Part shown: positions 1 through 64,000 of the stretch, piece by piece | Position numbering within the stretch: the first letter of the stretch is position 1 | How the letters are laid out: each line of letters begins with the position of its first letter | NCBI GenBank assembly: GCA_963931545.1 | Contig: OZ007025.1 | Span: forward strand, 887,692 to 951,691 | Length of the DNA: 64,000 nucleotides | Origin: an uncultured Bacilli bacterium | GTDB lineage: Bacteria > Bacillota_I > Bacilli_A > RF39 > UBA660 | Reading direction: 5' to 3' | Translations under genes and position numbers: made by a program | The notes under the pieces: model-generated | Databases searched by the model: none | What the model was told of the DNA's origin: nothing | What the model saw: only the letters and a program-made list of their open reading frames with translations

Positions 1-2
1 AT

Positions 3-215
3 TTAGTTTCTACGAATAAGAAATTAGTACACGATCAAGACGATTATTTTTTCCCAGAGCCAACCTTTTATAGAGTTAAAAAATTTGTAAATAATCACGC
101 AGAAATTATTGACGAATTACCTAAAAATATGACTTATAAAGAATATTTAAAATATAAAGAAAGCACTTATGAGAATAAAAAAGATATTGAAAAAGGCAGC
201 ATGGAATTGGGCTAA
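3..215 (+). CDS. C-terminal fragment of unknown protein, probably mobile-element cargo (ORF continues upstream of window)
   Basis: An open frame runs from the window edge to a TAA at 213-215. It sits directly upstream of the coupling-protein gene. No motif was recognised. Confidence 0.2.
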   Translation, partial: LVSTNKKLVHDQDDYFFPEPTFYRVKKFVNNHAEIIDELPKNMTYKEYLKYKESTYENKKDIEKGSMELG

Positions 216-313
216 ATTTTGGGGTACACATTACCGTATTTATTTGGCTGATAAAAAGAAAATAGCCACTATACTAGTGTATCATCATAAAATTTATATT
301 TTGGATTACAACA

Positions 314-2509
314 ATGATACTAGACAATAACCTGTCTTTTTTTTATGTCTTAATTTTATTTCTAGTAATAGGTGCAATAATATTTATAGTGTTAATACAG
401 CCTAGACTTAATCAAAGAAAAGTAAAAAATAAAAATGAGTATGGCTCATCAAAGTTTGCTACCAAAAAAGAAATTGCTAAAACGTTTAAAAAAGAAAATA
501 TTTATAATATCAAAGAAGCTGGCTTTCCTGTTTATTTTGAAAATAAAAATAATCAGTTTGAATATGTTTACTTTGATAATATAAGTCCTCATTGGCTTTT
601 AATTGGTAGTACTGGCTCTGGTAAATCAGCAACAGTTGTACTTTCAGAGTGTATAATGTTTGCTACTGCTAAAGAAAAAGAAAGCTTAATTATCACTGAT
701 CCTAAAGGCGAAATATTTTCTAAAACTTCTAGTATATTTAAAGATAATGGCTATGAAAATATTATTACTATTGATTTTAGGAATCCTCATTTATCTACGC
801 ATATAAATATTATGCAACCGATTATTGATGAGTGGAAAGTTCATTGTGTATATGAAGAAAAGTTATTTTATTCTATCTGTTATTTATTTCATATTTTACA
901 AATTGATTTTGAACAAATTATTATAAATGAACAATATAAAAATAATATTAAAGTAACTTATAAACTAGATGACTATATCATTGAGTATATTTTAAATAAC
1001 ATTGATGCTATCAAAGATAAACTAGAAAGCGAAGATTTTTTTGATTTATTAAAAGAAAAAGTTGATTATGAATACAAATCTATTAATAATTCGGAGCTTT
1101 TAAATTATATAAAGCAATATCAAAATCAAAGTTCTTCTAGTCAAGCTGAAGCTACTAGACTTATTAATAATTTAGCTGATTTAATATTCGCTGAAAAAGA
1201 AACAAAAGATCCGTTTTGGTTAAACTCATCTAAAAATCTTTTCAAAGGTATTGCTGGTATTTTTTTAGAAGATTACGAAAGTGGCTTGATACCAGAAAAT
1301 AAGATAAATGTTTCTAGTATTAAAAAGTTTCAAAACTCCTCTTTATTAAAAGAAAATCAAATCTATTTACAGAGAAACTTAAATACTAGAGATTATGGTA
1401 CTATTTCAAAAGATTATCTTACTTCTATTTTATCGGCGAGTGAAAATACATATAAATCAATTACAGCTGTCTTTGGCGAAAAAATGCAAATCTTTGATGA
1501 CCTTAATGTAGAAAACATTACTAGCTCTAGTGATTTTGAAATATCTTCTTTAGTTGATAAACCTAGTGTACTTTATATTATCGTTCCTGACGAGGATAAG
1601 AGCTATTACCAGCTCGTTACTATTATTGTAGGTATTCTTTATAAGGAACTAACTAAAATCGCTAATATGCCCCATAATAACGGAAAATTACCACGTAAAA
1701 TTGAGTGGATATTAGATGAGTTCGCAAACTGTCCACCGTTGAGTGATATTGAAACGATCGTATCTGTTGCTAGATCAAGAAATATGCGTTTTCAATTCTT
1801 TATTCAGTCTTTTGCTCAACTAGACCAAGTTTATGGGAAAGAATCATCTTCTATTATTCAAGATAATTCAGCACTTACATATCTAAAAACTAACAGTATT
1901 GACTGTGCCGATGTTATTAGTCGTAAACTTGGTAAATCCACTATTGAAACCCAGTCAATAAGCCAAAGTACTGACACCTTTAAAGTAGGTGCTAATAAGA
2001 CTACTTCTCTACTTGGTAGGGAACTTTTAACGGCTAATGAAATAATCGCTTTAAAATATAAAACTATTATTTTTCCAACCGTTTCTAATCCAATTTTTAG
2101 AGATACTTATTTATATAGTGATATATTTAAAAATTATCAATTTAATCCAATTACTAGACAAATAAAAATGATTAAGAAGAATACTCAAAATTATTATACT
2201 GTTGAACAAATGAGAGCTAACTATGAAAATCAAAATAATGACGAAGATAGTTCTGATGACAGTGATATTATGCCTATTGAAAATAATATATCTAATTTAT
2301 CTTTTGTTATATCCAATATTGAAGATATATTAAAAGTAAAAGCTAATAACAATAAAATAGTTTTAGATAGAAAGATTAATATGTATGAAGAAAACAAAAT
2401 ATTAGAACAACTACTACCTATGATTAATATAGAAATTAAGACTGTAAGTGAAAGTAATAAAACGATTATTACTTTTTTTGATGCTGAAAAGTATCGTTAT
2501 TATTTATAA
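314..2509 (+). CDS. Type IV secretion coupling protein (TraG/VirD4/TraD family ATPase) of a conjugative element
   Basis: The protein has an N-terminal TM helix, a Walker A motif (GSTGSGKS) and a large 731-aa soluble domain. It lies immediately upstream of an excisionase-like and an integrase gene. Confidence 0.6.
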   Translation: MILDNNLSFFYVLILFLVIGAIIFIVLIQPRLNQRKVKNKNEYGSSKFATKKEIAKTFKKENIYNIKEAGFPVYFENKNNQFEYVYFDNISPHWLLIGSTGSGKSATVVLSECIMFATAKEKESLIITDPKGEIFSKTSSIFKDNGYENIITIDFRNPHLSTHINIMQPIIDEWKVHCVYEEKLFYSICYLFHILQIDFEQIIINEQYKNNIKVTYKLDDYIIEYILNNIDAIKDKLESEDFFDLLKEKVDYEYKSINNSELLNYIKQYQNQSSSSQAEATRLINNLADLIFAEKETKDPFWLNSSKNLFKGIAGIFLEDYESGLIPENKINVSSIKKFQNSSLLKENQIYLQRNLNTRDYGTISKDYLTSILSASENTYKSITAVFGEKMQIFDDLNVENITSSSDFEISSLVDKPSVLYIIVPDEDKSYYQLVTIIVGILYKELTKIANMPHNNGKLPRKIEWILDEFANCPPLSDIETIVSVARSRNMRFQFFIQSFAQLDQVYGKESSSIIQDNSALTYLKTNSIDCADVISRKLGKSTIETQSISQSTDTFKVGANKTTSLLGRELLTANEIIALKYKTIIFPTVSNPIFRDTYLYSDIFKNYQFNPITRQIKMIKKNTQNYYTVEQMRANYENQNNDEDSSDDSDIMPIENNISNLSFVISNIEDILKVKANNNKIVLDRKINMYEENKILEQLLPMINIEIKTVSESNKTIITFFDAEKYRYYL

Positions 2510-2533
2510 AAAATGAAAGGAGGAATTACTTAT

Positions 2534-2830
2534 ATGCCTAATGATGAAGTTATTGATTATTTAAAAAATATTACTGTCTGCGAATTTATATCTTTAATGG
2601 CTAATAATGATAAAACTAAAAATACTTCTACGGTTTATACTACTGATGAATTATTAGAACACTATCCAATGTTTAGTAGATTTACTTTAAACAAAGCTAT
2701 TAAGGAGCAAAAATTACCATACTATCGTGAGGGACACAAAATGTATTTTGAAAAGAAATTAGTCGATCAATGGATTAATGAACATACTTCTACTTATACC
2801 AAGAGAAATAAAGATAAATATAGGCTATAA
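2534..2830 (+). CDS. Excisionase-like HTH DNA-binding protein (Xis/HTH_17-like)
   Basis: A small basic protein whose C-terminal half resembles excisionase-family HTH domains. An AAAGGAGG RBS sits 10 nt before the ATG at 2534 (the track ORF starts earlier, at 2513). The gene sits between the T4CP and integrase genes. Confidence 0.45.
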   Translation: MPNDEVIDYLKNITVCEFISLMANNDKTKNTSTVYTTDELLEHYPMFSRFTLNKAIKEQKLPYYREGHKMYFEKKLVDQWINEHTSTYTKRNKDKYRL

Positions 2831-2839
2831 GACAGAATT

Positions 2840-4120
2840 ATGAGTGAAACAAAGAAATATCCATATACAGTAGAGCCTAATATAATTAAATTAGCTCCAA
2901 ATTATTATAGAATATTGATAAAAAAAGGTAGTGGTAAAAATCAACAAGTATTTTCTGAATATGTATCAGGTAAAATTGGAGATGCTAGAGCTGTTAAAAG
3001 AAAGGGTTTTGCAGAGTTAGAAAATCAAAAAGCAAAAGAAAAGGATAAAGGAAAAATAACATTATTTGAATTTAGTAAAGAGTGGTTACAATTTTGTAGA
3101 GATACAGGATTAAGCCCTACAACTATAAATGGTTATAAAACTAGATTAAATAATTATATATTACCAGAACTAGGTGGCTATCCGTTAGAAAAAATAAATG
3201 CTTATGTTATTGATAAGCTATTTGTAGAATTAAAAAACCGTGATAAACAAACACCTAATTCAGATGGGGAAATAGAAAAATTATCCTCATCTTCTTTAAA
3301 TGGTGCATACCGAGTTTTAAGAAATTTATTAAACAGAGCTGTTATATGGGATTATATCGAATATAATCCTATTCATAAAGTAAAATGTCCATCAGCAAAA
3401 CCTCGTAAAGAAAAAGAAACTTATAATAAAGAAGAATTATTTACTACAATTAAGTTATTATTAGACTACAATAAAAAATATGGTGGTATGTTTATTATTG
3501 ACTGTTGTACTGGTTTAAGAAGATGCGAGTTAAATGGACTTCATATTGAAAAAACAAGAAAGCATGATAAAGATATAGAATTAGACGTTGAGTTTGTTAA
3601 TAAAGATGGTGAAAAATATATCGGTGGACTTGTGTTCGCTAGACACTCTGTTGTTTTTGACAAAGAGCTTAAAAAGGTTGTTGAAAGAGATATACCTAAA
3701 ACCGAAAAAGGAAAACGTGGTATTCCAATACCCCCTATATGTGTTGAAGCAATACGTGAGTGTATAAAATATCGTGAAAAAGAAATCCAGTTATTAAGAA
3801 ATAAATACGGTAAAGATTTAGAAATTGTCCCAAATTTATTTTTAGGAAAAACTGGAGGCTTAATGCACCCAGATACTTTGAGCCATAACTGGACTAAATT
3901 CAGAGAAAGAAATAAAGGGTTACTACCAAATAAAAATGTAACTCTTTATGGGTTACGTCATAGCTTTTGTACTTATATGAGAACTAATCCAGAAATTACT
4001 ATAAATGAAATCATGAATTTAATGGGACATACAGACGAAAAAACAACCGATAATTATACCCACTCAAATAGAGAAATTGGCGATAAAATTATTGGAATGT
4101 GGGACGGTTTAGAGCTTTAA
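2840..4120 (+). CDS. int: Tyrosine-type site-specific recombinase / phage-ICE integrase
   Basis: The C-terminal catalytic domain carries the expected R (GLRRCEL), HxxR (LRHSFCTYMR) and GHTD...NYTHS (catalytic Tyr) signatures. It also has an N-terminal SAM-like and arm-binding region. The gene lies next to a tRNA 3' fragment. Confidence 0.8.
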   Translation: MSETKKYPYTVEPNIIKLAPNYYRILIKKGSGKNQQVFSEYVSGKIGDARAVKRKGFAELENQKAKEKDKGKITLFEFSKEWLQFCRDTGLSPTTINGYKTRLNNYILPELGGYPLEKINAYVIDKLFVELKNRDKQTPNSDGEIEKLSSSSLNGAYRVLRNLLNRAVIWDYIEYNPIHKVKCPSAKPRKEKETYNKEELFTTIKLLLDYNKKYGGMFIIDCCTGLRRCELNGLHIEKTRKHDKDIELDVEFVNKDGEKYIGGLVFARHSVVFDKELKKVVERDIPKTEKGKRGIPIPPICVEAIRECIKYREKEIQLLRNKYGKDLEIVPNLFLGKTGGLMHPDTLSHNWTKFRERNKGLLPNKNVTLYGLRHSFCTYMRTNPEITINEIMNLMGHTDEKTTDNYTHSNREIGDKIIGMWDGLEL

Positions 4121-4182
4121 AATAAAGGGAATTAACTAAAGTTGATCAACTTTTTAGTTAGTTCCCACTTTTTTTGTTTTTT

Positions 4183-4215
4183 AGTACCCATTTTAGTACC
4201 CACTTTTGTTAAAAT
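4183..4215 (+). repeat. Two tandem direct repeats TTTTAGTACCCA(T/C), candidate integrase arm-type binding sites
   Basis: The direct repeats were read from the sequence between the integrase stop and the tRNA fragment. Confidence 0.3.
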
Positions 4216-4360
4216 GAGTTAAAATGATTAAAAATAATTGATAGTAATTTAAAATTAAATTATAATTAATTTGTTAATACAAATAAACGAAAAGTATTGT
4301 TTTTCCTGTGTTTATTGACTGTTTGTGTTTTATGGGTGTTAATAATAGTTGATAGGTATT

Positions 4361-4421
4361 TTGAAAACGCAGTTGACTTCTAAGGCGTGGGTCGTAGGTT
4401 CGAATCCTACTGGGGACGCCA
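4361..4421 (+). tRNA. 3' partial tRNA (anticodon loop through CCA), probable attR remnant
   Basis: The sequence TTGAAAA-CGCAG, a long variable region, the T-arm GTAGGTTCGAATCCTAC, the 3' acceptor strand TGGGGACG and CCA are all present. No complementary 5' acceptor strand (GTCCCCA) occurs upstream, so the gene is truncated at the anticodon loop. A UGA anticodon with a long variable arm suggests tRNA-Ser. Confidence 0.55.
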
Positions 4422-4433
4422 TTTTAGATAATT

Positions 4434-4462
4434 AAAGCCCTTGAATTGCAGGGCTTTTTTTA
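4434..4462 (+). terminator. Rho-independent terminator
   Basis: The hairpin AAAGCCC-ttgaattgca-GGGCTTT is followed by a T-run. Confidence 0.6.
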
Positions 4463-4544
4463 TATAAAAAAACAACTATGTATTAGCAAGTTAGTTGTTT
4501 TAGTATTATTACAATTAATGATAAGTATTGAAATTAATAAAATT

Positions 4545-5906
4545 CTACTTTATATATTTATTATTTTTTTGACAAATAATACCAATATTCCAATCATTTT
4601 CACCAAGATTATCTTTTAGATATGAAAATATATTTATTATTTTAAAATTATGTTTTTCTAATAGTTCGATTATATCTTCTATTTTGAAACAAAAAATTTG
4701 TTCTTTGATATTTATGGTTATATTTTTATTTTTATCTTGTATATGATAGGAATATTCTAAATCAAGAATGTTTTTTGAGTTTAATTTGGCATTTGATTTT
4801 CTTTTTATTGTAATTTCTTTATCGTTAACTTTTTTTTCTTGAGGTGATAGTCCTTGATGCATAATACCTTTTAAATTATAAAAATTAAAATAAAAATATC
4901 CATTTTCATTTAGTACTTGATATATATTTTTAATCATGTCTTTTACTTTTTCTTTTGTTAATTGGTAATCTATCACATGTGATAAGGCAATTACACAATC
5001 ATATTTCTTTTGTGGAATATTTTTGGTGATATCTAAACATTCATATAATATATCTTTGTTTTTACGTTTAGCATATTCTATCATATCTGGGCTTATATCT
5101 ATTCCTTCTATTTTTAAGTTATTTTCTTTTAGATATTTATCATGTTCTCCTGTACCACAGCCAACATCTAATATAGTTTTTATATTGTTTTCTTTTAAAA
5201 ATTTTAATAGTATATTTATTTCTTTTTTAAAATTGCTATTTTTTAAGAAAAATATATCATAGTAATTTACTAGTTTTCCTTGAAAAGATGATGTTTGAAT
5301 GTTATTTTCTTTATCTCTTTTCAGTTTTGAGTAAATACAGCCACAGTAATCTTGACGATATAGGCCAAATTCTTTGGATAGTTCAATACTTCTTTTATAT
5401 CCATTTTTCTTTTTAAAATCAGCATATAAGTATGTTGGTTTATACTCAAAATTTAAATTTTCTCCTATTTCATTTAACCAGTTACTATTTTTATAAGGAC
5501 TGATGGAAAGTGTTGTTGTAAAATAATCAAAATTGAGCTTTTGTGCTACTTGTGCGGTTTCTCTTAGTCTTAATTCATAACATTTGTAGCACCTTTTTCC
5601 TCTTTCTTTTTCTTCTTCTAATCCTTTTGACATGTCAAAAAATTCTTGCGGATTATATCTTCCATCTAGAACTTTGATATTGTTTTTTTGAAGTTTTTGG
5701 ACAAATGTTTTTATTTCGCTTAGTCTTTTTTGATATTCTTTTTTATCTGTTATATTAGGGTTATAATAAAAAATGGTAATATCAAAGTAGTCAGTTAGTC
5801 TTTCTAAAACAGCTGATGAACATGGTGCACAACAGGCATGCAATAGAAGTGATTTTTTTTCTGATAAGTTTTGTATTTGACGCTCCATCTCTAAATCGTA
5901 GTTCAT
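4545..5906 (-). CDS. queH: Epoxyqueuosine reductase QueH (DUF208) fused to a C-terminal class I SAM-dependent methyltransferase domain
   Basis: The N-terminal 200 aa carry the QueH Cys cluster (LLLHACCAPCS, CYKCYELR, DYCGC). The C-terminal 250 aa carry methyltransferase motif I (LDVGCGTGEH), the post-I motif (IEGIDIS) and motif II (YDCVIAL). Confidence 0.6.
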   Translation of the reverse strand: MNYDLEMERQIQNLSEKKSLLLHACCAPCSSAVLERLTDYFDITIFYYNPNITDKKEYQKRLSEIKTFVQKLQKNNIKVLDGRYNPQEFFDMSKGLEEEKERGKRCYKCYELRLRETAQVAQKLNFDYFTTTLSISPYKNSNWLNEIGENLNFEYKPTYLYADFKKKNGYKRSIELSKEFGLYRQDYCGCIYSKLKRDKENNIQTSSFQGKLVNYYDIFFLKNSNFKKEINILLKFLKENNIKTILDVGCGTGEHDKYLKENNLKIEGIDISPDMIEYAKRKNKDILYECLDITKNIPQKKYDCVIALSHVIDYQLTKEKVKDMIKNIYQVLNENGYFYFNFYNLKGIMHQGLSPQEKKVNDKEITIKRKSNAKLNSKNILDLEYSYHIQDKNKNITINIKEQIFCFKIEDIIELLEKHNFKIINIFSYLKDNLGENDWNIGIICQKNNKYIK

Positions 5907-6091
5907 TATCCCACCTCTTTCCCATTATACCATATTTTATATATATTTTACCTAGTAATGACTATAAGAGTTGGTATGAAATTTCAATATTTAATTATTT
6001 TATATTTTTTGTTAAATGAATTTTAGTAAATTATGATTTTTTCAAATAAATTTCACATAAATTGGTTATCCTATATTTGAGGGAGATGGAT

Positions 6092-7690
6092 ATGAAAAAA
6101 CATAAAAAGAAATTTTTGATAGGACTTTTAATTATTTTAGTTTTAGGCGGATTAGGATTTGGGGGGTATAAATATTATCAATATTATGATGATACAAAAT
6201 TAGAAAATAAAAATTGGATGAATAGACATATTGCTTTAGAAGAAAATGAAGAGGGAGTATATGAAGTAAATACTATTAACACTAATGAAGATATATCTAT
6301 TTTTAATTTGGTTTATCAAGATACTATTGAAAATAAAATTGAAAATTTAAAAGATGATGGTAATTATTCTTTAGAAAATCCTTTAATTATATATAATCCT
6401 TATGGTACAGCAAGTCAATCTTATTATGTATATTTAGGTAATAGTTATGATAATTTAAATTATACTATTAGTGTGGATGGATATGAGGATTATGAACATG
6501 ATTTAGGAGAAGATAATGAATATCAATTAATTGGATTTATTCCTGGAAAAACAAATACTTTGACTATAAGTTCAAATGGAGAAAGTGTAATAAAAGAAAT
6601 TACTACTCCTGATATTAAAGCAGATGTTGATTTAAAACTTGAAGAAACATCTTCAAGTGATGAGGATTTAACTGAAGGATTATATACTGTTTTAGGACAT
6701 GATAAAAATTATGAAGCTAATGTTTATCTATATGATAATAATGGTATTTTAAGAAATGAACTTATTTTAGATGATTATAGAGCTGATAGAATTATATTTG
6801 ATGATGGATATATGTATTACCCTTATGAAAGCCGTGGAATTATGAAAGTTAATTCTTTAGGTAAGATTGAAAAAATGTATGATTTAGGAAAATACAGAAT
6901 GCATCATGATATGATTTTAGATGGTAATAATTTAGTTATTTTAGTAGATGAGGTTGGCTCTGATACTAAAGAAGATGTCATTATTTCACTTAATCTTGAA
7001 AATGGAAAAATTGATAACATAATTGATATGAAAGATTTACTACCAGAATTATATGAAAAAGCTATTTTACCAGAGGATAACAAAACTTTAGATTGGTTAC
7101 ATTTAAATAGTTTAACTTTAAAAGATGATGATTTGATTTTAAGTTCAAGAGAACTTTCGACAATTATTTATTTATCTGATTATAAAAATAATCCTACTAT
7201 TAAATATTTGATTACAAATGAAAGTATGTTAGAAGGAACTAGTTATAAAGATTTACTTTATACTAAAAAAGGCAGTTTTATAGATAGTGCGGGACAACAT
7301 GCAATTACATATATGCCTTTAGATGATGATGAATATTATTTATATATGTTTAATAATAACTATGGCTCTATTGTTACAAGACCTGATTTAAATTGGGATA
7401 ATTATCCTGATGTTGGAAGTTATGAGGAAGGAGAAACATCTTATTTTTATAAATATAAAGTTAATGATGAAGATAAGACATATGAACTTGATGAGAGTTT
7501 AGAGATTCCTTATTCTAGTATTGTCAGCAGCGTGCAGATTTATGATGATAATTTAATTGTCGGTAGTGGTATGGATAATTCATTTGGCGAATATGATGAA
7601 GATGGAAATTTAATTAAACAGTTTACATATGGAGCTAAAAAGTATGCTTATAGAGTGTTTAAGTATTCATTTGATAATTGGTTTAATTAA
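6092..7690 (+). CDS. Membrane-anchored arylsulfotransferase (ASST)-family beta-propeller protein, paralog 1
   Basis: The protein has an N-terminal TM helix, an N-terminal NPYGT motif and an HHD motif. It is similar to the second copy at 46499-48229. A GAGGGAG RBS precedes the ATG at 6092. Confidence 0.4.
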   Translation: MKKHKKKFLIGLLIILVLGGLGFGGYKYYQYYDDTKLENKNWMNRHIALEENEEGVYEVNTINTNEDISIFNLVYQDTIENKIENLKDDGNYSLENPLIIYNPYGTASQSYYVYLGNSYDNLNYTISVDGYEDYEHDLGEDNEYQLIGFIPGKTNTLTISSNGESVIKEITTPDIKADVDLKLEETSSSDEDLTEGLYTVLGHDKNYEANVYLYDNNGILRNELILDDYRADRIIFDDGYMYYPYESRGIMKVNSLGKIEKMYDLGKYRMHHDMILDGNNLVILVDEVGSDTKEDVIISLNLENGKIDNIIDMKDLLPELYEKAILPEDNKTLDWLHLNSLTLKDDDLILSSRELSTIIYLSDYKNNPTIKYLITNESMLEGTSYKDLLYTKKGSFIDSAGQHAITYMPLDDDEYYLYMFNNNYGSIVTRPDLNWDNYPDVGSYEEGETSYFYKYKVNDEDKTYELDESLEIPYSSIVSSVQIYDDNLIVGSGMDNSFGEYDEDGNLIKQFTYGAKKYAYRVFKYSFDNWFN

Positions 7691-7724
7691 AAGATTTACG
7701 CAGAATTAACGTAAATCTTTTTTA
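7691..7724. terminator. Bidirectional rho-independent terminator
   Basis: The hairpin AAGATTTACG-cagaattaa-CGTAAATCTT is flanked by A- and T-runs between convergent genes. Confidence 0.5.
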
Positions 7725-8092
7725 TATATATTTATTTTTACTAGTTCTTGTTTTGATGTAATAGCTTCATAAAAATTTTCATATCTAAAATCATATTTAG
7801 TAGCTAAATTATTTGATTTTGTTAAATATACTGGGATATGTAACGTTATATATTTAAAATCATTTTGTAATGTTTTAAAAATCAATTCCATTATTTTGCT
7901 ATTTTCCATTATATCTGGTTTAATAATTCTTATCATTAGCCGATTATTTTCATTACTAAAAACCCAAAAATCATAGTTTAATTTATCATATATTCTATAA
8001 TAAATACAGTTTCCATTTTTAACCTCTTCGCCAACTAGTGTTTGTTTCATGTTCTTATCTAATTTGCTATAATTTAATTTTTCTATTTTCAT
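7706..8092 (-). CDS. Hypothetical protein, translationally coupled to topA (ATGA overlap)
   Basis: A 128-aa ORF whose start overlaps the topA stop by 4 nt. No motif was recognised. Confidence 0.3.
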   Translation of the reverse strand: MKIEKLNYSKLDKNMKQTLVGEEVKNGNCIYYRIYDKLNYDFWVFSNENNRLMIRIIKPDIMENSKIMELIFKTLQNDFKYITLHIPVYLTKSNNLATKYDFRYENFYEAITSKQELVKINIYKKDLR

Positions 8093-10122
8093 AAATCTTT
8101 TGTATAATCACATTTAGAACATTTGATAATGTTTTTCTTTTCTACTAACATCTCATTACAATTTGGACATTTTTCGCCAGTTGGTTTATCCCAATAAGCT
8201 GTTTTACATTTAGGATAGTTATTACAGCCATAAAAGGTTTTGCCTTTTCTAGTTTTCTTTTCTATTATTTTTCCATCACAGTTTGGACAGTCACAGATAA
8301 TTTGTTCTTCTTTTTTTTCTTGCTTTATGTATTTACATTCTGGGAAATTACTACAAGCAACAAATGAGCCATATTTACCTTTTCTAATAACTAATGGATG
8401 ACCACATTCTGGACACATCTCGCCTGTTTTTTCAGCTTCTTTTTTAGGTAATTTATCAAAAGCTTCTTTAACAGCTGGTTCAAATTCTTTATAAAAATCT
8501 TCTAAGACTTTATACCACACTTCTTTTCCTTCAGCAATTTTATCTAAATCTGTTTCCATATTAGCAGTATATTTAACGTTAATTAGATGACTAAAACATT
8601 CTTGAAGTTTATCGGTTACCTCAAAACCAATATCAGTTGGAACAAATTTGCGGTCTACTAGATTTACATATCCCCTATTTTTAATATTGTCAATTATTGT
8701 GGCATATGTACTAGGTCTACCAATACCTAATTCATCCATTTCTTTGATTAGTTTAGCTTCGGTATACCTAGCTGGTGGCTCTGTAAAGTGTTGTTCTTTA
8801 GTAATATCTTTTGAAACAATTATTTTTGAATTATATTCATCAAAAGGTGGCAAAATTGCATCTTTTGTATCTTCATAATCTTTATATATTTTTAAATAAC
8901 CATCAAAGATAATAACTTGACCTGTTGCTTTAAAGTTATAGTCATTGTTATTTAAAATAACGGTTGTTCCTTCTACTTTAGCAGGAGCCATAATACTAGC
9001 TAAAGCTCTATAATAAATTAATCTATATAATTTAAATTCGTCATCGGTTAAGTATGGTTTAACGCTTTCTGGAGTTCTTTCAATACTGGTTGGTCTGATA
9101 GCTTCGTGAGCATCTTGAACATTTTCGGTTTTTTTACTTATTTTGACTGGTCCAGTATATTCTTTGCCATATTTGTTTTCAATAAATTTATAGGTTTCAG
9201 CGATAAATTCATTAGATAATCTAATGGAATCTGTACGCATATAAGTGATTAAACCAACTGTTTCATGTGCTAAATCGATACCTTCATATAATTTTTGTGC
9301 AACACTCATGGTTTTTCTTGATGAAAATCTTAATTTATTTGATGCGGTTTGCTGCAAGGTACTTGTCGTAAAAGGTGGCTTTGATTGTTTGTTTTTTTGT
9401 TTTTTATCTACACTTTCAATTTCAAAAGCTTTAGTTAATTTATTTAAAATTTCATTCGCTTCATTTTCGGTTTTTATTTCTATTTTTTTATGATTTTGGG
9501 CAAATAAATCAGCTTGGAAATCCTGAAAATCAGCTTGAACTGTCCAATATTCTTCTGGATTAAAGGCTTTTATTTCTCTTTCTCTATCAACAATTAATTT
9601 TAAGGCAACGCTTTGAACTCTACCAGCAGATGAGCCATCAGTTTTAGACTGAATCAATTTACTTAATCTAAAACCAATTATTCTATCTAATATTCTTCTA
9701 GTTTCCTGACTATTTACTAAATCTTGGTCAATTTTGCCTTCATGTTTCATAGCTTCTAAGATAGCATTTTTTGTAATTTCGTTAAATGTTACTCTACTAT
9801 AAGGTTTATCTTTTAGGTCTAAACAATCATAAAGGTGCCAAGCGATAGCTTCCCCTTCTCTATCATGGTCGGTTGCAAGATATACTTTGTCAGCTTGTTT
9901 TGTTTCTTTTTTTAATTCATTTATAACACTTTTTTTACCTTTTATTGTTTTATAGTCAGGTTTAAAATGATTTTCAATATCTACTCCTAAACCATATTTA
10001 CCTTTGGTTGATAAATCTCTAATATGGCCTTTACTAGAAGATACAATATAATTATTACCTAAATATTTACTAATTGATTTTACTTTTGTGGGAGATTCCA
10101 CAATGACTAAACTTTTACCCAT
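8089..10122 (-). CDS. topA: DNA topoisomerase I with C-terminal zinc-ribbon repeats
   Basis: The N-terminus (VIVESPTKVKSISKYLG), the TOPRIM motif (TDHDREGEAIAWH) and three C-terminal CxxC...CxxC zinc ribbons identify it. Confidence 0.9.
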   Translation of the reverse strand: MGKSLVIVESPTKVKSISKYLGNNYIVSSSKGHIRDLSTKGKYGLGVDIENHFKPDYKTIKGKKSVINELKKETKQADKVYLATDHDREGEAIAWHLYDCLDLKDKPYSRVTFNEITKNAILEAMKHEGKIDQDLVNSQETRRILDRIIGFRLSKLIQSKTDGSSAGRVQSVALKLIVDREREIKAFNPEEYWTVQADFQDFQADLFAQNHKKIEIKTENEANEILNKLTKAFEIESVDKKQKNKQSKPPFTTSTLQQTASNKLRFSSRKTMSVAQKLYEGIDLAHETVGLITYMRTDSIRLSNEFIAETYKFIENKYGKEYTGPVKISKKTENVQDAHEAIRPTSIERTPESVKPYLTDDEFKLYRLIYYRALASIMAPAKVEGTTVILNNNDYNFKATGQVIIFDGYLKIYKDYEDTKDAILPPFDEYNSKIIVSKDITKEQHFTEPPARYTEAKLIKEMDELGIGRPSTYATIIDNIKNRGYVNLVDRKFVPTDIGFEVTDKLQECFSHLINVKYTANMETDLDKIAEGKEVWYKVLEDFYKEFEPAVKEAFDKLPKKEAEKTGEMCPECGHPLVIRKGKYGSFVACSNFPECKYIKQEKKEEQIICDCPNCDGKIIEKKTRKGKTFYGCNNYPKCKTAYWDKPTGEKCPNCNEMLVEKKNIIKCSKCDYTKDL

Positions 10123-10253
10123 TTGTTCACTTCCTTTTTGACTAATATAACTTATACACTAGTTTATGATGAATGTCAAATGTTTTATAATATATTAAAA
10201 TTTTATATTGTTTTTTTTTACTTGTTTGTTTACAATAATTTTAGAGGTGTTTT

Positions 10254-11177
10254 ATGACTGAAAAAGAAATAGAAATATTTGAGATGATTGATGCGGGCTG
10301 TAGTTTGAATGAAATATCTTATAAGTTATGGCTTAGTTCTAGACAAGTGCATCAAAAAATTATTAAGCTTAAAAATGAAGGATATTTTATTAGACCAATC
10401 TATTATGATGATGGAGAGATAAAATACGATTTTGAAGAAGATAATAGTAATCATACTATAAATATTAAATTGTGTAATGATTTTAAATTTAAGGCTTTGG
10501 TTATTTCAGATATTCACATAGGTAATACTTTGGAAAATTTAAGTTATTTATATAAGGCTTATGATTATGCGAGAGACCATGATATACATATTATTTTTAA
10601 TTGTGGAGATATAATTGATGGCTCTTTTACTAAAGGTACTCAAAATATTTTTAATATTGATGGACAAATAGATAAAGTGATTAATAACTATCCTCACGAT
10701 AATTATATTTTGAATTTCATTTGTTTTGGCAACCATGATTATTGTTCTAATAAATATGGGAGAGATATATCTTTAGCCCTTTCAAATAGTAGACAAGATT
10801 TAATAAGTGCGGGTTATGAGTTTTCTTTAATTAATGTTGAAAAAGACCAATTTGCCTTATATCATCCTATAAATGAAATGGGTTTTAAGTCAATTCCTAA
10901 TAAACTTATTTTAGAAGGACACCATCATAAAATGTTAGTTAAGATTAAACGAAATAATTATTTTATTAATGTACCATCTCTTAGCGATTTATGTTTTGGT
11001 AATCAAGAAAATCCTGGAATGTTAGAAATGGAATTATTATTTGGTGGTGGTTTTATTCATAATGCTTTTTTTAAACAAATTGGAGTAAAAAACAATTTTG
11101 AAGTTTATAGTGAATTTAATATAGAATTTTTTCTAAAACATGAAAAATTAGATGAAAAAAAGTTAATATTAAAATGA
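10254..11177 (+). CDS. Calcineurin-like metallophosphoesterase with N-terminal HTH domain
   Basis: Phosphoesterase motifs DIHIG, GDIIDG and GNHD follow a 60-aa helix-turn-helix-like N-terminus. Confidence 0.5.
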   Translation: MTEKEIEIFEMIDAGCSLNEISYKLWLSSRQVHQKIIKLKNEGYFIRPIYYDDGEIKYDFEEDNSNHTINIKLCNDFKFKALVISDIHIGNTLENLSYLYKAYDYARDHDIHIIFNCGDIIDGSFTKGTQNIFNIDGQIDKVINNYPHDNYILNFICFGNHDYCSNKYGRDISLALSNSRQDLISAGYEFSLINVEKDQFALYHPINEMGFKSIPNKLILEGHHHKMLVKIKRNNYFINVPSLSDLCFGNQENPGMLEMELLFGGGFIHNAFFKQIGVKNNFEVYSEFNIEFFLKHEKLDEKKLILK

Positions 11178-11187
11178 TTTAAAAATT

Positions 11188-12123
11188 TTAATATTTACCG
11201 CATTTACTTCCCCATGAGTCAACTAACTCATCATTTCTATATATTTTAAGAAGTTCACAGTTATTAGAACATCTATGACATTCAAAACCTTTAGTTATAA
11301 ATTTTAAATTTTGCATTTCTAATGAATATTCATTTCCGTTTTTATTTTTTTTAGCTAAAACAGCTATACCAATAGCTCCCATCAAATGACTATTTTCATC
11401 AACTATAATATCTTCTTTTAATATTTCTTTAAAATATTTAACTACTCCTTTGTTTTTGGAAACCCCACCTTGAAAAATAATTGGTGGGATTATTTTTTTA
11501 CCTTTACCAACATTATTTAAATAATTTAAAACGACACTTTTACAAAGTCCAGCAATTATATCTTCTTTAGGATAACCTACCCCAGCTTTATGAACTAAAT
11601 CGGATTCCGCAAATACTGTACATCTAGCAGCTATTTTTACAGGGTTTTTAGATTTTAAAGCATAATCTCCAAATTCTTCTACATTTATGCCGAGTCTTTT
11701 AGCTTGACTAGATAGAAATGAACCTGTTCCAGCCGCACATAAAGTATTCATGGCATAATTTGTTATTATTCCATTTTTTATCAAAATTATTTTAGAATCT
11801 TGACCACCAATTTCTAAAATAGTTCTAACATTAGGATAAAAGGTTAATGTTCCAATGGCATGTGCTGTTATTTCATTTTTTACAATATTAGCATTTAACA
11901 TTAAACCAATTAATTTTCTTGCACTTCCTGTTGTGCCAATACCTTTTACTTTATAATCTTTAGGTATTTTATCTTTTAAAATATTTAATAATTTTTTTAC
12001 AGCTTGAACGGGATTACCTTCAGTCCAAATATAACTAGAGGTTAAAATATTATTATCATTATCTATGATAACTCCTTTGGTTGAAATAGAACCAATATCA
12101 ACTCCTAAATAACATTCTTTCAT
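11188..12123 (-). CDS. BadF/BadG/BcrA/BcrD-type ATPase, CoA-substrate-specific enzyme activase (HgdC-like)
   Basis: The N-terminus has the activase signature (LGVDIGSISTKGVIIDNDNNIL), an ASKHA fold and C-terminal Cys residues. Confidence 0.6.
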   Translation of the reverse strand: MKECYLGVDIGSISTKGVIIDNDNNILTSSYIWTEGNPVQAVKKLLNILKDKIPKDYKVKGIGTTGSARKLIGLMLNANIVKNEITAHAIGTLTFYPNVRTILEIGGQDSKIILIKNGIITNYAMNTLCAAGTGSFLSSQAKRLGINVEEFGDYALKSKNPVKIAARCTVFAESDLVHKAGVGYPKEDIIAGLCKSVVLNYLNNVGKGKKIIPPIIFQGGVSKNKGVVKYFKEILKEDIIVDENSHLMGAIGIAVLAKKNKNGNEYSLEMQNLKFITKGFECHRCSNNCELLKIYRNDELVDSWGSKCGKY

Positions 12124-13181
12124 TTGTTTTTCCTCATTTCTAACATATCATAAAAAGCTTCTAATCTAGTTTTAATTCCCGTTTCTGAAGTGGTGGTATC
12201 AAAACTAAAAAATAAAACTGGTTTTTGATATGTACTTGCAATTTTATTAATTATAGGCATAGCTCCTATTTCAGGCGTACAGAAAGATGATTTAATATGA
12301 ATTATTCCATCGTAATCATTTTCACATAAGTATTTACATCTTGCGATATTATCAGAAGCATCAGCTCCCATATTATATTTAAAATATTCTTTAGCATATT
12401 TTTTGTATTTTTTAGTTTTTTTTGCTTTTTCGAATAACAAATAATGAACATTGGTAAACCTTTTAATTTCAATATGATGTTTAGCTAACTGTTTTTCTAA
12501 AAAATAGTTAGAAAATGGCTCCATTATAGTATATAACTCTCCTATTATTCCAATTTTAATCCTATTATCTGGTTTATGAATTTTTATTTTATGGAATTTA
12601 TTTAAATATTTTTTATATGTTGGTTTTAATTCTTTATATCTTTTAATATGAGAAAATTCTATAAGCATTTCTTTTTTTAGACTTTCAAAAGTACCTTTTT
12701 TTATCTCAAAACCTATATTTTCTCTAATATAATTATCTATCTCATCCATATATTTAACCATTTTAAATGTAATAAAACTATAATATAAAGCTTTTATTTT
12801 AGAGTATTTTGGATTTATAATTTTCAACAACTTATTTATCCTTTTAAATCTAGTAACTCCTTCTGTAACTAAATTAATTATGGTACATTCATAACCTAAA
12901 TCTTTAATAATTTTTTCTTGCACCTCTGCATAATAACCATATCTACATCCTCCACCCATTTGAATTAAAATATCGGCTTTTTCTTCTAAACATTCTATCA
13001 TTGTTCCTAAAGTATATTTAAATGGTGTACATACAAATTCTGGAGAATACTTAGTACCTATTTCTACTGTTTTATTAGTTATTTTAGGAGCTTTGATTAC
13101 TTTTACATTTGGAAATATATGTGAAAGTAAGTAATTTGCAGGAACATAATAATCGCCCATTTGTGGAAATGCTATTTTCAT
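12120..13181 (-). CDS. 2-hydroxyacyl-CoA dehydratase component-D-like (HGD-D/DUF2229) protein
   Basis: Family-level resemblance to HGD-D proteins. Start and stop overlap the neighbouring genes, indicating a coupled operon with the activase. Confidence 0.45.
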   Translation of the reverse strand: MKIAFPQMGDYYVPANYLLSHIFPNVKVIKAPKITNKTVEIGTKYSPEFVCTPFKYTLGTMIECLEEKADILIQMGGGCRYGYYAEVQEKIIKDLGYECTIINLVTEGVTRFKRINKLLKIINPKYSKIKALYYSFITFKMVKYMDEIDNYIRENIGFEIKKGTFESLKKEMLIEFSHIKRYKELKPTYKKYLNKFHKIKIHKPDNRIKIGIIGELYTIMEPFSNYFLEKQLAKHHIEIKRFTNVHYLLFEKAKKTKKYKKYAKEYFKYNMGADASDNIARCKYLCENDYDGIIHIKSSFCTPEIGAMPIINKIASTYQKPVLFFSFDTTTSETGIKTRLEAFYDMLEMRKNK

Positions 13182-14074
13182 TTAATCCCTCCAAGCATAT
13201 CTAGAAAACTTTCTAATCTAGTTTCTATTCCTGTAAAAGAAGATGTATCATCGATAACTAAATTTAAATAAGGAATGTTTATTTTTCTCATAGCAAGTTC
13301 ATTAGCTAAACTATCAGGGGCGCATGGAAATGAAGATATAAATATAACACCATCAATTTTATCTTTACAATATATGATAGAGCCTAAATTATCTTTACTA
13401 TATTTGAAATATAAATCTTTTGACAATTCTTTACTTAAATTATTAGTTATTTTGGAATCAAATTTATCTGAATAAATAAGGGTAACTTCATTTTTAATTA
13501 AATAATTTAAAATATCTTTACCAATCATTTCATCATATAAATTATAAGGATGGCTGATAATTAGTATTTTTAAATTTTTACTTTTTAATTTATTTAAATT
13601 AATAATATGATTCTTTTTAATTCTCTTTTTTTCTTTTATATAGGCATATTTATAAGCTTTTTTTATTTGATATTTATTTTTATTTAACTCTTTACCTATT
13701 TTATATAATCCTTTTTTTAATGTCTGATGTTTTTCTAAATCAATATTATAATTTAAAATCTTATTTTCAAATAAATTTTTAACAATATCATATACAGCCC
13801 AAAAATTAGTACATGTCTGATTATTATTTTTAAAATTACTAATTCTTGGAACTAATATATAATCACATTTATCTTTTAAGTATTCTATATGACCCAAATA
13901 TGTTTTTAAAGATAAACACATCTCATCGTTAGCAAGTTTTTCTCCTTTATCTATAATATCTTTGTTGGTGTTTGGACTTATTACATAAGTTATATTTAAA
14001 CTATCAAAAAAATCTTTCCAAAAATCACCATAGTAATAATAAAACAAACCACGCGGAATACCAATTTTGTTCAT
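13178..14074 (-). CDS. HGD-D/DUF2229-like protein, second subunit
   Basis: A paralogous architecture that overlaps the previous gene by 4 nt. Confidence 0.4.
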   Translation of the reverse strand: MNKIGIPRGLFYYYYGDFWKDFFDSLNITYVISPNTNKDIIDKGEKLANDEMCLSLKTYLGHIEYLKDKCDYILVPRISNFKNNNQTCTNFWAVYDIVKNLFENKILNYNIDLEKHQTLKKGLYKIGKELNKNKYQIKKAYKYAYIKEKKRIKKNHIINLNKLKSKNLKILIISHPYNLYDEMIGKDILNYLIKNEVTLIYSDKFDSKITNNLSKELSKDLYFKYSKDNLGSIIYCKDKIDGVIFISSFPCAPDSLANELAMRKINIPYLNLVIDDTSSFTGIETRLESFLDMLGGIK

Positions 14075-14162
14075 ATCATCACCATTAAAAATATATTAAG
14101 GACTTTTTATTTTTATGAATATTTTTTATAGAAATGTACATGATATTAAAGGAGGTAAACAT

Positions 14163-14321
14163 ATGAATCAAAAAATAAACTGTACAGTCTACGACTGCAA
14201 GTACTGTGATGCTTTAAAGGATAAATGCGAATTAAAACAAATTAAGGTAGCGTGCTGCAAAGCAGAAGATGAAAAAGAATCGACAATGTGTGATAATTAT
14301 GTCAAGACAGAGTTAAACTAA
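14163..14321 (+). CDS. DUF1540-family cysteine-rich small protein
   Basis: The paired CxxxC/CC motifs (CTVYDCKYCD ... CCKAEDE ... MCDNY) are typical of DUF1540. A GGAGGT RBS precedes the ATG at 14163. Confidence 0.5.
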   Translation: MNQKINCTVYDCKYCDALKDKCELKQIKVACCKAEDEKESTMCDNYVKTELN

Positions 14322-14401
14322 AAATTCATGAGAAATATTCTTATGTTTTTTTTGAATTAATTTCATTATCTGATATAATTATAAATGTGGGAGGCGTTTA
14401 T

Positions 14402-15649
14402 ATGCATATAAAATTACTTTCAAATTCTGAGTTTTTAGAGTTTGCGAAAATCTTTAAACCTGGTTCTATTTATCAAACACCTTATTATGCTTTTACAATG
14501 AATGAAGAAAATTATACAACTATGTTTGTAGGACTAATGGATGGCAATGTTTTAAAAGCTGCTAGTTTAATTTTAGTTTATAAGATAAATGGTTTTAAAT
14601 ATGCTCTCGCGCCTAGAGGTTTTTTAATCGATTATAATGATGATGATTTAGTTTCAAATTTTACTAAATTAATTAAAAAGTTTTTAGGTAAAAAGGATAT
14701 TGTAGCTATTAAAATTAATCCTATGATAGTTAGAAAAATATACAATAGTATTGGACATGCTATTACAAGTAATAGTATGTATGATGAAACGTTTAATAGA
14801 CTTAAAAAAATGGGATATTTTCATTTAGGATATAATAATTATTTTGAAGCTTTAAAACCAAGATTTGAAGCTTATATTAATCTAGATTTAGACTATGTAA
14901 AATTGTTTGGAAATATTGACAGAAGCTGCCGTAATAAAATAAGAAAAGCTGTTCGTGATGGAATTAAAGTATATCATGGTAATATAGAGGATTTAAAATA
15001 TTTATATGAACAAACTAAGGGAAAATATCCTAGGGGTCTTCAATATTATATGGATTTATATAATTTTTTTGGAAAAGACAATTTAATAGATTTTTATTAT
15101 AGTAAATTAGATACTACTGATTATTTAAAGTACACTCAAGGAAAATATAATGAATATTCTAAAAAAAGTACTGAACTTAGTAATAAATTGATTTCTCAAA
15201 AAGGTAATGCGGATAAAATAATTAGTGAAAAGTTAAATATTGATAAAATGGTGGTAAAATATCGTAATCAATTAGCTGAAGCTACTGAATATTTAAAAAA
15301 TTATCCTGAAGGTATTATAACTTCATCAGCTTTGGTTATTAAATGGCAAGATGAAGTATATTTTGCTATTGATGGTTATGATGAAAGATATAAAAGATTT
15401 GGAGCAAAGCAATTAATGATTTGGAAATTAATGGGAAGATATGCGAAACTTGGTTATAAAAAGTTACATTTAGGAGGCGTTTCTAATATTAATAAACCAA
15501 ACAACAAATACAAAGGATTAAATGAATTTAAGCTTAATTTTCATGCGAATGTTATTGAATATGCTGGAGATTTTGAATTGATTACTAATTCTCCTAGATA
15601 TTTTTTATATAAGAACTCTTTTGGAATTACAGGAATTTTAAAGAAATAG
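14402..15649 (+). CDS. FemAB-family peptidoglycan interpeptide-bridge aminoacyltransferase
   Basis: The size (about 415 aa), a central coiled-coil insertion and conserved FemAB-like N- and C-terminal blocks fit the family. A GGGAGG RBS precedes the ATG at 14402. Confidence 0.5.
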   Translation: MHIKLLSNSEFLEFAKIFKPGSIYQTPYYAFTMNEENYTTMFVGLMDGNVLKAASLILVYKINGFKYALAPRGFLIDYNDDDLVSNFTKLIKKFLGKKDIVAIKINPMIVRKIYNSIGHAITSNSMYDETFNRLKKMGYFHLGYNNYFEALKPRFEAYINLDLDYVKLFGNIDRSCRNKIRKAVRDGIKVYHGNIEDLKYLYEQTKGKYPRGLQYYMDLYNFFGKDNLIDFYYSKLDTTDYLKYTQGKYNEYSKKSTELSNKLISQKGNADKIISEKLNIDKMVVKYRNQLAEATEYLKNYPEGIITSSALVIKWQDEVYFAIDGYDERYKRFGAKQLMIWKLMGRYAKLGYKKLHLGGVSNINKPNNKYKGLNEFKLNFHANVIEYAGDFELITNSPRYFLYKNSFGITGILKK

Positions 15650-15664
15650 GTTTTAAGTATAATA

Positions 15665-15692
15665 AAAAGGATGGTTTCAATCATCCTTTTAT
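15665..15692. terminator. Bidirectional terminator
   Basis: The hairpin AAGGATG-gtttcaa-TCATCCTT plus a T-run lies between convergent genes. Confidence 0.55.
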
Positions 15693-15736
15693 TGTGTTAT
15701 TTGATTTTTATCTAGATAGATGAAAAACTATTGTTA

Positions 15737-16453
15737 TTATAATTCAACATTGTGATAAACTTGTTGAACATCTTCTACTTCATATAACATTTTAAGCATT
15801 TTTTCAAAGGTTTCTTTATCTTCGCCTTCTAGGGTTACTTTTTCTTTTGGGAGCATTGTTATTTCATCTAAATCAAATTCTAATTTAGGATTTTTAGATA
15901 ATAATGCTTCTTTTATTTTATTTAAATCATTTGGCATACCATATACAATCACTTCATCGTTTTCTGTTTCAATATCATTTACATCTAAACCATTTTCTAA
16001 AATGGCATCTAAGGCTTCTTCTTCAGATAATCCTTTAAAACTTACGATACATAAATGGTCATACATGTAACTTACACTACCTTGCGCACCCATTTTAACA
16101 TGACATTTATTAATAACTGCTCTTATACTACTAACTGACCTATTTACATTATCTGTTAAACAAGAGACAATAGCGGTTGAACCTGATGGTCCAAATATTT
16201 CATAGTTTACAGATGTATATGTTTCATCTGCTCCACTATTAACTTTTTCAATGGCTCTATTAATAATATCATTTGGAACTTGTTCTTTTTTAGCCTTTTC
16301 TACTAACCTTTTTAAAGTTGGATTTCCTTCTAATTCGGTACCTCCATTTTTAGCGGCTTGATATACTTCTCTAGCATACATTGAATATAATTTAGCTTTT
16401 GCCGCTCCAGTTTTTTGAATACTAGCTTTTCTTACTTCATATGCTCTTCCCAT
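15737..16453 (-). CDS. yebC: YebC/PmpR-family transcriptional regulator
   Basis: The N-terminal signature MGRAYEVRKASIQKTGAAKAK and the protein length (238 aa) fit the family. Confidence 0.8.
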   Translation of the reverse strand: MGRAYEVRKASIQKTGAAKAKLYSMYAREVYQAAKNGGTELEGNPTLKRLVEKAKKEQVPNDIINRAIEKVNSGADETYTSVNYEIFGPSGSTAIVSCLTDNVNRSVSSIRAVINKCHVKMGAQGSVSYMYDHLCIVSFKGLSEEEALDAILENGLDVNDIETENDEVIVYGMPNDLNKIKEALLSKNPKLEFDLDEITMLPKEKVTLEGEDKETFEKMLKMLYEVEDVQQVYHNVEL

Positions 16454-17121
16454 ATTAATCTTCCTTTCTGTGCTTTATTTAAGGCATCTTTGGCAGCCTT
16501 TTGTTCAGCGGATTTTTTACTATGTGATGTTCCTGTTCCATACACAATACCATCAATAATAACTTCAACGGTAAATTTTTTGTTATGTGATGGACCAGTT
16601 TCATTTACTAATTTATATTCTAAACTTTTTTTACCTGTTTGGACAAATTCTTGTAAAGCTGATTTATAATCATCAAAGAAATCAACTTCATGATTTTCGA
16701 TGATTGGAACAATATTTTTATAAAAAAATTCTTTAGTTTTTTCTAATCCTTGGTCTAAATATAATGCTCCTAAAAATGATTCAAATATATCTGAAACTAT
16801 TGTTTTGCGGTCTCTTCCTCCATTTTCTTCTTCTCCTTTACCTAGTTTTAGATAATGATTTAATCCTAATTTTATAGAATATTCATAGTTAGCAGTTTCA
16901 CAGACATAATGGGCTCTTATTTTAGTCATTTCTCCTTCGTTGTATTTATTAATTTTATAAAGGTAATCGCTCATTAATAATTCTAAAACTGCATCGCCTA
17001 AAAATTCTAACCTTTCATAACTTTTTACTCCATGTTCGTTTGAATAGGAGGTATGTGAAAAAGCGGTTTCATAAAGATTTAAATTGTTCGGTTTTATTTT
17101 TAATTTTTCTAATAGTTCCAT
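16432..17121 (-). CDS. rnc: Ribonuclease III
   Basis: The catalytic motif ERLEFLGDAVLEL and a C-terminal dsRBD identify it. Confidence 0.85.
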   Translation of the reverse strand: MELLEKLKIKPNNLNLYETAFSHTSYSNEHGVKSYERLEFLGDAVLELLMSDYLYKINKYNEGEMTKIRAHYVCETANYEYSIKLGLNHYLKLGKGEEENGGRDRKTIVSDIFESFLGALYLDQGLEKTKEFFYKNIVPIIENHEVDFFDDYKSALQEFVQTGKKSLEYKLVNETGPSHNKKFTVEVIIDGIVYGTGTSHSKKSAEQKAAKDALNKAQKGRLIWEEHMK

Positions 17122-17226
17122 TTAAAATCACCTTATATATTATATCATTTATTTTTTTACTTTAAAACCCTTTATAATACAAAATTAAAAGACTTACTTT
17201 TTTATAATAAGTCTTTTAACTTACTT

Positions 17227-18075
17227 TTATTTTTTTAATATTTTTTGATATTCTTCATTAATCATAGGCTGTATTTCAAACAAATCTTCTTCATTAAAGG
17301 AATTTCCTAAACCTATAATTTTAAATATTTCATCAGTTAATTTTTTTATGTTATTTTGATGTAATTCTATTCTTCTTTGGCAAATGTCTTTAACAGATTC
17401 TAAAAATAATAAATTGTTCTCATATTCTTGTTTAGTGTTTTCCTTTTCTTTAATATAGTCTTTTTTTAATATTTTTTCAAATTCATTTATTTGTTTTTGA
17501 GAAACATTAGGTTTAATTGTAAGGGTTACAATAGTCTTTTTATTTTGGTTAAGTATATTAATAATATCGTATACACATATTGACCCTAAAGAAATCAAAG
17601 ATAAAAAATATACTATTTTTAAATTTTGAAAATTCATGGCAATAAGTAATAAACAAAAGAGTGTTATCAATGTTTTTAAAAATAATGGTATAGCTTTGAT
17701 ATTATTAAATGTTGATTTTTTCTTTAATTTAAAAAATAATCTTAAATAATTTGCTTTATCTAGAGGCTCTGTATTAAACTTTTTACCATCAATTGTTAAT
17801 TCATTTATTTGTGTTCTTTCAGATATTGAGCCTTTAACTGAATATTTTCTTTTTTTTTGAAAATTTTGTACTATGTGTAGATTTTCTTTTAATTCTCTTT
17901 CTTTTTTACTTGGTTTTAATTCTTTTTGCATGTCATCTTCGCACATTTTTAATCTTCTTTTTATTCCTTCTATTGAATTTTTTTCTGCATTATAACGATT
18001 ATAAAATTTACGTAATTCTTTTAAATCTTCTATATCTAGACTTTGTAAGAAGGTTTGTTTTTCTTGCTTTTCCAT
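17227..18075 (-). CDS. Hypothetical coiled-coil membrane protein (two central TM helices)
   Basis: Assignment rests on hydrophobicity and coiled-coil composition only. Confidence 0.25.
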   Translation of the reverse strand: MEKQEKQTFLQSLDIEDLKELRKFYNRYNAEKNSIEGIKRRLKMCEDDMQKELKPSKKERELKENLHIVQNFQKKRKYSVKGSISERTQINELTIDGKKFNTEPLDKANYLRLFFKLKKKSTFNNIKAIPLFLKTLITLFCLLLIAMNFQNLKIVYFLSLISLGSICVYDIINILNQNKKTIVTLTIKPNVSQKQINEFEKILKKDYIKEKENTKQEYENNLLFLESVKDICQRRIELHQNNIKKLTDEIFKIIGLGNSFNEEDLFEIQPMINEEYQKILKK

Positions 18076-18191
18076 ATTTTCTTCCTTTCAATTTGTACTA
18101 TATATTACTTTTTATTTAATTACTTGTCAACCTTTTATTGAAATTGTTTTACATTTATCTATATTTTTAGTATAATTATTTAGGAGATTAT

Positions 18192-18425
18192 ATGAAAAAA
18201 TTTTTAATAAGTACAATTAAATTATATCAAAAAATACCTGGTCCTTGGCATAATTATTGTAGACATATTCCTACATGTTCTAATTATGCAATTGAAGCAA
18301 TTGAGATTTATGGCTCTTTCAAAGGTACAATTATGGCTTTTAAAAGAATTTTAAGATGTAATCCTTGGGGTACTTATGGATATGACCCAGTAATTAAGGA
18401 GGATAAATGTGAAAAAAATATTTAG
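18192..18425 (+). CDS. yidD: Membrane protein insertion efficiency factor YidD
   Basis: A 77-aa protein with the PTCSNYA motif and conserved Cys residues. Confidence 0.8.
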   Translation: MKKFLISTIKLYQKIPGPWHNYCRHIPTCSNYAIEAIEIYGSFKGTIMAFKRILRCNPWGTYGYDPVIKEDKCEKNI

Positions 18426-19275
18426 GATTTTATTTTTATTTATTTTCGTATTTTGTTTAACAGGTTGTTTGAAACATGATAATATGGAAGATATTACGAT
18501 TTATACGACTAATTACCCATCTGAATATATTACACAGAGATTATATGGGAAATTTAGCGATATTAAAAGTATTTATCCAAATGGTATTAATATAGAAAGT
18601 TATAAGTTGACAAATAAACAAATTGAAGATTATAGTAACGCTGATTTATTTATTTTTAATGGATTAAGTAATGAAAAAAAATATGTTGAAAAAATGAGAA
18701 AAAACAACAAAAATTTAAAAATCATAGATACTACTTTATCGATGGAATATACTAATGGTATTGAAGAATTATGGTTAGACCCATCTAATTTTCTAATGAT
18801 GGCGCAAAATATTAAAACAGGATTTGGAGAATATATTGATAGTTATTATTTAAATAATAAGATTGAAGATAATTATGAAGAATTAAAAATTGAAGCTTCT
18901 AATTTAGATGCCAAAATAAAAGATGTTATTTCTAATGGCAATAATAAAATAATTGTAACATCTAATAATTTATTTAAATATTTAGAAAAATATGGTTTAA
19001 CTGTTTATTCTTTAGATGAAAAGAATCATGATGTTAATGCTATATATAGACAAGTTGTTAATTTGATTAATAACGGTACTATAAAATACATATTTACAAT
19101 TGCTAATGAAAACAATAACTCTACTGTTCAAAAATTAATTGATAACACTACGGTAGAGGTGCAGGAGTGGAATAATCTTTCAAATCTAACTGAAACTCAA
19201 ATATTAGAAAAAGAAAATTATTTTACTATTATGAATTCTAATTTAGAATTATTAAAAAATGAATTATATAAATAG
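18409..19275 (+). CDS. Putative lipoprotein, solute-binding-protein-like (possibly TroA/ZnuA-like)
   Basis: A signal peptide with a lipobox (LTGC) and a weak resemblance (LDPSNF) to metal-binding SBPs. No permease gene is adjacent. Confidence 0.3.
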   Translation: MKKIFRILFLFIFVFCLTGCLKHDNMEDITIYTTNYPSEYITQRLYGKFSDIKSIYPNGINIESYKLTNKQIEDYSNADLFIFNGLSNEKKYVEKMRKNNKNLKIIDTTLSMEYTNGIEELWLDPSNFLMMAQNIKTGFGEYIDSYYLNNKIEDNYEELKIEASNLDAKIKDVISNGNNKIIVTSNNLFKYLEKYGLTVYSLDEKNHDVNAIYRQVVNLINNGTIKYIFTIANENNNSTVQKLIDNTTVEVQEWNNLSNLTETQILEKENYFTIMNSNLELLKNELYK

Positions 19276-19303
19276 CGAGTTCAATGGCTCGCTATTTTTT
19301 TTA
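19272..19303. terminator. Bidirectional terminator
   Basis: The hairpin AGCGAG-ttcaatgg-CTCGCT is followed by a T-run. Confidence 0.55.
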
Positions 19304-20471
19304 TTATCAATATTAAAGGAATTATTAATATACAAACAAGAATAATATTATCTTTAATAAAGCTAGTTAAACTAAATTTTAAATTTTGATTTAATGTAAT
19401 AATTTGAGTATCAATTATTTTATTTTTATAATATATTTTTAGTGTTCCTAATTTACTACCTTTTTTTTCAAAAGCGGATATTTCTTGTTTACCATCGTAT
19501 ACATACTTTATATCATTTTGATTATAATTGTTATTTAAATATTTTGTTATATTTTTTTCTGGATATAATTTTAATGTATTATTTTTTGTATATTTTACTT
19601 TTATTTCTTTAAAGGATTTATTTTTATTTACAATAAGGTGATTGCCATAATTTTGAATGAAATAATCATATATAATTTTGGCATCTTCAATATGATGGGG
19701 AGCTTTTTTATCATATGGTGCCCCTAATGTTACCAGCATGTAATTTACATTATTCTCTTTAGCAATTGTAGCTAAACAAAGACCTGCATTTGTTGTAGTT
19801 CCAGTTTTACCACCTAAAATATATGGAACTTCTATATCAAATTTTTTTGCATTATTATCAATGGTACTTTTAAAAGTTATTTTACCATCGGTAGATGTAT
19901 AGTTTTTTGTTGTTATTATTGTTCTAAAGTCTTTGTTTTTTAATGCCTCTTTAAATATTATTGAAACTTCTTTAGCAGTAGAATAATTTTTATCATCATC
20001 TAATCCAATAACTGTACTAAAGTGAGTGTTTTTTAATTTTAGCGATTTGGCTTTTTCATTCATTTTATTTATGAATTTTTGTTCACTCCCTGATATATTT
20101 CTAGCTAGAGCTTTGGCTGCATCGGCACCTGATGGTAGTAATAATCCATATAATAAATCTTTATATGTTACAACTTCTCCTTTAGTAAAGCCTGCTGTTA
20201 CAGCGTTAGCTTCAGCTAATCCTTTAAAATCTTCATTTTCCAATACAACTTGTTGATTCAAATCATCAACACTTTCTAAAGTAACTAATGCTGTCATTAT
20301 TTTTGTTAAACTAGCAATTGATTTTTGTTCATCAGCTTGTTTTTCATATAAAACTTCTCCGGTATCTAAATTATACAAAATTGCATTTTGTGATGAAATG
20401 TTTAAATCTAATGCGTTTGTTTTTCCTATAAATATAAGGAAAAGCAACATAAAACTTAATACTTTTTTCAT
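19281..20471 (-). CDS. dacA: D-alanyl-D-alanine carboxypeptidase (PBP5 family) with C-terminal membrane anchor
   Basis: The protein has a signal peptide, an SxxK motif (SIASLTK), a KTG motif (GGKTGTT) and a C-terminal hydrophobic helix. Confidence 0.75.
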   Translation of the reverse strand: MKKVLSFMLLFLIFIGKTNALDLNISSQNAILYNLDTGEVLYEKQADEQKSIASLTKIMTALVTLESVDDLNQQVVLENEDFKGLAEANAVTAGFTKGEVVTYKDLLYGLLLPSGADAAKALARNISGSEQKFINKMNEKAKSLKLKNTHFSTVIGLDDDKNYSTAKEVSIIFKEALKNKDFRTIITTKNYTSTDGKITFKSTIDNNAKKFDIEVPYILGGKTGTTTNAGLCLATIAKENNVNYMLVTLGAPYDKKAPHHIEDAKIIYDYFIQNYGNHLIVNKNKSFKEIKVKYTKNNTLKLYPEKNITKYLNNNYNQNDIKYVYDGKQEISAFEKKGSKLGTLKIYYKNKIIDTQIITLNQNLKFSLTSFIKDNIILVCILIIPLILIIKKIASH

Positions 20472-20582
20472 AATGTCCTCCGATATAATTATACATTGTA
20501 TATTGAAAAAAAAGAAGCATAAAATTACTTATATTATAATTAGGTATAGAAAAACTTAAAACAAGTTAAATTATTTTAAGTT

Positions 20583-23500
20583 TTATCCTCTATTAGTGTA
20601 TGAATAAGTTGTTCCTCTTAAAATCATTTCTAATGCATCTACTCCATATGGTTTACCATCGGTAGATAACATTTGAAATCCTAAATAGTAATTTCCTTTT
20701 AATGATGATATATTTAAATTGAAATTTCTACTTTCTCCATCGGCAATCGTACTACTACTAATTTGATTACTCTGTGCATGTACCCATGCATTTTGACCAG
20801 CACTTTGTGGTATAACAGCTAATATATTTGTTCCTGTTCCCCAAGGAGATGCATGATGCATTGGTATATATCTAACATATAATGTACTATAATCTGTTAA
20901 ATCAAATAAATTTTGTGATGTTAACTGACTTCTGACAGGACGAGTGTCTGTATGAGCCATAGTTAAATAATACTTATGTGAAGTAGCCCATACTGGATGT
21001 TTATCAATTTCTGCTTGTGAAGCATATACATTCCAAGTAGGTGCCCAAGCATTTGTATCATATCTACTTAACCAAGCCGTAGATGAATCTGTAACATCTA
21101 ATTTAAATACCGTATAATCACTTTTTCGCCAACTAGGATAAATAATTGCAGAACTATTGCAACCACCCATAGTTCCTATTTTTACTGTTGTACCACTACT
21201 TATGGTATGTGTACTATTACCACATACTACTGTTGCTCCTGCATATGAAAATCCACTAGATGGTGATGTTGTAAATGTAATGTTTTCTCCATTTATTGAT
21301 TTATTTTTTGATAATTTTATACTTCCGCCTCTTACTGTACCTACTGATATTGATGTTATTCCACTAACTGTATAACTACTACTCATTGTTCCATTTTCAT
21401 CAGTTACTTTGGCTTCTATATTTCCATTTTTATCAAAATTTACATCTACTATATTTGAGGTTACTTCTACTATTTCTCCATTATCTTTTTGATATGTACA
21501 TGTTCTTGTAGAGCCACATCCTGATGGATATACTACAGTAACTGTCTTTCCATCACTTTTTATAGTTTCTCTAAACGATATATTTCCTGGATTTTCATAG
21601 GAATATGTTTGACATAGTAATCTCGCATAATTTATATTACAAGAATTATCTTTTCCATTTGTCAATATTTCTTGGATTGCAAAATAATAGTCGCCACTTA
21701 ATTTTGTTATATCACTTGTTATACTTTTTCCATTTGTTGCATTTGTACCAGCCATACTAACCTCTACCGATGTTGATAAATTTTAAGCCAATCATTTTTA
21801 GTTTTTGTTGGTCCTATAAACATTACTCCACCATTGGTACACCAAGCCATTATTTGATATGACTTGTAATTATCTACATTTATTGTTCTTGAAGTTGATA
21901 TTTGATTTCTAGAAGCTCCTTGTGTATGTTGAATATTCGCGTAATATTTATTACCTCCTGAATCAGCACTTGTCGTATAATCCAAAAATGTTCCTTTTAA
22001 TCCATCATATTTAGTAAACTCCCATGGGATGCTTGCAGGAGTACTATTCAAATAGAAAAGATTATAATCATTACATTTCCATGATGGGTATACTATTGCT
22101 GAAGCACAATTTTTATCAGCTATTGAAAATGTTTTAGTACTTGCTCCTATTTTATATTTTGTTCCATTTTGACAAATTATTGTTGACCCTTGATATTTAA
22201 ATGTACTATCTGGAGTATCTGTAATACTTATTACTTCATCATCTATTGCTACTTCTTTTGATAGACTTATACTTCCTCCTTTTATATCTCCTGCTTGTAA
22301 TTTTGTTATTCCTGTTACATTATAAGAATTGTTTACACTATTTGTTCCATCTGTTACTGTTGCTATTACACTTCCATTCATTGTAAATGATACATTTGCT
22401 TTTGTACTATTTACTTCTACTACTGTTTCACTATCTTTTTGATAGGTACATGTTAATGTGCTTCCACATCCAGATGGATATGTTATAGTAACTGTTTTTC
22501 CTTCATTATTTGCACTTTCACTAAAGGTTGGTGCTACTAAACTAGTTGTTTTTACTTCTTTTGTTTCTGTTGTTGTTTTACCACTTTTTGATGTTACTCT
22601 AACTTCTACTGTATAACTTGTTCCTTGATTTAGATTTGTAAAATTATGAGTGGTACTAGTATTGCCATCTATCCAATTTCCACCATTTATTCTATATTCA
22701 TATTTAGTTATTCCACTATCAGCTTGGGCATTTGATACTACGGTTATACTATTGGTTGTACTTGTAGTTGATATGCTTAAACTTATATTATCTACTTTAA
22801 CTTTTGAAGTTAGTGTTGTATTACTACTAACTGTATATTTATTATTTGGATTTCCTACTTTAGAACTTCCACTATACCATCCATCTATTATATAGCCTTT
22901 ATTAGGGGTTATGGTTGGTAAGGTTATTTCACATTCTGTTTCTCTATTATATATTGTACATATATCACTATTTTTTCCTATACTTTCTATATTGCTTCCT
23001 TTGTTATAGGTTACTTTTATTTCTTTTTTATAGATAGCATACAAGGTACTTGTTCCGACCGGCATTTGATATTCTGTTAGTCCTACTAAGGCATCTTTAT
23101 CGGTATTTCAGCCTACAAATGTCCATCCATTTTTGTAGGCTTTAATATTTAAATCTACTTTACTTCCACTTGTTAGATATTCTCCTTCACTATCGGTTCT
23201 TTCTCCTCCATTTGTTTTATAATCATAGGTTAATAGATATGTACTTGGGGCTTCTGGGTCTTTATTTTCTTGAGTATATTCAAATTCTATTTCTACTTCA
23301 CTTGAAGTTGGCTCTCCATCATAGTTTGGATTATATTCTATTTTTACATGAACTAATTTACTTTTTCCATGTTCTAAGACTTCTCCTTTGGTATATCCTG
23401 AGAAGGTTATTATTACCGCTTCACTATTTGAGTTTTGGGTATTTGTTAATATATCATTTAGTTTAGCATCTAAGGTCCCTCTATTTTCTATGGTTACATC

Positions 23501-23760
23501 ATATTCCATGGCATCGCCTTTTTTATACAAATCGGCTTCCATTGAGGCTGTTAAGGTGGTCCATGATGGTTTTACTGTATTTTTGGCACTTCCTGTTGGA
23601 GTTCCATCTGTAACATTAGTTATTCTTATATCCCAGTTACTAGTTACTTTTGAAGTTCCTGATATCTTTAATTCGGTATTAAATGCGGCATAGCCTATAA
23701 CCATACATAATAGTACTCTTATTAAGCTTAATATTATTATATTTCTTTTTTTTCCCTCTA
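20583..23760 (-). pseudogene. Large surface protein gene (SipW/TasA-type signal, Fn3-like module, two tandem 250-aa modules), disrupted copy A
   Basis: By comparison with the 97%-identical copy B, this gene is split into three ORFs (23108-23704, 21764-23065, 20583-21755). The causes are a frameshift in an A8 tract at 23746-23753, a TGG-to-TGA change at 23108-23110 and a +1 frameshift near 21757. Confidence 0.55.
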
Positions 23761-23885
23761 TGCATATTATTCACCAATTATATTATACCCCCCCATGAAA
23801 ATTTCAAGTTTTTTAATACAAAAGTAAAAAAAGAAACAAGGTTTTACACTTATTTCTTTATTTGGGGGTGGTGGGGGTATTTATT
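22695..23885. repeat. 1.2 kb direct repeat (copy A) shared with 35633-36840, 12.9 kb apart
   Basis: The near-identical DNA covers the 5' part of the surface-protein gene plus 180 bp of upstream region. A second shorter shared block is 20761-20855 versus 35518-35610. Confidence 0.8.
23788..23868 (-). promoter_or_regulatory. Promoter region of surface-protein copy A with a homopolymeric tract (C7 on + strand, G7 on coding strand) abutting TATAAT, plus the G-rich motif GGGGGTGGTGGGGG
   Basis: On the coding strand the sequence reads TTGAAA-ttttcat-G7-TATAAT, about 25 nt before the ATG. A G-rich block lies at 23855-23868. Confidence 0.35.
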
Positions 23886-24009
23886 AATATTGAGGGAAAA
23901 GTATATATAATATAAATGTTTTTTATACATATTTTTGATATTACATTACCTATAAATAAAATCACATATATAACAAATTCATATTTTAGCATTTTAAATA
24001 TCTATTTAC

Positions 24010-25290
24010 TTATTCTTTAAATTCAAATTCATAATCCATTATTTTGATGGTATCTCCTTCTTTAGCCCCTAATTCTCTTAATTCATCATCAATTCCCATT
24101 TTTCTTAATTTATTTGAAAATCTTAGTATTGCTTCTTCTGTATCTAATCTACTCATAATTAATAATTTTTCTATTTCTTTACCACTTATTATCCAAGTAT
24201 CATTTTCTTTTGTTATTTTATATGGTTTTTCTTCTTTAAATTTATAAATGACATGACTTTCAAATTTTTCATCTTCGTATAAATTTTCTTTAGGGATTTC
24301 ATCCAACATATCGGCTAATTTTAGAAGAATCTTTTCAATTCCATTACCATTTATAGCAGACATTTCATATATTTCTTTATTTACTTTTTCTTTGAATTTC
24401 TTTAAGTTTTCTTTTGATAATGGCATATCCATTTTATTAGCAATTATTATTTGAGGTTTTTTTATTAAAGATTTATCAAAATTTTCTAATTCTTTATTAA
24501 TGGTTATGTAATCATTATATGGGTCATTTGTATATCCACTCATATCAATTATATGGGCAATAACCCTAGTTCTTTGAGTATGTTTTAAAAATTTATCACC
24601 TAATCCATGTCCTAAAGAAGCACCTTCGATTAATCCTGGTAGGTCTGCTACTACGAAACTTCTATTATCTGATGTTTTTACAACACCTAAATTTGGTTTT
24701 AAAGTAGTAAATGGATAATCAGCAATTTTAGGTTTAGAAGCTGATATTTTAGATATAAAGGTTGATTTTCCAACACTTGGCATACCAACTAATCCTACAT
24801 CAGCTATTAATTTTAATTCGATTTTAACTTTTCTTCTTTCTCCTGGTTCACCGTTTTCAGCATAATTGGGTGCGGGATTGGATTGAGTGGCAAAAGCGAT
24901 ATTTCCTCTACCACCTCGGCCACCTTTAGCAATTACATATTGTTCATTATTTTTTGTTAAATCAGCGATAATTAATCCTGTATCAAAATCTGTAACAACT
25001 GTTCCTGCGGGAACTGGAATTATTATATCTTCAGCATTTTTTCCATGCATTCCTTTTCCCATTCCGTTTTCGCCTTTATACCCTTTAATTATTTTTTTAT
25101 ATTTAAAATCTATCAAAGTGTTTAACCCTGTATCTACTTTAAATATAATATCTGAGCCTTTGCCACCATTACCACCAAATGGACCACCCATGGCTACATA
25201 TTTTTCTCTCCTAAAAGCTAAACAACCGTTACCACCACTACCAGCAATCAATTCAACTACGGCTTCATCTATAAACATAATATCACTCAT
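24010..25290 (-). CDS. obg: GTPase Obg/CgtA
   Basis: The Obg fold (MFIDEAVVELIAGSGGNGCLAFRREKY), G motifs (GMPSVGKST) and a C-terminal OCT domain identify it. The true start is probably the ATG at 25278. Confidence 0.9.
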   Translation of the reverse strand: MSDIMFIDEAVVELIAGSGGNGCLAFRREKYVAMGGPFGGNGGKGSDIIFKVDTGLNTLIDFKYKKIIKGYKGENGMGKGMHGKNAEDIIIPVPAGTVVTDFDTGLIIADLTKNNEQYVIAKGGRGGRGNIAFATQSNPAPNYAENGEPGERRKVKIELKLIADVGLVGMPSVGKSTFISKISASKPKIADYPFTTLKPNLGVVKTSDNRSFVVADLPGLIEGASLGHGLGDKFLKHTQRTRVIAHIIDMSGYTNDPYNDYITINKELENFDKSLIKKPQIIIANKMDMPLSKENLKKFKEKVNKEIYEMSAINGNGIEKILLKLADMLDEIPKENLYEDEKFESHVIYKFKEEKPYKITKENDTWIISGKEIEKLLIMSRLDTEEAILRFSNKLRKMGIDDELRELGAKEGDTIKIMDYEFEFKE

Positions 25291-25361
25291 TTCTTAAGAA
25301 TATTATACATCATTATTCTCAAAGTTCAAAGTGTGTTTTAGTTCATTATAAAAAGGATTAA

Positions 25362-25829
25362 TTAATAATCCCATTTAACTATTGCATTTTTAGCTCCCCA
25401 TGGACTTTTATTTATTTGATTAGGTGGTGTTTGAATATAAAATGTTATACCATCATTTTCATTAAATGAAGTAGAATCTATTTCTACGATGTTAGATTTT
25501 ATAGTAATATTTATTATTTTTTTATTGTTAAACGCATTAGGTCCTATGGCATCTATGGTTTGACCATTTAAACTTTCTGGAATAAAAACTGTTTTATCAC
25601 ATGTATCACTATAGTTAGTTATTGTTAAATTATTTCTACTATTTGTTTCTACGGTAAAACATGTTGGGTTTGTAGTTAGTGTTTGAACATCGTTTAAAAC
25701 ACTTTCTTTTATTTTATCATTAGCTAGTTTTCTATTTCCTAAAATGGATACCGTTTCTAAAACTAATATTAAAAATAAAGATAAAATTCCATATAATAAA
25801 GCTGATGTTATAAAACCTTTATTGTTCAT
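25362..25829 (-). CDS. Small exported protein with a prepilin-like N-terminus and BspA-type leucine-rich repeats
   Basis: The N-terminus MNNKGFITSALLYGILSLFLIL is a class III signal-like sequence that lacks Glu at +5. The C-terminal repeats (FIPESLNGQTIDAIGPNAFNN..ITI) are LRR_5-like. Confidence 0.3.
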   Translation of the reverse strand: MNNKGFITSALLYGILSLFLILVLETVSILGNRKLANDKIKESVLNDVQTLTTNPTCFTVETNSRNNLTITNYSDTCDKTVFIPESLNGQTIDAIGPNAFNNKKIINITIKSNIVEIDSTSFNENDGITFYIQTPPNQINKSPWGAKNAIVKWDY

Positions 25830-26085
25830 TTTGCCATCCCCAATTCTGTTTAAATTATACCTTATTTATATTTTTTATACAAGGTGTTGGGTTTATATTA
25901 TAATTGTTTAGTGATTTATTTAATAAATTATAATAGGTGGTATTATGCGAAATTTTTGGTGTGGTCGTGGCAAATGGTCAATTATTTGTTTAATTAGTAT
26001 GATTATTTTATTTTATCAGATTTTAATTACAATATTTATTGTATCTAGATTTAATGTGTTTTTAATATTTGTTTTTATGATTTTA

Positions 26086-26988
26086 TTATTCTGCTCTATT
26101 TTTAGACTCTTTTGGTAAAATAAGCATTTCTGTTTTGTAGATTTTATCTATCATTTTACTTATTTTTTTACAATTTATATATTCGGAATCATCAAAATTA
26201 ACAAGGTCGATTTGTGATATTAAAATAAATAATAATTCTTTTTCTTCTTTTAAAAGAGGATAAATATTTTCATATTCATTTAATATTGTTTTAAAATCAA
26301 ATTCTAATGCATGATTTTGATAAAGTTTATATAAATCAAAAATGGGACTACCAATTTTAGATTTATCCCAACTAACTAAATACGATGTATCAGATTCTAA
26401 AAAATGTTCTAATTTTAAATTGTTATGAAGAACAACCCTTCGTTCTTTTCTTTTTTCTTTAATGTTTTCGTGCCAATAATCTAATCTTTTTTTATTTTCA
26501 CTTATAGTATCATATATTTTTGTAATATTTCTAGCTAATAACAATTCACTTGGACTCATATATACTTTAGATTCAATTATAGTTATTAAATCGGTATAGT
26601 ATATATATAAATAATTTAAGTTATTATCTAAATCTTCATATATTTTTTCATAATAATCTAAGTCAATTTCTTTATAATGAGTGGTTTTGCTATGTAATAA
26701 AGCTACTAATTTTATTAAATCTAAAATTTTTTGTTCTTTTGGAATATTTAAATCTTCAATATAATTAGTAAGTTGATATGATTCATCTTGATTATTTAAA
26801 AAAAAAGGTAAATAATCAAAACTGCGAGATTTTAAGTAATTTAAAATTTGCGGGTTTATCTTACCTTCTTTATATATATATTTTCCTTTATTTGTATTTA
26901 TTACAATTGTTTTACCTTTCTTTTTATATTCTCTAGCAATAATACCTTTACTTTTTAAAATTTGATTAATTTTCATAATTTGGAACAA
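26086..26988 (-). CDS. CotS/YsxE-family spore-coat kinase-like protein
   Basis: The phosphotransferase-fold motif VLHNNLKLEHFL is a degenerate form of HGDLxxxN. The gene sits directly downstream of a LysM SpoVID-like gene, matching the B. subtilis spoVID-ysxE arrangement. Confidence 0.45.
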   Translation of the reverse strand: MFQIMKINQILKSKGIIAREYKKKGKTIVINTNKGKYIYKEGKINPQILNYLKSRSFDYLPFFLNNQDESYQLTNYIEDLNIPKEQKILDLIKLVALLHSKTTHYKEIDLDYYEKIYEDLDNNLNYLYIYYTDLITIIESKVYMSPSELLLARNITKIYDTISENKKRLDYWHENIKEKRKERRVVLHNNLKLEHFLESDTSYLVSWDKSKIGSPIFDLYKLYQNHALEFDFKTILNEYENIYPLLKEEKELLFILISQIDLVNFDDSEYINCKKISKMIDKIYKTEMLILPKESKNRAE

Positions 26989-27571
26989 TTAATTTATCGC
27001 CTATTTTAAGATCATTTAAATCATTATAAGCTTCTAATTCTTCTTTATTTATTTCATATTTTTGAAGAATTGAATCAATAGTATCATTTTCTGTAACAAC
27101 ATGTACTTTATAGACTGAATACCTTTCATTTTCATCAAAACTATCAAAGAGATTTTTTGTATCTATATTTTGATTATTTTCTATATCTGCTTCTTCACGT
27201 TCATCTAATATTTCTATTTTTTCTTCTGGCAAAACGACTATCTCTTTTTCTTCTAAGTTGTCTAAAGAAACTTCTATATTAATTGAAAGTATTTCATTAT
27301 TAATGACTTCATAATAAAAATCATTGATATCCACTATTACATTATTTGTATTATATTTTTTATCAATACTAATATCAAATGGCAATTTATATTCGAATGA
27401 ATCAACATTCAAACTAGCTTCAGTCATTTTATAAGTTCCACTAATAATAAATTCACCTGAAACCAAATTATCTTCTTTTAGCGCTAGAGTATGCTCTAAT
27501 GATATACTATTAATTTCAAAGATATTGTTATTAAAATCAATATCTTTTTTAAATGGCACTATTTTTTTCAT
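26966..27571 (-). CDS. SpoVID/SipL-like protein (SPOCS-like N-terminal domain plus C-terminal LysM)
   Basis: A C-terminal LysM domain (DTIDSILQKYEINKEELEAYNDLNDLKIGDKLIVP) follows an N-terminal region resembling the SpoVID N-domain. The gene is coupled to the CotS-like gene. Confidence 0.4.
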   Translation of the reverse strand: MKKIVPFKKDIDFNNNIFEINSISLEHTLALKEDNLVSGEFIISGTYKMTEASLNVDSFEYKLPFDISIDKKYNTNNVIVDINDFYYEVINNEILSINIEVSLDNLEEKEIVVLPEEKIEILDEREEADIENNQNIDTKNLFDSFDENERYSVYKVHVVTENDTIDSILQKYEINKEELEAYNDLNDLKIGDKLIVPNYEN

Positions 27572-27612
27572 GTTTATCTCCTCCTATATAAATATATGAC
27601 TTATTAATTTTT

Positions 27613-28206
27613 TTAGAATAAATTTTCATAAATTGAACTTGCATTATCAAAATTTGCTTTATTCCATATATTTTCAATGTAATTATTTCGTTCATTTTTA
27701 TATTTTAAATAATATGAATGTTCCCAAAGGTCGATGTTAAATAGTGGTATAAGATTATATGAAAGTGGTGTTTCTTGATTTGGTAAATTGATTATTGTTA
27801 GGTTACCATTGTTATCGGCGACTAAAAAAGTATAACCTGAACCAACTAAATTTTTAGATTTATTTATAAAAGTTTGTTTAAAATTTGTAAAATTTCCATA
27901 ATCATGGTTTATTTTATTTAAAAGTTTACCTTTTGGTAAGGATGGTGTATCGCTTAAACTTTGCCAATATAAATCATGATTTAATATTCCACCTGCATTA
28001 TATAATATTTGTCCTCTATTTTGTATTTGAAATTCATTTATTCTTTTGGGAATTTGATTTAAAGGTATTTTGTAATCTTTAATATAATTGTTTAAATTTT
28101 CAGCATATTTTTGATGATGTTTATTATAGTGAATATTTACTGTTTGTTCATCGATTACTGGTTCTAAAGCATCATAATCATATGGTAATTTTATTGTTTG
28201 ATACAT
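27613..28206 (-). CDS. sodA: Superoxide dismutase (Fe/Mn)
   Basis: The metal-ligand context LPYDYDALEP and the motifs HHQKY and DLWEHSYY identify it. Confidence 0.9.
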   Translation of the reverse strand: MYQTIKLPYDYDALEPVIDEQTVNIHYNKHHQKYAENLNNYIKDYKIPLNQIPKRINEFQIQNRGQILYNAGGILNHDLYWQSLSDTPSLPKGKLLNKINHDYGNFTNFKQTFINKSKNLVGSGYTFLVADNNGNLTIINLPNQETPLSYNLIPLFNIDLWEHSYYLKYKNERNNYIENIWNKANFDNASSIYENLF

Positions 28207-28260
28207 TATTTCGCCTCCATTTAATTATATGAAAAAAAGAAGAACATATTAATCTTCTTT

Positions 28261-30786
28261 TTAGTTATTACCAAAATCATCTAGAAAATCATCAATTGTT
28301 AAGATTTGTTTATCTATTTTTTCTAAAGAAATTTCTTTCTTAGGTTTATCAATTTCTGTATTTTCTGCACCATTTTCTAAATCTTTAGAGGTCAGTAAAT
28401 CTGCACTTACAAATACTTTTTTTACCTTATCTTTAGTGATAGTTGAACCCGTTTGATATCTATCACAAATTGGAAATTCTGATGATTTATGGTAGGTTAT
28501 TTTATCAGTTAAAATACCTATTTCTTTTTTATGATTAAGAATTAAAGCTGAGACTAATTTATATGGATTTGTTTTAACATCTCTTATTGCAAGTAATCCT
28601 TTACGGGCTCTTGTCATAACATCAAATTCGTTTATTTTAACTCTTTTTCCCGTTCCTTTGTCGGTAACAAATAAAACATATTCGGCGGTTGCATTAAATG
28701 AGTTTCCACTAATAACATAATCATCTTTTAAGTTAATTGCTTTAACTCCACTACCTCTTAGACCAGTTAATGGAATTTCATCGGTTTTATATCTTAAAGC
28801 TAATCCATTATGAGTGGTTACTAATACTTCTTCTTTTTCTTTAACGACTGATACAACTTTATCTTTTGGTTTTAATTTCATTAAGTTGACAGGTTTAGTA
28901 TATCTTTGAACTTTTAAATCTTTAATGTTTGTTCTTTTAACCATACCATTTTTAGTAAATGAAATGAAATTTACATTTTCTTTAAAGTCTTTAGTTAAGA
29001 ATGAAGCAATAATATCTTCATCACTACTTATTTTAATGATATTACTGATGTGTTTACCTAAATCTTTCCATTTTAAATCAGGTAATTCATAAACAGGAAC
29101 GTAAAGGAAGTTTCCAAGTGATGTAAATAGTAGTAAAGTGTCCATGGTATTAGCTTCATAGATAGCTGTTTTAAAGTCTTTATCTTTTAAACCTGTTTCA
29201 TCACTATTAGAAGCTGAATAACTTCTTAAGGATACTCTTTTTACATAACCTTCATTAGTTAAAACAACTATGCATTCTTCTTTTGGAATTAATGAGGATG
29301 TGTCTATTTTAATTTCAGTTACTTCGTCTTTTATCTCTGTTTTTCTAGGTGTAGCATATTCTTTTTTAATCATTTTTAGTTCTGTTTTCATAACATGTTT
29401 TAAAGCTTCTTCGTTTTCTAAAATCTGAGTCCAGATAGCTATTTCTTTTTTCTTTTCTTCTAATTCATTTTCTAATTCCGTGACATCGGTATTGGTTAAT
29501 TTATATAATTGTAAATTTACAATGGCTTCAGCTTGGGGTTTTGTAAAATCAAATTCGGTTTGCAAGTTTTCGATAGCATTGGCTTTATTTTTAGAAGCTC
29601 TAATAACTTTAATTACTTCGTCTAATATAGATAAAGCTTTGATTAAGCCTTCTAAAATGTGCATTCTAGCTTTGGCTACTTTTAAATCAAATTCGGTTCT
29701 TCTGGTAATTACTTCTTTTTGATGAGCAATATAGGCATCTAATATTTCTAAAATGCCTAATACCATTGGTCTTCTATTTACAATAGCTACCATATTATAG
29801 TTATAAGAAATCATCATATCGGTATTTTTAAGTAAGTAATTTATGATTAATTCTTCGTTAGCATCTTTTTTTAAATCAATAGCTATTTGAAGCCCATTTC
29901 TATCGGTTTCATCTCTAATTTCAGATATTCCTTCTATCTTTTTTTCAATTCTAATTTCGTCTATTTTTTTTACTAATGAGGCTTTATTTACTTCATAAGG
30001 TATTTCGGTTATAATTATTTGTCTTTTAGATTTAGGACCTGTTATTTCATATTTACATCTAACATTTATTTTCCCTTTACCAGTAGTAAAAGCATCTTTG
30101 ATTCCTTTTAAACCTTCGGCAACTCCACCTGTCGGAAAGTCTGGTCCTTTGACAATGTCTAAGATACTATCTAACCTACAGTTTGGACTATCAATGCGTT
30201 TAATAGTTGCATCGATTATTTCTCCTAGATTATGTGGTGGTATGTTTGTAGCATATCCAGCTGATATACCTGTCGCACCATTTACTAATAAATTGGGAAA
30301 TCTAGCTGGTAAAACGGTTGGCTCTAATAAAGTATCATCATAGTTTAAACTCATTAAAACTGTATCTTTATTGATATCTTTTAAAAGTTCGCCTGCTACT
30401 TTTGTTAGTCTTGCTTCGGTGTAACGCATGGCTGCGGCACCATCGCCATCCATAGAGCCATTATTACCCTGCATTTCAACATAACATAGGTTGTTTTTCC
30501 ACCACTGACTCATTCTAACTAGAGCATCATAGATACTAGAGTCGCCATGTGGGTGGTAGTAACCCATGATGTTTCCAACAGCTTTAGCTGATTTTTTTGT
30601 TGGTTTATCATAGGTATTACCATCTTTATACATTCCATATAGTATTCTTCTTTGAACTGGTTTTAAGCCATCTCTAACATCTGGTAAAGCTCTATCTTGA
30701 ATAATTGCTTTGGCATATCTACTAAAGCTATCGCCCATGATGTATTCTAGTGAGTAATCATATATTCTCTTTACTGCTTCTTCCAA
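28261..30786 (-). CDS. parC: DNA topoisomerase IV subunit A
   Basis: The sequence IIQDRALPDVRDGLKPVQRRILY is ParC-type (VQRR rather than the GyrA VHRR). The gene is 841 aa and lies downstream of a ParE-like gene. Confidence 0.8.
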   Translation of the reverse strand: MEEAVKRIYDYSLEYIMGDSFSRYAKAIIQDRALPDVRDGLKPVQRRILYGMYKDGNTYDKPTKKSAKAVGNIMGYYHPHGDSSIYDALVRMSQWWKNNLCYVEMQGNNGSMDGDGAAAMRYTEARLTKVAGELLKDINKDTVLMSLNYDDTLLEPTVLPARFPNLLVNGATGISAGYATNIPPHNLGEIIDATIKRIDSPNCRLDSILDIVKGPDFPTGGVAEGLKGIKDAFTTGKGKINVRCKYEITGPKSKRQIIITEIPYEVNKASLVKKIDEIRIEKKIEGISEIRDETDRNGLQIAIDLKKDANEELIINYLLKNTDMMISYNYNMVAIVNRRPMVLGILEILDAYIAHQKEVITRRTEFDLKVAKARMHILEGLIKALSILDEVIKVIRASKNKANAIENLQTEFDFTKPQAEAIVNLQLYKLTNTDVTELENELEEKKKEIAIWTQILENEEALKHVMKTELKMIKKEYATPRKTEIKDEVTEIKIDTSSLIPKEECIVVLTNEGYVKRVSLRSYSASNSDETGLKDKDFKTAIYEANTMDTLLLFTSLGNFLYVPVYELPDLKWKDLGKHISNIIKISSDEDIIASFLTKDFKENVNFISFTKNGMVKRTNIKDLKVQRYTKPVNLMKLKPKDKVVSVVKEKEEVLVTTHNGLALRYKTDEIPLTGLRGSGVKAINLKDDYVISGNSFNATAEYVLFVTDKGTGKRVKINEFDVMTRARKGLLAIRDVKTNPYKLVSALILNHKKEIGILTDKITYHKSSEFPICDRYQTGSTITKDKVKKVFVSADLLTSKDLENGAENTEIDKPKKEISLEKIDKQILTIDDFLDDFGNN

Positions 30787-30796
30787 TTTTGTTCAC

Positions 30797-32704
30797 CTAC
30801 TTTGCATAATTATCTTCTAAGGTAAATTCGATATTTTCTTCTATCCATTTTTTTCTTGGCTCAACGTTATCGCCCATTAAAACACTAACCCTTCTTTCAG
30901 CTAGGGCTGCGTCGGTTAGATTTACTTTGATGAGACTTCTTTTTTTAGGGTCCATGGTTGTTTCCCATAGTTGTTCGGCGTTCATTTCTCCTAATCCTTT
31001 ATATCTTTGTTTTTCTAATTTTATTTTGTTATTTTTTCTAATTTCTTCGGCCCCTTCATCATCCCAGGCATAGCCATATATTTTGTTGCCATTTTTTAAA
31101 GCATATAAAGGAGGCATAGCTATGTATAGGTGTCCATTTTCAATTAATGGTTTCATAAATCGATAGAAAAACGTTAATAGTAATATGGCAATATGAGCTC
31201 CATCATCATCGGCATCGGTCATGATTATTACTTTATCATAGTTACAGTCTTCTATTTTAAAGTCACTACCTATTCCTGCACCAATTGTTTGAATCATGGT
31301 ATTTATTTCATTGTTAGCTAAAACATCGGTTAGTGAGGCTTTTTCGGTATTTATTACTTTACCTCTTAAAGGTAAAATAGCTTGGAATTTTCTATCTCTA
31401 CCTTGTTTAGCTGAGCCACCAGCTGAATCTCCTTCGACTAAGAATAATTCATTTATTTTGGAATTTTTGGTTTGGGCTGGGGTAAATTTATCACTGATTG
31501 ATTTTTCTTTTCTATTTTTTCCTTTACCATTTCTAGCTTCGTCTCTAGCTTTTCTAGCTGCTTCTCTAACTTGCTTTGATTTAACCATTTTTTCTAGTAT
31601 TTTAGTAGCTATTTCTTTATTTTCTTCTAGGAAGAATTGTAAATGTTCTGTCGTAATACTATCGGTTACTGTTCTAGCTATTGGAGAGCCTAATTTTCCT
31701 TTGGTTTGACCTTCGAACTGTAATAATTTTTCTGGTATTTGCAGACTTATGATAGCGGTTAGTCCTTCTCTTGTATCTGGTCCTTCGAAATTTTTATCTT
31801 TTTGTTTTAAATAACCATTATTTCTTGCATAATCATTAAACACTCTAGTTAAAGCAGTTTTGAAACCAACTTCATGTGTACCACCATCTGATGTTTTAAC
31901 GTTGTTGACAAATGAGATTATATTTTCCGAATAACTTTCAGTATATTGAAAAGCTATTTCGACATTGATACCATCTTTTTCTCCTTTGAAATCAAATGGT
32001 TTATGAAGTACTTTTTTATCTGTATTTAAATATTCGGCAAAAGCGTTTAAACCTTTTTCATAATGATAAGATTCTTTTCTATCCGTATTTTCATCATATA
32101 TTTCAATAGTTAAATTTTTAAGTAAGAAAGCACTTTCTTGCATTCTTTCGCATATGGTAGAAAAAGAAAAAGTGGTATTTTGAAATATTTCATCATCTGG
32201 CATGAATCTAACTTTGACACCAGTTTTATTTGTCTTACCTATTTTTGTTAATTTTTTATCTAAATGTCCTCCATTTTTAAAACTAATAAAGTATTCAGCT
32301 CCATCTCTTTTGATATTGACTTCCATCCATTTACTTAAAGCATTAACAACAGAAGCTCCAACACCATGAAGTCCACCAGATACTTTATAGCCTGATGTTT
32401 CAAATTTACCTCCAGCGTGCAGAACGGTATAGATAACTTCTGGGGTTGATTTACCACTTTCATGCATTCCTACTGGTATTCCTCTACCAGAATCTTCTAC
32501 ACTAATACTTCCATCTTTATGCATGGTTATATTTATTTTATTACCATAACCGTTTATAGCTTCATCAATACTATTATCGACAATTTCCCATACTAGGTGG
32601 TGAAGCCCTCTTTTATCTGTTGAGCCAATATACATTCCTGGTCTTTTTCTAACAGCTTCTAATCCTTCTAATATTTTTATTGAGTGTTCATCATATTTTG
32701 CCAT
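30797..32704 (-). CDS. parE: DNA topoisomerase IV subunit B
   Basis: The sequence LEGLEAVRKRPGMYIGSTDKRGLHHLVWEIVDNSIDEA is present. The 635-aa length and parE-parC gene order fit. Confidence 0.8.
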   Translation of the reverse strand: MAKYDEHSIKILEGLEAVRKRPGMYIGSTDKRGLHHLVWEIVDNSIDEAINGYGNKINITMHKDGSISVEDSGRGIPVGMHESGKSTPEVIYTVLHAGGKFETSGYKVSGGLHGVGASVVNALSKWMEVNIKRDGAEYFISFKNGGHLDKKLTKIGKTNKTGVKVRFMPDDEIFQNTTFSFSTICERMQESAFLLKNLTIEIYDENTDRKESYHYEKGLNAFAEYLNTDKKVLHKPFDFKGEKDGINVEIAFQYTESYSENIISFVNNVKTSDGGTHEVGFKTALTRVFNDYARNNGYLKQKDKNFEGPDTREGLTAIISLQIPEKLLQFEGQTKGKLGSPIARTVTDSITTEHLQFFLEENKEIATKILEKMVKSKQVREAARKARDEARNGKGKNRKEKSISDKFTPAQTKNSKINELFLVEGDSAGGSAKQGRDRKFQAILPLRGKVINTEKASLTDVLANNEINTMIQTIGAGIGSDFKIEDCNYDKVIIMTDADDDGAHIAILLLTFFYRFMKPLIENGHLYIAMPPLYALKNGNKIYGYAWDDEGAEEIRKNNKIKLEKQRYKGLGEMNAEQLWETTMDPKKRSLIKVNLTDAALAERRVSVLMGDNVEPRKKWIEENIEFTLEDNYAK

Positions 32705-33151
32705 GTTATCACCTTATAGAATTATAACAGAAAAATCCTTAAAAAACAAATGAAAATGTCAAGTTATGTGAAGTAATTTTTTATAAAAAGAAACTTATGT
32801 TCTTGTTTTTTTGACTAAGATTTAACTTCTTGAAAAAAATTAGTTTTTTGTTATTGTATATGTAGATAAGATTTTCTCATATAATAAAAAGGAATGTTCA
32901 ATAGTGCTTAGTTGAATGTGCTAATATGGTTGACACTTAAATCAAACAATTGCTTAGATTAGGTGCTTTTTTCTATTTTAAATAATATAATAAGTAGAAG
33001 GGATATTATGGCGTAAAGAGCTTTTTCTCTTTTGGTCATAAGCATCACCTCCAATTCTTATCAATGAATTGGCACACTCAACTTATCAAACGTTCCTTAT
33101 ATATAAGTATAACAAACGCGACACTTATTAAAATAATTTTATAACTTTTTG

Positions 33152-33997
33152 TTATTCTTTTAAAAGTTCTTCTAATGATTTAATATTATATCCCTTAGAG
33201 GTTATATAATTTAATATGACTTCTATTTGGCTATTTAATTCACTGTTTGCATCTAAAGATATTATTGAACCTGGTAATATTTGTTTTTTTATGTTTAAAT
33301 ATGGTTTATTTTTAATTATTATTTGAGGCATGATAGTTATTGAATTTTGAATAGAACATATTTTCAATATTTTTTTATTTGGTTTTTCGGTATAACAGTA
33401 GTTATATATTTGTGGACCTATATTAGTTATAATTGTTTTCATCCAGATAAAATCACTATCTTCATAATCTTCATTATTACTTAAATTACCTATGGTATGA
33501 CCATTTTGAACTAATTTTATGATTTGATTATGATGTTTTTCCAAATATTTACTTTCAATAAAGAAAGTTGCTTTGACTTTTTTTACTTCTAATAGTTTAA
33601 TAATGTTTGTTATGTCATTATTATTACCTACTTTAAAAAGTAAGGTTACATCCATTTTAGTATTGTTACCATTAATTACATATTTATCTTTATTTTTATC
33701 TAAAGTGTTTTCTACTTTTAAAGGCTTATAAACCAATAATTTATCATTAAAATAACCAATCTTACTCATAGCTTCATAACTTTTATTTACATCTACTTCT
33801 TTACCATTTATTCCTGGGATTATAGTATCTTCATTAATTATTGGTTCAATGGCATTTTCTTTATAACCGTCTTTTTTACTTTTAATTTCGGTAAGTAATG
33901 TATCAGTTAGTTTAGCTGTTGTTCCTACTTTTTCAGTATATATAAAGCTACCCACCATAAGGGTTAGTATACCAACCATTTGAAAGAATTTTTTCAT
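33152..33997 (-). CDS. Polysaccharide deacetylase (NodB-homology) with N-terminal membrane anchor
   Basis: A NodB-like block (VTLLFKVGNNN...ATFFIES...NGHTIGNLS) and an N-terminal TM helix are present. Confidence 0.55.
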   Translation of the reverse strand: MKKFFQMVGILTLMVGSFIYTEKVGTTAKLTDTLLTEIKSKKDGYKENAIEPIINEDTIIPGINGKEVDVNKSYEAMSKIGYFNDKLLVYKPLKVENTLDKNKDKYVINGNNTKMDVTLLFKVGNNNDITNIIKLLEVKKVKATFFIESKYLEKHHNQIIKLVQNGHTIGNLSNNEDYEDSDFIWMKTIITNIGPQIYNYCYTEKPNKKILKICSIQNSITIMPQIIIKNKPYLNIKKQILPGSIISLDANSELNSQIEVILNYITSKGYNIKSLEELLKE

Positions 33998-34099
33998 ATG
34001 CTCACCTATGAAATTATATGATTGTATTTTAGCTATATTCTTTGAATATTTTCACAGTTAAGCGATTTTATCATATTATACTGTGAAGGGGGTAATTAT

Positions 34100-34324
34100 A
34101 TGAATGGACAGTTTTATGACTATAGGCAACCTATGCGCCCTAACGGTCCACGTCCAGGAAGGCCTGGTAGACCACCTGGTGGGCCTAACCAAGGCGGATT
34201 TTTAGGCCCATTTATTTTAGGGGGAATTACTGGAGGACTTATTTCTCCATTATTCTGGGGTAATAACCGACCTATATATTATCCTTATTATCCACCATAC
34301 GGTCCTTATCCATATTGGCGCTAA
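34100..34324 (+). CDS. Small Pro/Gly/Tyr-rich protein with central hydrophobic segment
   Basis: A GC-rich 225-bp ORF in an AT-rich genome. It has an RBS-like GAAGGGGG and an extremely biased composition (PGRPGRPPGGPNQGG...YYPYYPPYGPYPYW). Confidence 0.35.
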   Translation: MNGQFYDYRQPMRPNGPRPGRPGRPPGGPNQGGFLGPFILGGITGGLISPLFWGNNRPIYYPYYPPYGPYPYWR

Positions 34325-34335
34325 AGAAAAAGTCT

Positions 34336-35316
34336 CTAATTTGAGGCTTTTTCAATATATTCTTTAGTTACTATATTTAAATCTTTAATTAAAGAAAATA
34401 TTTCTTCTTCATTTTGTAATCTCGTACCACTTGCGAACATATGCCCTCCACCGCCATGATTAGCTACAACTTCATTTATAATTGGTCCTCTTGATCTTAC
34501 TGATATCCTAAAAGAGCCTAATTCTTTATCTTCGGTGGCTGTTACCCAAACTAACATTTCATTTATATGATTAAAACTATTTATCATATTTCCAGGTGTA
34601 GCTGCATCGACATTATATTCTTTTAATGTTTCATCATGAATTATTAAATAGCCAACTTTATTTTCAGTTATTTGATAATTTAATGACATGTAACCTTGAA
34701 ATTTTATTTCTTTATATGGCCTTATATATAATTCATTATATATTTTTGTGATGTCTATATTAGTTTCTTTTAATAATCTACTTACAATATCAAAAGTTTT
34801 AGCATTAGTATAAGAAAACATAAATCTATTTGTATCAGCAATTAATCCTAAATATAGTTTTTCTCCAGCTTCTTTGGTTATTTTTAAATGGGTTTTAAAG
34901 GCTAATTCTAAAACCATTTGTGAAGCGCTTGTTGATTTATCATCTATCCACTCTAAAGAACACATTGTTTCAACATATGGATGATGGTCTATTTTAATAG
35001 AATTTTTTATTCTTCTTGGGTCGATACCATCTACCCTTCTATGGTCTGGTGTATCTGTTACAATTAATAAAGTATTTTCAATATCTTCTGGCAATTTATC
35101 TAATTCACCAATATATTTAAATTTAGCTGCTGGAGAACCTATAACATACACTTTTTTATTTGGAAAATTATCATTTATTATTTGTTTTAAACCTAAAGTA
35201 CTTCCTAATGCATCTGGGTCTGGTCCCACATGTCTAGCTATAATTATAGTTTCAGCTTTTTTTATTTTCTTATATATTTGTTTATGAATATTTGATTTAA
35301 ATAACATTTTAATCAC
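34336..35316 (-). CDS. nrnA: DHH/DHHA1 phosphoesterase NrnA (nanoRNase / pAp phosphatase)
   Basis: DHH motifs (IIIARHVGPDPDALGS, DHH) and the DHHA1 motif GGGGH are present. Confidence 0.75.
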   Translation of the reverse strand: MIKMLFKSNIHKQIYKKIKKAETIIIARHVGPDPDALGSTLGLKQIINDNFPNKKVYVIGSPAAKFKYIGELDKLPEDIENTLLIVTDTPDHRRVDGIDPRRIKNSIKIDHHPYVETMCSLEWIDDKSTSASQMVLELAFKTHLKITKEAGEKLYLGLIADTNRFMFSYTNAKTFDIVSRLLKETNIDITKIYNELYIRPYKEIKFQGYMSLNYQITENKVGYLIIHDETLKEYNVDAATPGNMINSFNHINEMLVWVTATEDKELGSFRISVRSRGPIINEVVANHGGGGHMFASGTRLQNEEEIFSLIKDLNIVTKEYIEKASN

Positions 35317-35399
35317 TCTTTCTTTTATGATTATAACACATTTGATTTTTATACAAAAGAGATGTCAAGAAAATTAATTACTATTTCTTGACATCCTTT

Positions 35400-36720
35400 T
35401 AAAATTAAATACCTCTATTATAATATGAATAGGTCGTGCCACCTCTAAGCGCTATTTGTGTAAAGTCGACTCCATATGGTCTTCCACTTGTTGCTAACAT
35501 CTGAACTTGTAGTAGCACTAACTTGATTGCTCTGTCCCTGTACCCATGCATTTTGACCAGCACTTTGTGGTATAACGGCTAATATATTTGTTCCTGTTCC
35601 GCCAGATATACTTGTGTGTTTCATTATCTATACTATATTCATATTTAGTTATTCCACTATCAGCTTGGGCATTTGATACTACGGTTATACTATTGGTTGT
35701 ACTTGTAGTTGATATGCTTAAACTTATATTATCTACTTTAACTTTTGAAGTTAGTGTTGTATTACTACTAACTGTATATTTATCATCTGGATTTCCTACT
35801 TTAGAACTTCCACTATACCATCCATCTATTATATAGCCTTTATTAGGGGTTATGGTTGGTAAGGTTATTTCACATTCTGTTTCTCTATTATAAATAGTAC
35901 ATGTTTCATTATTTTTTCCTATACTTTCTATATTACTTCCTTTGTTATAGGTTACTTTTATTTCTTTTTTATAGATAGCATATAAGGTACTTGTTCCGAC
36001 TGGCATTTGATATTCTGTTAGTCCTACTAAGGCATCTTTATCGGTATTCCAGCCTACAAATGTCCAGCCATTTTTGTAGGCTTTAATATTTAAATCTACT
36101 TTACTTCCACTTGTTAGATATTCTCCTTCACTATCGGTTCTTTCTCCTCCATTTGTTTTATAATCATAGGTTAATAGATATGTACTTGGGGCTTCTGGGT
36201 CTTTATTTTCTTGAGTATATTCAAATTCTATTTCTACTTCACTTGAAGTTGGCTCTCCTTCATAGTTTGGATTATATTCTATTTTTACATGAACTAATTT
36301 ACTTTTTCCATGTTCTAAGACTTCTCCTTTGGTATATCCTGAGAAGGTTATTATTACCGCTTCACTATTTGAGTTTTGGGTATTTGTTAATATATCATTT
36401 AGTTTAGCATCTAAGGTCCCTCTATTTTCTATGGTTACATCACATTCCATGGCATCGCCTTTTTCATACAAATCGGCTTCCATTGAGGCTGTTAAGGTGG
36501 TCCATGATGGTTTTACTGTATTTTTGGCACTTCCTGTTGGAGTTCCATCTGTGACATTAGTTATTCTTATATCCCAGTTACTAGTTACTTTTGAAGTTCC
36601 TGAGATTTTTAATTCGGTATTAAATGTGGCATAGCCTACCACCATACATAGTAGTATTCCTACTAAACTTAATATTATTATATTTCTTTTCTTTTTCCCT
36701 CTATGCATATTATTCACCAA
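35400..36720 (-). pseudogene. Truncated/internally deleted paralog (copy B) of the surface-protein gene
   Basis: The 5' 1.1 kb is 97% identical to copy A. After the equivalent of A position 22695 the sequence jumps to a block matching A 20855-20761 and then to a diverged 3' end. This deletes about 1.8 kb and leaves a short out-of-frame tail. Confidence 0.5.
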
Positions 36721-36840
36721 TTATATTATACTCCCCCCCCCCCACCATGAAAATTTCAAGTTTTTTTAATACAAAAGTAAAAAAAGAAACAAGGTTTTAC
36801 ACTTATTTCTTTATTTGGGGGTGGCGGGGGTATTTATTTT
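35633..36840. repeat. 1.2 kb direct repeat (copy B) of 22695-23885
   Basis: See the copy A repeat entry. Confidence 0.8.
36733..36830 (-). promoter_or_regulatory. Promoter region of copy B with homopolymeric tract C11 (G11 on coding strand) next to TATAAT, plus the G-rich motif GGGGGTGGCGGGGG
   Basis: On the coding strand the sequence reads TTGAAA-ttttcatggt-G11-ag-TATAAT. A G-rich block lies at 36817-36830. The tract length differs from copy A (11 versus 7). Confidence 0.35.
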
Positions 36841-36872
36841 ATATGAAAAAAAGATATTCTAAATGAAATCCT

Positions 36873-37154
36873 TTATTTTCTATGATACATTGTACGAATT
36901 AATATTTTTCTATTATTATTTAAATTATCTAATCTTAACTTTGTGCATTGTAATGAGGTAATACCTGCTGTTTCAATAATCATACCAGCACAAAAGAATG
37001 CTGAATCAGCATTTAATACTCCATGAGTTATAGCAATAGCACCAGCGAAAATGGTAAATTTTTCTGCTAATTGTTTTATATTTTCGTTAGCTATTTCATC
37101 TTCCTCTCTTAAAATGTCATTAACTATTAATTCGTTTTTTTTATTAAATTTCAT
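36873..37154 (-). CDS. Small hypothetical protein, translationally coupled to trmK
   Basis: The ORF has its own AAAGGAGGA RBS and an ATG overlapping the trmK stop (ATGAAATTTAA). The 93-aa product has a hydrophobic C-terminal half. Confidence 0.3.
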   Translation of the reverse strand: MKFNKKNELIVNDILREEDEIANENIKQLAEKFTIFAGAIAITHGVLNADSAFFCAGMIIETAGITSLQCTKLRLDNLNNNRKILIRTMYHRK

Positions 37155-37608
37155 ATTGTCCTCCTTTATTTTTAGCATATATAATATTATATGTTTTTCC
37201 ATCTTCTATAAAAACTTCTTTATAAATGTAATAATTTTTTGTTTTTAAAAATTCTTTTAATAAATCAATGTTAGTATGGCTTGATAGTATTAAATCATTA
37301 GTTATATCCATGTTTAATATTTTTATTATACTATGAGTACCCATACCGCTTATAACAATTATTTCATCTTTTAATTGTATGTTTTCCAATCCATTATTAG
37401 TTATAGCTTGAATATTTGCTTTATATTTTTCGGCATTTGTTTTGGCTGTTTTTGTACAGAATGGAGATTTGTCTATGGCTAAGCAGTGACAATTTTTATA
37501 TTTATTTAAATAGATGTCTAAAAAGGCGTGGTCTGAGCCAACGTCTATTATATTACTATTTTCATTTATTAAATCACAAATAGCTTGCAACCTTTTAGAT
37601 AACTTCAT
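37144..37608 (-). CDS. trmK: tRNA (adenine22-N1)-methyltransferase TrmK, short form lacking the C-terminal coiled-coil
   Basis: The sequence LSKRLQAICDLINENSNIIDVGSDHAFLDIYL matches the TrmK/YqfN N-terminus. The position directly downstream of rpoD matches B. subtilis. Confidence 0.7.
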   Translation of the reverse strand: MKLSKRLQAICDLINENSNIIDVGSDHAFLDIYLNKYKNCHCLAIDKSPFCTKTAKTNAEKYKANIQAITNNGLENIQLKDEIIVISGMGTHSIIKILNMDITNDLILSSHTNIDLLKEFLKTKNYYIYKEVFIEDGKTYNIIYAKNKGGQYEI

Positions 37609-38682
37609 TTAATCCCCTAGATAATCTTTTAACTTTCTACTTCTTGATGGATGTCTTAATTTTCTTAGTGCTTTAGCTTCTATTTGTCTTATACGTTCAC
37701 GGGTTACTCCAAATAATTGTCCAACTTCTTCTAAAGTCCTAGGTCTACCATCTTCTAAACCAAATCTAAGTCTAATGACTTTTTCTTCTCTTTCAGTTAG
37801 CGTTAATAAAACTTCTGATATTTCATCTTTTAAAAGTTCATTTACAGCAAAATCTTCTGGACTCATGTTGGTTTCATCTGGAATAAAATCGCCTAAGTGC
37901 GAATCATCTTCTTCGCCAATTGGAATTTCTAAGCTAACTGGTTCTTGTGAAATTTTATAAATATCTCTAATTTTTTCAACACTTGTACCCATTTTCTTAG
38001 AAAGTTCTTCTTCGGTTGGCTCTCTATTTAATTCTAAGGTTAATTGTCTTTCTACTCTAGCTAATTTATTTATTGTTTCAACCATATGAACTGGTACTCT
38101 GATTGTTCTTGCTTGGTCGGCAATAGCTCTGGTGATAGCTTGTCTAATCCACCATGTAGCATATGTTGAAAATTTATATCCTTTAGTTACATCAAATTTT
38201 TCTACAGCTTTCATTAATCCGATGTTACCTTCTTGAATTAAATCTAGAAATAACATTCCTCTACCAACATATCTTTTAGCAATACTGACAACTAGACGTA
38301 GGTTTGCTTCAGCTAGAGTTGCTTTGGCTTGTTCATCACCTTCGGCTATTCTATCAGCTAATTCTAATTCTTCTTCAGTTGTAAGTAATTTTATTTGACC
38401 AATTTCTTTTAAATACATTCTAACTGGGTCGTTGATTGTTAAATCTTTGGTTAATAATTCATTACTAACACCACTTGGGTCTTCATCATCTTCTTCATTT
38501 TCTGAAACAACTTTAATATCATTTTCACTTAATGTGTTGTATAAATCATCTAATGAATCAGCATCTAGTTCTAAATTTTTTAATTTTTCTGCCAATTCTT
38601 CATAGGTAATACTTCCCTTTTTTTTACCTAGTTCAATCAACTCTTTTTTTCTTTGTTCAAAAGTTTTAATTTCTTCAAACAT
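37609..38682 (-). CDS. rpoD: RNA polymerase primary sigma factor
   Basis: Regions 1.2 to 4 are present, with [18 protein letters not shown] (region 2) and a C-terminal region 4.2 HTH. The gene lies downstream of dnaG. Confidence 0.9.
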
Positions 38683-40405
38683 TTATAACACTCCTTTTTA
38701 ATCCGACAATTTCCTCTGCTATTTTAGCTTTATCTAATGGGTCTGTCAAGTTTTTCATTTTATTTGTAAGTCTTTTTATTTCTTCTTTGACATTATAATC
38801 TTTGATTACATTAATATAATCTTCAATTTCTTCTAAAGTATAAGTTTCTTTTGTATTATTTTTGTTTATTTTATTTATGGTTTCCATTAACTCTTGGTCG
38901 CATTCTATATAATCTATGAAGTCTGCTTCATTTATAAAACCAAAATTTTTATAGAAATTACTTATTTCTCTAGCAAGCATTCTATATTCTTTATTTGGAA
39001 TATAGGTTACTTTATTATTATACATAGTAATAACATCTGAGCTTTTAAGCATATAATATACTAAAGCACTTTCAGCTTGTTCATATTTATTTATAGTTAC
39101 TTTTGATTCTACTTGTTTTGGTTTTATAGGTTTTATTTCTTTTTTTTCTAGGTGTTTTCTAATAAGATTTTCATCGATATTCATTTCAGTAGCTACTTTT
39201 TTAATTGTTAAATCTTTTAAGATATCATCTTCTATTTTATTTAGTTCCACTATTAATTCACTAATATATTTAGCTTGGTCAACACTACTATTTAAATCTT
39301 TTCCTGTTTTAAGATATGACAATTTGAAATCCATGATGTTTATTGGATTATCTATCTTTTTTTGAAAAGCTTCTTTACCATATTTTTGAATATATTCATC
39401 GGGGTCTAAATTATCTTCTAATCTAATAACTTTTGGAGTTACACCTATTTTTAATAGTTCATTTGAACACGACATGGTAGCTTTAGCTCCTGCTTCATCT
39501 CCATCGAAGCAAAGAATTACATCTTTACCCATTCTTTTTATTAAATGAGCTTGGACATCAGTTACGGCGGTACCCATAGTAGCAACTACATTTTTAATAC
39601 CAATAGTGTAAGCTCTGATGACATCCATGAAGCCTTCCATAATAATGATTTGATTTTTTCTTCTTGCAGGGTCTTTTGCGCGATGGTAATTATATAATAG
39701 TTCTCCTTTTTTAAATATTTCGGTTTCAACTGTATTAAAGTATTTTGAATTATCTTGTCTATTATAGATTCTACCACTATATGCTACAGGATTGCCATCT
39801 AAATCATAAAGTGGAAACATTATTCTTTCATAAAATAAATCATAATAATTATAATTATTTTTTCCAACTAAACCGCTTTTTAAGACATCTTCTACTTTAA
39901 ATTTTTTCGTAAGAATTTTAGATAAGGTGTCTTTTTTTAAAGCTAGACCTATTTGAAATTCTTTTATTACATCTTCACTTATATTTCTTTTATATAAATA
40001 TTCTCTAGCTTCTTTACCATTTGCTGTATTTAAATTATTTATATAAAATTTTAAGCTTAAATCATATATTTGATGTAATTCAGTATGATTCTTTTTTTTA
40101 TGAACGATTCCAATATTTACAGCTACACCGCCTAAATCAGCTACTTTTTTGACTGCTTCCATAAATGAAATATTTTCATAATCCATAATAAATTTAAAAA
40201 CAGTTCCTGTCGCACCACACGAGAAACATTTATAAATTTGTCTAGATGGACTTACACTCATCGATGGATTGGTATCATCATGAAATGGGCATACTCCAAA
40301 ATAATTTTTTCCTTTTGGAGTAAGTGGTATATAAGAGGAGATGACATCAACTATGTTGACACTGTTTCTTATTTCGTTTATTTTTTCTTGACTAAGTGTA
40401 CTCAT
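38675..40405 (-). CDS. dnaG: DNA primase
   Basis: A zinc-binding domain ([13 protein letters not shown]...CFSCGATG) and a TOPRIM domain (EGFMDV, DGDEAG) are present. Confidence 0.9.
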
Positions 40406-40533
40406 AACTTTCCCCTCCTATATATAAATATACGATTTTTTTTGCCCATTTCCTTTTTTTTCTGTCAAAAAAATGAAAAAATGTATAATTTTTTTCACTT
40501 TTACATATAATAATTTTAAAAAGAGGCGATTTT

Positions 40534-41067
40534 ATGACTCTAAAAAAGATTAAAACTGTCAGTGTTTTTGGAATATTTAGTTTATGTTTTTTAACGCATT
40601 TTTTATATAATTGGTTTCCAAATACTTTATTTAGTATATTTTTCCCAGTTAATGAAAGTATTTGGGAACATATGAAAATGATTAGTTCTAGTATTTTAAT
40701 TTGGAGTGTTTTAGAATTCTTTTTATATAAAAGATTTAAAATAAATCATAATAATTTTGTTTTAAGTATGTTTTTGGATAGTTTTTTTTCTATTATCATT
40801 TTTTTAATTATATATTTGCCTATTTATCATTTTACAGGCTCTATATTTATACTTAATATCATAGTCTTATTTATAAGTATATATTTTGTGAATGTGGTTA
40901 GTTATTATATTTTAAGTTTACGGCCTTTACATTTGGAAAGTTTAGGAATTATTGGAATTATATTAATATATATTATATTTGGTATTTTAACCTATAATCC
41001 ACCTTTTAATGATTTGTTTTTTGATAAATTAGAAAATAAATATGGTATAAATATCTATGAACTTTGA
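40534..41067 (+). CDS. Hypothetical polytopic membrane protein
   Basis: The protein has five or six predicted hydrophobic helices. No motif was recognised. Confidence 0.3.
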   Translation: MTLKKIKTVSVFGIFSLCFLTHFLYNWFPNTLFSIFFPVNESIWEHMKMISSSILIWSVLEFFLYKRFKINHNNFVLSMFLDSFFSIIIFLIIYLPIYHFTGSIFILNIIVLFISIYFVNVVSYYILSLRPLHLESLGIIGIILIYIIFGILTYNPPFNDLFFDKLENKYGINIYEL

Positions 41068-41402
41068 TTAAAGATACTAGATATTTTTTTGTGGTAGTTT
41101 AATTGTTCGGCAGCTGTTAAATAAGCTTCTTCTTTAGTACATATTGTATAAATAATATCTCCTGGGATATAGACTTTATAACCACCATCTTTATTTAGTC
41201 CAATTTTGTTTTGAGTAAGTAATTCTTCAACATATGGAGTATTTTCATCCCCTACTTTGATGACAATGTTATTTAATTTTAATGATTTATATGGAGCTAT
41301 TTTAAATAAGTGAAGTTTATAGGAGGATTTTTGTTTATTCTTTCTAGATTCTATTTCCAATAGTTCAATTGGAATAGTTGCATATTGTGTTTTTTTTGTC
41401 AT
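41055..41402 (-). CDS. Hypothetical protein
   Basis: A 115-aa ORF called on coding potential only. Confidence 0.25.
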   Translation of the reverse strand: MTKKTQYATIPIELLEIESRKNKQKSSYKLHLFKIAPYKSLKLNNIVIKVGDENTPYVEELLTQNKIGLNKDGGYKVYIPGDIIYTICTKEEAYLTAAEQLNYHKKISSIFNQSS

Positions 41403-41520
41403 GTTACATTCCTCCGTTTTCTGAATAGTTATTATATACAGGTTATTTTATTTGTCAATTGGTTTCACATGAATTTCCAAAAAATGTTATTTTAAAAGCC
41501 CAGATTTTATCTGAGCTATC

Positions 41521-41546
41521 TATATAAAACGCTAACGCATTAGCGG
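41521..41546 (-). terminator. Terminator of comEC (overlaps its stop codon)
   Basis: The hairpin CGCTAA-tgcg-TTAGCG is followed by UUUUAUAUA on the minus strand. Confidence 0.4.
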
Positions 41547-43606
41547 GCCGTTTTGATGGTTAGGTCATTTAAATTTATTTTGACCGCGCCATCTTCTTTG
41601 GTAACCAAAATTTTGCTTTGTTTTAATTTTTTTAAAGTTTCACGGTGGGGGTGACCATATACATTATTTTTTCCAGCTGAAATTAAAGATATCTTAGGAG
41701 ATACTACTTGAATAAATTCATTAGAAGAACTGGTATTAGAACCATGATGTCCTACTTTTAATATATCCATTTTAGGCAAATTATATGTATTTAATAAATA
41801 CTTTTCACTTTTACTTGAAGCATCTCCCATTAATAATATATTCCTATTTTCTATTTTTGAATAAATAATAAGACTATCATCATTTTCATTATGAGTATTT
41901 AACCCATTTAAAAAATTAAAGCTGATGTTTTTTATTTTAATGGTTCCTTCTGAAATATTTGTGATTTTTCCTTTAAATGTTTTTGTAATTTTATTTTCTA
42001 AACTATTGTTTTCTTCATTTAAAATTATATGCTTTACTTTGAAATTTTTGATTAAATTTAAAGTCATTCCTGCGTGGTCAAAATCTCCATGAGTAAGAAT
42101 AAGACAATCAAGTTCATCTATTCCTAATGATTTCATATAAGGAATGGTTATATTACTTGCAATATCATAAGGTTTTCTATCATTATAAGGTTTTTCTCCA
42201 CCTGTATCAATTAATATATTACCTCCATTATGTTTTAGTTTTAATAAGAAAGAATCTCCTTGTCCAACATCAAGCATAGTTAAAGATGAAATGGGATTTA
42301 AACAATTTATGTTATGGTAAATCATTAATAATATAAATAATAAGATAATATAATTTTTTTCTTTTTGCCATTTATATAAAATTATAATTATAACTATATA
42401 AAATAATATAAATAAAAAGATATTTAGATGACCTAATGTTAAATTAAAAAAGTTAATTGATGAAATTTTTAATGAAGCATTTTCCATAATGGTCACTAAA
42501 TTTAAAAAGATATTATCTAATGGTTTAAAGATAAAGGTTATTAAAGATAGTGGATAAATGACAAATGTCATTAGTGGTACAAAATATAAATTTATTAAAG
42601 GAGAGAGTAAATTTAGAGTAAAAAAATTATTGATAATTATTGGAGCGGATGAAAAAAAAGCAATTAATGAAATTACAAATGTTTTAGAAAAGTAATTATT
42701 ATATCTATTTATAATGTTTTTAAAAATAAGTAAAAAAAAGGAAACTGTAAACGAAAGAATAAAACCTAAACTATAAATATAATATGGATTTATCATTAAT
42801 AGTATACTCATTGTTATGATAAGTAATGATATATTACTAATTTTTATTTCAAATTGTTTTTTTAAAGTTAGAATAATAAAAAAGGCAGTTGCTCTTAATA
42901 TTGATGCGCCAAAATTAGTTAAGAAAAGGTAAAAAAGTAAAAATAATATGCATATTAAGTAGGAGATATTTTTAGAAAATATTTTATTTAAAATAAAGAG
43001 TAAAGTGGCTGCTAGTAAAGTTACTTGAGCTCCTGATATTGCTAGAAGATGGGTTATACCATTTATTTGATAACTATTTTTTACATCATCATTAATATCA
43101 TTAGTATTTCCTAAAATTAAAGCATTTAGATAGCCTTTAGAATTGTAATTTTGAATATGATTATTTAATAAATTTTTAATTTTATAAATAAAAGGAATTT
43201 TTTTATCTATTATTTTGATATTATCTGCATTAAATATATAGTTTATTTTTAAAGATTTTAAATAGTTTTTATAATTAAACAAACAAAAATTAGTATTTTC
43301 ATTTGGCTCGTTCATTTTACCATTTGCTTCTATTTCTTCTCCTAATTTACATTTAAAATTATCATAATAATTTATTAATACATTTTCTTTTCCTTTAATT
43401 TTAATAATAGTTTTATCTTCTTGATTTTCACATTCATAAACATATCCTTTAATATATTTATCATTTAAATTATAATTGCTTGATGGGTTATTTATATAAA
43501 AAACAATATAAATTAAAGAGATTAAAATGACAAATATAGTAAATGGATTAGACTGTAATATTGTCTTTAATTTTTTCATAAATACTGTCGCCAATTCCTG
43601 GAACAT
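41540..43606 (-). CDS. comEC: DNA internalisation competence protein ComEC/Rec2
   Basis: A polytopic competence domain is followed by a C-terminal metallo-beta-lactamase domain (LTMLDVGQGDSFLL, HGDFDHAG, VGHHGS). Confidence 0.85.
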   Translation of the reverse strand: MFQELATVFMKKLKTILQSNPFTIFVILISLIYIVFYINNPSSNYNLNDKYIKGYVYECENQEDKTIIKIKGKENVLINYYDNFKCKLGEEIEANGKMNEPNENTNFCLFNYKNYLKSLKINYIFNADNIKIIDKKIPFIYKIKNLLNNHIQNYNSKGYLNALILGNTNDINDDVKNSYQINGITHLLAISGAQVTLLAATLLFILNKIFSKNISYLICILFLLFYLFLTNFGASILRATAFFIILTLKKQFEIKISNISLLIITMSILLMINPYYIYSLGFILSFTVSFFLLIFKNIINRYNNYFSKTFVISLIAFFSSAPIIINNFFTLNLLSPLINLYFVPLMTFVIYPLSLITFIFKPLDNIFLNLVTIMENASLKISSINFFNLTLGHLNIFLFILFYIVIIIILYKWQKEKNYIILLFILLMIYHNINCLNPISSLTMLDVGQGDSFLLKLKHNGGNILIDTGGEKPYNDRKPYDIASNITIPYMKSLGIDELDCLILTHGDFDHAGMTLNLIKNFKVKHIILNEENNSLENKITKTFKGKITNISEGTIKIKNISFNFLNGLNTHNENDDSLIIYSKIENRNILLMGDASSKSEKYLLNTYNLPKMDILKVGHHGSNTSSSNEFIQVVSPKISLISAGKNNVYGHPHRETLKKLKQSKILVTKEDGAVKINLNDLTIKTAR

Positions 43607-44258
43607 TTTTTATATCTTCTATGGTTTTAAATTTGCCATTTTGATTTCTATATTCAATAATTGCTTTAGCTTTTGCTTCGCCAATACCATTTAGAGTTTG
43701 TAAAGCTGTTTCATCAGATGTATTGATATTTATTTTATCTATAATAGTGTCTTTATCTTTAGAAGTTTCTTCTTCTAATTTGGCTTTTTCATCTTCTTCG
43801 GTCACACACACATCGTTACATGGTGGACAAACTATTTGATTTTCTTTTTTCATTTCTTGAATTTCTGTTTTAGAATAAACTATTATAACCATTTCATCTT
43901 CTAATTTTTTACTTAAGTTAATATTGCTGGTATCACTGTTTTTAGTTAGACCACCAGCTTTATCGATAGCTTTCATAACAGTATCATCAGATGTAAGTTC
44001 GTAAACACCAGGAGTGTTTACCTCTCCTTTGATATCAACAATTACTTTATTTATTTCTGTTTTTTCTTCTTTTTTACTAATATCTTCTACTTTATTTGAT
44101 GTTTCTTTTACATTTTGTGATTCTTGAATACTATATGTATCAAAGATAATATAACCAGTAAAAATCAAAAATATTAAAATGAAAAATTTTCCTTTATGTC
44201 TTTTTAAAAATGTCATATGCACCTCTTTTCTAGAAAAAAACTTTCTATATATTAACAT
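43548..44258 (-). CDS. comEA: Competence protein ComEA (TM anchor, SLBB domain, tandem helix-hairpin-helix)
   Basis: A C-terminal HhH pair (LNGIGEAKAKAIIEYR...VPGIGDSIYEKI) and an SLBB-like block (VIVDIKGEVNTPGVYEL) are present. The likely true start is the ATG at 44219 (MTFLKRH...). Confidence 0.75.
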   Translation of the reverse strand: MLIYRKFFSRKEVHMTFLKRHKGKFFILIFLIFTGYIIFDTYSIQESQNVKETSNKVEDISKKEEKTEINKVIVDIKGEVNTPGVYELTSDDTVMKAIDKAGGLTKNSDTSNINLSKKLEDEMVIIVYSKTEIQEMKKENQIVCPPCNDVCVTEEDEKAKLEEETSKDKDTIIDKININTSDETALQTLNGIGEAKAKAIIEYRNQNGKFKTIEDIKNVPGIGDSIYEKIKDNITV

Positions 44259-44314
44259 ACGACAAAAACTTTTAATTTCCTTTTATTGTTTTTCATTTTA
44301 AGAAAAAAATTCCA

Positions 44315-45487
44315 TTATTTAGGAATTTTTATCTTTTTGTTTTTGGTTTCAATGGCTATTCTTTGAACAATTGCTAGAGAAGCGATTAGTGATAGAACAA
44401 AACTACCTCCATAACTTAAGAATGGTAAAGGTACTCCAGTTAATGGAATTATACCAAACATACCACCTAGATTGATAAATATATGAACAAATATATAACT
44501 AAGTATTCCAACACATATATATCTTCCTCTTAAGGTCGATGCTTTAGAACCAATAACAGCTATTCTATATAATACGATTCCATATAATATGAAAATAAAT
44601 ATTGTTCTATATATTCCATATTCTTCAGCTATAATGGCAAAAGCCGAATCGGTATGAGGCTCTGGAATATACGAATATTTTTGTTTACTTTTTCCTATAC
44701 CAAGTCCCCACAATCCACCGTCATTTATGGCAATATAACTATTACAAACTTGATATCCTCCTTTTTCATAATTACCACAGGGGTCTAAAAAGGAAGTAAA
44801 CCTACTAATTCTAGCTTCATTTAAAATATATCCTTGTTTTAAATATATAACAAGTAAGGCTAAAGCTCCTATACCTATCATTAAAATAATGGTTTTTATT
44901 TTATCTATTTTTAATATTGGACTAGATATAAACATCATAAAAATGATAAATAGAACAATTAATAAAGTTCCATAGTCTTTTTGTAAAATAATTATAGCAG
45001 GAATAATCATAGCAATTAAAATCATTGTTCCAATTGTATCATAATGTTTAATATTCAATGTTCTTAATTTACGATAATTTTTTTCAAACATTAAAGCTAA
45101 CAAGGCAATAATTATTGGTTTTGAAAATTCACTAGGTTGAAGTTTGATAAATTTTAAATCTATCCAGTTTTTTGAGCCTGATAATTCTTCAAATGTTAAA
45201 GCCCATAAATTTAAAGCTATTACGGCGATAAACAGAACGGGAACGATAACTTTATAATATTTTGTGTCTGTTCTTATAATTATAAAACCGCCAATTAATC
45301 CAAGTATTATAAAAATAAGCTGTCTATAAAAATAATAATAAATAGAAACATCATAATTAACAACGGCAGCTCTTGAAGATGCGGTAACAATATTTAAAAG
45401 GCCAAAAATAAACAAAGCCATAGATGCTATTAATAATGGTTTATCTAAGTCTTTTAACAATTTACCAAGAGGTATTTTTTTGTTCAT
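44315..45487 (-). CDS. SEDS-family peptidoglycan glycosyltransferase (FtsW/RodA/SpoVE)
   Basis: A 10-TM architecture with conserved SEDS blocks (PSEFSKP, GGSF) is present. Confidence 0.8.
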   Translation of the reverse strand: MNKKIPLGKLLKDLDKPLLIASMALFIFGLLNIVTASSRAAVVNYDVSIYYYFYRQLIFIILGLIGGFIIIRTDTKYYKVIVPVLFIAVIALNLWALTFEELSGSKNWIDLKFIKLQPSEFSKPIIIALLALMFEKNYRKLRTLNIKHYDTIGTMILIAMIIPAIIILQKDYGTLLIVLFIIFMMFISSPILKIDKIKTIILMIGIGALALLVIYLKQGYILNEARISRFTSFLDPCGNYEKGGYQVCNSYIAINDGGLWGLGIGKSKQKYSYIPEPHTDSAFAIIAEEYGIYRTIFIFILYGIVLYRIAVIGSKASTLRGRYICVGILSYIFVHIFINLGGMFGIIPLTGVPLPFLSYGGSFVLSLIASLAIVQRIAIETKNKKIKIPK

Positions 45488-45625
45488 GTTTCGCCTCCTA
45501 TCCTTTTATATCATAGCATATTATGTAATTTTTTACTAGATTTGAAAATTAAAATATAAAATTAGGTGTTTTTAATATACGGTTTTTTACTTTATCATAG
45601 ACTATATTAGAATAGGAGGTATTAT

Positions 45626-45784
45626 ATGTATTACTATGGTGGGTATCAAGGTTATGGCTGTGGCAACCCATGTGGTGGTTATGGCTATGGCGGAGGATAC
45701 GGAACAGGTTATGGTGCAGCTATTGTACTAGTTTTATTTATTTTACTTGTAATAATTATCGGAGCAAGAGCTTGGAATAATTAA
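45626..45784 (+). CDS. YjcZ-like tiny transmembrane protein (Gly/Tyr-rich N-terminus plus one TM helix), 52 aa, absent from the ORF track
   Basis: A GGAGGT RBS lies 8 nt before the ATG. The product MYYYGGYQGYGCGNPCGGYGYGGGYGTGYGAAIVLVLFILLVIIIGARAWNN resembles the Bacillus-type tiny-TM family. Confidence 0.45.
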   Translation: MYYYGGYQGYGCGNPCGGYGYGGGYGTGYGAAIVLVLFILLVIIIGARAWNN

Positions 45785-45909
45785 TATATAAAGAAGAACT
45801 TTATTATATGGTTCTTCTTTTATTTTTATATGTTCAGTTTGACATTTTGTATATATAAAGTTATAATACGTATGCTTTTAGAAGATAAATTATTTTTTTT
45901 ATTATAAAT

Positions 45910-46488
45910 ATGATAAAATATAGTATGGAGGTAATGTTTATGTTTAAGCCTTTAAAAATATTAGATGAAAAACACAAGATTTTAAGACAAAAAAGTAAAG
46001 AGGTTAAGTTGCCTTTATCTAAAAAAGATAAAGAAACGATAGAACATATAATTAAACATTTAAAGTATAGTCAAATAGAAAAATATGCAGAAAAATATAA
46101 TTTAAGACCTGGGATGGGACTTGCTTTTCCACAACTTGGAGAACTTAAACGAATTATTGTTTTAGTTTATGAATATGAAGAAGGAAAGTTTCAAAATTAT
46201 GTTATTGTTAATCCTAAGATTATTAGTCATTCAGAAGAAATGGTTGCTTTGGAAACTGGTGAAGGATGTTTAAGTGTCAATAGAGAGGTTGAAGGACATG
46301 TTCCTAGATATGCAAGGATTACAATTACTGGTTATAGTCCTGATGGAGAGAAAATAACTATTAGGGCTCGTGAGGATTTATCTGTTGCTTTCCAGCACGA
46401 GGTTGACCATTTAGATGGTATTTTGTTTTTTGATAAAATTGATAAGAAAAAACCTTTCTTGAACGAAAATGAAATAAGATTGATTTAA
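45910..46488 (+). CDS. def: Peptide deformylase
   Basis: The motifs GLAFPQLG, EGCLS and HEVDHLDG are present. The true start is probably the internal ATG (MFMFKPLK at 45931, or MFKPLK at 45937). Confidence 0.85.
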   Translation: MIKYSMEVMFMFKPLKILDEKHKILRQKSKEVKLPLSKKDKETIEHIIKHLKYSQIEKYAEKYNLRPGMGLAFPQLGELKRIIVLVYEYEEGKFQNYVIVNPKIISHSEEMVALETGEGCLSVNREVEGHVPRYARITITGYSPDGEKITIRAREDLSVAFQHEVDHLDGILFFDKIDKKKPFLNENEIRLI

Positions 46489-46498
46489 GGAGGAAAAT

Positions 46499-48229
46499 AT
46501 GAAAAAAATTATTGCAAAATATATACTTTTAATTGTTATAACATTTGCTATTTCTATTTATATATACGAGTATGTTATGTCTAATAAACCAATTGATACA
46601 GAAGAAGATATACTTTATTTACAGTCACAAACTCAAAGTCAATATTTAAGTAATACTAATTACACAATTGATAAGCCTAACGTTATTTTAAATCCTTATG
46701 GTAATTCGCCACTTACGGCTTTAATTGTATTTCAAACCAAAGATTTAACAACAGCTACGGTTACTATTAAAGGAAAAGATGGTGCGGATGATATAAAACA
46801 CACCTTTACCCCTACTAAGATTCATATTTTACCAATTTATGGACTTTATGCAGGATATGATAATAAAGTTATAATTGAAGTTAGTGGAATAACTAAAGAG
46901 ATTACTATTACAACAGCTCAACTTCCTGACAATTTTTCTAAGGTAACTGATTTATCTAATGATAATTTTGATACTGATGAGTTTTATTTTACAACACCTG
47001 AAGAAATTGGTTATACTGCGGCCTATGACAAAAATGGCGAGGTCAGATGGTATTTGGTTGGCGATTATAAATGGGATATTCAAAGACTTAATAATGGGCA
47101 TATTTTACTTAGTAGTGATAAAATCTTAAAGAAAAATTATAGTATTGGTTTAATTGAAATGGATTTACTTGGTAAGATTTATTATGAATATGCTATTCCT
47201 GGAGGATATCATCACGATGTTTATGAACTAAATAATGGAAACTTACTACTAGCTTCTAATAAGTATGAAAGAGATACTACTGAAGATTTGGCAATTGAAA
47301 TTGATAGAGCAACAGGAACTATTGTTAAAGAAATAGACCTTTATAAGATATTACCTGGAAGTAAAAAAAATAATTGGTTTGGTATGAATTCAATTAATTA
47401 TGATATTAATACTAATTCTATTACTATTTCTGGATATAATGGTAATATGATTGTTAATTTAGATTATACTACTTTGGATATAAACTGGATTATAGCTGAT
47501 GAAAATAAAGTAGATAATGATTATAAGCAATATTTATTAAAATCTAATGGACACATTGATTATCCTAATAACCCTGAATCTGTTAATTTATTAAGTAACA
47601 ATAGAATGGTGTTTGTTAGTAAGGTTGGTAGTAAAAAACACTTACTCACTTATAAAATAGATTATACTAATAGAACTGTTTCAGAACTGGATGATTACAA
47701 ACTTTCTAATAATGATGAAACTTATTTGGAAATTTTGGGAGATAATGACTTTGTTATTACCCAAGGTCATACATTAATGGAAATTCAAAATGGTAAAAAA
47801 GTCATTAGTATGAATGTTAATTCAACTTTATATAATACTAAAAAAATGAGTTTATATGCGAATGATATATATACTGGTGTACAAGGGGTTAGACTTGGAA
47901 GTTTAGGAGAGTCTATTACAACGAAAAATCATATTCTTTTAGGTGCTAAGAACGATGATAGTATTTTGGATAAATACAATATCACTCTTTATAAGGATGT
48001 GTTTGGTCTAAAGGTTAAAGGAACTTTTAAAGAAAGTGATGAAGTACAAATTATATTAGATAATGTTTTAGATAAAAAAACATATGATTTTTTAATTCCT
48101 ACTGATTCTGATAAAAAAATTACCACTTCGCGTTATATTAGTGAAGATGGTATTAAAGGGAAATATTATATTTACTTAAGGATTAATGGTACTATTTATA
48201 AGTTAAAAAAATATGTTATTTTCTATTAA
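46499..48229 (+). CDS. Membrane-anchored ASST-family beta-propeller protein, paralog 2
   Basis: An N-terminal TM helix, the motifs NPYGNSPLTAL and GYHHDVYELNNGNLLLAS, and paralogy with 6092-7690 support the call. Confidence 0.4.
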   Translation: MKKIIAKYILLIVITFAISIYIYEYVMSNKPIDTEEDILYLQSQTQSQYLSNTNYTIDKPNVILNPYGNSPLTALIVFQTKDLTTATVTIKGKDGADDIKHTFTPTKIHILPIYGLYAGYDNKVIIEVSGITKEITITTAQLPDNFSKVTDLSNDNFDTDEFYFTTPEEIGYTAAYDKNGEVRWYLVGDYKWDIQRLNNGHILLSSDKILKKNYSIGLIEMDLLGKIYYEYAIPGGYHHDVYELNNGNLLLASNKYERDTTEDLAIEIDRATGTIVKEIDLYKILPGSKKNNWFGMNSINYDINTNSITISGYNGNMIVNLDYTTLDINWIIADENKVDNDYKQYLLKSNGHIDYPNNPESVNLLSNNRMVFVSKVGSKKHLLTYKIDYTNRTVSELDDYKLSNNDETYLEILGDNDFVITQGHTLMEIQNGKKVISMNVNSTLYNTKKMSLYANDIYTGVQGVRLGSLGESITTKNHILLGAKNDDSILDKYNITLYKDVFGLKVKGTFKESDEVQIILDNVLDKKTYDFLIPTDSDKKITTSRYISEDGIKGKYYIYLRINGTIYKLKKYVIFY

Positions 48230-48253
48230 AAGAACGCTTTATTTGAGCGTTTT

Positions 48254-48670
48254 TTATATACTATTTTCATCATAACCTTTTGTTTGATAATTATTACCAC
48301 ATTTTAAATATGGTTTGTATGATATTAAAACTCCATCTTGGATAAATTCAACATATCCTTGACATTCTATATCATCGTTATTTGGGTCAGTTATTTTATC
48401 TAAATATTTTTTTTCTTTTAGCATTGAATAACTTAACGACCAAACCTCTTTATCATTTATATTTCCTGAATAGGTATCATTTTGATATCTTTCAGCGGCT
48501 TTTTCTAATTTTTTTTCTAAATCTTGGTAGGTTACTTTTTCTGTTTCTGGCTCATTATTTGAAGTATTAGGAAAAATACTTTGATATAATGACATTATGA
48601 TTATCATGGCAATAAAGATAACGGCAATTATTATAATAAATTCTTTTAAACCAAATCCTCTTTGATTCAT
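48254..48670 (-). CDS. Prepilin-type (type IV pilin / competence pseudopilin-like) protein
   Basis: The N-terminus MNQRG-FGLKEFIIIIAVIFIAMIII has Gly at -1 and Glu at +5 followed by a hydrophobic helix. Confidence 0.4.
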   Translation of the reverse strand: MNQRGFGLKEFIIIIAVIFIAMIIIMSLYQSIFPNTSNNEPETEKVTYQDLEKKLEKAAERYQNDTYSGNINDKEVWSLSYSMLKEKKYLDKITDPNNDDIECQGYVEFIQDGVLISYKPYLKCGNNYQTKGYDENSI

Positions 48671-49326
48671 ATTCTTTTACCTTTCATTTTTTCTAAATTA
48701 AATCTATATAATGTACCTGGTCTTCCACTACCTTTTGATGTTTTAAAACCAGTATCAATAACTAATTCTTGATTAACGTATTTTTTATGAAAGTTTCGCC
48801 TATCTATTGGTTTTCCTAAGACATTTTCATAAAAATTTTGTAATTCTGGTAAAGTGAAATCACTTGGGAAAAAAGCTAATAGCATGTCATTATAGTTGGC
48901 AATTATTTTATTTTTAACTTCCTTAGTAACTACTTCAATAATGTTAGCATGGTCAAAACCTAACTTAGGTAGTTCTTCAACATCAAACCATGCAACTTCT
49001 TTATTATCCTGTTTTATATCGGTTAATGTTTTATCAGTTATAGCAATAAATGAAATACCAATTATTCTATTGTTTGGGTCTCTATTTAAATCGCTGAAGA
49101 CTTTACTTTGAAACATATATGTTTCATCTAGGTTTGTCATACTTTTATATATTTTATGTGCATTTTCTTCTATTGTTGTTTGTGTATCTAATGGAGCACT
49201 TGGTAAGGTCCAATAACCTTTATATGGTTCATCTTGTTTTTTCTTTAAGTAGATTTTTAGCTTTCCTTCATCTACTGAATAAATAAGTAATAACGTTTCT
49301 AATAAGTTATAATAGGAATTTTCCAT
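48667..49326 (-). CDS. Nudix-like domain protein with C-terminal winged-HTH (NrtR-like regulator)
   Basis: An N-terminal Nudix-fold-like region and a C-terminal block (DRRNFHKKY...GRPGTLYRF) typical of NrtR-family wHTH are present. The overlapping stop/start suggests an operon with the pilin-like gene. Confidence 0.35.
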   Translation of the reverse strand: MENSYYNLLETLLLIYSVDEGKLKIYLKKKQDEPYKGYWTLPSAPLDTQTTIEENAHKIYKSMTNLDETYMFQSKVFSDLNRDPNNRIIGISFIAITDKTLTDIKQDNKEVAWFDVEELPKLGFDHANIIEVVTKEVKNKIIANYNDMLLAFFPSDFTLPELQNFYENVLGKPIDRRNFHKKYVNQELVIDTGFKTSKGSGRPGTLYRFNLEKMKGKRI

Positions 49327-49383
49327 AAAATCACCCTTTGCGTAAAAATTTACGCATTATTATATACCGAGTTTTAATAATTG

Positions 49384-49881
49384 TCAATTTCTTGTATTTT
49401 GGATTTTATCATATGTGATTGCAAGTGCATATTTAAAATTATCATTAGCTTCTATATCCATCATTAAATCATTATATTTTTCATTTTCGATTGGGTATGA
49501 AAAAATACATAAATCTTTTGGTTTTGATTTCTTTTTTGTTCTTAATATTGTTTCTATTTGGGCTATATCGGAAGTTATAATATCATATTTATCTGTTCCT
49601 TTATATTTTAAAACGGTTTTTATCATCAAAAATGTTATTACACTATGGTTAAATTCTTTTCTAAAATATTCATCTAATAGTTTAAACTGAGTTCTATAAT
49701 CATTATAATTACTTATAAACGAATAATCTTTGTTATATATCATCATAATTAATTTTACTAAGTCATATTTTTGATAATTATATTTATCTTTAGTATATTT
49801 TATTGCATCATCTAAAATATCATAAACTGGGTTTAAAAATTCTAATTTTAACCTTTGATTCAATACATCTTCACTTGTCAT
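49384..49881 (-). CDS. Hypothetical protein
   Basis: The ORF was called on coding potential only. Confidence 0.2.
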   Translation of the reverse strand: MTSEDVLNQRLKLEFLNPVYDILDDAIKYTKDKYNYQKYDLVKLIMMIYNKDYSFISNYNDYRTQFKLLDEYFRKEFNHSVITFLMIKTVLKYKGTDKYDIITSDIAQIETILRTKKKSKPKDLCIFSYPIENEKYNDLMMDIEANDNFKYALAITYDKIQNTRN

Positions 49882-50095
49882 ATTTTTCCCCTTTTCTATT
49901 ATTAATATTATAACAAATTTTAGGTATGAAAAAAAGAGCTTTCAGCCCTTAATTGGTTACACTAATTAATTTATAATTAAGTACATTTATACTACTTTAA
50001 TATATTTTTTTAGTATAATATTTTTTATTGTTTACTATATGCGATGTATTTCATAAATGATATTTATTAAATAGCATTATAATTTAAAGCGTTTT

Positions 50096-51523
50096 TTAAT
50101 TTATTTTAATTGATTTCATTGTATTTTCATTTGCTATTATTGCTATGTTTGCTTCATTTAATTTAGAATAATTATATATTTTATTTTCTTTTAAATTATC
50201 AATAAATTCGTTATATCTATTTTTTTCATAATTATTACTATAATCATAATTTAAGGATATGTAGTTATAGTTTTTTTCACAAGTATTATTATAAGTACAA
50301 GTATCATCAGAAAAAACATATTCTGATTCATTATATATATCAATGATTGTATCATCTTTATGGTAAGTAATTTTAAGTATTAATTCATTATCTTTCATGG
50401 TATTGTCTATTTTTTTAGTAATATTTCCGTTTAAAGTGCTATTTATATAATATGGATTATCTGAAGTAAAATTTTTTGTTATAATTTCTTTTTTATATGA
50501 TGGTGCTTCATTAATATACTCGATATTTGTTACCATATCAATAAAGAAAAGCGCTCCAAATACAGTTATTATTAAGCCTACAAAAAATGGAATTATAGTT
50601 GTTTTTCCTTTAGAAAATGTTAAATTAAATATAATAATAGTAAACCATATAAATAATAATGATATACCTAACATCAATAAAGTTAAACCTAGTAAATTGA
50701 TACCTTTTATCCAATAAAATATAGAAAGTATTAGACCTAATGAAGAAAAAATATCAATACAAAATAATGGCAACAAAATAAATATAATTACCCATATTTT
50801 TAAGATTAATAAGAATACGGAGCCAATGGTGGGACCAGTCCTTTGAATTATTTTAACTTCCTTAGCTTTTGTTTCATCTTTTTTTAAATTATGAATACCA
50901 TTTTGCTTATCTATTTTATCTTTTGATTCTAATGTTTTATTTTCCTTTTTAAAATATTGTTTAAATAAATTTATAATTATCAAGAATCCTATACTTAAAT
51001 AAAGAGCGATAAAAAGGATAAAGATAATTATTTTTATTATAAAGCTAAATGGCTCAAAGAATGTTTCAGCCAAAGAAAATCCTATACTTCCTATAAATCT
51101 TAAAGGAATAGTTATTATAGCTAAAATAATTAATGTGAAAAATATTTTGATTATTATTTCAAAGGCAAGATTTAAATTCATTTCGGCATCATTATCTTTA
51201 ATGTTATCTGCAAATTCTCGTGTCATATCAGCTAATTTATTCGCACCTTTTTTTATTAATCTTTCTCCTTCTTCAGTAAACTTACTTAAATTTCCTTCTT
51301 TGTGATTATAGTCTGGGTCTATTTTATAAGCATCTAATATACCGCTTACTAATTCATCTATATTTCCAAAATCTTCTACTGCTTCTTCTTCTGTTTGTCC
51401 ATGTTTTACTTTTTCTTCAATGGTAGCTTTGTATTCATCGATAATATCTTTTCTTTCTTTTTCATTTAATATTGCCAGTGCTTTTTCTAATTTGTTTAAA
51501 AATTCTTTTTTATTCATCAACAA
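50096..51523 (-). CDS. DUF1700/HAAS-domain membrane protein (PadR-associated sensor)
   Basis: The N-terminal HAAS-like helix bundle (FLNKLEKALAILNEKERKDIIDEYKATIEE...GQTEEEAVEDFG) is followed by multiple TM helices. The gene overlaps padR. Confidence 0.5.
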   Translation of the reverse strand: MLMNKKEFLNKLEKALAILNEKERKDIIDEYKATIEEKVKHGQTEEEAVEDFGNIDELVSGILDAYKIDPDYNHKEGNLSKFTEEGERLIKKGANKLADMTREFADNIKDNDAEMNLNLAFEIIIKIFFTLIILAIITIPLRFIGSIGFSLAETFFEPFSFIIKIIIFILFIALYLSIGFLIIINLFKQYFKKENKTLESKDKIDKQNGIHNLKKDETKAKEVKIIQRTGPTIGSVFLLILKIWVIIFILLPLFCIDIFSSLGLILSIFYWIKGINLLGLTLLMLGISLLFIWFTIIIFNLTFSKGKTTIIPFFVGLIITVFGALFFIDMVTNIEYINEAPSYKKEIITKNFTSDNPYYINSTLNGNITKKIDNTMKDNELILKITYHKDDTIIDIYNESEYVFSDDTCTYNNTCEKNYNYISLNYDYSNNYEKNRYNEFIDNLKENKIYNYSKLNEANIAIIANENTMKSIKIN

Positions 51524-51834
51524 TCACTCTTTCTAATAAATTCATTAACCGAATCACTAAATTCTTGCCATGCTTTTTTTAATTCTTTTAGTCTACTTTT
51601 ACCTAATACTGTTATTTTATAATATTTTCTAGATGGTCCTTCGGTAGATTCTTGCATATATGTTTCAAAATAATTTTCATTAGTCAGTCTTTTAAGTAAT
51701 GGATAAATTGTTCCTTCATTTACATCAACTACCTTAGAAACTTCAAGTACTAATTCATAACCATACATATCTTTTTTATTTACAGATACTAAAACAATAA
51801 GTTCTAAAACGCCTTTTTTAAATTGTGAGTTCAT
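51517..51834 (-). CDS. PadR-family transcriptional regulator
   Basis: The sequence VLELIVLVSVNKKDMYGYELVLEV...GTIYPLLKRL is a PadR wHTH. Confidence 0.75.
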   Translation of the reverse strand: MNSQFKKGVLELIVLVSVNKKDMYGYELVLEVSKVVDVNEGTIYPLLKRLTNENYFETYMQESTEGPSRKYYKITVLGKSRLKELKKAWQEFSDSVNEFIRKSDC

Positions 51835-51984
51835 AAATCACCTCTTTATTGACATTATATTCCAACTACTTTGCATTGTCAAGTACTAAATTATAAAAGG
51901 TAGTTAGGCATTTGTCAACTAATGGTATTTTTATTGAAAATAGTTTATATTTGTAGTATACTTATTTTAATAGGAGGCCATAAG

Positions 51985-52554
51985 ATGAACGATAAAATGA
52001 ATAATTTTGGTCAGGATGACCATATGTCTGATGTTAATCCAGAAGTAAAAACTAGTCAAAATTTAGAAGCTATTGAAAGATTGTTTGAAGAATGGGATGA
52101 TGATAGAACTACTTCTGATGATATGGGTTATGTGACAAGTGATTCTAGTGTGAGTGAGCCATATTCTAATAGTTCATTTTATGAAGAACTATTACACGAT
52201 AAGAAAAGATATGATACTGGGTTAAAAGATTCTACTAATTCAAATCAAACTAATTATAGTGCGGAAAGTAATGATGAGTTAGATAAAACTAGAGAAATTG
52301 ACAGTGTTGATTTAGCTGAATTAAAAGCTATCCAAGCAGAACTTCATAGAATATATGATGAAGATACAAAGCCTGATTTAGAAAGTAATTCTCCTAGTCA
52401 AAGTAAAGGAAAATCTTTAACTAAAGCCACTAAACAAGGTATTGCTTTTTCTAACGGAAGTTTAACTAGAACATTTTTAGATTGTGTGGTTTTATGTTTT
52501 GTTACTGCTTCTATGGGATTTGTCTTTTTAATGAATATAATAAATCATATATAA
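51985..52554 (+). CDS. Hypothetical acidic protein with C-terminal TM helix
   Basis: A TAGGAGG RBS precedes the ATG at 51985. The product is low-complexity and acidic with a C-terminal hydrophobic segment. Confidence 0.25.
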   Translation: MNDKMNNFGQDDHMSDVNPEVKTSQNLEAIERLFEEWDDDRTTSDDMGYVTSDSSVSEPYSNSSFYEELLHDKKRYDTGLKDSTNSNQTNYSAESNDELDKTREIDSVDLAELKAIQAELHRIYDEDTKPDLESNSPSQSKGKSLTKATKQGIAFSNGSLTRTFLDCVVLCFVTASMGFVFLMNIINHI

Positions 52555-52626
52555 ATTAAGGATTATTCCTTAGTTTTTTTTGTATTATAATTTTTTTATC
52601 ACATATAATTTTATTAGAGGTGTGAT

Positions 52627-53319
52627 ATGTTTGATTTTTTGAAGAAACTATTTAAAGATTTTTATCTTTTTACAGCTTCTTATTCTAATAATGTTTTTCC
52701 TGACCCACTTTCTAAGGAAGATGAAGAAAAATATATTAAATTAGCCAATATGGGAGATATGGAAGCAAGAAATAAACTTATAGAACATAATTTAAGATTG
52801 GTTGCTCATATTGTGAAAAAATATGACCATGGGTCTGATATGTCTGATGATTTAATTAGTATTGGGACTATTGGTTTAATTAAAGGGGTTGATAGCTATT
52901 CTTTTAAATATAAAACTAGACTTACTACTTACTGTGCGAGATGCATTGAAAATGAGATTTTAATGTTTTTTAGGTCAGATAAGAAAAATAATAAAAATAT
53001 AAGTATAGATGAGCCTATTGGTTTTGATAAAGAAGGAAATGCAATTACTTTTTTAGATATTTTGAAAACCGATAAACCTGATTTTGCTTTAGATATACAT
53101 ATACAAAATAATGTGAAATTATTAAAAAAATATTTTAATGTTTTGACTGATAGAGAAAAAGAAATTATTATTAAAAGATATGGTTTAGATGGTAAAGATG
53201 AGATAACTCAAAAGGAAATTGCGAAAGAAATGGGTATTTCTAGAAGTTATGTTTCTAGAATTGAAAAAAGGGCATTAACTAAGATGCTTAGGGAATTTAT
53301 TAAAAATAAAAATAGTTAA
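52627..53319 (+). CDS. sigK: Sporulation sigma factor SigK (pro-sigma-K with N-terminal pro-sequence), uninterrupted
   Basis: The sequence NNVFPDPLSKEDEEKYIKLANMGDMEARNKLIEHNLRLVAHIVKKY is near-identical to B. subtilis SigK. Region 4 (ISRSYVSRIEKRALTKM) is also present. Confidence 0.8.
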   Translation: MFDFLKKLFKDFYLFTASYSNNVFPDPLSKEDEEKYIKLANMGDMEARNKLIEHNLRLVAHIVKKYDHGSDMSDDLISIGTIGLIKGVDSYSFKYKTRLTTYCARCIENEILMFFRSDKKNNKNISIDEPIGFDKEGNAITFLDILKTDKPDFALDIHIQNNVKLLKKYFNVLTDREKEIIIKRYGLDGKDEITQKEIAKEMGISRSYVSRIEKRALTKMLREFIKNKNS

Positions 53320-53322
53320 TTT

Positions 53323-53350
53323 CTCAAAACTGTGTCTAGACACAGTTTTA
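53323..53350. terminator. Bidirectional terminator (palindrome CTGTGTCTAGACACAG flanked by A- and T-runs)
   Basis: The palindrome lies between the convergent sigK and ileS genes. Confidence 0.55.
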
Positions 53351-53409
53351 AGAAATAGAAAAAACTAGTTTAATGATGTGAATCCCATTTGGAAGACATC
53401 AAATAAAAA

Positions 53410-56139
53410 CTAGTTTTCTTCATTTATAATTTCATGGCATCTTGGGCATAGATGATCTGTTAAGTCAATTTCATTAAAGTAATTCCAGCATCTTTCACAC
53501 CTTTCGCCATCAAATTTTTGAACTTTAACTTCACAGTATTCATATTTTGGAAGTTCATCTGGGGTTAAGATAACATCTGATACAATGAATAATTGTTTTA
53601 ATTTTGTTAAAATTGGTTTTAATGTTTCTTTATCTTCGTCGCGTAAATTTAAGAATACTTTAGCTTCTAAAGATTTACCGATTATTTTTTCGTTTCTTGC
53701 TTCTTCTAAGGCTTTATAAACATCATTTTTAATTTCAAAGAATAATTCGAATATTTCCTTTGTTTCTACTTCATCTTTATATGGTTTTACTTCTGGGAAG
53801 TTTTCTAGATGAACACTCTTTTCTTTTTTACCTGGAAGTAATTTATAAACTTCTTCTGATGTATAAGGTAAAATTGGAGCCATTAATTTAATTAATGAAG
53901 TTAAGATTTCATATAAAACGGTTTGAACACTTCTTCTTTCATCACTATCATATTTTTCAATATATAAAATATCTTTAGTATAATCTAAGTAGAAATTAGA
54001 TAATGAATTGACATAATTATTAATTAATTTATAAATTTCATCAAAGTTATAATTATCGTATTCTTTGATTACTTTTTCAATGATATCATTTAATTCTAAT
54101 AACATATATTTATCAGATATAGGTAATTTATCATAAGGTATTTTATCTTTATCTGGATTAAAGTCAAATAAGTTACCCAACATAAATCTATATGTATTTC
54201 TTATTTTTCTATATGATTCTTTAACTCCAGCTAATAGTTCATCACTAAATCTAACATCTTCAGTATAGTCAACGCTGGCTACCCATAGTCTTAAGATATC
54301 CGCACCTTGTTTACCAACAACATCCATTGGTCTTACAATATTACCAATGCTTTTACTCATTTTAAAGCCTTTACCATCTAAGACAAAACCTGCGGAAACT
54401 AATTCTTTATAAGGACTATGACCACTATAAGCCATACTACAAATTAATGATGAATTAAACCAACCACGGTATTGGTCTGAGCCTTCTAAGTAAACATCAG
54501 CTGGATAAGGTAATTTTCTTTCTAATAAGGTTCCAGCCCAAGATGTTCCTGAGTCAAACCAAACATCCATGATATCTGTTTCTTTAGTAAAGTTACCATT
54601 TGGGCTAGCTGGATTAGTATATCCTTTTGGAAGTAATTCTTTAGCGTCTTTTTCAAACCAAATGTTTGAGCCATATTTTCTAAATAATGAAGCTACATGC
54701 ATCATGACATTGTAATCAACAATAGCTGAGCCATCTTCATTATAGAAGATTGGAATTGGTACACCCCAAGCTCTTTGCCTTGAAATACACCAGTCTCCCC
54801 TATCTTTAATCATGTTATATATTCTAGTTTTACCCCAGTCTGTATGGAATTTAACATTGGTATCTAATTCTTTTAAAATTTCATCTCTTATTTTATCTAC
54901 ACTACAAAACCATTGTTTGGTAGCTCTAAAGATGATTGGTTTTTTTGTTCGCCAGTCATGAGGATATGAGTGAGTTATTTTCTTTAATTTTAATAAATAA
55001 CCGTTTTCTTTTAACCATTCTGGAATTTTTTTATTAGCTTCTTCAACTGTTAATCCTACAAACATTCCAGATTCTTCATTTAAAACACCGTTATCATTTA
55101 CTCCATTTACCATACCTAAGTTGTATTTTTTTCCAACGTTGAAATCATCTTCACCATATGAAGGAGCGGTATGAACTAAACCTGTTCCAGTATCTAAAGT
55201 TACATGGTCTGCAGTTACAACTGGGGATGTTCTATCCATAAATGGATGTTTATAGATAACATTTTCTAAATCTTTTCCTTTAAAGGTTGATAATACTTCA
55301 TAGTTTTCAAATTCAAATTCTTTCATTAAGTCTTCTAATAGATTACTTGCGACAATATAGTTATTATCATCTACTTTTACTTTAGAATATTCAAATTCTG
55401 GGCCAGCACAGACACCCATATTTCCAGGTAAGGTCCAAGGTGTTGTTGTCCAAATGACTAATTTATCTCCTTTATCTACATAATCATTTCCTTCTACAAT
55501 AGTAAAGGCAACGTATATTGATGGATCAGTTTTATCTTTATATTCGATTTCAGCTTCAGCTAGTGCGGTTTCACTACTTGGAGACCAATAAACTGGTTTT
55601 AGTCCTTGGAATATTAAACTTTTTTCAGCCATTTTAGCAAATACTTCAATTTGTCTTGCTTCATATTCTGGATTTAAGGTTATATATGGGTTATCCCAAT
55701 CGGCTATAACATTTAGTCTTTTGAAGTCTTCCATTTGGGTTTCTACTTGTTTTAAGGCATATTCTTTACAGTATTCTCTAAATTCGGCAATGGACATTTT
55801 TTTTCTATCTACACCACTATTGGTAACAGCTTGTTCGATAGGGAGTCCATGAGTATCCCAACCTGGAATATATTCTACATAGTAGCCTTCCATCATTTTA
55901 GAACGGTTGATAAAATCTTTTAATATTTTATTTAATGAATGACCTAGATGAATATTACCATTCGCATAAGGTGGTCCGTCGTGTAAGATGAATGGTTTAT
56001 TGTTTTTATTTTTGTTTTTGATTAGATTATATAAATCCATTTCATCCCATTCTTTACGTTGTTTAACTTCATTTTCTGCTAAGTTGCCCCTCATTTTAAA
56101 TTCTGTTTTTGGCATTAATAATGTATCTTTATAATCCAT
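53410..56139 (-). CDS. ileS: Isoleucyl-tRNA synthetase
   Basis: The HIGH motif (NGNIHLGH), the KMSKS motif and a C-terminal zinc finger (CERC...CPRCH) are present. The gene is 909 aa. Confidence 0.95.
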   Translation of the reverse strand: MDYKDTLLMPKTEFKMRGNLAENEVKQRKEWDEMDLYNLIKNKNKNNKPFILHDGPPYANGNIHLGHSLNKILKDFINRSKMMEGYYVEYIPGWDTHGLPIEQAVTNSGVDRKKMSIAEFREYCKEYALKQVETQMEDFKRLNVIADWDNPYITLNPEYEARQIEVFAKMAEKSLIFQGLKPVYWSPSSETALAEAEIEYKDKTDPSIYVAFTIVEGNDYVDKGDKLVIWTTTPWTLPGNMGVCAGPEFEYSKVKVDDNNYIVASNLLEDLMKEFEFENYEVLSTFKGKDLENVIYKHPFMDRTSPVVTADHVTLDTGTGLVHTAPSYGEDDFNVGKKYNLGMVNGVNDNGVLNEESGMFVGLTVEEANKKIPEWLKENGYLLKLKKITHSYPHDWRTKKPIIFRATKQWFCSVDKIRDEILKELDTNVKFHTDWGKTRIYNMIKDRGDWCISRQRAWGVPIPIFYNEDGSAIVDYNVMMHVASLFRKYGSNIWFEKDAKELLPKGYTNPASPNGNFTKETDIMDVWFDSGTSWAGTLLERKLPYPADVYLEGSDQYRGWFNSSLICSMAYSGHSPYKELVSAGFVLDGKGFKMSKSIGNIVRPMDVVGKQGADILRLWVASVDYTEDVRFSDELLAGVKESYRKIRNTYRFMLGNLFDFNPDKDKIPYDKLPISDKYMLLELNDIIEKVIKEYDNYNFDEIYKLINNYVNSLSNFYLDYTKDILYIEKYDSDERRSVQTVLYEILTSLIKLMAPILPYTSEEVYKLLPGKKEKSVHLENFPEVKPYKDEVETKEIFELFFEIKNDVYKALEEARNEKIIGKSLEAKVFLNLRDEDKETLKPILTKLKQLFIVSDVILTPDELPKYEYCEVKVQKFDGERCERCWNYFNEIDLTDHLCPRCHEIINEEN

Positions 56140-56153
56140 AAATTATATCTCCT

Positions 56154-57338
56154 TTATTTTTTAATTCCTTTTGTTCCATTATATTCACTTAATATATTAG
56201 ATGTAAAACTTGATGTTTTACGCATTTCATTTTTATAATCTTTGATAGCTGATTTAATTAATTCATCAGTTAAGGTTTTATAGTCTTTTCCTTTTGGTTT
56301 ATATAGATAAAATGCGAGTGAGCCTGGTATTGTATTTGGCTCATTAACGTATATTTCATTTGTTTCTTTATTTACTAGATAATCTATTCGGCAAACACCT
56401 TTTAAATTTAATACTCTAAATACTTTTTTAGATATTTCATATATTTGATTTGTCATTTCTTCTGATATTTTAGCGGGGATATCAAATTCGCTTGTCGACA
56501 TAGAAGAAGGCATTTTAGAATTTTTCATACCTTTTCCTTTTGAGGCTCCTAGATATTTATCTTCAAAGGTTAAAAGTTCATGTTTCATTTTCATTTCGGC
56601 AATGAAACTAGTTTCCATATATTCATAGTTACCACAGACAGCACAGTTTAATTCTTGTAAGTTGGGAATCATTTGTTCAATAATGATTTTCTTTTCATAT
56701 TCTAAAGCTTCTTCTATCGCTTTGATTAATTCTTCTTTATTATGGGCGGTACTTATTCCAATAGTACTTCCTAAGTTTGCGGGTTTGACAATTACAGGAT
56801 AGTTTAAGCTTTCTACTTTTTCTATTATTTCATCTTTATTCATATTATATTCAAAGTCGTAAAACCAAATATATTTTGGTGTTTTAATATTATTGGCTTC
56901 TAAAACTTGTTTTAATACGACTTTATCTTGTCCTAAAGCGGCACCTAGTACTGATGGACCAACAACTGGCAAACCTAATGTTTCTAAATATCCAGCTAAA
57001 GAGCCATCTTCTACTCCTTTACCATGAACTATCGGAAAAGCGACATCTATGGTATTAACATTTCTACCAAATAATCCTTTTATTTTTTGTAGGATAATCT
57101 CGTTACCTTTTCGACAAATAGTTATTTCTTTGACAAATTTTTTCATGTTATCAAAGTATTTATATGTATCCATATCTCTTAAAGCCGCCCCTGTATAAAA
57201 GTGTCTATCTTTACTGATATAGATAGGTATAATTTCATATTTTTCCTCATCAATATTTTCCATAGCTTGCAGTGCTGAAATGATACTTACTTCGTGTTCA
57301 ACTGAATCTCCACCAAAAATAACTCCAACTTTAATCAT
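56154..57338 (-). CDS. ddl: D-alanine--D-alanine ligase (ATP-grasp), long form with internal insertion
   Basis: The N-terminal sequence MIKVGVIFGGDSVEHEVSIISA and an ATP-grasp core are present. A roughly 40-aa insertion (KMKHELLTFEDKYLGASKGKGMKNSKMPSS) is also present. Confidence 0.7.
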   Translation of the reverse strand: MIKVGVIFGGDSVEHEVSIISALQAMENIDEEKYEIIPIYISKDRHFYTGAALRDMDTYKYFDNMKKFVKEITICRKGNEIILQKIKGLFGRNVNTIDVAFPIVHGKGVEDGSLAGYLETLGLPVVGPSVLGAALGQDKVVLKQVLEANNIKTPKYIWFYDFEYNMNKDEIIEKVESLNYPVIVKPANLGSTIGISTAHNKEELIKAIEEALEYEKKIIIEQMIPNLQELNCAVCGNYEYMETSFIAEMKMKHELLTFEDKYLGASKGKGMKNSKMPSSMSTSEFDIPAKISEEMTNQIYEISKKVFRVLNLKGVCRIDYLVNKETNEIYVNEPNTIPGSLAFYLYKPKGKDYKTLTDELIKSAIKDYKNEMRKTSSFTSNILSEYNGTKGIKK

Positions 57339-57343
57339 TTAAA

Positions 57344-58942
57344 TCACTCCTTTTCGTTAAATATGTCTGGTAAATCATTTTCTAATAAGACATATGTTTC
57401 ATTTTCTTTTAATGTTTGAATTAATGGGAAAGCTTTTAAAACATCATTTATAATGTGAATTTTATTTTCATCATAATGTTTTTCTTTTAAGCCTTCATAT
57501 ATTGGTTTTGTTTTTTCTGCACCGACTAATATTACTTCGTCGGCACTATCAGCAATTTGTGTTCCAAATATTTTATTTTTTTCATATTCTTCATTACCTA
57601 ACTCAATCATACCTGGGGTTACTACTATATGTTTTCCAGGCATCATTTTTAAAACATCTAAAGCCATTTTAGCTCCTGTTGGATTTGAGTTATAGGCATC
57701 ATCAATTATATTTATATCGCCATTTTTCTTTAATTCTAGGCGGTGTTCAACAGGTTTTACTTTGGCAACTCCAGCTTTTAACTGTTCTATATTCATGCCA
57801 AATTCTATGCCTAAGGCAATGGCGGCTAGAATATTATACACGTTAGCGTATCCCAATAGTTTTGTTTCAAATTTATAAGGTTTATCATCATTTTTAAAAT
57901 AAACATCAAAGGTTGTTCCTTTAGGACTTAGAGTTATGTTTTTAGCTATGACGTCAGCATCTAAACTATCTATACCTATCCATTTTATTTTACAGTTATT
58001 TTTTATTTTATAATTTCTTTGCCACTCATCATCTTTATTTAATATACCTATTCCATCACTTGGTAAAGATTCGATTAGTTCAAATTTTGTTTTTTGAATG
58101 TTTTCCCTTGAACCAAAGGTGGCAAGATGAGCAACACCTATTTTAGTGATTATACCGTATTTCGGATGAACTAAATCACATAATTCTTTAATATCTCCTT
58201 CTTGGCAAGCACCCATTTCTGCTATAAAGACATCAGTGAATTTATCTAGATAATTATTTATGGTAATCATTAGACCAAATGGGGTGTTGAAATTTTTAGG
58301 GGTTGGCATGGAATTATATTTAATATTCAAAATATCATTTAAAATATTTTTACTACTTGTTTTACCATAACTGCCTGTAATACCAACTACTTTTAAGGTT
58401 TTCATGCTTTTTATTTTATTTATAGCTTTTCTTTTAAAATAATAACCGACTAATGATTCAACTGGGGTATTTATTAATAGAGCCACTAAAATATATAGGT
58501 TATTTAAATATGCAATTAGACCTAAGATTAAATAAAAGTAAATTATATTTGTCTCATCTACAAATAAGCTCATAATGATGATTGGAATTAGATGTGTTAA
58601 GATGTTTGTAAATGTTAGTCTTTTTACTCTAGCTGTATATTTAAGAGGTAGTTTGTTTTGAGATTTTTTTCTTTCTAATAATAAGTTTACAGTTAATATT
58701 AGATATAGTACGTTAAAACATAACATTAATAATATTAAGTTATCATAAAAAATAAATATGCTTAGGACTATAAATAATATACTATAATCTTTGAAAGCTT
58801 TTTTAGGATTTTTCTTTAGCCATTTTAGATATGTTTTTTTTCTATTATATTTATTTTGCTGAAGCATGTGCATAGAATCTTGGCTTTTTAAAAATGTATA
58901 AATAAAATAGATAATAACTGTTATTAAAAATATTTTAGTCAT
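57344..58942 (-). CDS. murF: UDP-MurNAc-tripeptide--D-Ala-D-Ala ligase MurF with N-terminal multi-TM extension
   Basis: The Mur ligase P-loop (GITGSYGKTSSKNIL) sits at residue 190. It is preceded by about 170 aa carrying four or five hydrophobic helices. Confidence 0.7.
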   Translation of the reverse strand: MTKIFLITVIIYFIYTFLKSQDSMHMLQQNKYNRKKTYLKWLKKNPKKAFKDYSILFIVLSIFIFYDNLILLMLCFNVLYLILTVNLLLERKKSQNKLPLKYTARVKRLTFTNILTHLIPIIIMSLFVDETNIIYFYLILGLIAYLNNLYILVALLINTPVESLVGYYFKRKAINKIKSMKTLKVVGITGSYGKTSSKNILNDILNIKYNSMPTPKNFNTPFGLMITINNYLDKFTDVFIAEMGACQEGDIKELCDLVHPKYGIITKIGVAHLATFGSRENIQKTKFELIESLPSDGIGILNKDDEWQRNYKIKNNCKIKWIGIDSLDADVIAKNITLSPKGTTFDVYFKNDDKPYKFETKLLGYANVYNILAAIALGIEFGMNIEQLKAGVAKVKPVEHRLELKKNGDINIIDDAYNSNPTGAKMALDVLKMMPGKHIVVTPGMIELGNEEYEKNKIFGTQIADSADEVILVGAEKTKPIYEGLKEKHYDENKIHIINDVLKAFPLIQTLKENETYVLLENDLPDIFNEKE

Positions 58943-58943
58943 G

Positions 58944-59684
58944 TTAATTCTCCTTTATAAAATTTTTAATGATAGAATTGGTTTGGCCTAATCTTTCTAG
59001 ATAAGCATAATGAGTACATCCTTCATAAGGAATTACAGCTGAATCTTTGATTAATGTTTCTAATTCGTAGGCATCAGCGATTGGGACTGCGGCATCATTA
59101 GTTCCCCATATAATTATAGTTGGACAGGTTATTTTTTTTACGTTTTCGGTTATGTCAGTATTTACATGTTTTACTAATATATCTCGCATCATTGGGGAGG
59201 CTTTTCTATAATCTTCTGAGCCCATATGTTTTTTCATGGTTTCAGCTAGTTTATTTAAACCTGGCATAGTTTTTAATTTTTTTAAAGCTCTTACTTTTAA
59301 ACTGTTTGGATTTTTCTTGACTTTAAATGGGCTTCCAAACAAGATTAATTTTTTTACTTTATACATGCTTGCATATAACAAACTTATTTTACCGCCAAAT
59401 GAATGACCAATTAATATAGGATTTTCTATATTTAATGAGGTTAATAATTCGTGAATCATTTGGACAAAATCGGTTAATAACCATACTTCTTTAGGCTCTT
59501 CACTTTGTCCATGACCAGGTAGGTCAATTATTATAACATCATTATCAGTTAAGCTATCGCCGACTGGTTTCATCATTTGGATGTTTTGACCCCAGCCGTG
59601 TAACAAAACAACTGTTTGATTATTTATATTTCCATATCTAATATAATTTATATTAATATCTTTATATTTAAACATTTCTTTCAC
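58944..59684 (-). CDS. Alpha/beta-fold hydrolase
   Basis: The HGWGQN oxyanion region and the GHSFGG nucleophile elbow are present. The likely start is the ATG at 59666 (MFKYKD, preceded by an AGAAGGTGA RBS). Confidence 0.6.
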   Translation of the reverse strand: MKEMFKYKDININYIRYGNINNQTVVLLHGWGQNIQMMKPVGDSLTDNDVIIIDLPGHGQSEEPKEVWLLTDFVQMIHELLTSLNIENPILIGHSFGGKISLLYASMYKVKKLILFGSPFKVKKNPNSLKVRALKKLKTMPGLNKLAETMKKHMGSEDYRKASPMMRDILVKHVNTDITENVKKITCPTIIIWGTNDAAVPIADAYELETLIKDSAVIPYEGCTHYAYLERLGQTNSIIKNFIKEN

Positions 59685-59699
59685 CTTCTTTTTATTATA

Positions 59700-59935
59700 A
59701 CATACATACCATATTTCAACAATAAAAAAACGTCCTTAGTTAAGGACGAGTTTTCCCGCGGTACCACCTTATTTTATTTTTTAAATACTCTCAATAACTA
59801 TAACGCGTTACCGTTCTTATCTACTTTATTCAAAAAGAAACATCAAGAGTGATTTATATATTAAAATCGTTATTAGTTTCCACCATTCACTAACTCTCTT
59901 TAAACTTTTTTAATATACGCTCTCTATCATATGTT
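59700..59935 (-). promoter_or_regulatory. T-box riboswitch leader (candidate Ile specifier AUC-A) with terminator/antiterminator
   Basis: On the minus strand the T-box sequence AAUAAGGUGGUACCGCGGG is followed by the terminator CGUCCUUA-acu-AAGGACG plus U7. Upstream are an AGAGA/GUGA stem I region and a candidate specifier AAAUCAC. Confidence 0.7.
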
Positions 59936-59936
59936 T

Positions 59937-60416
59937 TTATATATCTAATTTGTCTATATCATTAATTATATCTAATTGTGATTCAATGATGCTTTTAAGT
60001 CTACGTTTTAAAACATTAATATTTCTTTTAGTCATTTCAGCATCATTTTCTATTTTTTCAGCTTTGATTAATGCATCATTTACTATTCTACTAGCGTTTT
60101 TCTTCGCATCATCTAAGATTATTTCGCTTTCATGATGAGCGGCTATTTTTAATTGGTCTGAGGTTTTTTGGGCCATGATTATGGCTCTATTTAAAGTGTT
60201 TTCCATGCGTTCATATTGTTCTAATTTTTCTTTTAGTGCGGTTGTTTCTTCTAATTTTAATTTTAATTTTCTGATTTCATCATTTTTATCGACAATTAGT
60301 TTATTTTTCGCATCTATATCGGCTATCATTTTTTCTACTCTTTTGATAACCTGATCTAAAAAGTTATTTACTTCATCTGGATCATAACCACGCATGACTC
60401 TTGTAAATTTTTCCAT
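59937..60416 (-). CDS. divIVA: DivIVA-domain cell-division protein
   Basis: The sequence FTRVMRGYDPDEVNNFLDQV and a coiled-coil are present. The gene lies downstream of sepF, with conserved synteny. Confidence 0.6.
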   Translation of the reverse strand: MEKFTRVMRGYDPDEVNNFLDQVIKRVEKMIADIDAKNKLIVDKNDEIRKLKLKLEETTALKEKLEQYERMENTLNRAIIMAQKTSDQLKIAAHHESEIILDDAKKNASRIVNDALIKAEKIENDAEMTKRNINVLKRRLKSIIESQLDIINDIDKLDI

Positions 60417-60456
60417 ATACTCGACCTCACCTCGGCGATATACGCCCTATATTCTT

Positions 60457-60861
60457 TTACCACTCTATATCTATATTATTATTATCATGAATACCTTTGC
60501 CTTCGGTATCGTTTGTTATTTTTCCTTGAACACTAACGTTATTTGGTGTACATAAGAAGATTCCTCCACCTATTTTTTGTAAATCTCCACCTATCGCATA
60601 TATTGTTCCACTTAGAAAATCAACTATTCTTTTAGCTTGTTCAGGGGTAACCCTTTTTAAGTTGACAACTACGGTATTTCTTTTCTTTAAATGGTCAGCT
60701 ATTTGCTGGGACTCAGAATAAGCTCTAGGCTCAAGCAATATCATTTTTGCTCCGCCTTCTTCAGTTAATGCTTCTTCTGCTTTTAAATCATAATATTGAT
60801 CGTTTGATGGTGCAGCAAAGACATCTTCTTCTTCACCCATGATTTTCTTTATCAAACCCAT
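60457..60861 (-). CDS. sepF: Cell division protein SepF
   Basis: The sequence [27 protein letters not shown]...[29 protein letters not shown] is the SepF core. Confidence 0.7.
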
Positions 60862-61045
60862 ATTTATCCTCCTTAGTGTGTGAATATATTCACTTTGCTA
60901 TACTTAATTTTATCATAGATTTTGGAAAAAGAAAATGCTTTTTGCTTATACTTTTATTATTTTGTGTAAAGTAAGACATATATACGACTTATTTATTCAA
61001 TTTTTGATTTATTTTGATATAATTATTTTAAAGGAAGTTTGATTT

Positions 61046-62320
61046 ATGATTAAAAAGTGTCAGAAAAAAAGGAGAAGTTTTAAATTTTTTATAGTTTTAT
61101 TGATTATAACTATCCTAATTTTATTATTTACTTTTATATATAAAGAAAGATTTCTAGATAAGGTTGATTATAGTCAAAAAGGTAATATTACTTATTATGA
61201 TATTTATGGTATTCATATGAATTTTGAAGGTAATTTTAAATTATCTGGATATAGTAATCCTAAACTAGTCTTAACTGATGGGATTAAGGAAATGATTATA
61301 AATTGGGATTTGGATAAACATGATGATGAATATAGTTTTAAAACTAGCGAGTATATTAATGATGGGATTAATTTAGAAAGACTTAATACTGGAACATATT
61401 ATTTATTGATTAAAGTTAGTAATGATGATGAAGATATTTATTTTCCTTTAGTAAATAAGACAGAATATAAGGATTTAGAGTATTACACTTTAACTGGTGC
61501 TGATAAGAAAATTGATATTATCTGGGATAAATATCTAGAAAATGAGATTTTAAAGTTTGATATTAAAAACACTAAATTGCCAGATGATGTTTATGATATT
61601 ACTATCGACCCTGGTCATGATGGAAGTGATGCAGGTATGATAGTATGTGCGAATGGAGATGTTCCTAATTATTTGGGAGAATGTTCAAACAGTAAGGCTT
61701 ATAAAGAATCTGATTTAAATTTTACAGTTTCTAAGGCTTTAAAGGATGAGTTAGAAAAACTAGGTTATAAGGTAAAATTGACTAGAGATAGTAAAAATTC
61801 TAAGTTACCTACTTATGGTAAAATGGGAAGTGGTACTACAGCTAATACAGTTAAATCTAAGTTCAATTTAGCTCTTCATCATAATTCTTCTAATGTGCCT
61901 GGTGGCATGAGCAGTACTTATGGTTTAGAAGTTTATGTAGCTGGTAATAGTAAGTTTGATTTAGCTAAGTCTTTTGTTAAGAACATAACTAAAAAGGCTA
62001 ATATCAGTACATCTACTAAAGAAGAATTTAAAACAGAAGATGGGATTTATCAGAGATTTTCTGATGATGGAATTACGCCTTACTATTATATGATTAGAGA
62101 AGTTGGAGGCATAGCGACTCATGCTTATGTTGATGGAAGTAATACTAAATATGATGCGAATCCTTATTATAATTCCAATAATACAGCTGAGAGTTATTTA
62201 CTTGAACTAGGATATATTGATAATGTTAAAGAACTTAAAAATATAATAGATAATCCGAATGATTATGCGAAAGGAATTGCTTTAGGTTTGAATGAATATT
62301 TAAAAAATACCAGTGATTAA
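61046..62320 (+). CDS. N-acetylmuramoyl-L-alanine amidase (Amidase_3) with N-terminal TM anchor and extra N-terminal domain
   Basis: The Amidase_3 signatures (IDPGHDGSDAG, LHHNSS, LELGYIDN) are in the C-terminal half. Confidence 0.65.
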   Translation: MIKKCQKKRRSFKFFIVLLIITILILLFTFIYKERFLDKVDYSQKGNITYYDIYGIHMNFEGNFKLSGYSNPKLVLTDGIKEMIINWDLDKHDDEYSFKTSEYINDGINLERLNTGTYYLLIKVSNDDEDIYFPLVNKTEYKDLEYYTLTGADKKIDIIWDKYLENEILKFDIKNTKLPDDVYDITIDPGHDGSDAGMIVCANGDVPNYLGECSNSKAYKESDLNFTVSKALKDELEKLGYKVKLTRDSKNSKLPTYGKMGSGTTANTVKSKFNLALHHNSSNVPGGMSSTYGLEVYVAGNSKFDLAKSFVKNITKKANISTSTKEEFKTEDGIYQRFSDDGITPYYYMIREVGGIATHAYVDGSNTKYDANPYYNSNNTAESYLLELGYIDNVKELKNIIDNPNDYAKGIALGLNEYLKNTSD

Positions 62321-63069
62321 TTCTGGTATTTTTTTACTAAGGTTTTGTTAGTTTTATTTTTTCTATGATTTAATAAGGCAAAAACTGGTGCGACAAACAA
62401 TCCATGAATTAGTTTTTTAGTAGTGATGGCTGCTAGAGCAATGCCAAAAAGGATAGAAGATGTAAAAGTACTAAAGATAGCAACTAACTTCGATTTTTTC
62501 TTTTGCAATTTATATTTGGGTTTATTATTTATATTAGTATTTTTCACTTGGTTTTTTATTTGGAGTTGTTTATTAGTTTTTTTATGTTTTTCTACTTTTT
62601 GTTTAGTATTTGGTTTTTCTTTTTTTATTTCTGTTTTTGATTTTATTATTATTTTTTGTTTTTCTTTATGTTGAATTAGAGGTTTAATTATTTTTTCAAC
62701 TTTAAGTTTTTTTGTTTGTTTGGATGCATTAATGATTATTTTAGTTCTTTTAGGAATATTAGGTGTGATTACGACAATTTTACCAAATAGTGTTTTTTGT
62801 TCACTAATAGATATAGTATTTATCTTATTTACTTTTTTACCTATTATAGTATTAGCTACTCCACCTGATGAATTTTCTGTTAATAAATCTAATAATTTTT
62901 TATTTAATATTAATACTAAAATATCATATGAATTTCTTTCATATTCAATATGATATTTTATAAAACTGGTTTTTTTAGATGTTTTGGAAATGGTTAAGCT
63001 TCTTTCTTTAATGTTTATGTTTGATTTAAAAATTAATTTTTGAAAGTTTATTTTGACTAGTTTTATCAT
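62317..63069 (-). CDS. Hypothetical Lys-rich protein with C-terminal TM helix
   Basis: Assignment rests on composition only. Confidence 0.2.
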   Translation of the reverse strand: MIKLVKINFQKLIFKSNINIKERSLTISKTSKKTSFIKYHIEYERNSYDILVLILNKKLLDLLTENSSGGVANTIIGKKVNKINTISISEQKTLFGKIVVITPNIPKRTKIIINASKQTKKLKVEKIIKPLIQHKEKQKIIIKSKTEIKKEKPNTKQKVEKHKKTNKQLQIKNQVKNTNINNKPKYKLQKKKSKLVAIFSTFTSSILFGIALAAITTKKLIHGLFVAPVFALLNHRKNKTNKTLVKKYQN

Positions 63070-63087
63070 AAGTTTTCTCCATTTAAA

Positions 63088-64000
63088 TTAAAATTTTGTT
63101 TTTTCATTTAAATAGTTTTCTAATTCATCTACTTTAACTACATCTTGTTTCATGGTATCTCTATTTCTAACTGTAACGGTATTATTATTAATGGTATCAT
63201 CATCAACGGTTATACAAAAAGGCGTTCCTGCAATATCCTGTCTTCGATATCTTTTACCAATATTTCCTGTTTCATCATAAGTTATCATAAATGTTTTAGA
63301 TAATTTATTATATATTTCTAAAGCTTTATCTTTATGATGTTTTTTGACAAGTGGTAGAATAGCGGCTTTATAAGGAGCTAGGAAAGGATGGAAATGCATG
63401 ACCTCTCTAGTAGTGCCATCTTCTAGCGTTTCTTCTTCATAGGCGTTACACAATATAGCTAAAGCAAGACGGTCTGCTCCTACACTTGATTCGACAATGG
63501 TTGGTAATATTTTTTCATTAGTATCTGGGTCTAGATATCTCATTTGATTTCCAGAATATTCTTCATGTCTTGATAAGTCATAAGTTCCTCTATGATGAGT
63601 TCCCCAAAGTTCATCAAAGCCAAATGGAAATCTATATTGAATATCACATGCGGCTTTACAGTAAAAGACTAATTTTTCATGGTCTTTAAATCTGATATCT
63701 TCTTTTTTGATACCTAAATCTATTAAGAAATTCCAAGCTTTTTGTTTATAATTTTCATAAAAATTCATTGAATCTTCTTCTTTACAGAAAAGTTGGTGCT
63801 CCATCTGTTCAAATTCAACTGTTCTAAAGGTAAAGTTTCCTGGGGTAATTTCATTTCTAAAGGCTTTACCTATTTGACCTATTCCAAATGGAAGTTTAGC
63901 TCTCATAGATTTTTGAACGTTTAAGAAATTGACAAATTCTCCTTGAGCGGTTTCTCCTCTTAAATATACTTTTGATGAATCATCTTTGATAACTCCCCTA
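63088..64000 (-). CDS. glyQS: Glycyl-tRNA synthetase, alpha2 (GlyQS) type; C-terminal portion (gene continues past window end)
   Basis: The class II motif 3 region (GIGQIGKAFRNEITPGNFTFRTVEFEQMEHQLFC) and an anticodon-binding domain are present. The reading frame is open to position 64000. Confidence 0.85.
   Translation of the reverse strand, partial: RGVIKDDSSKVYLRGETAQGEFVNFLNVQKSMRAKLPFGIGQIGKAFRNEITPGNFTFRTVEFEQMEHQLFCKEEDSMNFYENYKQKAWNFLIDLGIKKEDIRFKDHEKLVFYCKAACDIQYRFPFGFDELWGTHHRGTYDLSRHEEYSGNQMRYLDPDTNEKILPTIVESSVGADRLALAILCNAYEEETLEDGTTREVMHFHPFLAPYKAAILPLVKKHHKDKALEIYNKLSKTFMITYDETGNIGKRYRRQDIAGTPFCITVDDDTINNNTVTVRNRDTMKQDVVKVDELENYLNEKTKF

Follow-up and report, generated by a model that had tools for sequence, protein, structure and literature searches.

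What kind of element ends at the start of this locus, and how has it entered a tRNA gene? The question is raised by the first 4.4 kb of the window (the whole 64,000-nucleotide stretch of contig OZ007025.1 that was analyzed, from an uncultured bacterium of the RF39 Bacilli), in which mobility genes are followed by a piece of a tRNA gene. A preliminary description, made from the letters of the window, had proposed a conjugative or mobilizable element integrated into the 3' end of a tRNA-Ser(UGA) gene. We evaluated this proposal by comparing occupied and empty sites.

Coupling protein and integrase genes at the right end of an element

Four element reading frames precede the tRNA-derived sequence:

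3..215, + strand: 3' part of an 88-aa element ORF (frame 3 translation; no family match)
314..2509, + strand: type IV coupling protein (T4CP), VirD4-like, CD1115 family, 731 aa (Pfam, NCBIfam)
2534..2830, + strand: probable excisionase/recombination directionality factor, HTH_17-like, 98 aa (family, position)
2840..4120, + strand: tyrosine integrase (Int), 426 aa (Pfam Phage_integrase and Phage_int_SAM_3; PHROG 1 at 5e-45)

The 88-aa ORF, called at L023:9636-9902 (window -51..215), starts 51 bp before the window. The coupling ATPase, the tyrosine integrase and the co-directional arrangement of these two genes with the HTH gene between them had all been described correctly. The T4CP matched Pfam T4SS-DNA_transf (1.8e-50), TraG-D_C (8e-25) and TrwB_AAD_bind, and it scored 265.5 bits against NCBIfam NF045973, "VirD4-like, CD1115 family" (cut-off, 250). 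It has an N-terminal TM helix and intact Walker A (G98-S105) and Walker B (D468-E469) motifs, and its identity to plasmid homologues does not exceed 31%. The integrase has candidate catalytic residues R227, R373, H397, and Y406 and is at most 28% identical to any integrase of GenBank phages. As for the excisionase-like HTH protein, the gene is present, most likely starting at ATG 2534 (GGAGG 8 nt before; alternative start at 2513) and ending 10 nt from int, but the likeness is weak, with scores below the curated cut-offs of HTH_17 (25.4 bits; cut-off, 27) and TIGR01764 (20.8 bits; cut-off, 28.8). The protein matched PHROG 66, "excisionase and transcriptional regulator," at 8.6e-5, and its family and position suggest that it is probably an excisionase or directionality factor.

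A 12,377-bp insertion in the anticodon loop of a tRNA-Arg gene

The window matches locus L023 of the collection (L023:9688-22196) at 12,509/12,509 bases. In the same species, empty sites (L028 and L031) hold a single intact tRNA-Arg(tct) gene adjoining QueH, and the occupied site is the empty one plus an insert of exactly 12,377 bp, which interrupts it within CTTCTAAG. This comparison confirms that an element of conjugative ancestry, integrated site-specifically, has its right-hand end at window positions 1-4384 and is bounded by an attR in which a fragment of the host tRNA is displaced. Its last 4.4 kb open the window; the remaining 8.0 kb lie upstream, as anticipated, with the left junction 8.0 kb from the window. 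Other element-carrying genomes include OZ007022.1, OZ007038.1, and contig s1497.ctg001804l of ERZ21549425. A site-specific integrase, flanking att repeats, an insertion polymorphism, and a type IV coupling protein, all expected of an integrative and conjugative element (ICE), are found together. The right junction is organized as follows:

4121..4376, + strand: attachment-site P arm, formed by element DNA from int to core (cross-insertion comparison)
4127..4175, + strand: terminator-like hairpin and T-run after int (RNAfold)
4181..4202, + strand: two direct TTAGTACCCA copies in the P arm, putative arm-type integrase sites
4238..4266, + strand: promoter-like TTGATA-17-TATAAT directed toward the core (11/12 consensus positions)
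4377..4384, + strand: common core CTTCTAAG, tRNA positions 32-39, i.e., anticodon loop plus one base (att comparison)
4385..4421, + strand: host tRNA-Arg(UCU) gene, displaced 3' portion (identical to empty sites L028/L031)
4434..4457, + strand: intrinsic terminator of the host tRNA-Arg gene, in the host flank (terminator scan)

The right boundary of the element falls within the core. A tRNA fragment without its 5' part does follow the integrase, beginning 256 bp past the stop codon, but it extends over 4377-4421 and not over 4361-4421 as first thought. These 45 nt comprise the anticodon loop CTTCTAA and, from 4385 onward, the 3' strand of the anticodon stem, a variable loop of 5 nt, the T arm, the 3' strand of the acceptor, and GCCA, and they agree at 45/45 bases with the 3' part of the intact 77-nt tRNA-Arg(tct) gene of the empty site. 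The fragment therefore belongs to a class-I tRNA-Arg(UCU) and not to a tRNA-Ser(UGA) with a long variable arm, and the crossover lies in the middle of the gene, in the anticodon loop, rather than at its 3' end. The fragment pairs with a host 5' half at L023:1655-1686 in both the acceptor (GTCTCCA/TGGGGAC) and the anticodon stem (ACGCC/GGCGT), and the host terminator behind it (8 pairs and a T-run) is unchanged at the empty site. ARAGORN found no tRNA in the whole window, and an Rfam search of 4100-4600 (E ≤ 10) found no tRNA, just an 18-nt T-arm match to tmRNA at 5.8 bits. A tmRNA 3' end was ruled out, as the acceptor end reads GGGGACGCCA and not ...CUCCACCA and the intact gene is a tRNA-Arg.

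The segment 4361-4376 (TTGAAAACGCAGTTGA) is element DNA, present in every insertion as part of the P arm, which is the same or nearly so across all insertions up to ...GCAGTTGA, whatever the host tRNA. Accordingly, the expected 61-bp direct repeat shrinks to the 8-bp core: in this host, attB, attL, attR, and the reconstructed attP have only CTTCTAAG in common, and the shared stretch measures 10 to 11 bp in two other hosts. Within the P arm, the hairpin (4121-4180, -18.2 kcal/mol by RNAfold; stem at 4127-4166, then T7) is kept in a sister element whose integrase is 69% identical, and the promoter-like site has a counterpart there at an equal position. The two TTAGTACCCA copies are the only exact ones within the 64-kb window; the pair recurs in the element's left-end P' arm (L023:1781-1802) and is invariant in the P arm of the sister element, so we propose it as putative integrase arm-binding sites. 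The P arm was also aligned as a conceivable decayed tRNA 5' half with its promoter.

Gene content of the element and of its full-length relatives

The 12.4-kb element contains no mating-pore genes, not even a VirB4-type ATPase. In contrast, relatives of ∼34 kb have, upstream of the same right-hand 11 kb, a VirB4 (NF045975, 466 bits; equivalog cut-off, 590), a pLS20_p028-like membrane protein, an M23 hydrolase, a SpaA adhesin with a sortase, ArdC-N, SSB, and a primase. At their position, nothing but a truncated 481-aa ORF and a methylase fragment in inverted orientation is found in the window's version. Because the mating-pore genes occur only in the ∼34-kb relatives, we call the copy an ICE derivative and not an ICE; the original designation as a conjugative or mobilizable element is borne out for its ancestry but not for a pore of its own. 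Judged by gene content, the window's copy is a rearranged deletion derivative of a ∼34-kb ICE of uncultured RF39-like Bacilli and would be mobilizable at best. From the set expected of a mobilizable element, it has Int, the Xis-like protein, and the T4CP and lacks the type IV secretion system. Neither the 12.4-kb nor the ∼34-kb version showed a family match to a relaxase in Pfam, NCBIfam, or PHROGs, and no oriT was recognized in them; several element ORFs of 148 to 481 aa have no family match at all. The rest of the element was indeed found upstream, where cargo had been suspected, but Pfam, NCBIfam, PHROGs, and PADLOC recognized no defense or resistance genes, the only matches being a generic ABC ATPase, Imm51, LPD28, and a DpnD/PcfM-like protein.

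The copy could be a decaying remnant fixed in its lineage and incapable of excision or transfer, with T4CP, Xis-like protein, and Int as leftovers. The loss of all pore genes, the methylase and 481-aa ORF fragments, and four single-base deletions in this genome's copy fit such decay. In this genome alone, three homopolymer frameshifts interrupt a 364-aa ORF and the element's own tRNA gene (see below) lacks one G of the D-loop GG (L023:1907), which reflects either real decay or local assembly error. The missing relaxase match points the same way, as does a scan for the excised circle (attP junction), confined to viral contigs, in which none was found. A P'-arm scan of the viral contigs likewise gave no matches, and a metagenome scan with a P'-arm 25-mer led to one locus only, L027, which nonetheless proved decisive. 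However, Int, the Xis-like gene, T4CP, and both att arms are intact, and the site is polymorphic in the species, with a clean empty site. Moreover, the short version is also present in a second genome (L018) whose adjacent host promoter region has diverged, and an identical Int occurs in 666 blocks of the collection, beside six host tRNA variants. We consequently regard an inert relic as unlikely; it would in any case bear on the activity of the element rather than on its identity and is compatible with our main explanation.

The left junction is not a tRNA, and the element carries a complete one

At the left junction, the host 5' half is followed by the core, CGTCTGGTC, and non-tRNA DNA, and ARAGORN detected no tRNA at attL or attR. 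Of the tRNA 3' part, the element retains only a vestige of 17 nt (CTTCTAAGCGTCTGGTC). The classic signature that had been invoked is thus absent, since the split gene is not regenerated by island sequence beside the crossover, even though integration lies within a tRNA gene and a displaced tDNA fragment marks one end, as in tDNA islands. Instead, ARAGORN identified a complete tRNA-Arg(tct) gene inside the inserted DNA (L023:1891-1966), 197 bp inside the left end and right behind the P' arm, downstream of the host tRNA promoter and reading in its direction. This gene includes a further copy of the core:

L023:1922-1929: core copy inside the complete element tRNA

An intact tRNA and the other junction therefore lie well within the 100 kb upstream in which they had been predicted, but this tRNA is the element's own and not the host's. 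It is also found within the inserted DNA at L018:9043-9119 and L027:7581-7657 and has been kept even by the version with heavy deletions. Three different host 5' halves (L023, L018, and L027) are followed by one and the same left end, made up of vestige, arm repeats, and tRNA, and six different tRNA-Arg 3' halves have an identical right end in front of them. In one assembly, the halves at L027 (attL) and L001 (attR) pair with each other (GTTTGCG/CGCGAAC and ATCGC/GCGAT). Altogether, a tyrosine integrase, an attB in a tRNA gene, a short core of about 10 bp, no reconstruction of the tRNA, and a tRNA gene within the inserted DNA are found here as in tRNA-dependent integration, in a carrier that is not a temperate phage.

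We considered whether the site might be composite, with an older element surviving as a relic in the 235 bp that separate the complete tRNA from the split host 5' half. The present element would then have its left boundary in the anticodon loop of that tRNA and supply the 3' half, restoring the gene canonically. Indeed, the 119 bp upstream of this gene look like a P arm (∼92 bp at 77% identity, both TTAGTACCCA repeats included), and tandem elements do accumulate at this tRNA locus (L003-L005). In the tandem-array genomes L004/L011, stem pairing suggests that the element may have inserted into a sister element's own tRNA. Against a composite site, the difference between occupied and empty sites is the whole 12,377 bp, 235 bp and tRNA included, the same block adjoins three different host 5' halves, and the 3' half beside int has its pairing partner in the host 5' half that was split, not in that of the complete tRNA. 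A composite site is accordingly improbable, and even a block of fusion origin would now move as a single unit.

A prophage or phage satellite deserves still less credence: the integrase does belong to the large phage-integrase PHROG 1, and the integration style resembles that of tRNA-dependent phages, but neither the 12.4-kb nor the ∼34-kb version has a capsid, tail, terminase, or lysis gene. T4CP, VirB4, PcfM-like and pLS20_p028-like proteins, the M23 hydrolase, adhesin/sortase, and ArdC are present instead, and the viral contigs were scanned without matches. Finally, a canonical island that had entered a long-arm tRNA-Ser(UGA) at its 3' end, leaving a ∼60-bp repeat and a tRNA regenerated at attL, can practically be dismissed. 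Although tRNA 3' ends are the common case and TTGAAAA at 4361-4367 is readable as a UGA anticodon loop, 4361-4376 is invariant element DNA before six different tRNA halves, the gene at the empty site encodes a class-I tRNA-Arg(tct) of 77 nt, only 8 bp are repeated, and attL is not a tRNA.

Taken on its own, the window shows a fairly ordinary element end. Considering all loci, we favor, with a probability of roughly 80%, a 12,377-bp element that occupies the host tRNA-Arg(UCU) gene at its anticodon loop, brings its own replacement tRNA, and derives from an ICE by deletion.

Proposed mechanism and significance

We propose that Int inserts the element at the anticodon-loop core CTTCTAAG of the host tRNA-Arg(UCU) gene. 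The insertion splits the gene and leaves the tRNA unrebuilt at the left junction. The element's complete tRNA-Arg(UCU) would then stand in for the split gene as decoder of AGA, the dominant Arg codon (361/460 Arg codons, 78.5%, in 42 long ORFs). Since the element tRNA would replace the split gene, integration should be tolerable where the stems of the host tRNA differ. Dependence on the carried tRNA presupposes that the host has no second tRNA-Arg(UCU) copy. Precise excision by Int, with the HTH protein as directionality factor, would restore the host gene, and any transfer of the window's copy would proceed only through the pore of a helper.

Textbook tRNA-targeting islands repair the gene that they split, and island-finding software relies on this repair. 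To our knowledge, the alternative strategy has been described so far only for some phages and demonstrated experimentally only in actinobacteriophages. On balance, we lean toward "bring-your-own-tRNA" integration by a conjugative-element lineage in uncultured gut Bacilli. If this is true, it is the first non-phage case of tRNA-dependent integration and carries the mechanism into a further phylum and a further class of mobile element. The element would need only the universally conserved anticodon loop of tRNA-Arg(UCU), with no match in the acceptor, T, and anticodon stems, and could enter many species, six host tRNA variants being seen here. As only the 8-bp core must match, the arrangement suggests a simple route to broad host range. 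The carried tRNA would also render the left end undeletable save by precise excision, hence its retention in the gutted 12.4-kb derivative, and it would offer a fresh landing pad for the next element, leading to tandem arrays. Such a strategy would give a reason for tRNA genes to ride on mobile elements and would mean that islands of this type are mis-delimited or missed by methods that match a tRNA to its fragment. The loci form a natural series: the site is seen both empty and occupied, the host tRNA in six variants, and the element in tandem arrays as well as in full-length and gutted form.

Comparison with known systems

The closest parallel is the tRNA-dependent lysogeny of the actinobacteriophages Fionnbharth/subcluster K4 and cluster L, in which the core is ∼10 bp, the tRNA is not reconstructed, and the phage carries a tRNA matching it in isotype; the Lj965 prophage of Lactobacillus johnsonii is mentioned alongside (Guerrero-Bustamante & Hatfull, mBio 2024, PMC10865867). 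By definition, the disrupted host tRNA is essential there, as the sole gene of its anticodon, and the phage tRNA is needed for survival of the integrant (PMC10865867). Our element shares with these phages a tyrosine integrase, arm-type sites (putative here) on both sides of the core, an attB in a tRNA gene, and a carried tRNA of the same anticodon, and the tRNA is not rebuilt at the junction because the common core has only ∼8 to 10 bp. It differs in its carrier, a conjugative-element lineage (T4CP; VirB4 and others in the full-length relatives), in its host, an uncultured low-GC RF39-like Bacilli bacterium, and in its target, tRNA-Arg(UCU) instead of tRNA-Lys(UUU). Unlike in the phage system, the tRNA gene lies right behind the P' arm and downstream of the host tRNA promoter, and dependence is presumptive here, with indirect evidence in the AGA usage and in the retention of the tRNA by the deleted version. 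No ICE example of this mechanism was found in the literature searched, the coverage of which is incomplete.

Among the islands delimited by Islander, 2083/3919 have the anticodon sublocation (class A; Hudson et al. 2015, PMC4383910; Williams 2002, NAR 30:866). With class A, the element has in common a tyrosine integrase, an anticodon-loop crossover, and a displaced 3' tDNA fragment at one end. However, canonical islands place the tRNA 3' part beside the core and regenerate the gene, whereas here the 17-nt vestige is accompanied by a separate whole gene, so that a search by tRNA-fragment pairing would set the left end 235 bp too far in.

As in ICEs and IMEs of Firmicutes and Mollicutes, the T4CP is VirD4-like and above the CD1115 family cut-off, and the full-length relatives share with them a VirB4 of the Mycoplasma-ICE type (Mbov_0397 family), a pLS20_p028/Mbov_0396-like membrane protein, a PcfM-like protein, a cell-wall hydrolase, SSB, and ArdC. 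In contrast to those ICEs, no relaxase was recognized here by family match and the pore is absent from the window's copy. Mycoplasma ICEs use a DDE transposase, whereas this lineage has a site-specific tyrosine integrase acting at a tRNA, and its VirB4 stays below the equivalog cut-off. A survey of Mollicutes ICEs does not mention tRNA genes as targets (PMC12205969).

Among solved structures, the best relative of the integrase is 6EN0 ("Int protein"), aligned over the catalytic region at E = 4e-5, a very weak similarity. We take this entry, along with 6EMY and 6EMZ, to be the Tn1549 integrase. As in Tn916 and Tn1549, the integrase lies at the end of a Firmicutes conjugative element beside a small Xis-like protein. 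Tn916-type integrases have low target specificity and insert into AT-rich DNA, in contrast to the integrase of the present element, which is specific for one anticodon loop.

Integration splits a tRNA-Arg(UCU) gene at its anticodon loop

A host tRNA-Arg(UCU) gene is split when the element integrates and is left unrepaired; the element itself brings in a substitute gene of identical anticodon. At the right end, three genes lie on the + strand within 1-4462, in agreement with the co-directional arrangement given in the preliminary description:

314-2509, + strand: type IV coupling protein, 731 aa (Pfam T4SS-DNA_transf, 1.8e-50; TraG-D_C; TrwB_AAD_bind)
likely start 2534 with GGAGG upstream, between the other two genes, + strand: small HTH protein, weakly excisionase-like
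2840-4120, + strand: tyrosine integrase, 426 aa (Pfam Phage_integrase and Phage_int_SAM_3; PHROG 1 at 5e-45)

The identical integrase is present in 666 collection blocks of public contigs, and we aligned the DNA 3' of its stop codon across contigs that carry it. In the aligned contigs, the element sequence was constant up to ...AACGCAGTTGACTTCTAAG and then gave way to six different tRNA 3' halves. Each of the six comprised a CTTCTAA loop (anticodon UCU), a variable loop of 5 nt, the T arm, and the acceptor strand. Because the element sequence is unchanged ahead of six different tRNA halves, positions 4361-4376, earlier read as a UGA loop, are element DNA. The tRNA-derived part, 4377-4421, comes from a class-I tRNA-Arg(UCU). 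The displaced tRNA piece that had been noticed is thus present, but it does not begin at 4361 and is not from the tRNA-Ser(UGA) that had been proposed. ARAGORN called no tRNA in the entire 64-kb window, and no Rfam tRNA match was obtained around 4100-4600, even at an E value of ≤10.

The left junction was found in L023, part of a metagenome contig of 530 kb, which is identical to the window over 12,509/12,509 bases (L023:9688-22196) and extends 9.7 kb further upstream. Its parts are, in order:

L023, upstream of the host 5' half: host tRNA promoter
L023, between that promoter and the core: host tRNA 5' half, GTCTCCATAGCTCAGCTGGATAGAGCAACGCC
L023:1687-1694: left copy of the core, CTTCTAAG
L023, after the core and ahead of the complete tRNA: CGTCTGGTC and DNA not derived from a tRNA, in which TTAGTACCCA occurs twice
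L023:1891-1966: complete tRNA-Arg(tct), inside the inserted DNA

The host 5' half in L023 pairs with the 3' half in the window in both the acceptor stem (GTCTCCA/TGGGGAC) and the anticodon stem (ACGCC/GGCGT). Furthermore, a look-up via the neighbouring QueH protein retrieved element-free contigs of the same species (L028 and L031), which contain a single intact 77-nt tRNA-Arg(tct) composed exactly of these two halves. Relative to this empty site, the occupied one is longer by 12,377 bp. The initial view that this is the end of an integrated conjugative-type element was correct. The sole stretch common to attB, attL, attR, and the inferred attP (...AACGCAGTTGA-CTTCTAAG-CGTCTGGTCTATCAAG...) is CTTCTAAG, and ARAGORN called no tRNA at attL or attR, so the suggestion of an insertion into the 3' end that restores the gene was wrong. 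The circular form carrying the attP junction was not found in the viral contigs scanned.

Between the promoter of the tRNA-Arg gene and a host gene for a 193-aa protein, L023 also contains an additional 1,080 bp that include a 165/198-aa ORF (L023:502-1581, ∼8.1-9.2 kb ahead of the window's first base), where the empty-site strain L028 has ∼23 bp. This extra stretch is absent from every other fetched locus.

The element carries its own tRNA-Arg(UCU)

The complete tRNA-Arg(tct) is the element's gene, not the host's. It falls within the 12,377 bp, and one left end abuts host 5' halves of three kinds, each preceded by other genes, in L023, in the complete MAG chromosome L018, and in locus L027. 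Since L027 and L001 come from a single assembly and their tRNA halves form matching stems (GTTTGCG/CGCGAAC and ATCGC/GCGAT), they mark either end of the same insertion, in a distant host. The L023 assembly alone shows four single-base deletions (L023:1907, 3282, 3682, and 4153), all in the left 2.5 kb of the element; one takes out a G from the D-loop GG of the element tRNA and three break a 364-aa ORF. They may reflect real decay or a consensus error next to a repeat. Several assemblies break in this region, where the contigs of L021, L024, and L025 end.

The first 17 nt of the P' arm, at the element's left end, are a tRNA-like vestige (positions 32-48), beyond which the similarity is lost. 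The P' arm shares ∼92 bp at 77% identity with the P arm, between the integrase gene and the core (L023:1781-1872 versus window 4181-4272), and both arms contain the TTAGTACCCA pair, of which the window has no other copy. Both the core and the repeats are also those used by a sister integrase of 69% identity. In the P arm, a near-consensus promoter (window 4238-4266) points across the core to the displaced tRNA half and its terminator; a chimeric RNA with the tRNA 3' half at its end may be made.

The substitute tRNA is the point of interest. The host would need it, and AGA accounts for 361 of the 460 Arg codons counted in long ORFs of the window. The host tRNA promoter and a TG-extended -10 within the P' arm may both drive transcription of the substitute tRNA, as may the P-arm promoter in the excised circle. 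A match to the anticodon loop alone would suffice, so mismatched hybrid tRNAs would be avoided in hosts with different stems; the six host tRNA variants are consistent with such loop-only matching. Precise excision would restore the host gene.

The element appears to derive from an integrative conjugative element

In the coupling protein, a TM helix lies at the N terminus and both Walker motifs (A and B) are intact; the protein passed NCBIfam NF045973 ("VirD4-like conjugal transfer protein, CD1115 family") with 265.5 bits (cut-off, 250). The closest solved structure to the integrase is 6EN0, "Int protein" (E value of 4e-5). The HTH protein scores under both curated excisionase cut-offs (Pfam and NCBIfam) and matches PHROG 66 at 8.6e-5; because of its position and family resemblance, it is probably the directionality factor, the Xis assignment being weak.

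The hosts are uncultured low-GC Bacilli with chromosomes of ∼1.5 Mb, labeled Bacilli, Mollicutes, or "Candidatus Coprosoma." From the overlapping loci L027, L038, and L011, we reconstructed a ∼34-kb relative with the same two ends, which comprises:

SpaA adhesin and sortase
DNA methylase, ArdC-N, and SSB
pLS20_p028/Mbov_0396-like membrane protein
VirB4 (Mbov_0397 family model, 466 bits, under the cut-off of 590)
M23 hydrolase and primase
right-hand 11 kb in common with the 12.4-kb version

The entire middle part is missing from the 12.4-kb version, where its place is taken by a methylase fragment in inverted orientation and an ORF truncated at the 5' end. The 12.4-kb version is thus a rearranged deletion derivative of an ICE, formally IME-like; it could be mobilised at best with the pore of a helper. 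Family-profile searches recognised no relaxase in either version, and no defence or resistance cargo was recognised in the element.

The mating-pore proteins of the full-length relatives (L011:83-4522; L038:10001-14440) scored best against Mycoplasma-ICE families (Mbov_0397 VirB4; Mbov_0396/MMCAP2_0566 membrane protein) and pLS20_p028. Through their pore proteins, these elements of RF39-like gut Bacilli are linked to the ICEs of Mollicutes, yet the former have a tyrosine integrase.

Tandem elements and neighbouring genes

The tRNA-Arg(UCU) locus gathers tandem elements in other fetched loci (L003/L004, 11538-17480; L005, 11538-17650; L011, 21357-21443). The second element contains SSB, a 518-aa ORF, an Xis-like gene, and Int2 (69% identity), with the same CTTCTAAG core and arm repeats, and in a smaller third one the integrase is truncated and a duplicated 3' half of the canonical kind is present; close by is a TnpB (OrfB_IS605) gene. 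Between the first and second elements lies a tRNA half that probably derives from the second element's own tRNA, since it would not pair properly with the 5' half inferred for the host. In another host, the region downstream of attR (L006:12333-21229) contains a further T4CP-like gene, sigma-70 fragments, a MerR regulator, and ABC/FtsX genes, and may be another mobile element beside the same tRNA.

Beside the locus, the host gene at window 4545-5906 (- strand), convergent to the tRNA gene, encodes a tRNA-modification enzyme with an extra domain, QueH (epoxyqueuosine reductase, 4.7e-71) fused to a class-I SAM methyltransferase domain. The sole Rfam family over its gathering score in the window is a T-box leader (59739-59939, - strand, 111.8 bits), which presumably regulates the downstream minus-strand gene(s).

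Comparison with known systems

No conjugative element appears in the titles and abstracts listed for 20 of the 23 papers using the term tRNA-dependent lysogeny, tRNA genes go unmentioned in a 2025 survey of ICEs in Mollicutes, and our further literature searches found no such conjugative-element case. Anticodon-centred att sites are common in tDNA islands (2083/3919 in Islander), where the tRNA gene is regenerated (PMC4383910), in contrast to the split gene left unrepaired here. In tRNA-dependent lysogeny, defined experimentally in actinobacteriophages and mentioned as likely for Lj965 of Lactobacillus johnsonii, the tRNA is not regenerated and an element-borne tRNA compensates (PMC10865867). 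The present element works in the same way, but its carrier is not a phage.

What the first reader, a model, noticed from the sequence alone, without database searches (positions are those of the whole stretch)
4545..5906. QueH (epoxyqueuosine reductase) fused to a SAM-dependent methyltransferase domain
QueH normally stands alone at about 200-250 aa. Here the intact QueH Cys-cluster domain is followed in the same polypeptide by a complete class I methyltransferase domain (GCGTG motif I, acidic post-I motif, motif II). This suggests a bifunctional tRNA-modification enzyme, possibly coupling the last step of queuosine synthesis to a methylation of Q or a neighbouring nucleotide. I do not recognise this as a described architecture.
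Basis: partly seen in the sequence, partly recalled or inferred. Interest (0 to 1): 0.5.

Follow-up and report, generated by a model that had tools for sequence, protein, structure and literature searches.

The report
QueH–methyltransferase fusion, a strain-variable add-on
A gut bacterium's tRNA-queuosine enzyme QueH really is fused to a complete methyltransferase, but the methyltransferase is a recently inserted, laterally spreading, strain-variable module related to sugar methyltransferases, so a link to queuosine chemistry is possible but unsupported.

Summary
ORF 4545-5906 (-) encodes 453 aa: an intact QueH (aa 1-194, all invariant Cys) joined to a complete class I SAM methyltransferase (aa 205-453). 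The identical protein occurs on 17 public contigs, so it is not an artefact.

- QueH is a promiscuous fusion partner: 47 of its 120 nearest clusters carry one of about 18 unrelated partner types, including PrmC and another methyltransferase.
- All 80 related species have a standalone QueH with no methyltransferase nearby.
- In a sister species at 78% identity, a ~790-bp methyltransferase module with no start codon sits exactly between queH and murC. It replaces the QueH tail and is present or absent among near-identical strains (449-aa and 207-aa alleles).
- The module's synonymous divergence between the two lineages (0.61) is less than half that of the QueH halves (1.41), which suggests lateral spread.
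- Its six closest standalone relatives all lie in glycan or nucleotide-sugar clusters.
- Its structural neighbours are TylM1/DesVI-type small-molecule methyltransferases, not RNA methyltransferases.
- Both halves are under purifying selection (dN/dS 0.10 and 0.21).

Most likely these are two independent activities on one polypeptide. A methylated queuosine is not excluded.

The parts
4545..5906 (-). Whole fusion ORF, 453 aa plus stop codon (QueH + class I SAM methyltransferase)
   Evidence: Identical to P0303, which is on 17 public contigs.
5325..5906 (-). QueH (epoxyqueuosine reductase) domain, residues 1-194. It ends at the invariant ...YRQDYCGCIYSK block. Cys motifs: CCAPC at 5820-5834, CYKC at 5580-5591, CGC at 5337-5345.
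   Evidence: Pfam PF02677 E=4.7e-71. 7lc5 E=5e-32. All invariant residues present. AF2 pLDDT above 90 for residues 1-190.
5295..5324 (-). Junction, residues 195-204 (LKRDKENNIQ). These are the first residues of the inserted module and take the place of the ancestral QueH tail. They are predicted to be flexible.
   Evidence: L016/L081 breakpoint right after codon 194. Standalone methyltransferases align from their residue 2 to fusion residue ~199. pLDDT below 50 for residues 201-214.
4548..5294 (-). Class I SAM-dependent methyltransferase domain, residues 205-453, TylM1/DesVI-like fold. Motif I (LDVGCGTG) at 5148-5171. No start codon of its own (the first Met is M275).
   Evidence: Pfam. AF2 pLDDT 92.5, pTM 0.90. 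Foldseek hits at TM 0.80-0.81 to TylM1 and CalS10. Motif and Met positions. GC 20.1% against 28.7% in the QueH half.
5911..5932 (-). Likely expression signals for the whole fusion: an extended -10 (TGgTATAAT, 5932-5924) and a Shine-Dalgarno (GAGGTGG, 5917-5911) about 5 nt before the ATG
   Evidence: Read directly from the sequence. Inference only. The consensus scan did not list it because no -35 matches.
4434..4457 (+). G+C-rich hairpin followed by a T-run, lying between tRNA-Arg and the 3' end of the fusion gene. Terminator-like on the + strand and possibly bidirectional.
   Evidence: 2 terminator-like sites found against 0.3 expected
4377..4421 (+). 3' 45 nt of a tRNA-Arg(TCT) gene. This is the attachment-site remnant at the junction with the integrative element. 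It is context, not part of the fusion.
   Evidence: Window/L082 collinearity ends at 4377. Intact tRNA-Arg(TCT) in L082 and L083. No tRNA found in the window. Sequence.
1..4376 (+). Integrase-proximal end of an integrative, conjugative-type element: T4 coupling protein 314-2509, HTH_17 2513-2830, tyrosine integrase 2840-4120. It was inserted after the fusion formed. It is context, not part of the fusion.

Best explanation
The gene is a young chimera. A complete small-molecule or sugar-type SAM methyltransferase ORF, lacking its own start codon, has replaced the non-conserved last ~12 codons of queH. It is therefore translated only as a C-terminal extension of QueH, from queH's promoter and ribosome-binding site.

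The N-terminal domain should do the normal QueH job, the Fe-S-dependent reduction of epoxyqueuosine to queuosine at tRNA position 34. This is inferred from homology and intact ligands. The C-terminal domain is tethered by a flexible segment of about 14 residues. It most likely retains an activity of its own on a sugar-like or other small-molecule substrate, as its relatives are expected to have, and this activity would be unrelated to queuosine.

The methyltransferase module is accessory. It is present or absent among near-identical strains and appears to have moved between related gut Bacilli lineages, probably by homologous recombination anchored in the ultra-conserved 3' end of queH. In the sister lineage the second anchor is murC.

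Shown: the architecture, the intact motifs, the insertion junctions, the polymorphism, the purifying selection, and the family context of the methyltransferase. Inferred: both enzymatic activities, the substrate class, and the route of spread.
For: Architecture and integrity.

Recent insertion: all 80 related species representatives have a 196-258 aa standalone QueH, and no methyltransferase homolog lies within ~8 kb. L081 and L087 (fusion) are collinear with L001, L004, L006 and L008 (Zip, DHH | queH | murC) except for ~750 nt encoding the methyltransferase. L016 is 97.9% identical to L081 over 2.9 kb but carries the ancestral tail KKERELIKLEHIS* and no methyltransferase. The flanks become identical again ~35 nt before murC.

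Polymorphism: the >=90%-identity cluster of P0002 lists 8 fusion (449 aa) and 6 standalone (207 aa) members, and they share QueH haplotypes.

Lateral spread: on the QueH tree each fusion lineage groups with standalone QueHs. dS is 1.41 in the QueH half against 0.61 in the methyltransferase half for the same pair. dS(window-L001 QueH) is 0.67. The methyltransferase half has GC 20% against 29%.

Functional but unrelated to RNA: dN/dS is 0.10 (QueH) and 0.21 (methyltransferase). Foldseek's top 50 are TylM1, DesVI, CalS10, KedS8, PsmD, CypM, CcbJ, GNMT and the like, with no RNA methyltransferases. Six of six closest standalone relatives (35-44% identity) sit in glycan or nucleotide-sugar clusters. 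The tRNA-methyltransferase models are far below cutoff.

Fusion promiscuity of QueH: 47 of 120 clusters and about 18 partner families, including PrmC, BPL, Ala racemase, Amidase_3, CCA-adding enzyme, HAD and MTHFS.

No confident domain packing: full-length pTM 0.51, linker pLDDT below 50.
Against: In this clade the module has only ever been seen fused to QueH. The nearest unfused relative is 44% identical among 1.84 billion representatives.

The fusion has survived lateral transfer, relocation to a new locus in the window lineage, and 22% protein divergence, all under purifying selection.

No glycan genes lie near it in the window or in the sister locus. A single-gene accessory enzyme must therefore act on a substrate that every strain already has, and Q-tRNA is one such substrate.

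The domain is basic (pI 8.9) while its relatives are acidic (pI 4.8-6.3), although its Lys bias at 20% GC can explain this.

From general chemistry rather than any tool result: the aminocyclopentenediol of queuosine resembles an aminosugar, which is the substrate type of TylM1-like enzymes.

The difference in dS could partly reflect rate or composition heterogeneity rather than transfer.
Confidence: 0.55

Rival explanations
1. This is the first reader's idea: a bifunctional tRNA-modification enzyme. QueH makes queuosine and the tethered methyltransferase then methylates Q (its secondary amine or a ring hydroxyl), a neighbouring anticodon-loop nucleotide, or a free queuosine precursor. The result would be a strain-variable Q derivative.
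For: Both domains are intact and under purifying selection. The module is only ever seen fused to QueH in this clade and kept that arrangement through transfer and relocation. No glycan partners lie nearby. The domain has a basic pI. TylM1-like enzymes N-methylate amino groups on sugar rings (PDB descriptions), and from my own knowledge Q carries an aminosugar-like aminocyclopentenediol. From my own knowledge, there is precedent for oxidoreductase-methyltransferase fusions that act in sequence on a wobble base (MnmC).
Against: QueH is fused to about 18 unrelated partner families, so fusion by itself carries little information. The persistent fusion has a simpler explanation: the module has no start codon of its own. 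There is no similarity to any tRNA or rRNA methyltransferase model or structure beyond the shared Rossmann core. Relatives lie in glycan clusters. The module is dispensable within a species. No confident inter-domain interface is predicted. No methylated queuosine turned up in the papers I searched.
Confidence: 0.12
2. A neutral or nearly neutral passenger. The methyltransferase module is tolerated on the permissive C-terminus of QueH but has no substrate or role in these genomes and is on its way to being lost.
For: The module is present or absent within a species. It has very low GC and high Lys content, which suggests drift. Its dN/dS is twice that of QueH. One contig carries a nonsense codon, and a few truncated members exist.
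Against: A dN/dS of 0.21 over dS = 0.6 is clear purifying selection. All SAM-binding motifs are intact in both lineages. In the window lineage nearly all members are full-length. The domain model is of high confidence.
Confidence: 0.1
3. An artefact: a sequencing error, frameshift or assembly chimera has joined two separate genes.
For: None was found. The possibility was raised only because the architecture is unusual.
Against: The identical protein is on 17 contigs from independent sources, some of up to 1.36 Mb. Three further contigs carry a 78%-identical ortholog with the same frame and junction. The junction region has dN/dS of 0.15. The methyltransferase half has no start codon or ribosome-binding site that would let it be a separate gene.
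Confidence: 0.01

Closest known systems
QueH / DUF208 epoxyqueuosine reductase (Pfam PF02677; Thermotoga maritima QueH, PDB 7lc5)
   Same: The N-terminal 194 residues match the full-length profile (E=4.7e-71) and 7lc5 (E=5e-32). All family-invariant Cys and other residues are present, and the fold is predicted with confidence.
   Different: The non-conserved C-terminal tail is replaced by a 259-residue extension. Position 29 is Cys (CCAPC), as in its close relatives, where the T. maritima protein has Asp (alignment). Activity was not tested.
TylM1 / DesVI / CalS10 / KedS8 nucleotide-aminosugar N-methyltransferases, and related small-molecule class I methyltransferases (1y8c, 3d2l, 1wzn, PsmD, CypM, CcbJ)
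   Same: The fold is the same, a Rossmann core plus a beta-sheet cap (TM 0.76-0.81, Foldseek probability 1.0). It has the N-terminal YYD helix and GxGxG motif I. Its closest standalone sequence relatives sit in nucleotide-sugar or glycan clusters.
   Different: Sequence identity is only 12-19%. Substrate-binding residues were not compared. No sugar-pathway genes lie next to it here, and it is fused to QueH with no start codon of its own.
Other QueH fusions found here: QueH-PrmC (P0195), QueH-MTS methyltransferase (P0213), and QueH-APH, -GNAT, -NUDIX, -GrpB, -Amidase_3, -BPL, -Ala racemase, -HAD, -MTHFS, -CCA-adding enzyme
   Same: QueH is at the N-terminus with an unrelated complete enzyme appended after the CGC motif. 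This shows that the QueH C-terminus tolerates extensions.
   Different: The partner families are different. The two other methyltransferase partners belong to the MTS/HemK class, not the TylM1-like class. The fusion in this window is confined to two closely related lineages.
MnmC (bifunctional FAD oxidoreductase + SAM methyltransferase for mnm5s2U34).
   Same: It is a redox domain and a class I methyltransferase on one chain. In MnmC both act in sequence on the wobble nucleoside.
   Different: There is no homology to either MnmC domain. MnmC is conserved across species as a fusion, whereas here the methyltransferase is strain-variable and its relatives are associated with glycan clusters. Sequential action was not shown.

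Membership tests
QueH (PF02677, epoxyqueuosine reductase) | Full-length match to the family profile above the curated threshold | tested here: met
   238.9 bits against a cutoff of 23.5, profile positions 1-173 of 175. 7lc5 E=5e-32.
QueH (PF02677, epoxyqueuosine reductase) | Conserved metal-ligand cysteine motifs (CCxPC, CxxC, CGC) and other family-invariant residues | tested here: met
   C25, C26, C29, C106, C109, C188 and C190, plus 28 other invariant columns, are all present in the window protein.
QueH (PF02677, epoxyqueuosine reductase) | Converts oQ-tRNA to Q-tRNA, in a genome that also has tgt and queA | not testable with these tools
   There is no assay. No tgt or queA lies within the 64-kb window, and the rest of the genome could not be read.
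Class I SAM-dependent methyltransferase | Profile match above threshold, with motif I GxGxG and an acidic residue after beta-2 | tested here: met
   Methyltransf_25 scores 62 bits against 27, and Methyltransf_11 scores 54.5 against 21.2. LDVGCGTG 246-253 and EGIDIS 267-272. D, C/G, G, T, G and D are invariant in the family alignment.
Class I SAM-dependent methyltransferase | Rossmann-type seven-stranded fold | tested here: met
   AF2 pLDDT 92.5, pTM 0.90. 993 PDB chains at E<=0.001, all methyltransferases among those shown.
TylM1/DesVI-type nucleotide-sugar N-methyltransferases | Close structural match, including the cap domain | tested here: met
   TM 0.80-0.81, rmsd 2.4-2.8 A over ~245 columns to 4oqe, 3pfg and 3bxo.
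TylM1/DesVI-type nucleotide-sugar N-methyltransferases | Sequence-level family membership and substrate-binding residues | tested here: inconclusive
   Only 15-17% identity. phmmer E~1e-7 over the N-terminal ~90 residues only. Catalytic and sugar-binding residues were not compared.
TylM1/DesVI-type nucleotide-sugar N-methyltransferases | Encoded within a nucleotide-sugar or glycan biosynthesis cluster | tested here: not met
   This is not the case in the window or in the sister locus. It is the case for 6 of 6 closest standalone relatives.
Known tRNA/rRNA methyltransferase families (CmoM, TrmN, TrmB, RlmA, Hen1 and others) | Score at or above the curated NCBIfam cutoff, or a top structural match | tested here: not met
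   CmoM scores 27.5 against 366. RlmA-type scores 22.6 against 303. Hen1 scores 18.4 against 340. No RNA methyltransferase is in the Foldseek top 50.
Bifunctional wobble-base modification enzyme (MnmC-like logic) | Both domains act on the same tRNA nucleoside, and the fusion is conserved wherever the pathway exists | tested here: not met
   Conservation fails: 80 of 80 related species and about 40% of the listed conspecific alleles lack the methyltransferase. Whether both domains act on one nucleoside cannot be tested here.

The most novel reading that the evidence does not exclude
The tethered TylM1-like methyltransferase has been recruited to methylate queuosine itself, either at the secondary amine or at a hydroxyl of its aminosugar-like cyclopentenediol. 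The product would be a previously unknown methyl-queuosine in tRNA, and it would be strain-variable within gut Bacilli species because the module comes and goes by recombination at the 3' end of queH. Some of the other common QueH partners (APH-type kinases, GNAT acetyltransferases, GrpB) belong to enzyme classes that decorate aminocyclitols. By extension they might also derivatise Q.
Probability: 0.08. Interest if true: 0.8.

Novelty: new variant of a known kind. Interest (0 to 1): 0.33.

Why it matters
If the plain reading is right, this is a well-resolved natural example of how a new multidomain protein forms. A methyltransferase ORF with no start codon is captured onto the permissive C-terminus of a housekeeping tRNA-modification enzyme. 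The event is caught while still polymorphic within a species and while spreading between species. It is also a warning that 'Rosetta-stone' inference from QueH fusions is unreliable, because QueH is fused to about 18 unrelated partner families.

If the minority reading is right, gut bacteria would carry a strain-variable, methylated form of queuosine. That would be a new tRNA hypermodification at the wobble position, in a micronutrient pathway that hosts depend on. The coexisting 449-aa and 207-aa alleles give a natural isogenic comparison that makes the question directly testable.

Tried and rejected
1. **The neighbouring integrase/T4SS element created or delivered the fusion.** Rejected. Same-species contigs L082 and L083 have the fusion without the element. 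The element's junction lies in tRNA-Arg, 124-168 bp beyond the stop codon.
2. **P0121 (174 aa, 74% identity) is a standalone or decayed methyltransferase.** Rejected. It is a gene-calling artefact of the same fusion, one contig end and one contig with a nonsense codon at codon 8.
3. **The methyltransferase is a conserved neighbour of queH that merged by loss of a stop codon.** Rejected. No methyltransferase homolog lies within ~8 kb of queH in 80 related species, and the ancestral downstream neighbour is murC.
4. **The standalone allele L016 is a deletion derivative.** Rejected. It retains the ancestral QueH tail shared with L003-L008.
5. **A murC remnant lies downstream of the window-lineage gene, as a trace of transfer.** None was found.
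6. **The basic pI of the methyltransferase domain indicates RNA binding.** Inconclusive. 31% of the window's proteins have pI above 8.5, and the domain is Lys-rich at 20% GC.
7. **Full-length alignment A3.** MAFFT misaligned the standalone methyltransferases onto QueH, so A3 was discarded. The first methyltransferase-only alignment, A1, used wrong coordinates.
8. **The primary QueH papers.** They could not be retrieved by DOI or by a guessed PMC id. Statements about the QueH metallocluster rest on the PDB match and on my own knowledge.
9. **Literature searches.** They found no description of a QueH-methyltransferase fusion or of a methylated queuosine.
Full report
**1. The observation**

The window holds an uninterrupted ORF at 4545..5906 on the minus strand, 453 aa long.
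- Pfam places QueH (PF02677) on residues 20-194. The match covers profile positions 1-173 of 175, with E=4.7e-71.
- Several overlapping class I methyltransferase models (Methyltransf_25, 11, 12, 23 and 31) cover residues ~235-424, all above their curated cutoffs.
- The solved T. maritima QueH (7lc5) matches residues 19-204 at E=5e-32.
- In a 31-sequence alignment of close QueH homologs, the seven invariant cysteines (C25, C26, C29, C106, C109, C188, C190) and 28 other invariant positions are all present in the window protein.
- The methyltransferase half carries LDVGCGTG (246-253), an acidic post-I motif EGIDIS (267-272) and CLDITK (290-295).
- Modelled alone, the methyltransferase half folds with pLDDT 92.5 and pTM 0.90.

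The fusion is not an artefact. The identical protein (P0303) is recorded on 17 contigs of up to 1.36 Mb from three sources. Two same-species contigs (L082, L083) carry a 99%-identical gene. Three contigs of a second lineage (L081, L086, L087; protein P0002, 78% identity) keep the same frame and junction.

**2. The organism and the locus**

The closest genomes are uncultured gut 'Tenericutes'/Bacilli MAGs. The window is about 25-27% GC and otherwise encodes ordinary chromosomal genes: topA, gyrAB, obg, rnc, sigA, dnaG, comEC, ftsW, def, ileS, ddl, a Mur ligase and femAB. No queuosine-pathway or glycan genes are present.

The fusion gene has its own extended -10 (TGgTATAAT) and a strong Shine-Dalgarno just upstream of its ATG. 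The methyltransferase half has no start codon before M275, which lies beyond motif I, so it can only be made as part of the fusion.

Downstream, the window is 99.2% identical to L082 only as far as position 4377. L082 and L083 have an intact tRNA-Arg(TCT) there. The window keeps only its 3' 45 nt (4377-4421). To the left it carries a tyrosine integrase, an HTH protein and a type IV coupling protein. This integrative element therefore arrived after the fusion existed and is unrelated to it.

**3. How the fusion arose**

A scan of one genome per species returned 80 loci with QueH at 60-87% identity. In every one, QueH is a standalone ORF of 196-258 aa. None has a homolog of the methyltransferase half within about 8 kb.

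In the sister lineage the locus is collinear with four related species: Zip, DHH | queH | murC. The only difference is about 750 nt encoding the methyltransferase, which sits between queH and murC.

L016 is the species-representative MAG closest to L081. It is 97.9% identical to L081 over 2.9 kb up to codon ~194, lacks the methyltransferase, and becomes identical again about 35 nt before the murC start. L016 retains the QueH tail KKERELIKLEHIS*, as in L003-L008. The standalone form is therefore ancestral, and the fusion form is an insertion of ~790 nt that replaces ~70 nt.

The standalone methyltransferase relatives align from their residue 2 to fusion residue ~199. A whole ORF minus its start codon was captured.

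The >=90%-identity cluster of P0002 lists eight 449-aa and six 207-aa members. The same QueH haplotypes occur in both forms, for example P0324 with P0319 and P0325 with P0327. This is a within-species presence/absence polymorphism shuffled by recombination. In the window lineage nearly all members are full-length.

**4. Evidence for lateral spread**

On a QueH-domain tree the two fusion lineages are not sisters. The window groups with standalone L001. L081 groups with standalone L016 and with L003-L007.
- Between window and L081, synonymous divergence is 1.41 in the QueH half (1.58 and 1.26 in its two sub-halves).
- For the same pair it is only 0.61 in the methyltransferase half (0.59 and 0.62).
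- The window and L001 QueH genes differ by 0.67.
- The methyltransferase half is also compositionally distinct, at GC 20.1% against 28.7% and GC3 12% against 20%.

In both lineages the 5' junction lies immediately after the invariant ...YRQDYCGCIYSK block. My inference is that the fusion formed once and then spread between lineages by homologous recombination anchored in that conserved 3' end of queH. In the sister lineage the second anchor is murC. In the window lineage the whole gene now sits in a different locus, between an arylsulfotransferase gene and tRNA-Arg. Rate heterogeneity is an alternative explanation for part of the dS difference.

**5. What the two halves do**

Both halves are under purifying selection between the lineages: dN/dS is 0.10 for QueH, 0.15 for the junction and 0.21 for the methyltransferase. 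Neither is decaying.

QueH function is inferred from homology and intact ligands.

For the methyltransferase, no NCBIfam equivalog comes near its cutoff. This includes the tRNA enzymes, for example CmoM at 27.5 bits against a cutoff of 366. The Foldseek top 50 in the PDB are uncharacterised small methyltransferases (1y8c, 3d2l, 1wzn), the nucleotide-aminosugar N-methyltransferases TylM1, DesVI, CalS10 and KedS8, natural-product C-methyltransferases, CypM, CcbJ and glycine N-methyltransferase. The best have TM 0.76-0.81, and none is an RNA methyltransferase.

The family is small. The nearest unfused relatives are 35-44% identical. All six examined lie inside glycan or nucleotide-sugar clusters containing DegT aminotransferases, NTP-transferases, epimerases, GT1/GT2/GT56, NeuB, CMP-sugar synthetase, acyltransferases and MptE-like genes.

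The full-length model gives a confident QueH domain, a disordered segment at 201-214, and pTM 0.51, so no confident inter-domain interface is predicted.

**6. How informative is fusion to QueH?**

Among the 120 nearest QueH clusters, 47 carry an extra domain. The counts are:
- APH-type kinase: 14
- GNAT: 7
- Amidase_3: 6
- NUDIX: 4
- GrpB: 4
- PAP2, alanine racemase, biotin ligase: 2 each
- TsaE, ThiF, MBL, TonB_C: 1 each
- this methyltransferase: 2

The exhaustive representative search added fusions to PrmC (257.9 bits against a cutoff of 199.1), an MTS-type methyltransferase, HAD, 5-formyl-THF cyclo-ligase and a CCA-adding enzyme. QueH's C-terminus is clearly permissive, and fusion alone says little about function.

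**7. Verdict**

The most likely reading (about 0.55) is a young, accessory chimera with two independent activities. The methyltransferase depends on queH only for its expression.

Four points keep it alive:
- the module is only ever seen fused to QueH;
- no glycan partner genes lie nearby;
- the domain is basic, though this is probably compositional;
- from general chemistry, queuosine's aminocyclopentenediol is aminosugar-like.

No paper found here describes this architecture or a methylated queuosine.

I rate it a new variant of a known kind, with moderate-to-low interest. Its main value is as a clean case of domain capture caught in progress. The coexisting natural alleles make the speculative reading cheap to test.

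Noticed in passing
window 1-4421: This is the integrase-proximal end of an integrative, conjugative-type element: TraG/VirD4 coupling protein 314-2509, HTH_17 2513-2830, tyrosine integrase 2840-4120. It is inserted into tRNA-Arg(TCT). Only the 3' 45 nt of the tRNA remain, at 4377-4421. Same-species contigs L082 and L083 have the intact tRNA and no element. The other end of the element lies outside the window.
   Followed up: yes
proteins P0008-P0119 and P0156-P0233: QueH is a remarkably promiscuous fusion partner in gut Firmicutes: 47 of the 120 nearest clusters and about 18 partner families. QueH-APH (PF01636, ~525 aa) is the commonest, at 14 clusters, and looks old and conserved. APH, GNAT, GrpB and methyltransferase partners belong to enzyme classes that decorate aminocyclitols and aminosugars. 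Other partners (PrmC, BPL, Ala racemase, Amidase_3, CCA-adding enzyme, HAD, MTHFS, TsaE) share no such theme.
   Followed up: partly
L087:445-1794: One sister-lineage contig, at ~3x coverage, has an in-frame stop at codon 8 of the fusion gene (MNYDLEM*KQ...). This is either a sequencing error or a naturally inactivated allele. It caused the gene caller to report a spurious 174-aa protein (P0121).
   Followed up: partly
L002-L008, L016, L081, L087 (queH-murC junction): In this clade queH lies immediately upstream of murC (20-30 codons apart) and downstream of a divergent DHH phosphoesterase and a Zip transporter. The window lineage has lost this arrangement. Here queH-MT sits between an arylsulfotransferase gene and tRNA-Arg, and no murC ortholog is in the window.
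   Followed up: partly
window 6062-7690 (+) and 46499-48229 (+): There are two arylsulfotransferase (ASST, PF05935) paralogs in one 64-kb window of a small-genome gut bacterium. One of them is divergently transcribed from the fusion gene.
   Followed up: no
window 37144-37608 (-): A short (154 aa) TrmK-like tRNA (adenine22-N1) methyltransferase ORF lies directly downstream of sigA and dnaG. It covers only about two thirds of the Pfam TrmK profile (positions 1-140 of 205).
   Followed up: no
window 11188-14074 (-): Three adjacent genes encode a BadF/BcrA-type ATPase activase and two HGD-D/DUF2229 proteins (2-hydroxyacyl-CoA dehydratase-like). They sit next to topA and are conserved in L082.
   Followed up: no

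Follow-up and report, generated by a model that had tools for sequence, protein, structure and literature searches.

A probable pseudogene of a modular surface protein, and the poly-G promoter tracts of its family, in an uncultured RF39 bacterium

Introduction

Phase variation through a homopolymer in the promoter spacer is known for porA (poly-G) and opc (poly-C) of Neisseria and for vlp (poly-A) of Mycoplasma hyorhinis. Mycoplasmas also carry poly-A frameshift switches in coding regions, for example in Vaa of M. hominis, and further surface protein families vary through silent cassettes and gene conversion, as do vlhA of Mycoplasma synoviae, MgPar of M. genitalium and pilE/pilS of Neisseria. 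RF39 is an abundant gut lineage with reduced genomes that is known only from metagenomes. The repeats of Neisseria have been reviewed (PMC5320596), and the pili of Bifidobacterium breve are switched by poly-G slippage (PMC9187656). Candidatus Coprosoma is known only from metagenomes (PMC8035907). Full-text literature searches on phase variation in RF39 brought up no paper, and those on poly-G switches in the gut yielded nothing on the system described below.

The window, by which we mean the whole 64-kb stretch of DNA analysed here, contains two damaged members of one surface protein family on the minus strand, gene A (20583..23765) and copy B (35405..36708). Like the promoter-spacer systems, this multigene family of surface proteins has a homopolymer that separates a −35-like box from a −10 box ahead of the gene, with tract lengths that vary by paralogue, by strain and between otherwise identical sequences; unlike them, it is known from sequence alone, in an uncultured RF39 host, and its inferred promoter spacers span 13 to 23 nt. 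We know of no counterpart to the conserved C-box that lies 70 nt upstream. As in Vaa and the B. breve pili, a homopolymer in the first codons of gene A sets the reading frame by its length; however, the uninterrupted A8 occurs only in the present lineage, where it arose from a 2-nt loss in an interrupted tract, shows no length polymorphism, and is accompanied by irreversible lesions. With vlhA, MgPar and pilE/pilS the family has in common the mixture of full-length, 5'-truncated (locus L082, which stands alongside full-length copies) and internally deleted (copy B) members, the clustered patches of difference and the near-identical 5' regions of paralogues, whereas neither transfer from a donor to an expression site nor a single expression site has been demonstrated for it, and its truncated and deleted members may be no more than debris.

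Results

Gene A is one gene broken by three lesions

Three consecutive ORFs on the minus strand, at 23108-23704 (198 aa), 21764-23065 (433 aa) and 20583-21755 (390 aa), make up one gene, which starts at an ATG at 23765-23763 with a GGTGA ribosome-binding site ahead of it. The first-pass annotation had proposed a single large surface protein gene of about 1050 aa split into these ORFs, and comparison with orthologues and copy B bears out both the single gene and the presence of three lesions; the repaired product, at 1061 aa, is slightly longer than estimated. Intact orthologues are found at loci L003, L004 and L006, which have the same obg...PBP5 synteny and a single open frame of 1059-1061 codons from an ATG preceded by a ribosome-binding site.

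The first lesion is an A8 tract (23746..23753) at codons 5-7, among the Lys/Arg codons of the signal-anchor n-region. Copy B, whose gene starts at 36708, reads AAAAAGAAAAG at this position, and alignment confirms the earlier claim that the frame is shifted after MHRGKKK: gene A is 2 nt shorter than copy B, and 2 nt short of the in-frame form A5GA4G. Either A7 or A10 would restore the frame at the tract. The second lesion is a nonsense TGA at 23108..23110, which replaces the TGG (Trp) of the GW motif in the first InlB B-repeat; as had been proposed from copy B, the Trp codon is intact there, and it is also kept in all five orthologous contigs. The third is a 1-nt deletion, in which a C was lost between 21785 and 21784 (CTTCAAAAT to CTTAAAAT), creating a TAG stop at 21764-21766. 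A frameshift had been placed between the last two modules near 21757; a frameshift does exist, but the deleted C lies at 21784/21785, inside module 1. A further change linked to the lineage affects the middle of the hydrophobic helix (23719..23721), where alignments and the family consensus give GGA (Gly), as in all in-frame orthologues and paralogues, and the strains with A8 share AGA (Arg).

Genetic code 4, in which TGA encodes Trp, was considered since the lineage was formerly classed with Tenericutes, and was rejected, as TGA terminates eight other long ORFs within the 64-kb window and further stops follow. TGA is a genuine stop in the source genome. The 433-aa and 390-aa products have exact protein matches on 9-10 contigs of 0.2 to >1 Mb, hifiasm assemblies among them, and the sequence of the hifiasm contig L002 does not differ from the window along 7.3 kb. 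Since nine contigs carry the TGA and the deleted C, neither is an assembly error.

Architecture of the encoded protein

The intact protein would comprise a basic n-region, a 20-residue hydrophobic helix, an Ig-like domain, two InlB B-repeats, an Fn3 domain and two C-terminal modules. The hydrophobic segment looks like a membrane anchor and is read here as a signal anchor; among NCBIfam models it weakly matches the mollicute MspA/MIB signal-anchor model TIGR02184 (15.8 bits vs a cutoff of 25). The Ig-like beta-sandwich starts at 23612..23641 and extends to about 23270, and is followed by two Listeria-Bacteroides (InlB B/Flg_new) repeats at 22793..23242, indicated by both Pfam and NCBIfam profiles. 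On the repaired protein these score under the cutoffs (PF09479, just short at 26.7 bits vs 27, in two stretches; TIGR02543, 18.6 vs 20.95 bits), and PF09479 is precomputed for nearly all homologues of gene A. The Fn3/Y_Y_Y-like domain (22541..22786) has Pfam scores under threshold. The N-terminal beta domain and Fn3 domain expected from the first reading were broadly right.

Module 1 (21597..22537; 314 aa), which holds the frameshift, is built of two small beta-sandwiches and a jelly roll, and module 2 (20586..21596; 337 aa) of two small beta-sandwiches and a jelly roll resembling those of CBM, MAM and gingipain-adhesin domains. The two are about 35% identical to each other, and an invariant GCGSTxTC motif is found in both; two tandem Cys-containing modules had thus been recognized correctly, although each is larger than the 250 aa then assigned. 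Neither module matched a Pfam or NCBIfam family. Their jelly rolls have a beta-jelly-roll fold similar to CBMs, as would be seen in a carbohydrate-binding or MAM-like adhesin module, and members of the family are probably glycan-binding adhesins.

Compared with other Bacillota surface proteins with InlB B-repeats (PF09479/TIGR02543), gene A shares the two repeats with their GW..GWNT motif and a modular surface architecture with Fn3 and lectin-like domains, but it has no LPXTG, GW or SLH anchor and is apparently anchored via the N-terminal helix. By contrast, the label of a TasA/SipW-signal protein, under which the gene was first described, did not hold. With TasA and camelysin (Peptidase_M73), which carry a SipW-cognate signal, gene A shares a beta-rich domain after the signal, and around the putative cleavage site its sequence GYA|AFNT superficially resembles the TWA|AFND of TasA. 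However, neither HMMs nor structures matched it, and there is no sipW-like gene close by. Pfam and NCBIfam returned no Peptidase_M73/TasA match even at E<=10; at the same threshold, neither N-terminal fragments nor the full protein matched TIGR04088 in NCBIfam scans. In a Foldseek search of the PDB with the structural model (pLDDT 74), TasA was not among the top 50-60 matches listed, the best of which was an archaeal pilin at an E value of 7e-3. Further, the S-x-S-M-x-P motif of signal peptidase I occurs in no real ORF of the 64-kb window. A TasA-like fold or a SipW signal was therefore rejected on the HMM and fold searches.

Strain comparison and the order of events

The A8 tract, a G7 tract in the promoter and the Arg codon occur together only in the window, L001, L002 and L005. 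The flanking obg and PBP5 genes are 100% identical among the window, L001 and L005, and these four sequences form one clonal lineage sharing the 2-nt tract loss. The length of A8 is constant in all four assemblies of the lineage (Illumina and HiFi; SPAdes and hifiasm contigs), all of which come from the single accession series ERZ215494xx. In L001 and L005, A8 is the sole frame-disrupting lesion, and 1040 codons are open downstream. Elsewhere the A-tract is interrupted and in frame, as A5GA4G or A2GA7G, at L003, L004, L006, the copy B locus and a paralogue locus (L080, L081), and the frame is likewise kept here at about 60 other family loci, which have varied runs of Lys/Arg codons, including an uninterrupted A7. 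The dN/dS among gene A orthologues ranges from 0.09 to 0.56, and in other strains the gene is under purifying selection.

Among six orthologues, the TGA and the deleted C are found only in the window strain. The changes unique to its gene A are one nonsense, one frameshift, five non-synonymous and three synonymous, and these counts are small. The flanking genes (2.46 kb) show no change between the window and its clonal relatives L001 and L005; since about two changes would be expected at synonymous sites where none was seen, the excess in gene A is statistically not decisive. Gene A is 5-10 times as divergent as its flanks, differences between clonal strains fall in clustered patches, and some changes may stem from gene conversion with unsampled paralogues instead of neutral decay.

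Taken together, we consider it highly probable that gene A is a recently inactivated and progressively decaying pseudogene. The order of events is deduced from the distribution of the changes among strains. A single clonal lineage would have had its promoter G tract shortened to G7 and would have lost 2 nt from the Lys-codon run to give A8, with a frameshift after codon 7; the Gly-to-Arg change would then have arisen in the now untranslated helix. In the window strain, TGG>TGA, the 1-nt deletion and several mostly non-synonymous substitutions would have followed. Expression of gene A has presumably been lost. Because promoters of the family carry polymorphic poly-G spacers, the first silencing step may well have struck a hypermutable tract, and if so, gene A would be a contingency gene that was locked OFF and then lost.

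Alternative explanations

The first-pass annotation had left open whether the gene is a recent pseudogene or a slipped-strand phase-variable gene caught in its OFF state, and the data favour the former. In the latter explanation, gene A would be a reversible and otherwise functional gene toggled by slippage of A8, G7 or both. It is plausible in that A8 lies in the first codons, where a single-base contraction to A7 would restore the frame, that L001 and L005 carry no other frame-disrupting lesion in the 1040 codons beyond, and that the promoter G tracts of the family are clearly polymorphic. However, of the three lesions A8 alone falls within a repeat tract, and the TGA and the deleted C are fixed on nine contigs; since both are outside any repeat, slippage alone cannot reactivate the window gene, and repair by slippage only would work in the sister strains L001 and L005 but fails in the window strain. 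Further, A8 is invariant across four assemblies and two technologies, the tract is interrupted and in frame in the other lineages and at the copy B and paralogue loci, some 60 further family loci are in frame there, and the Arg in the hydrophobic helix of the A8 lineage is as expected of a segment that is no longer translated. We therefore regard a reversible OFF state as improbable for gene A, while in L001 and L005 low-frequency A7 or A10 variants, or transcriptional slippage on A8, could still occur.

It is very doubtful that the lesions are bypassed in expression, through slippage or +1 ribosomal frameshifting on A8, readthrough or recoding of the TGA and a second frameshift, to yield some full-length protein. 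Long A runs do cause RNA-polymerase slippage in AT-rich reduced genomes, and L001 and L005 have kept A8 in a frame that is otherwise open. Yet three independent recoding events would be required, TGA ends eight other genes of the window, the sequence from which the C was lost (CTT|AAAAT) corresponds to no known shift site, and close relatives encode the conventional sequence. An equally slight chance attaches to gene fission, by which the three ORFs would be separate functional genes. Every ORF has an ATG start and a length of 198 aa or more, but ORF 1 begins at an internal ATG without the signal anchor, ORFs 2 and 3 lack a signal sequence and, on direct reading, any Shine-Dalgarno-like sequence before their ATGs, the ORF boundaries cut an InlB B-repeat and a jelly-roll domain, and the orthologues are single genes. 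Finally, the view that the gene is intact and was only misread in sequencing or assembly can be given almost no weight. Long reads are prone to errors in homopolymers like A8 and G7, but SPAdes (Illumina) and hifiasm contigs agree on both tracts, and neither the TGA nor the deleted C is an error of the homopolymer type; these two recur on nine contigs and in an identical 7.3-kb stretch.

Promoter region and the wider family

The promoter G7 tract (23788..23794, minus strand) lies between a TTGAAA box (23802-23807) and tandem −10-like boxes, TATAATATAAT (23777..23787), which are identified by direct reading of the sequence and followed by the ribosome-binding site at 23771-23775. A C-box, CCCCCACCACCCCC (23864..23877), which precedes the G tract by about 70 nt, marks the 5' edge of a repeated 5' cassette, and between the C-box and the −35 box an AT-rich terminator-like hairpin with a T7 run (23826..23859) is predicted by folding; a terminator scan did not call it, its stem having too few G-C pairs. 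Rfam gave no family in the upstream region.

The tract at this locus is G7 in the A8 lineage and G11 or G12 in the orthologues. Related loci totalling 457 kb contain 15 runs of G or C that reach 8 nt or more, and every one of them is flanked by a −35-like box and a −10 box ahead of a family gene; the promoter tracts of the family range in length from 6 to 17, and one family locus seen in three assemblies is identical over 2.2 kb except for a tract of G9, G9 and G8. Tract length may affect promoter activity, and these unusual poly-G tracts are candidate switches that probably turn family members on and off by promoter phase variation. The intact paralogue P0009 has an ordinary promoter; it is probably in the same genome as the broken ORFs because both are on contigs of 1,358,538 bp. 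A scan of JGI metagenomes with the leader sequence gave only two relevant loci.

Several readings of the promoter were discarded. G7 as a dead promoter was dropped, since the spacing of 14 nt to the first TATAAT becomes 16 nt to TAATAT via the tandem −10 boxes, and because of these tandem boxes the ON and OFF tract lengths are unpredictable. An invertible promoter with the C-box and G tract as inverted repeats is at best far-fetched, as none of 17 cassettes was inverted and the segment of about 70 nt is very short. Likewise, a stem between the C-box and the G tract was rejected: single-strand folds do pair the two, with z-scores of only −0.6 to −2.4.

Copy B has a 5' region of 1.1 kb that is 97% identical to gene A, and its promoter tract reads GGT-G11-AG (36733..36743, minus strand), with the cognate C-box at 36817-36830. 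It has suffered an internal deletion of about 1.84 kb, another deletion of 68 nt and frameshifts in its tail, and it is the remnant of the orthologue of P0006. Neither the poly-G promoter tract nor the status of copy B as a remnant had been included in the initial feature list.

The gene A family consists of large, fast-evolving, modular cell-surface proteins of the RF39/CAG-822 ('Candidatus Coprosoma'-like) small-genome gut lineage. The 365 homologues have a conserved N-terminus of about 300 aa and varied C-termini (ricin, LRR, DUF285), and are named 'InlB B-repeat-containing protein' by NCBI. The pseudogene itself is routine, and the family context is the more valuable part of the results. 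Long poly-G tracts are strictly tied to the promoters of one adhesin family, the C-box is conserved, and the genes are mosaic and fast-diverging and lie at rearrangement joints, which suggests that RF39 bacteria have a variable surface comparable to that of mycoplasmas and Neisseria. We tentatively hypothesize, with less confidence than attaches to the pseudogene, that RF39/CAG-822 bacteria carry a contingency system for modular adhesins, in which a portable 5' cassette would switch members by slippage of the promoter G tract and would also serve as a homology substrate, perhaps via the C-box/G-rich element as an initiator, for gene conversion and chromosomal rearrangement that lead to antigenic or adhesive variation. 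The cassette would be ordered as C-box (CCCCRCCACCCC), about 70 nt with the terminator and −35 box, poly-G of 6-17 nt, tandem −10 boxes, ribosome-binding site and the conserved N-terminal coding region of about 1.1 kb, and full-length, truncated and deleted copies would be its partners for conversion or rearrangement. Gene A and copy B might then be casualties of such a system rather than random pseudogenes.

The main practical value of the pseudogene concerns annotation. The three ORFs of gene A should be replaced by one flagged pseudogene, and copy B should be flagged as a remnant. Further, about 30 of 120 homologues are called from an internal Met ('MVVGYAAF'). Widespread N-terminal frameshifting was considered on account of these starts and rejected, since the DNA of L003, L004 and L006 is in frame and the gene caller had missed their N-termini; many database entries of the family thus begin at the internal Met (MVVGYAAF...) despite an in-frame upstream ATG with GGTGA.

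Gene A as a broken gene

Three consecutive minus-strand ORFs inside 3.2 kb (23108-23704, 21764-23065, and 20583-21755) had been attributed in the first-pass annotation to one decayed gene (gene A hereafter), and six-frame translation confirmed this: read from the ATG at 23765, which is preceded by TATAATATAATTGGTGAATAAT including a GGTGA ribosome-binding site, gene A encodes a single protein with three breaks. The first two breaks had been identified correctly from a paralog, copy B, which blastn of the gene A region against the window placed at about 35405-36708 (minus strand). In the alignment, gene A reads GGG-A8-G at 23746-23753, where copy B has GGG-A5-G-A4-G (lesion 1), and TGA at 23108-23110, where copy B has TGG (lesion 2). 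In the window, TGA also ends eight other long ORFs, each with more stops after it, which shows that this organism has the standard bacterial code. The second frameshift that had been proposed also exists, not near 21757 or between the modules, but inside the first C-terminal module, where comparison with an orthologous contig revealed one missing C between 21785 and 21784 (CTTCAAAAT to CTTAAAAT; lesion 3), 20 nt upstream of the TAG that it creates (21764-21766). Likewise, the two tandem modules are present, with lengths of 314 and 337 residues instead of 250 and about 35% identity to each other, in a repaired protein of 1061 residues. The 433-aa and 390-aa products of gene A are exact members of a protein cluster found on 9-10 contigs of 0.2 to >1 Mb, and a stretch of a hifiasm contig (L002) equals the window over 7.3 kb with no differences; the lesions are real and no artefact.

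Searched against a database, the repaired protein had 365 homologs, of which the closest cluster comprises 1038-1040-aa proteins on five other contigs. Gene order (obg, gene A ortholog, PBP5, ZnuA) is the same in the window and in these orthologous loci (L001, L003-L006), and dN/dS among the gene A orthologs is 0.09-0.56, indicating purifying selection on the gene elsewhere in the species. Among orthologous loci, A8 is limited to the window, L002, L001, and L005, assemblies that all belong to one accession series; its carriers also have a G7 promoter tract (G11 or G12 in the others) and, midway along the hydrophobic helix, AGA (Arg) for GGA (Gly). Across 2.46 kb, obg and PBP5 show 100% identity among the window, L001, and L005, and L002 agrees with the window along its whole length; these four thus represent one clonal lineage. 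Within it, the frame in L001 and L005 is open apart from A8, and the window strain alone carries the TGA and the missing C, as well as eight substitutions seen in none of the others (five non-synonymous, three synonymous). In the simplest history, the tract changes and the A8 frameshift would have come first, followed by drift, during which the window strain would have gained the nonsense mutation and the second frameshift.

Set against intact orthologs at the same locus, these lesions support the earlier suggestion of a recent pseudogene, which gene A in all likelihood is. The alternative then offered, a phase-variable gene sequenced in its OFF state, is unsupported for gene A, since with three lesions one slippage event is unable to restore the window copy. 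Copy B could in principle mend lesions 1 and 2 by gene conversion, and lesion 3 falls beyond the region homologous to it.

Copy B had also been taken as an intact reference, and it is instead a remnant. Its promoter and 1.1 kb of coding sequence with an in-frame N-terminus survive (97% identity to gene A across the first 1.1 kb, and 88% along about 100 nt of tail), but it has lost about 1.84 kb from the interior and another 68 nt, and its tail is frameshifted. In sequence, this tail corresponds to that of the 719-aa family member P0006, whose gene in a related genome is followed by the same DHH-deacetylase-parE block. Copy B is therefore another decayed member of the family, a remnant orthologous to P0006.

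The 'MVIGYAAF' starts of the orthologs were considered as N-terminal frameshifts and ruled out, since the N-termini of L003, L004, and L006 are in frame at the DNA level (A5GA4G or A2GA7G) and the gene caller picked an internal ATG. Such mis-annotation is systematic: an internal Met (MVVGYAAF...) is called as the start in the entries P0001, P0002, P0006, P0010, and P0123-P0126 and in about 30 of 120 homologs, and the signal anchor is lost from the entries. In at least L003, L004, L006, and L083-L085, the ATG farther upstream, preceded by a GGTGA ribosome-binding site, is in frame.

The poly-G/C-box promoter cassette

As a pseudogene, gene A is ordinary; the part worth following up is the promoter cassette of its family, a known kind of system, here in RF39. 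G/C runs of 7 nt or more occur only twice in the window (64 kb, 26.6% G+C), as the G7 before gene A and the G11 before copy B, both between TTGAAA and TATAAT. In 85 loci totaling 457 kb of RF39-lineage DNA, there are 15 G/C runs of 8 nt or longer, and every one falls between a -35-like box and a -10 (TATAAT) box in front of a family gene; three belong to divergent species whose leaders differ (tracts of G13, G14, and G17; loci L045:2369, L051:93, and L054:2355). Tract length varies at locus A between strains (G7, G11, G11, G12), among three paralogs of one genome (GGA-G12, GGA-G9, GGGA-G9), and among paralogs of another MAG (G6, G11, G12). At one CAG:822 locus, three assemblies, one with only 3x coverage, are identical over 2.2 kb except for the tract (G9, G9, G8).

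Judged from sequence, this pattern is the signature of a putatively hypermutable promoter-spacer tract. Tracts of this kind operate in Neisseria porA/opc and Mycoplasma vlp, which the family G tracts resemble in having a polymorphic homopolymer in the promoter spacer. Spacer lengths inferred for the G-tract loci run from 13 to 23 nt, and with G7 the TTGAAA-to-TAATAT distance is 16 nt; tandem -10 boxes blur the prediction of ON or OFF from tract length. We therefore claim tract polymorphism, with switching as a putative consequence. A full-text literature search found no description of such a mechanism in this lineage.

The 5' edge of the cassette is equally distinctive. A 12-nt motif, CCCCRCCACCCC (C-box), occurs twice in the window (23864-23877 and 36817-36830, both minus strand) against 0.02 copies expected by chance. 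It was found in 11 of 83 loci and in none of the other 72, and L084 and L085 also have one (outside the window: L001-L006, L026, L058-L060, and L083-L085). Every C-box lies about 70 nt upstream of a promoter poly-G tract and always forms the exact 5' edge of the sequence common to paralogs; the spacing is kept though the intervening sequence, which holds a terminator-like hairpin, a variable-length A-run, and the -35 box, varies by cassette type. In single-strand folding the C-box pairs with the G tract, with only modest z-scores, and no Rfam family matches the C-box/G-tract region.

The same promoter holds another polymorphic homopolymer, the A-run immediately before the -35 box (23808-23813 in the window): A6 in the window, L001, and L005, A7 in copy B, A8 in L006 and L083-L085, A9 in L003, and A8G in L004.

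Possible recombination at family loci

Gene A diverges by 0.35-0.8% among clonal strains with identical flanks, and by 2.6-5% between other strains vs. 0-0.7% in the flanks, with the differences clustered. Gene order differs as well. At about 20583-36830 in the window, trmK is connected to the DHH...obg block through the copy B remnant, and obg to PBP5 through gene A, in one contiguous arrangement. In the related genome (ERZ21563605 contig_17959; L083, L084, and L085), the same three pieces lie up to about 120 kb apart, flanked by family members P0002 (between trmK and PBP5), P0006 (before the DHH...obg block), and P0051 (after obg). These positions place the rearrangement joints within the shared 5' cassettes. 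Further, a 5'-truncated family copy (L082:2950-5224) starts abruptly at ...LPTITPNKGY, without promoter or signal sequence and with a frame of about 740 codons still open; an XRE-type HTH gene runs divergently right beside it, and the locus (tsaE/tsaD ... ABC transporter) is unrelated. Clustered divergence, cassette joints, and the truncated copy recall gene-conversion variation systems, but could equally be debris.

Encoded protein and family

The 'TasA/SipW' label originally given to the protein is unsupported, since neither TasA/Peptidase_M73 nor the SipW-cognate signal model in Pfam and NCBIfam matched the repaired protein even at E<=10. Its N-terminus has only weak matches, to a mollicute signal-anchor model and an enterococcal surface-protein family. 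Two Listeria-Bacteroides (InlB B) repeats fall just below the Pfam cutoff (26.7 vs. 27 bits), and Fn3/Y_Y_Y (Pfam) and TIGR02543 (NCBIfam) are also below threshold. The intact protein is probably a membrane-anchored, putative glycan-binding adhesin, its binding being predicted. Across the family, the N-terminal ~300 residues are shared and the C-termini vary (ricin lectin, LRR, DUF285). Members are known from 'Firmicutes bacterium CAG:822', 'Candidatus Coprosoma', and related MAGs, which places the organism in GTDB order RF39, family CAG-822 (PMC8035907). One member, P0009, is an intact paralog, probably in the same genome as the broken ORFs, since its contig and theirs are equal in length (1,358,538 bp); its promoter is ordinary, without a G tract.

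Neighboring genes

Several neighboring genes deserve mention. A conserved 155-aa ORF (25362-25829, minus strand) separates a CotS-like gene from obg and is found in all of the orthologous loci; its hydrophobic N-terminus is pilin-like (MNNKGFITSALLYGILSLFLILVLE), and a BspA-type LRR match (20.9 bits) stays below threshold. A 74-aa Pro/Gly/Tyr-rich ORF (...PRPGRPGRPPGGPNQGG...YYPYYPPYGPYPYWR; 34100-34324, plus strand), between the DHH and polysaccharide-deacetylase genes, is very unusual in composition for a genome of 26.6% G+C, and a gene of 74 aa is called at the same position in L084. Sporulation-type genes, encoding a SpoVID-N/LysM protein, an adjacent 300-aa product that we take to be CotS-like (no family match recorded), a YlxY/PdaA-like deacetylase, and SpoIID, are found in this reduced RF39 genome of about 1.36 Mb (window 26086-27571 and 33152-33997; L080:10328-11239). 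PBP5 and FemAB are also present, and together these genes indicate that a cell wall, and perhaps spores too, have been retained.

Follow-up and report, generated by a model that had tools for sequence, protein, structure and literature searches.

Candidate poly-G promoter switches in a surface-protein family of uncultured gut Bacilli

In the stretch of DNA analyzed here (64,000 nucleotides, or 64 kb, referred to throughout as the window), which has a GC content of 26-27%, two paralogous genes each carry a run of G residues upstream of the start codon, and the two runs differ in length. The question raised by this locus is whether the tracts set the distance between promoter hexamers, so that changes in tract length would switch or grade transcription, as the original prediction proposed, or whether their length differences have another origin and no regulatory effect.

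Promoter anatomy and gene integrity of the two window copies

On the + strand the tracts appear as C7 at 23788-23794 and C11 at 36733-36743, corresponding to G7 (copy A) and G11 (copy B) on the coding (minus) strand. No other G/C run in the whole 64-kb window reaches 7 nt, and runs of 5 nt or longer total 11; if bases were independent, 0.05 runs of C7 or longer and 2e-5 runs of C11 or longer would be expected. The lengths, the coordinates and the great rarity of such runs are thus as originally described, except that the copy B tract does not abut TATAAT as had been claimed, AG lying between the two. The elements on either side of the tracts are the following.

23802..23807, minus strand: copy A -35-like hexamer TTGAAA, with an A6 run before it
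23788..23794, minus strand: copy A poly-G tract G7, which together with TTTTCAT (23795-23801) makes up the 14-nt spacer
23777..23787, minus strand: copy A TATAATATAAT, with two perfect -10 hexamers 5 nt apart (23782-23787 and 23777-23782)
23763..23775, minus strand: copy A Shine-Dalgarno sequence GGTGA (23771-23775) and ATG (23763-23765)
36754..36759, minus strand: copy B -35-like hexamer TTGAAA
36731..36746, minus strand: copy B G-rich tract GGT-G11-AG (G11 at 36733-36743), which together with TTTTCAT (36747-36753) makes up the 23-nt spacer
36720..36730, minus strand: copy B TATAATATAAT, with two -10 hexamers (TATAAT at 36725-36730)

Read along the coding strand, the spacer and -10 hexamer are TTTTCAT-G7-TATAAT in copy A and TTTTCAT-GGT-G11-AG-TATAAT in copy B, so that TTGAAA and TATAAT are separated by 14 nt and 23 nt, respectively, in agreement with the original description. 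The window genome encodes an ordinary primary sigma factor (RpoD/SigA), and promoters of the sigma-A type require 17 ± 1 nt between -35 and -10. In copy A the distance from the first TATAAT to GGTGA is 6 nt; with the Shine-Dalgarno sequence following so closely past the -10 hexamer, the mRNA would have to start at or within it, which is unusual. A consensus scan also returns alternative hexamer pairs, namely TTGAAA-16-TAATAT in copy A and TTTTCA-17-TATAAT in copy B, and the second, tandem TATAAT gives a 19-nt spacer in copy A; because of these alternative pairings and the tandem hexamer, the ON or OFF state of either copy is not readable from its sequence with certainty. The double -10 in TATAATATAAT could allow two ON windows of tract length, at ~G10-11 and ~G5-6, and one G6 allele (L057) has 18 nt between the -35 and the second -10 hexamer of TATAATATAAT. 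Directly 5' of the -35 hexamer an A run (23809-23814 in copy A, 36760-36766 in copy B), ranging from A6 to A9 among strains, occupies a position like that of an UP element.

Copies A and B belong to a duplicated cassette of ~1.2 kb whose identity is roughly 96-97%, and both genes lie on the minus strand. The cassette protein starts with a signal anchor of basic and hydrophobic residues (MHRGKKKRNIIILSLVGILLCMVVGYA..) and has, besides, an N-terminal beta-rich domain (beta-sandwich) of ~140 aa, which is conserved, and an InlB B-repeat (Flg_new); the C-termini of family members match fn3/Y_Y_Y and Gp10_C. From these features the products of the family are predicted to be secreted or surface proteins. 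A sequence-profile search of the PDB matched the InlB B-repeat and nothing for the N-terminal domain, and an AlphaFold model of the latter (pLDDT 79.5) yielded no Foldseek match at E < 0.001. A likeness of this domain to TasA/camelysin is backed by a Peptidase_M73 match in only 1 of 13 members and is not claimed. The C-terminal parts of the family are highly diverse (L002, 4851-6338; P0061, P0077 and others) and include Gp10_C sequences resembling phage tail fibers, fn3/Y_Y_Y and choline-binding-type repeats, such that one conserved N-terminal module is joined to many different heads; BspA-like LRR neighbors occur beside family members.

Both window genes are disrupted, in different ways. The features concerned are as follows.

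20583..23704, minus strand: copy A surface-protein gene, in three ORF fragments (198, 433 and 390 aa)
23742..23753, minus strand: copy A Lys-codon A/G run (A8-G-AAA), 2 nt short of intact alleles, placing the signal peptide out of frame
35518..36718, minus strand: copy B Shine-Dalgarno sequence (36714-36718), ATG (36706-36708), in-frame Lys run (36683-36696) and ORF

The copy A gene is a single ORF of >1040 aa in other strains; in the window it bears, beyond the 5' frameshift in the Lys-codon run, two lesions, a TGG->TGA change at 23106-23108 and a 1-nt deletion near 21784 (GGCTT[C]AAAA), and it appears to be decaying to a pseudogene in this strain. Reading TGA at 23106-23108 as Trp (genetic code 4) was considered and rejected, as another strain has TGG there and the housekeeping ORFs are normal in table 11. 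Copy B retains an intact signal peptide; its ORF is truncated by a deletion and fused out of frame to sequence like 20738-20845. The segment in question, which follows '...GITKYEY' and occupies 35518-35620, is 87% identical to that 3' part of the copy A gene (20738-20845); copy B is a deletion derivative, and its structure suggests recombination between paralogues. The Lys-codon run is a second indel hot spot: among the 22 copies compared, 2 nt are missing from window copy A and from L097 and 5 nt (one AAAAG unit) from L001, and all remaining copies have 14 nt, in frame. When the run was evaluated as an intragenic frame-shifting repeat, its frameshift alleles proved to be few among these 22 copies and not to be simple +/-1 slips.

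Tract length among strains and related genomes

Corresponding loci in other strains were retrieved by way of identical neighboring sequence: RpoD, where identical, led to 10 copies of locus B, and the adjacent 155-aa ORF, again where identical, to 6 of locus A. A third locus, C, which lies downstream of a dusB-like gene, was obtained from protein homologues, and one contig of the ENA assembly ERZ21549425 (s1497.ctg001804l, hifiasm) is identical to part of the window. An exact look-up of the window Obg protein gave no match, and a scan of JGI metagenomes with the conserved 5'UTR anchor ATATAATTGGTGAATRATATGYATAG gave 0 matches; the clade appears to be present in ENA and NCBI assemblies only.

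Comparison of these copies shows that tract length differs from strain to strain at each locus. At locus A three assemblies, representing two samples or more, have G7 (spacer 14), one has G10 (spacer 17) and three have G11 (spacer 18). Locus B has five variants, GGT-G11-AG (spacer 23), GGT-G12-AG (24), GGA-G12 (22), GGGAG5TGGG (20) and GGGGTG7 (19), so that its spacers are 19-24 in all strains and never 17-18; locus C has GGA-G8 (spacer 18) and GGA-G7-T-G4 (22). Invariance of the tract across strains is thus ruled out. By comparison, when 18 cassettes are aligned, the ~250 nt outside the tract, extending from the upstream C-rich box described below to well inside the gene, are nearly invariant, with two other indel spots only, the A run upstream of the -35 and the Lys-codon run. 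Among the other homopolymers of at least 7 nt around loci A and B, each with at least 3 comparable alleles, 1 of 35 varies (T7/T8); the constancy of the remaining 34 indicates that the G tract is specifically hypervariable. At locus A the signal peptide is in frame in 4 of 4 alleles with G10 or G11, and a 5' frameshift is present in 3 of 3 alleles with G7.

It is very improbable that these length differences are homopolymer errors of sequencing or assembly. Differences of 1 nt could be such errors, given that G11 and G12 separate a hifiasm contig from a megahit contig of sister samples, and short-read contigs do often break at the cassette. The G11/G12 pair is also the one hint of frequent, reversible length change inside a clonal population. 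However, the differences among alleles reach 4 nt and include substitutions, G7 appears both in a HiFi assembly and, for a different sample, in a SPAdes one, G11 recurs in three independent assemblies, and A/T runs of at least 7 nt in the same contigs are almost constant. The breaks themselves are accounted for by the multi-copy nature of the cassette. Two short-read contigs (L094, L095) stop just before TTGAAA, another (L084) begins inside the G run, and L099-L101 likewise end at or just before the cassette or tract. In L093 the locus B site is without a cassette, and the divergence (~5850-5950) falls exactly where the C-rich box starts in other strains.

The protein collection contains 133 homologues of the cassette protein, and contigs representing one genome per species contain 178; nearly all derive from uncultured gut MAGs, which are labeled Bacilli, Tenericutes or Firmicutes bacterium and carry several copies each. 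The carriers include Firmicutes bacterium CAG:822, and the GTDB genus CAG-822 belongs to order RF39 (PMC8035907). Judged by protein similarity, the bacterium from which the window derives is probably related to this group. Related gut MAGs, part of which belong to the RF39/CAG-822 group, contributed ~400 kb of loci; in these, all 25 G/C runs of at least 8 nt are on the same strand as the gene and are followed within 0-3 nt by a TATAAT-like hexamer, and TTGNNN precedes nearly all of them at a distance of 4-10 nt. In CAG:822, for example, the arrangement is TTGCAT-TTTTCAT-G9-TATAAT; in another MAG three loci have TTGATT-TTTA- followed by G6, G11 or G12 and -TGATAAAAT; and in a rabbit-gut MAG ten promoters have the form TTG(C/T)CA-AAAACCT-G9..13-TATAAT, with a different 5'UTR and with proteins merely 41-53% identical. 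What is conserved across lineages is the triplet of putative -35, poly-G and putative -10, and not the flanking sequence, and no other observation speaks as strongly for a spacer role of the tract in the promoter as the retention of this triplet between unconserved flanks.

The lengths of the spacers point in the same direction. Outside the window species the tract promoters have spacers of 13, 16 (three times), 17, 18 (six times), 19 (four times) and 21 nt, and over all tract promoters the values range from 13 to 24 with a mode of 18; they thus cluster near the optimum, with the two window copies (14 and 23) lying off it. In promoters of the family that have no tract, the spacer is 17 in 17 of 42 and 16-18 in 27 of 42, and many are of the form TTGACA-17-TATAAT.

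A few related arrangements were also seen. A second promoter class in the family, TTGCAT-TACCCC(C)TATAAAT..T-TTATAAT, has a short C4-5 run within a spacer of ~17 nt and occurs in the upstream regions of L009, L028, L029, L037, L041, L054 and L061. One family member (L066, ~1425-1445) has a T18 run upstream in place of poly-G, and in L039 (93-109) a G17 run followed by TATAAT lies ~110 nt upstream of a start codon.

Proposed switch, upstream C-box and alternative explanations

The reading favored here, and considered probable, is that the tracts are simple-sequence contingency elements in sigma-A-type promoters of a surface-protein family, the copies in the window being long silent and in decay. 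The promoter would be laid out in the order A run, TTGAAA (-35), TTTTCAT, Gn, TATAAT (-10), 6 nt, Shine-Dalgarno GGTGA and ATG, and slipped-strand mispairing within the G run would alter the -35/-10 spacing. At locus A, G10-G11 would give the functional spacing of 17-18 nt (ON), and with shorter or longer tracts transcription would be weakened or abolished (OFF or graded). From the arrangement of the elements and their variation we infer the promoter assignment as well as slippage in vivo and its effect on expression. Variants in which the tract is interrupted by T or A, of which there are many, would slip more slowly.

For the window itself both copies are predicted to be OFF or weak, copy A with G7 and a spacer of 14, copy B with GGT-G11-AG and a spacer of 23. 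Given these off-optimum spacers and the inactivating lesions in both genes, the two copies are most likely switched off and decaying; with both genes broken, selection may have ceased to maintain their tracts, which may persist as relics that no longer function as switches. The promoter phase variation originally proposed is therefore upheld insofar as tract length differs among strains between constant flanks, but it has to be qualified for the copies on which it was based, where the spacers are non-optimal and the genes disrupted, and switching itself stands as a proposal drawn from sequence.

The region upstream of the promoters contains two further elements in each copy.

23864..23877, minus strand: copy A C-box, CCCCCACCACCCCC on the coding strand and GGGGGTGGTGGGGG on the + strand, at the 5' edge of the shared cassette
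36817..36830, minus strand: copy B C-box, CCCCCGCCACCCCC on the coding strand
23826..23859, minus strand: copy A AT-rich hairpin (arms 23849-23859 and 23830-23840; AAAGAAATAAG / CTTGTTTCTTT) followed by a T run, weakly terminator-like
36779..36812, minus strand: copy B AT-rich hairpin (arms 36802-36812 and 36783-36793) followed by a T run

The block GGGGGTGGYGGGGG had been described as conserved, G-quadruplex-capable and situated 60 bp further upstream. It is indeed conserved, forming the exact 5' edge of the cassette common to loci A, B and C; its position in copy B (36817-36830) had been given correctly, whereas in copy A it lies at 23864-23877 and not at 23855-23868 (a shift of 9 nt), and its distance from the tract in the window copies is 69-73 nt rather than 60. 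On the coding strand it reads C-rich (CCCCCRCCACCCCC). A canonical G-quadruplex would have four G runs of at least 3 with short loops on one strand, and GGGGGTGGYGGGGG has two runs of at least 3 plus one GG, on what is the template strand; a two-tetrad structure is at most conceivable, and the G-quadruplex claim is not sustained. In all retrieved DNA, C-rich 12-mers of this kind occur in these boxes only, if the tracts themselves, read in reverse complement, and two or three stray matches are set aside, and every C-box is followed 68-74 nt downstream by a G tract, also in CAG:822 and in another MAG where much of the intervening sequence is different; this constancy of distance may partly reflect shared ancestry, as L007 and L018 share AAATGATAACA in between. 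In the rabbit-gut MAG clade the tract and the promoter hexamers are present and the C-box is absent. The box might serve as a module for insulation or termination, be bound by a regulator near -100, or mark the edge of a recombining segment. As for the AT-rich hairpin, it beats shuffled sequences weakly (z = -2.5), and a terminator scan of both intergenic regions called none, the hairpin included.

The C-box is complementary to the tract, and folding pairs the two with energies of -27 and -36.6 kcal/mol (z about -3). It is nonetheless distinctly unlikely that tract and box act together as the arms of an inverted repeat, whether as a stem that insulates the promoter from read-through or terminates it, or as the ends of a small invertible segment carrying the -35. 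Such an explanation would fit the detection of inverted repeats here, the recurrence of the box 68-74 nt from the tract in several lineages and at the cassette edge, and the T-interrupted tract variants, which look like the reverse complement of the C-box. Any C run will pair with any G run, however, and compensatory change is absent from the 18-cassette alignment, in which an A/G difference in the C-box is unmatched in the tract; the rabbit-MAG clade keeps tract and hexamers without the box; a search of 23600-24050 gave no Rfam family match; and ~70 bp would be very short for recombinase-mediated inversion. Inversion in particular, in the manner of fimS or of Bacteroides invertons, was rejected: an imperfect repeat does exist, but 0 of ~35 assembled copies are inverted, all having the same orientation. 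An extended inverted repeat (I1) was likewise set aside, as it is absent from loci B and C and is taken to be an AT-rich chance occurrence. In a more far-reaching version of the switch, the C-box would work together with the tract, for example by folding into a structure or binding a protein, and would thereby shield the promoter from read-through or modulate slippage. Two-part switches rather than bare homopolymers would then operate at up to ~10 independently switching poly-G promoters per 1.5-Mb genome and produce a combinatorial, vlp-like surface coat; this extension is considered unlikely.

Another alternative to a promoter switch is that the G run is unstable but neutral, that it spreads within a gene-conversion cassette, and that the real promoter or transcription start lies elsewhere, tract length being without regulatory effect. 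The state of the window speaks for this, both genes being pseudogene-like, as do the spacers of locus B, which are never of the optimal 17-18 nt, and the existence of alternative hexamer pairings. Against it stands the distribution of the tracts: G runs are otherwise absent, yet 25 of 25 long ones are positioned alike with respect to -35 and -10 hexamers, between unrelated flanks, their lengths cluster at a spacing of 16-19 nt, and the intact alleles of locus A are those with 17-18 nt. A neutral tract would not be expected to keep both its position and its length window over 35-75% protein divergence, and neutrality is accordingly considered unlikely; the contingency element in a sigma-A-type promoter remains the preferred reading.

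Comparison with known switching systems

The RF39/CAG-822 group and its relatives are common in human and animal guts. If the tracts do switch, these commensals would vary a large surface-protein family stochastically, with a bearing on immune and phage evasion and on strain tracking in metagenomes; the breaking of contigs at these cassettes makes the tracts relevant to assembly as well, and tract length could serve as a marker of expression in situ, taken directly off metagenomic reads. A literature search returned no description of promoter-spacer switches in uncultured reduced-genome gut Bacilli (the RF39/CAG-822 group and relatives).

Homopolymer switches in promoter spacers are textbook examples of phase variation in Neisseria and mycoplasmas. 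In Neisseria meningitidis porA (and also opc and fetA) a poly-G or poly-C tract of ~9-11 nt separates the promoter hexamers of a surface-protein gene, and expression follows the length of this tract; the tracts of the present family have a similar placement and would act alike. In addition to the poly-G between -35 and -10, porA has an A tract in the 5' part of its reading frame that gives rise to null variants (PMC3639595). The latter has a parallel in the Lys-codon A run described above, which is frameshifted in copy A. The two systems differ in that porA belongs to a Gram-negative pathogen with one locus per gene and its switching is experimentally proven, whereas the present bacteria are uncultured, low-GC, Gram-positive-type gut commensals, in which a whole paralogous family shares one cassette, with up to ~10 tract promoters per MAG. 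The tracts of Campylobacter, Helicobacter and Bifidobacterium breve are mostly intragenic and shift the reading frame, unlike those described here, which lie in the predicted promoter. The Campylobacter and Helicobacter contingency loci and the pilus switch of B. breve resemble the present case in that hypermutable poly-G/C tracts of gut bacteria are reported to act on surface structures (PMC8355987, PMC2823697, PMC9187656).

On the sequence features assembled here, the putative poly-G spacer switch is of the kind represented by porA or by the vlp genes of Mycoplasma hyorhinis, in a lineage for which the literature search found no earlier report. In M. hyorhinis, as Citti and Wise reportedly described in 1995 (cited in PMC4198240), a poly-A tract in the promoter spacer of each vlp gene controls variable surface lipoproteins. 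Both are families of many genes for surface proteins (predicted ones here), in low-GC hosts that have reduced genomes and are akin to the Bacilli; each gene has a homopolymer of its own between -35 and -10, which would permit combinatorial ON and OFF states, and the 5' regions are highly conserved with the remainder of the protein variable. The vlp tract, however, is poly-A and its products are lipoproteins with repetitive C-termini, whereas the tract described here is poly-G in a genome of 26% GC, and its predicted products are non-lipoproteins with a signal anchor, a beta-sandwich domain and an InlB B-repeat.
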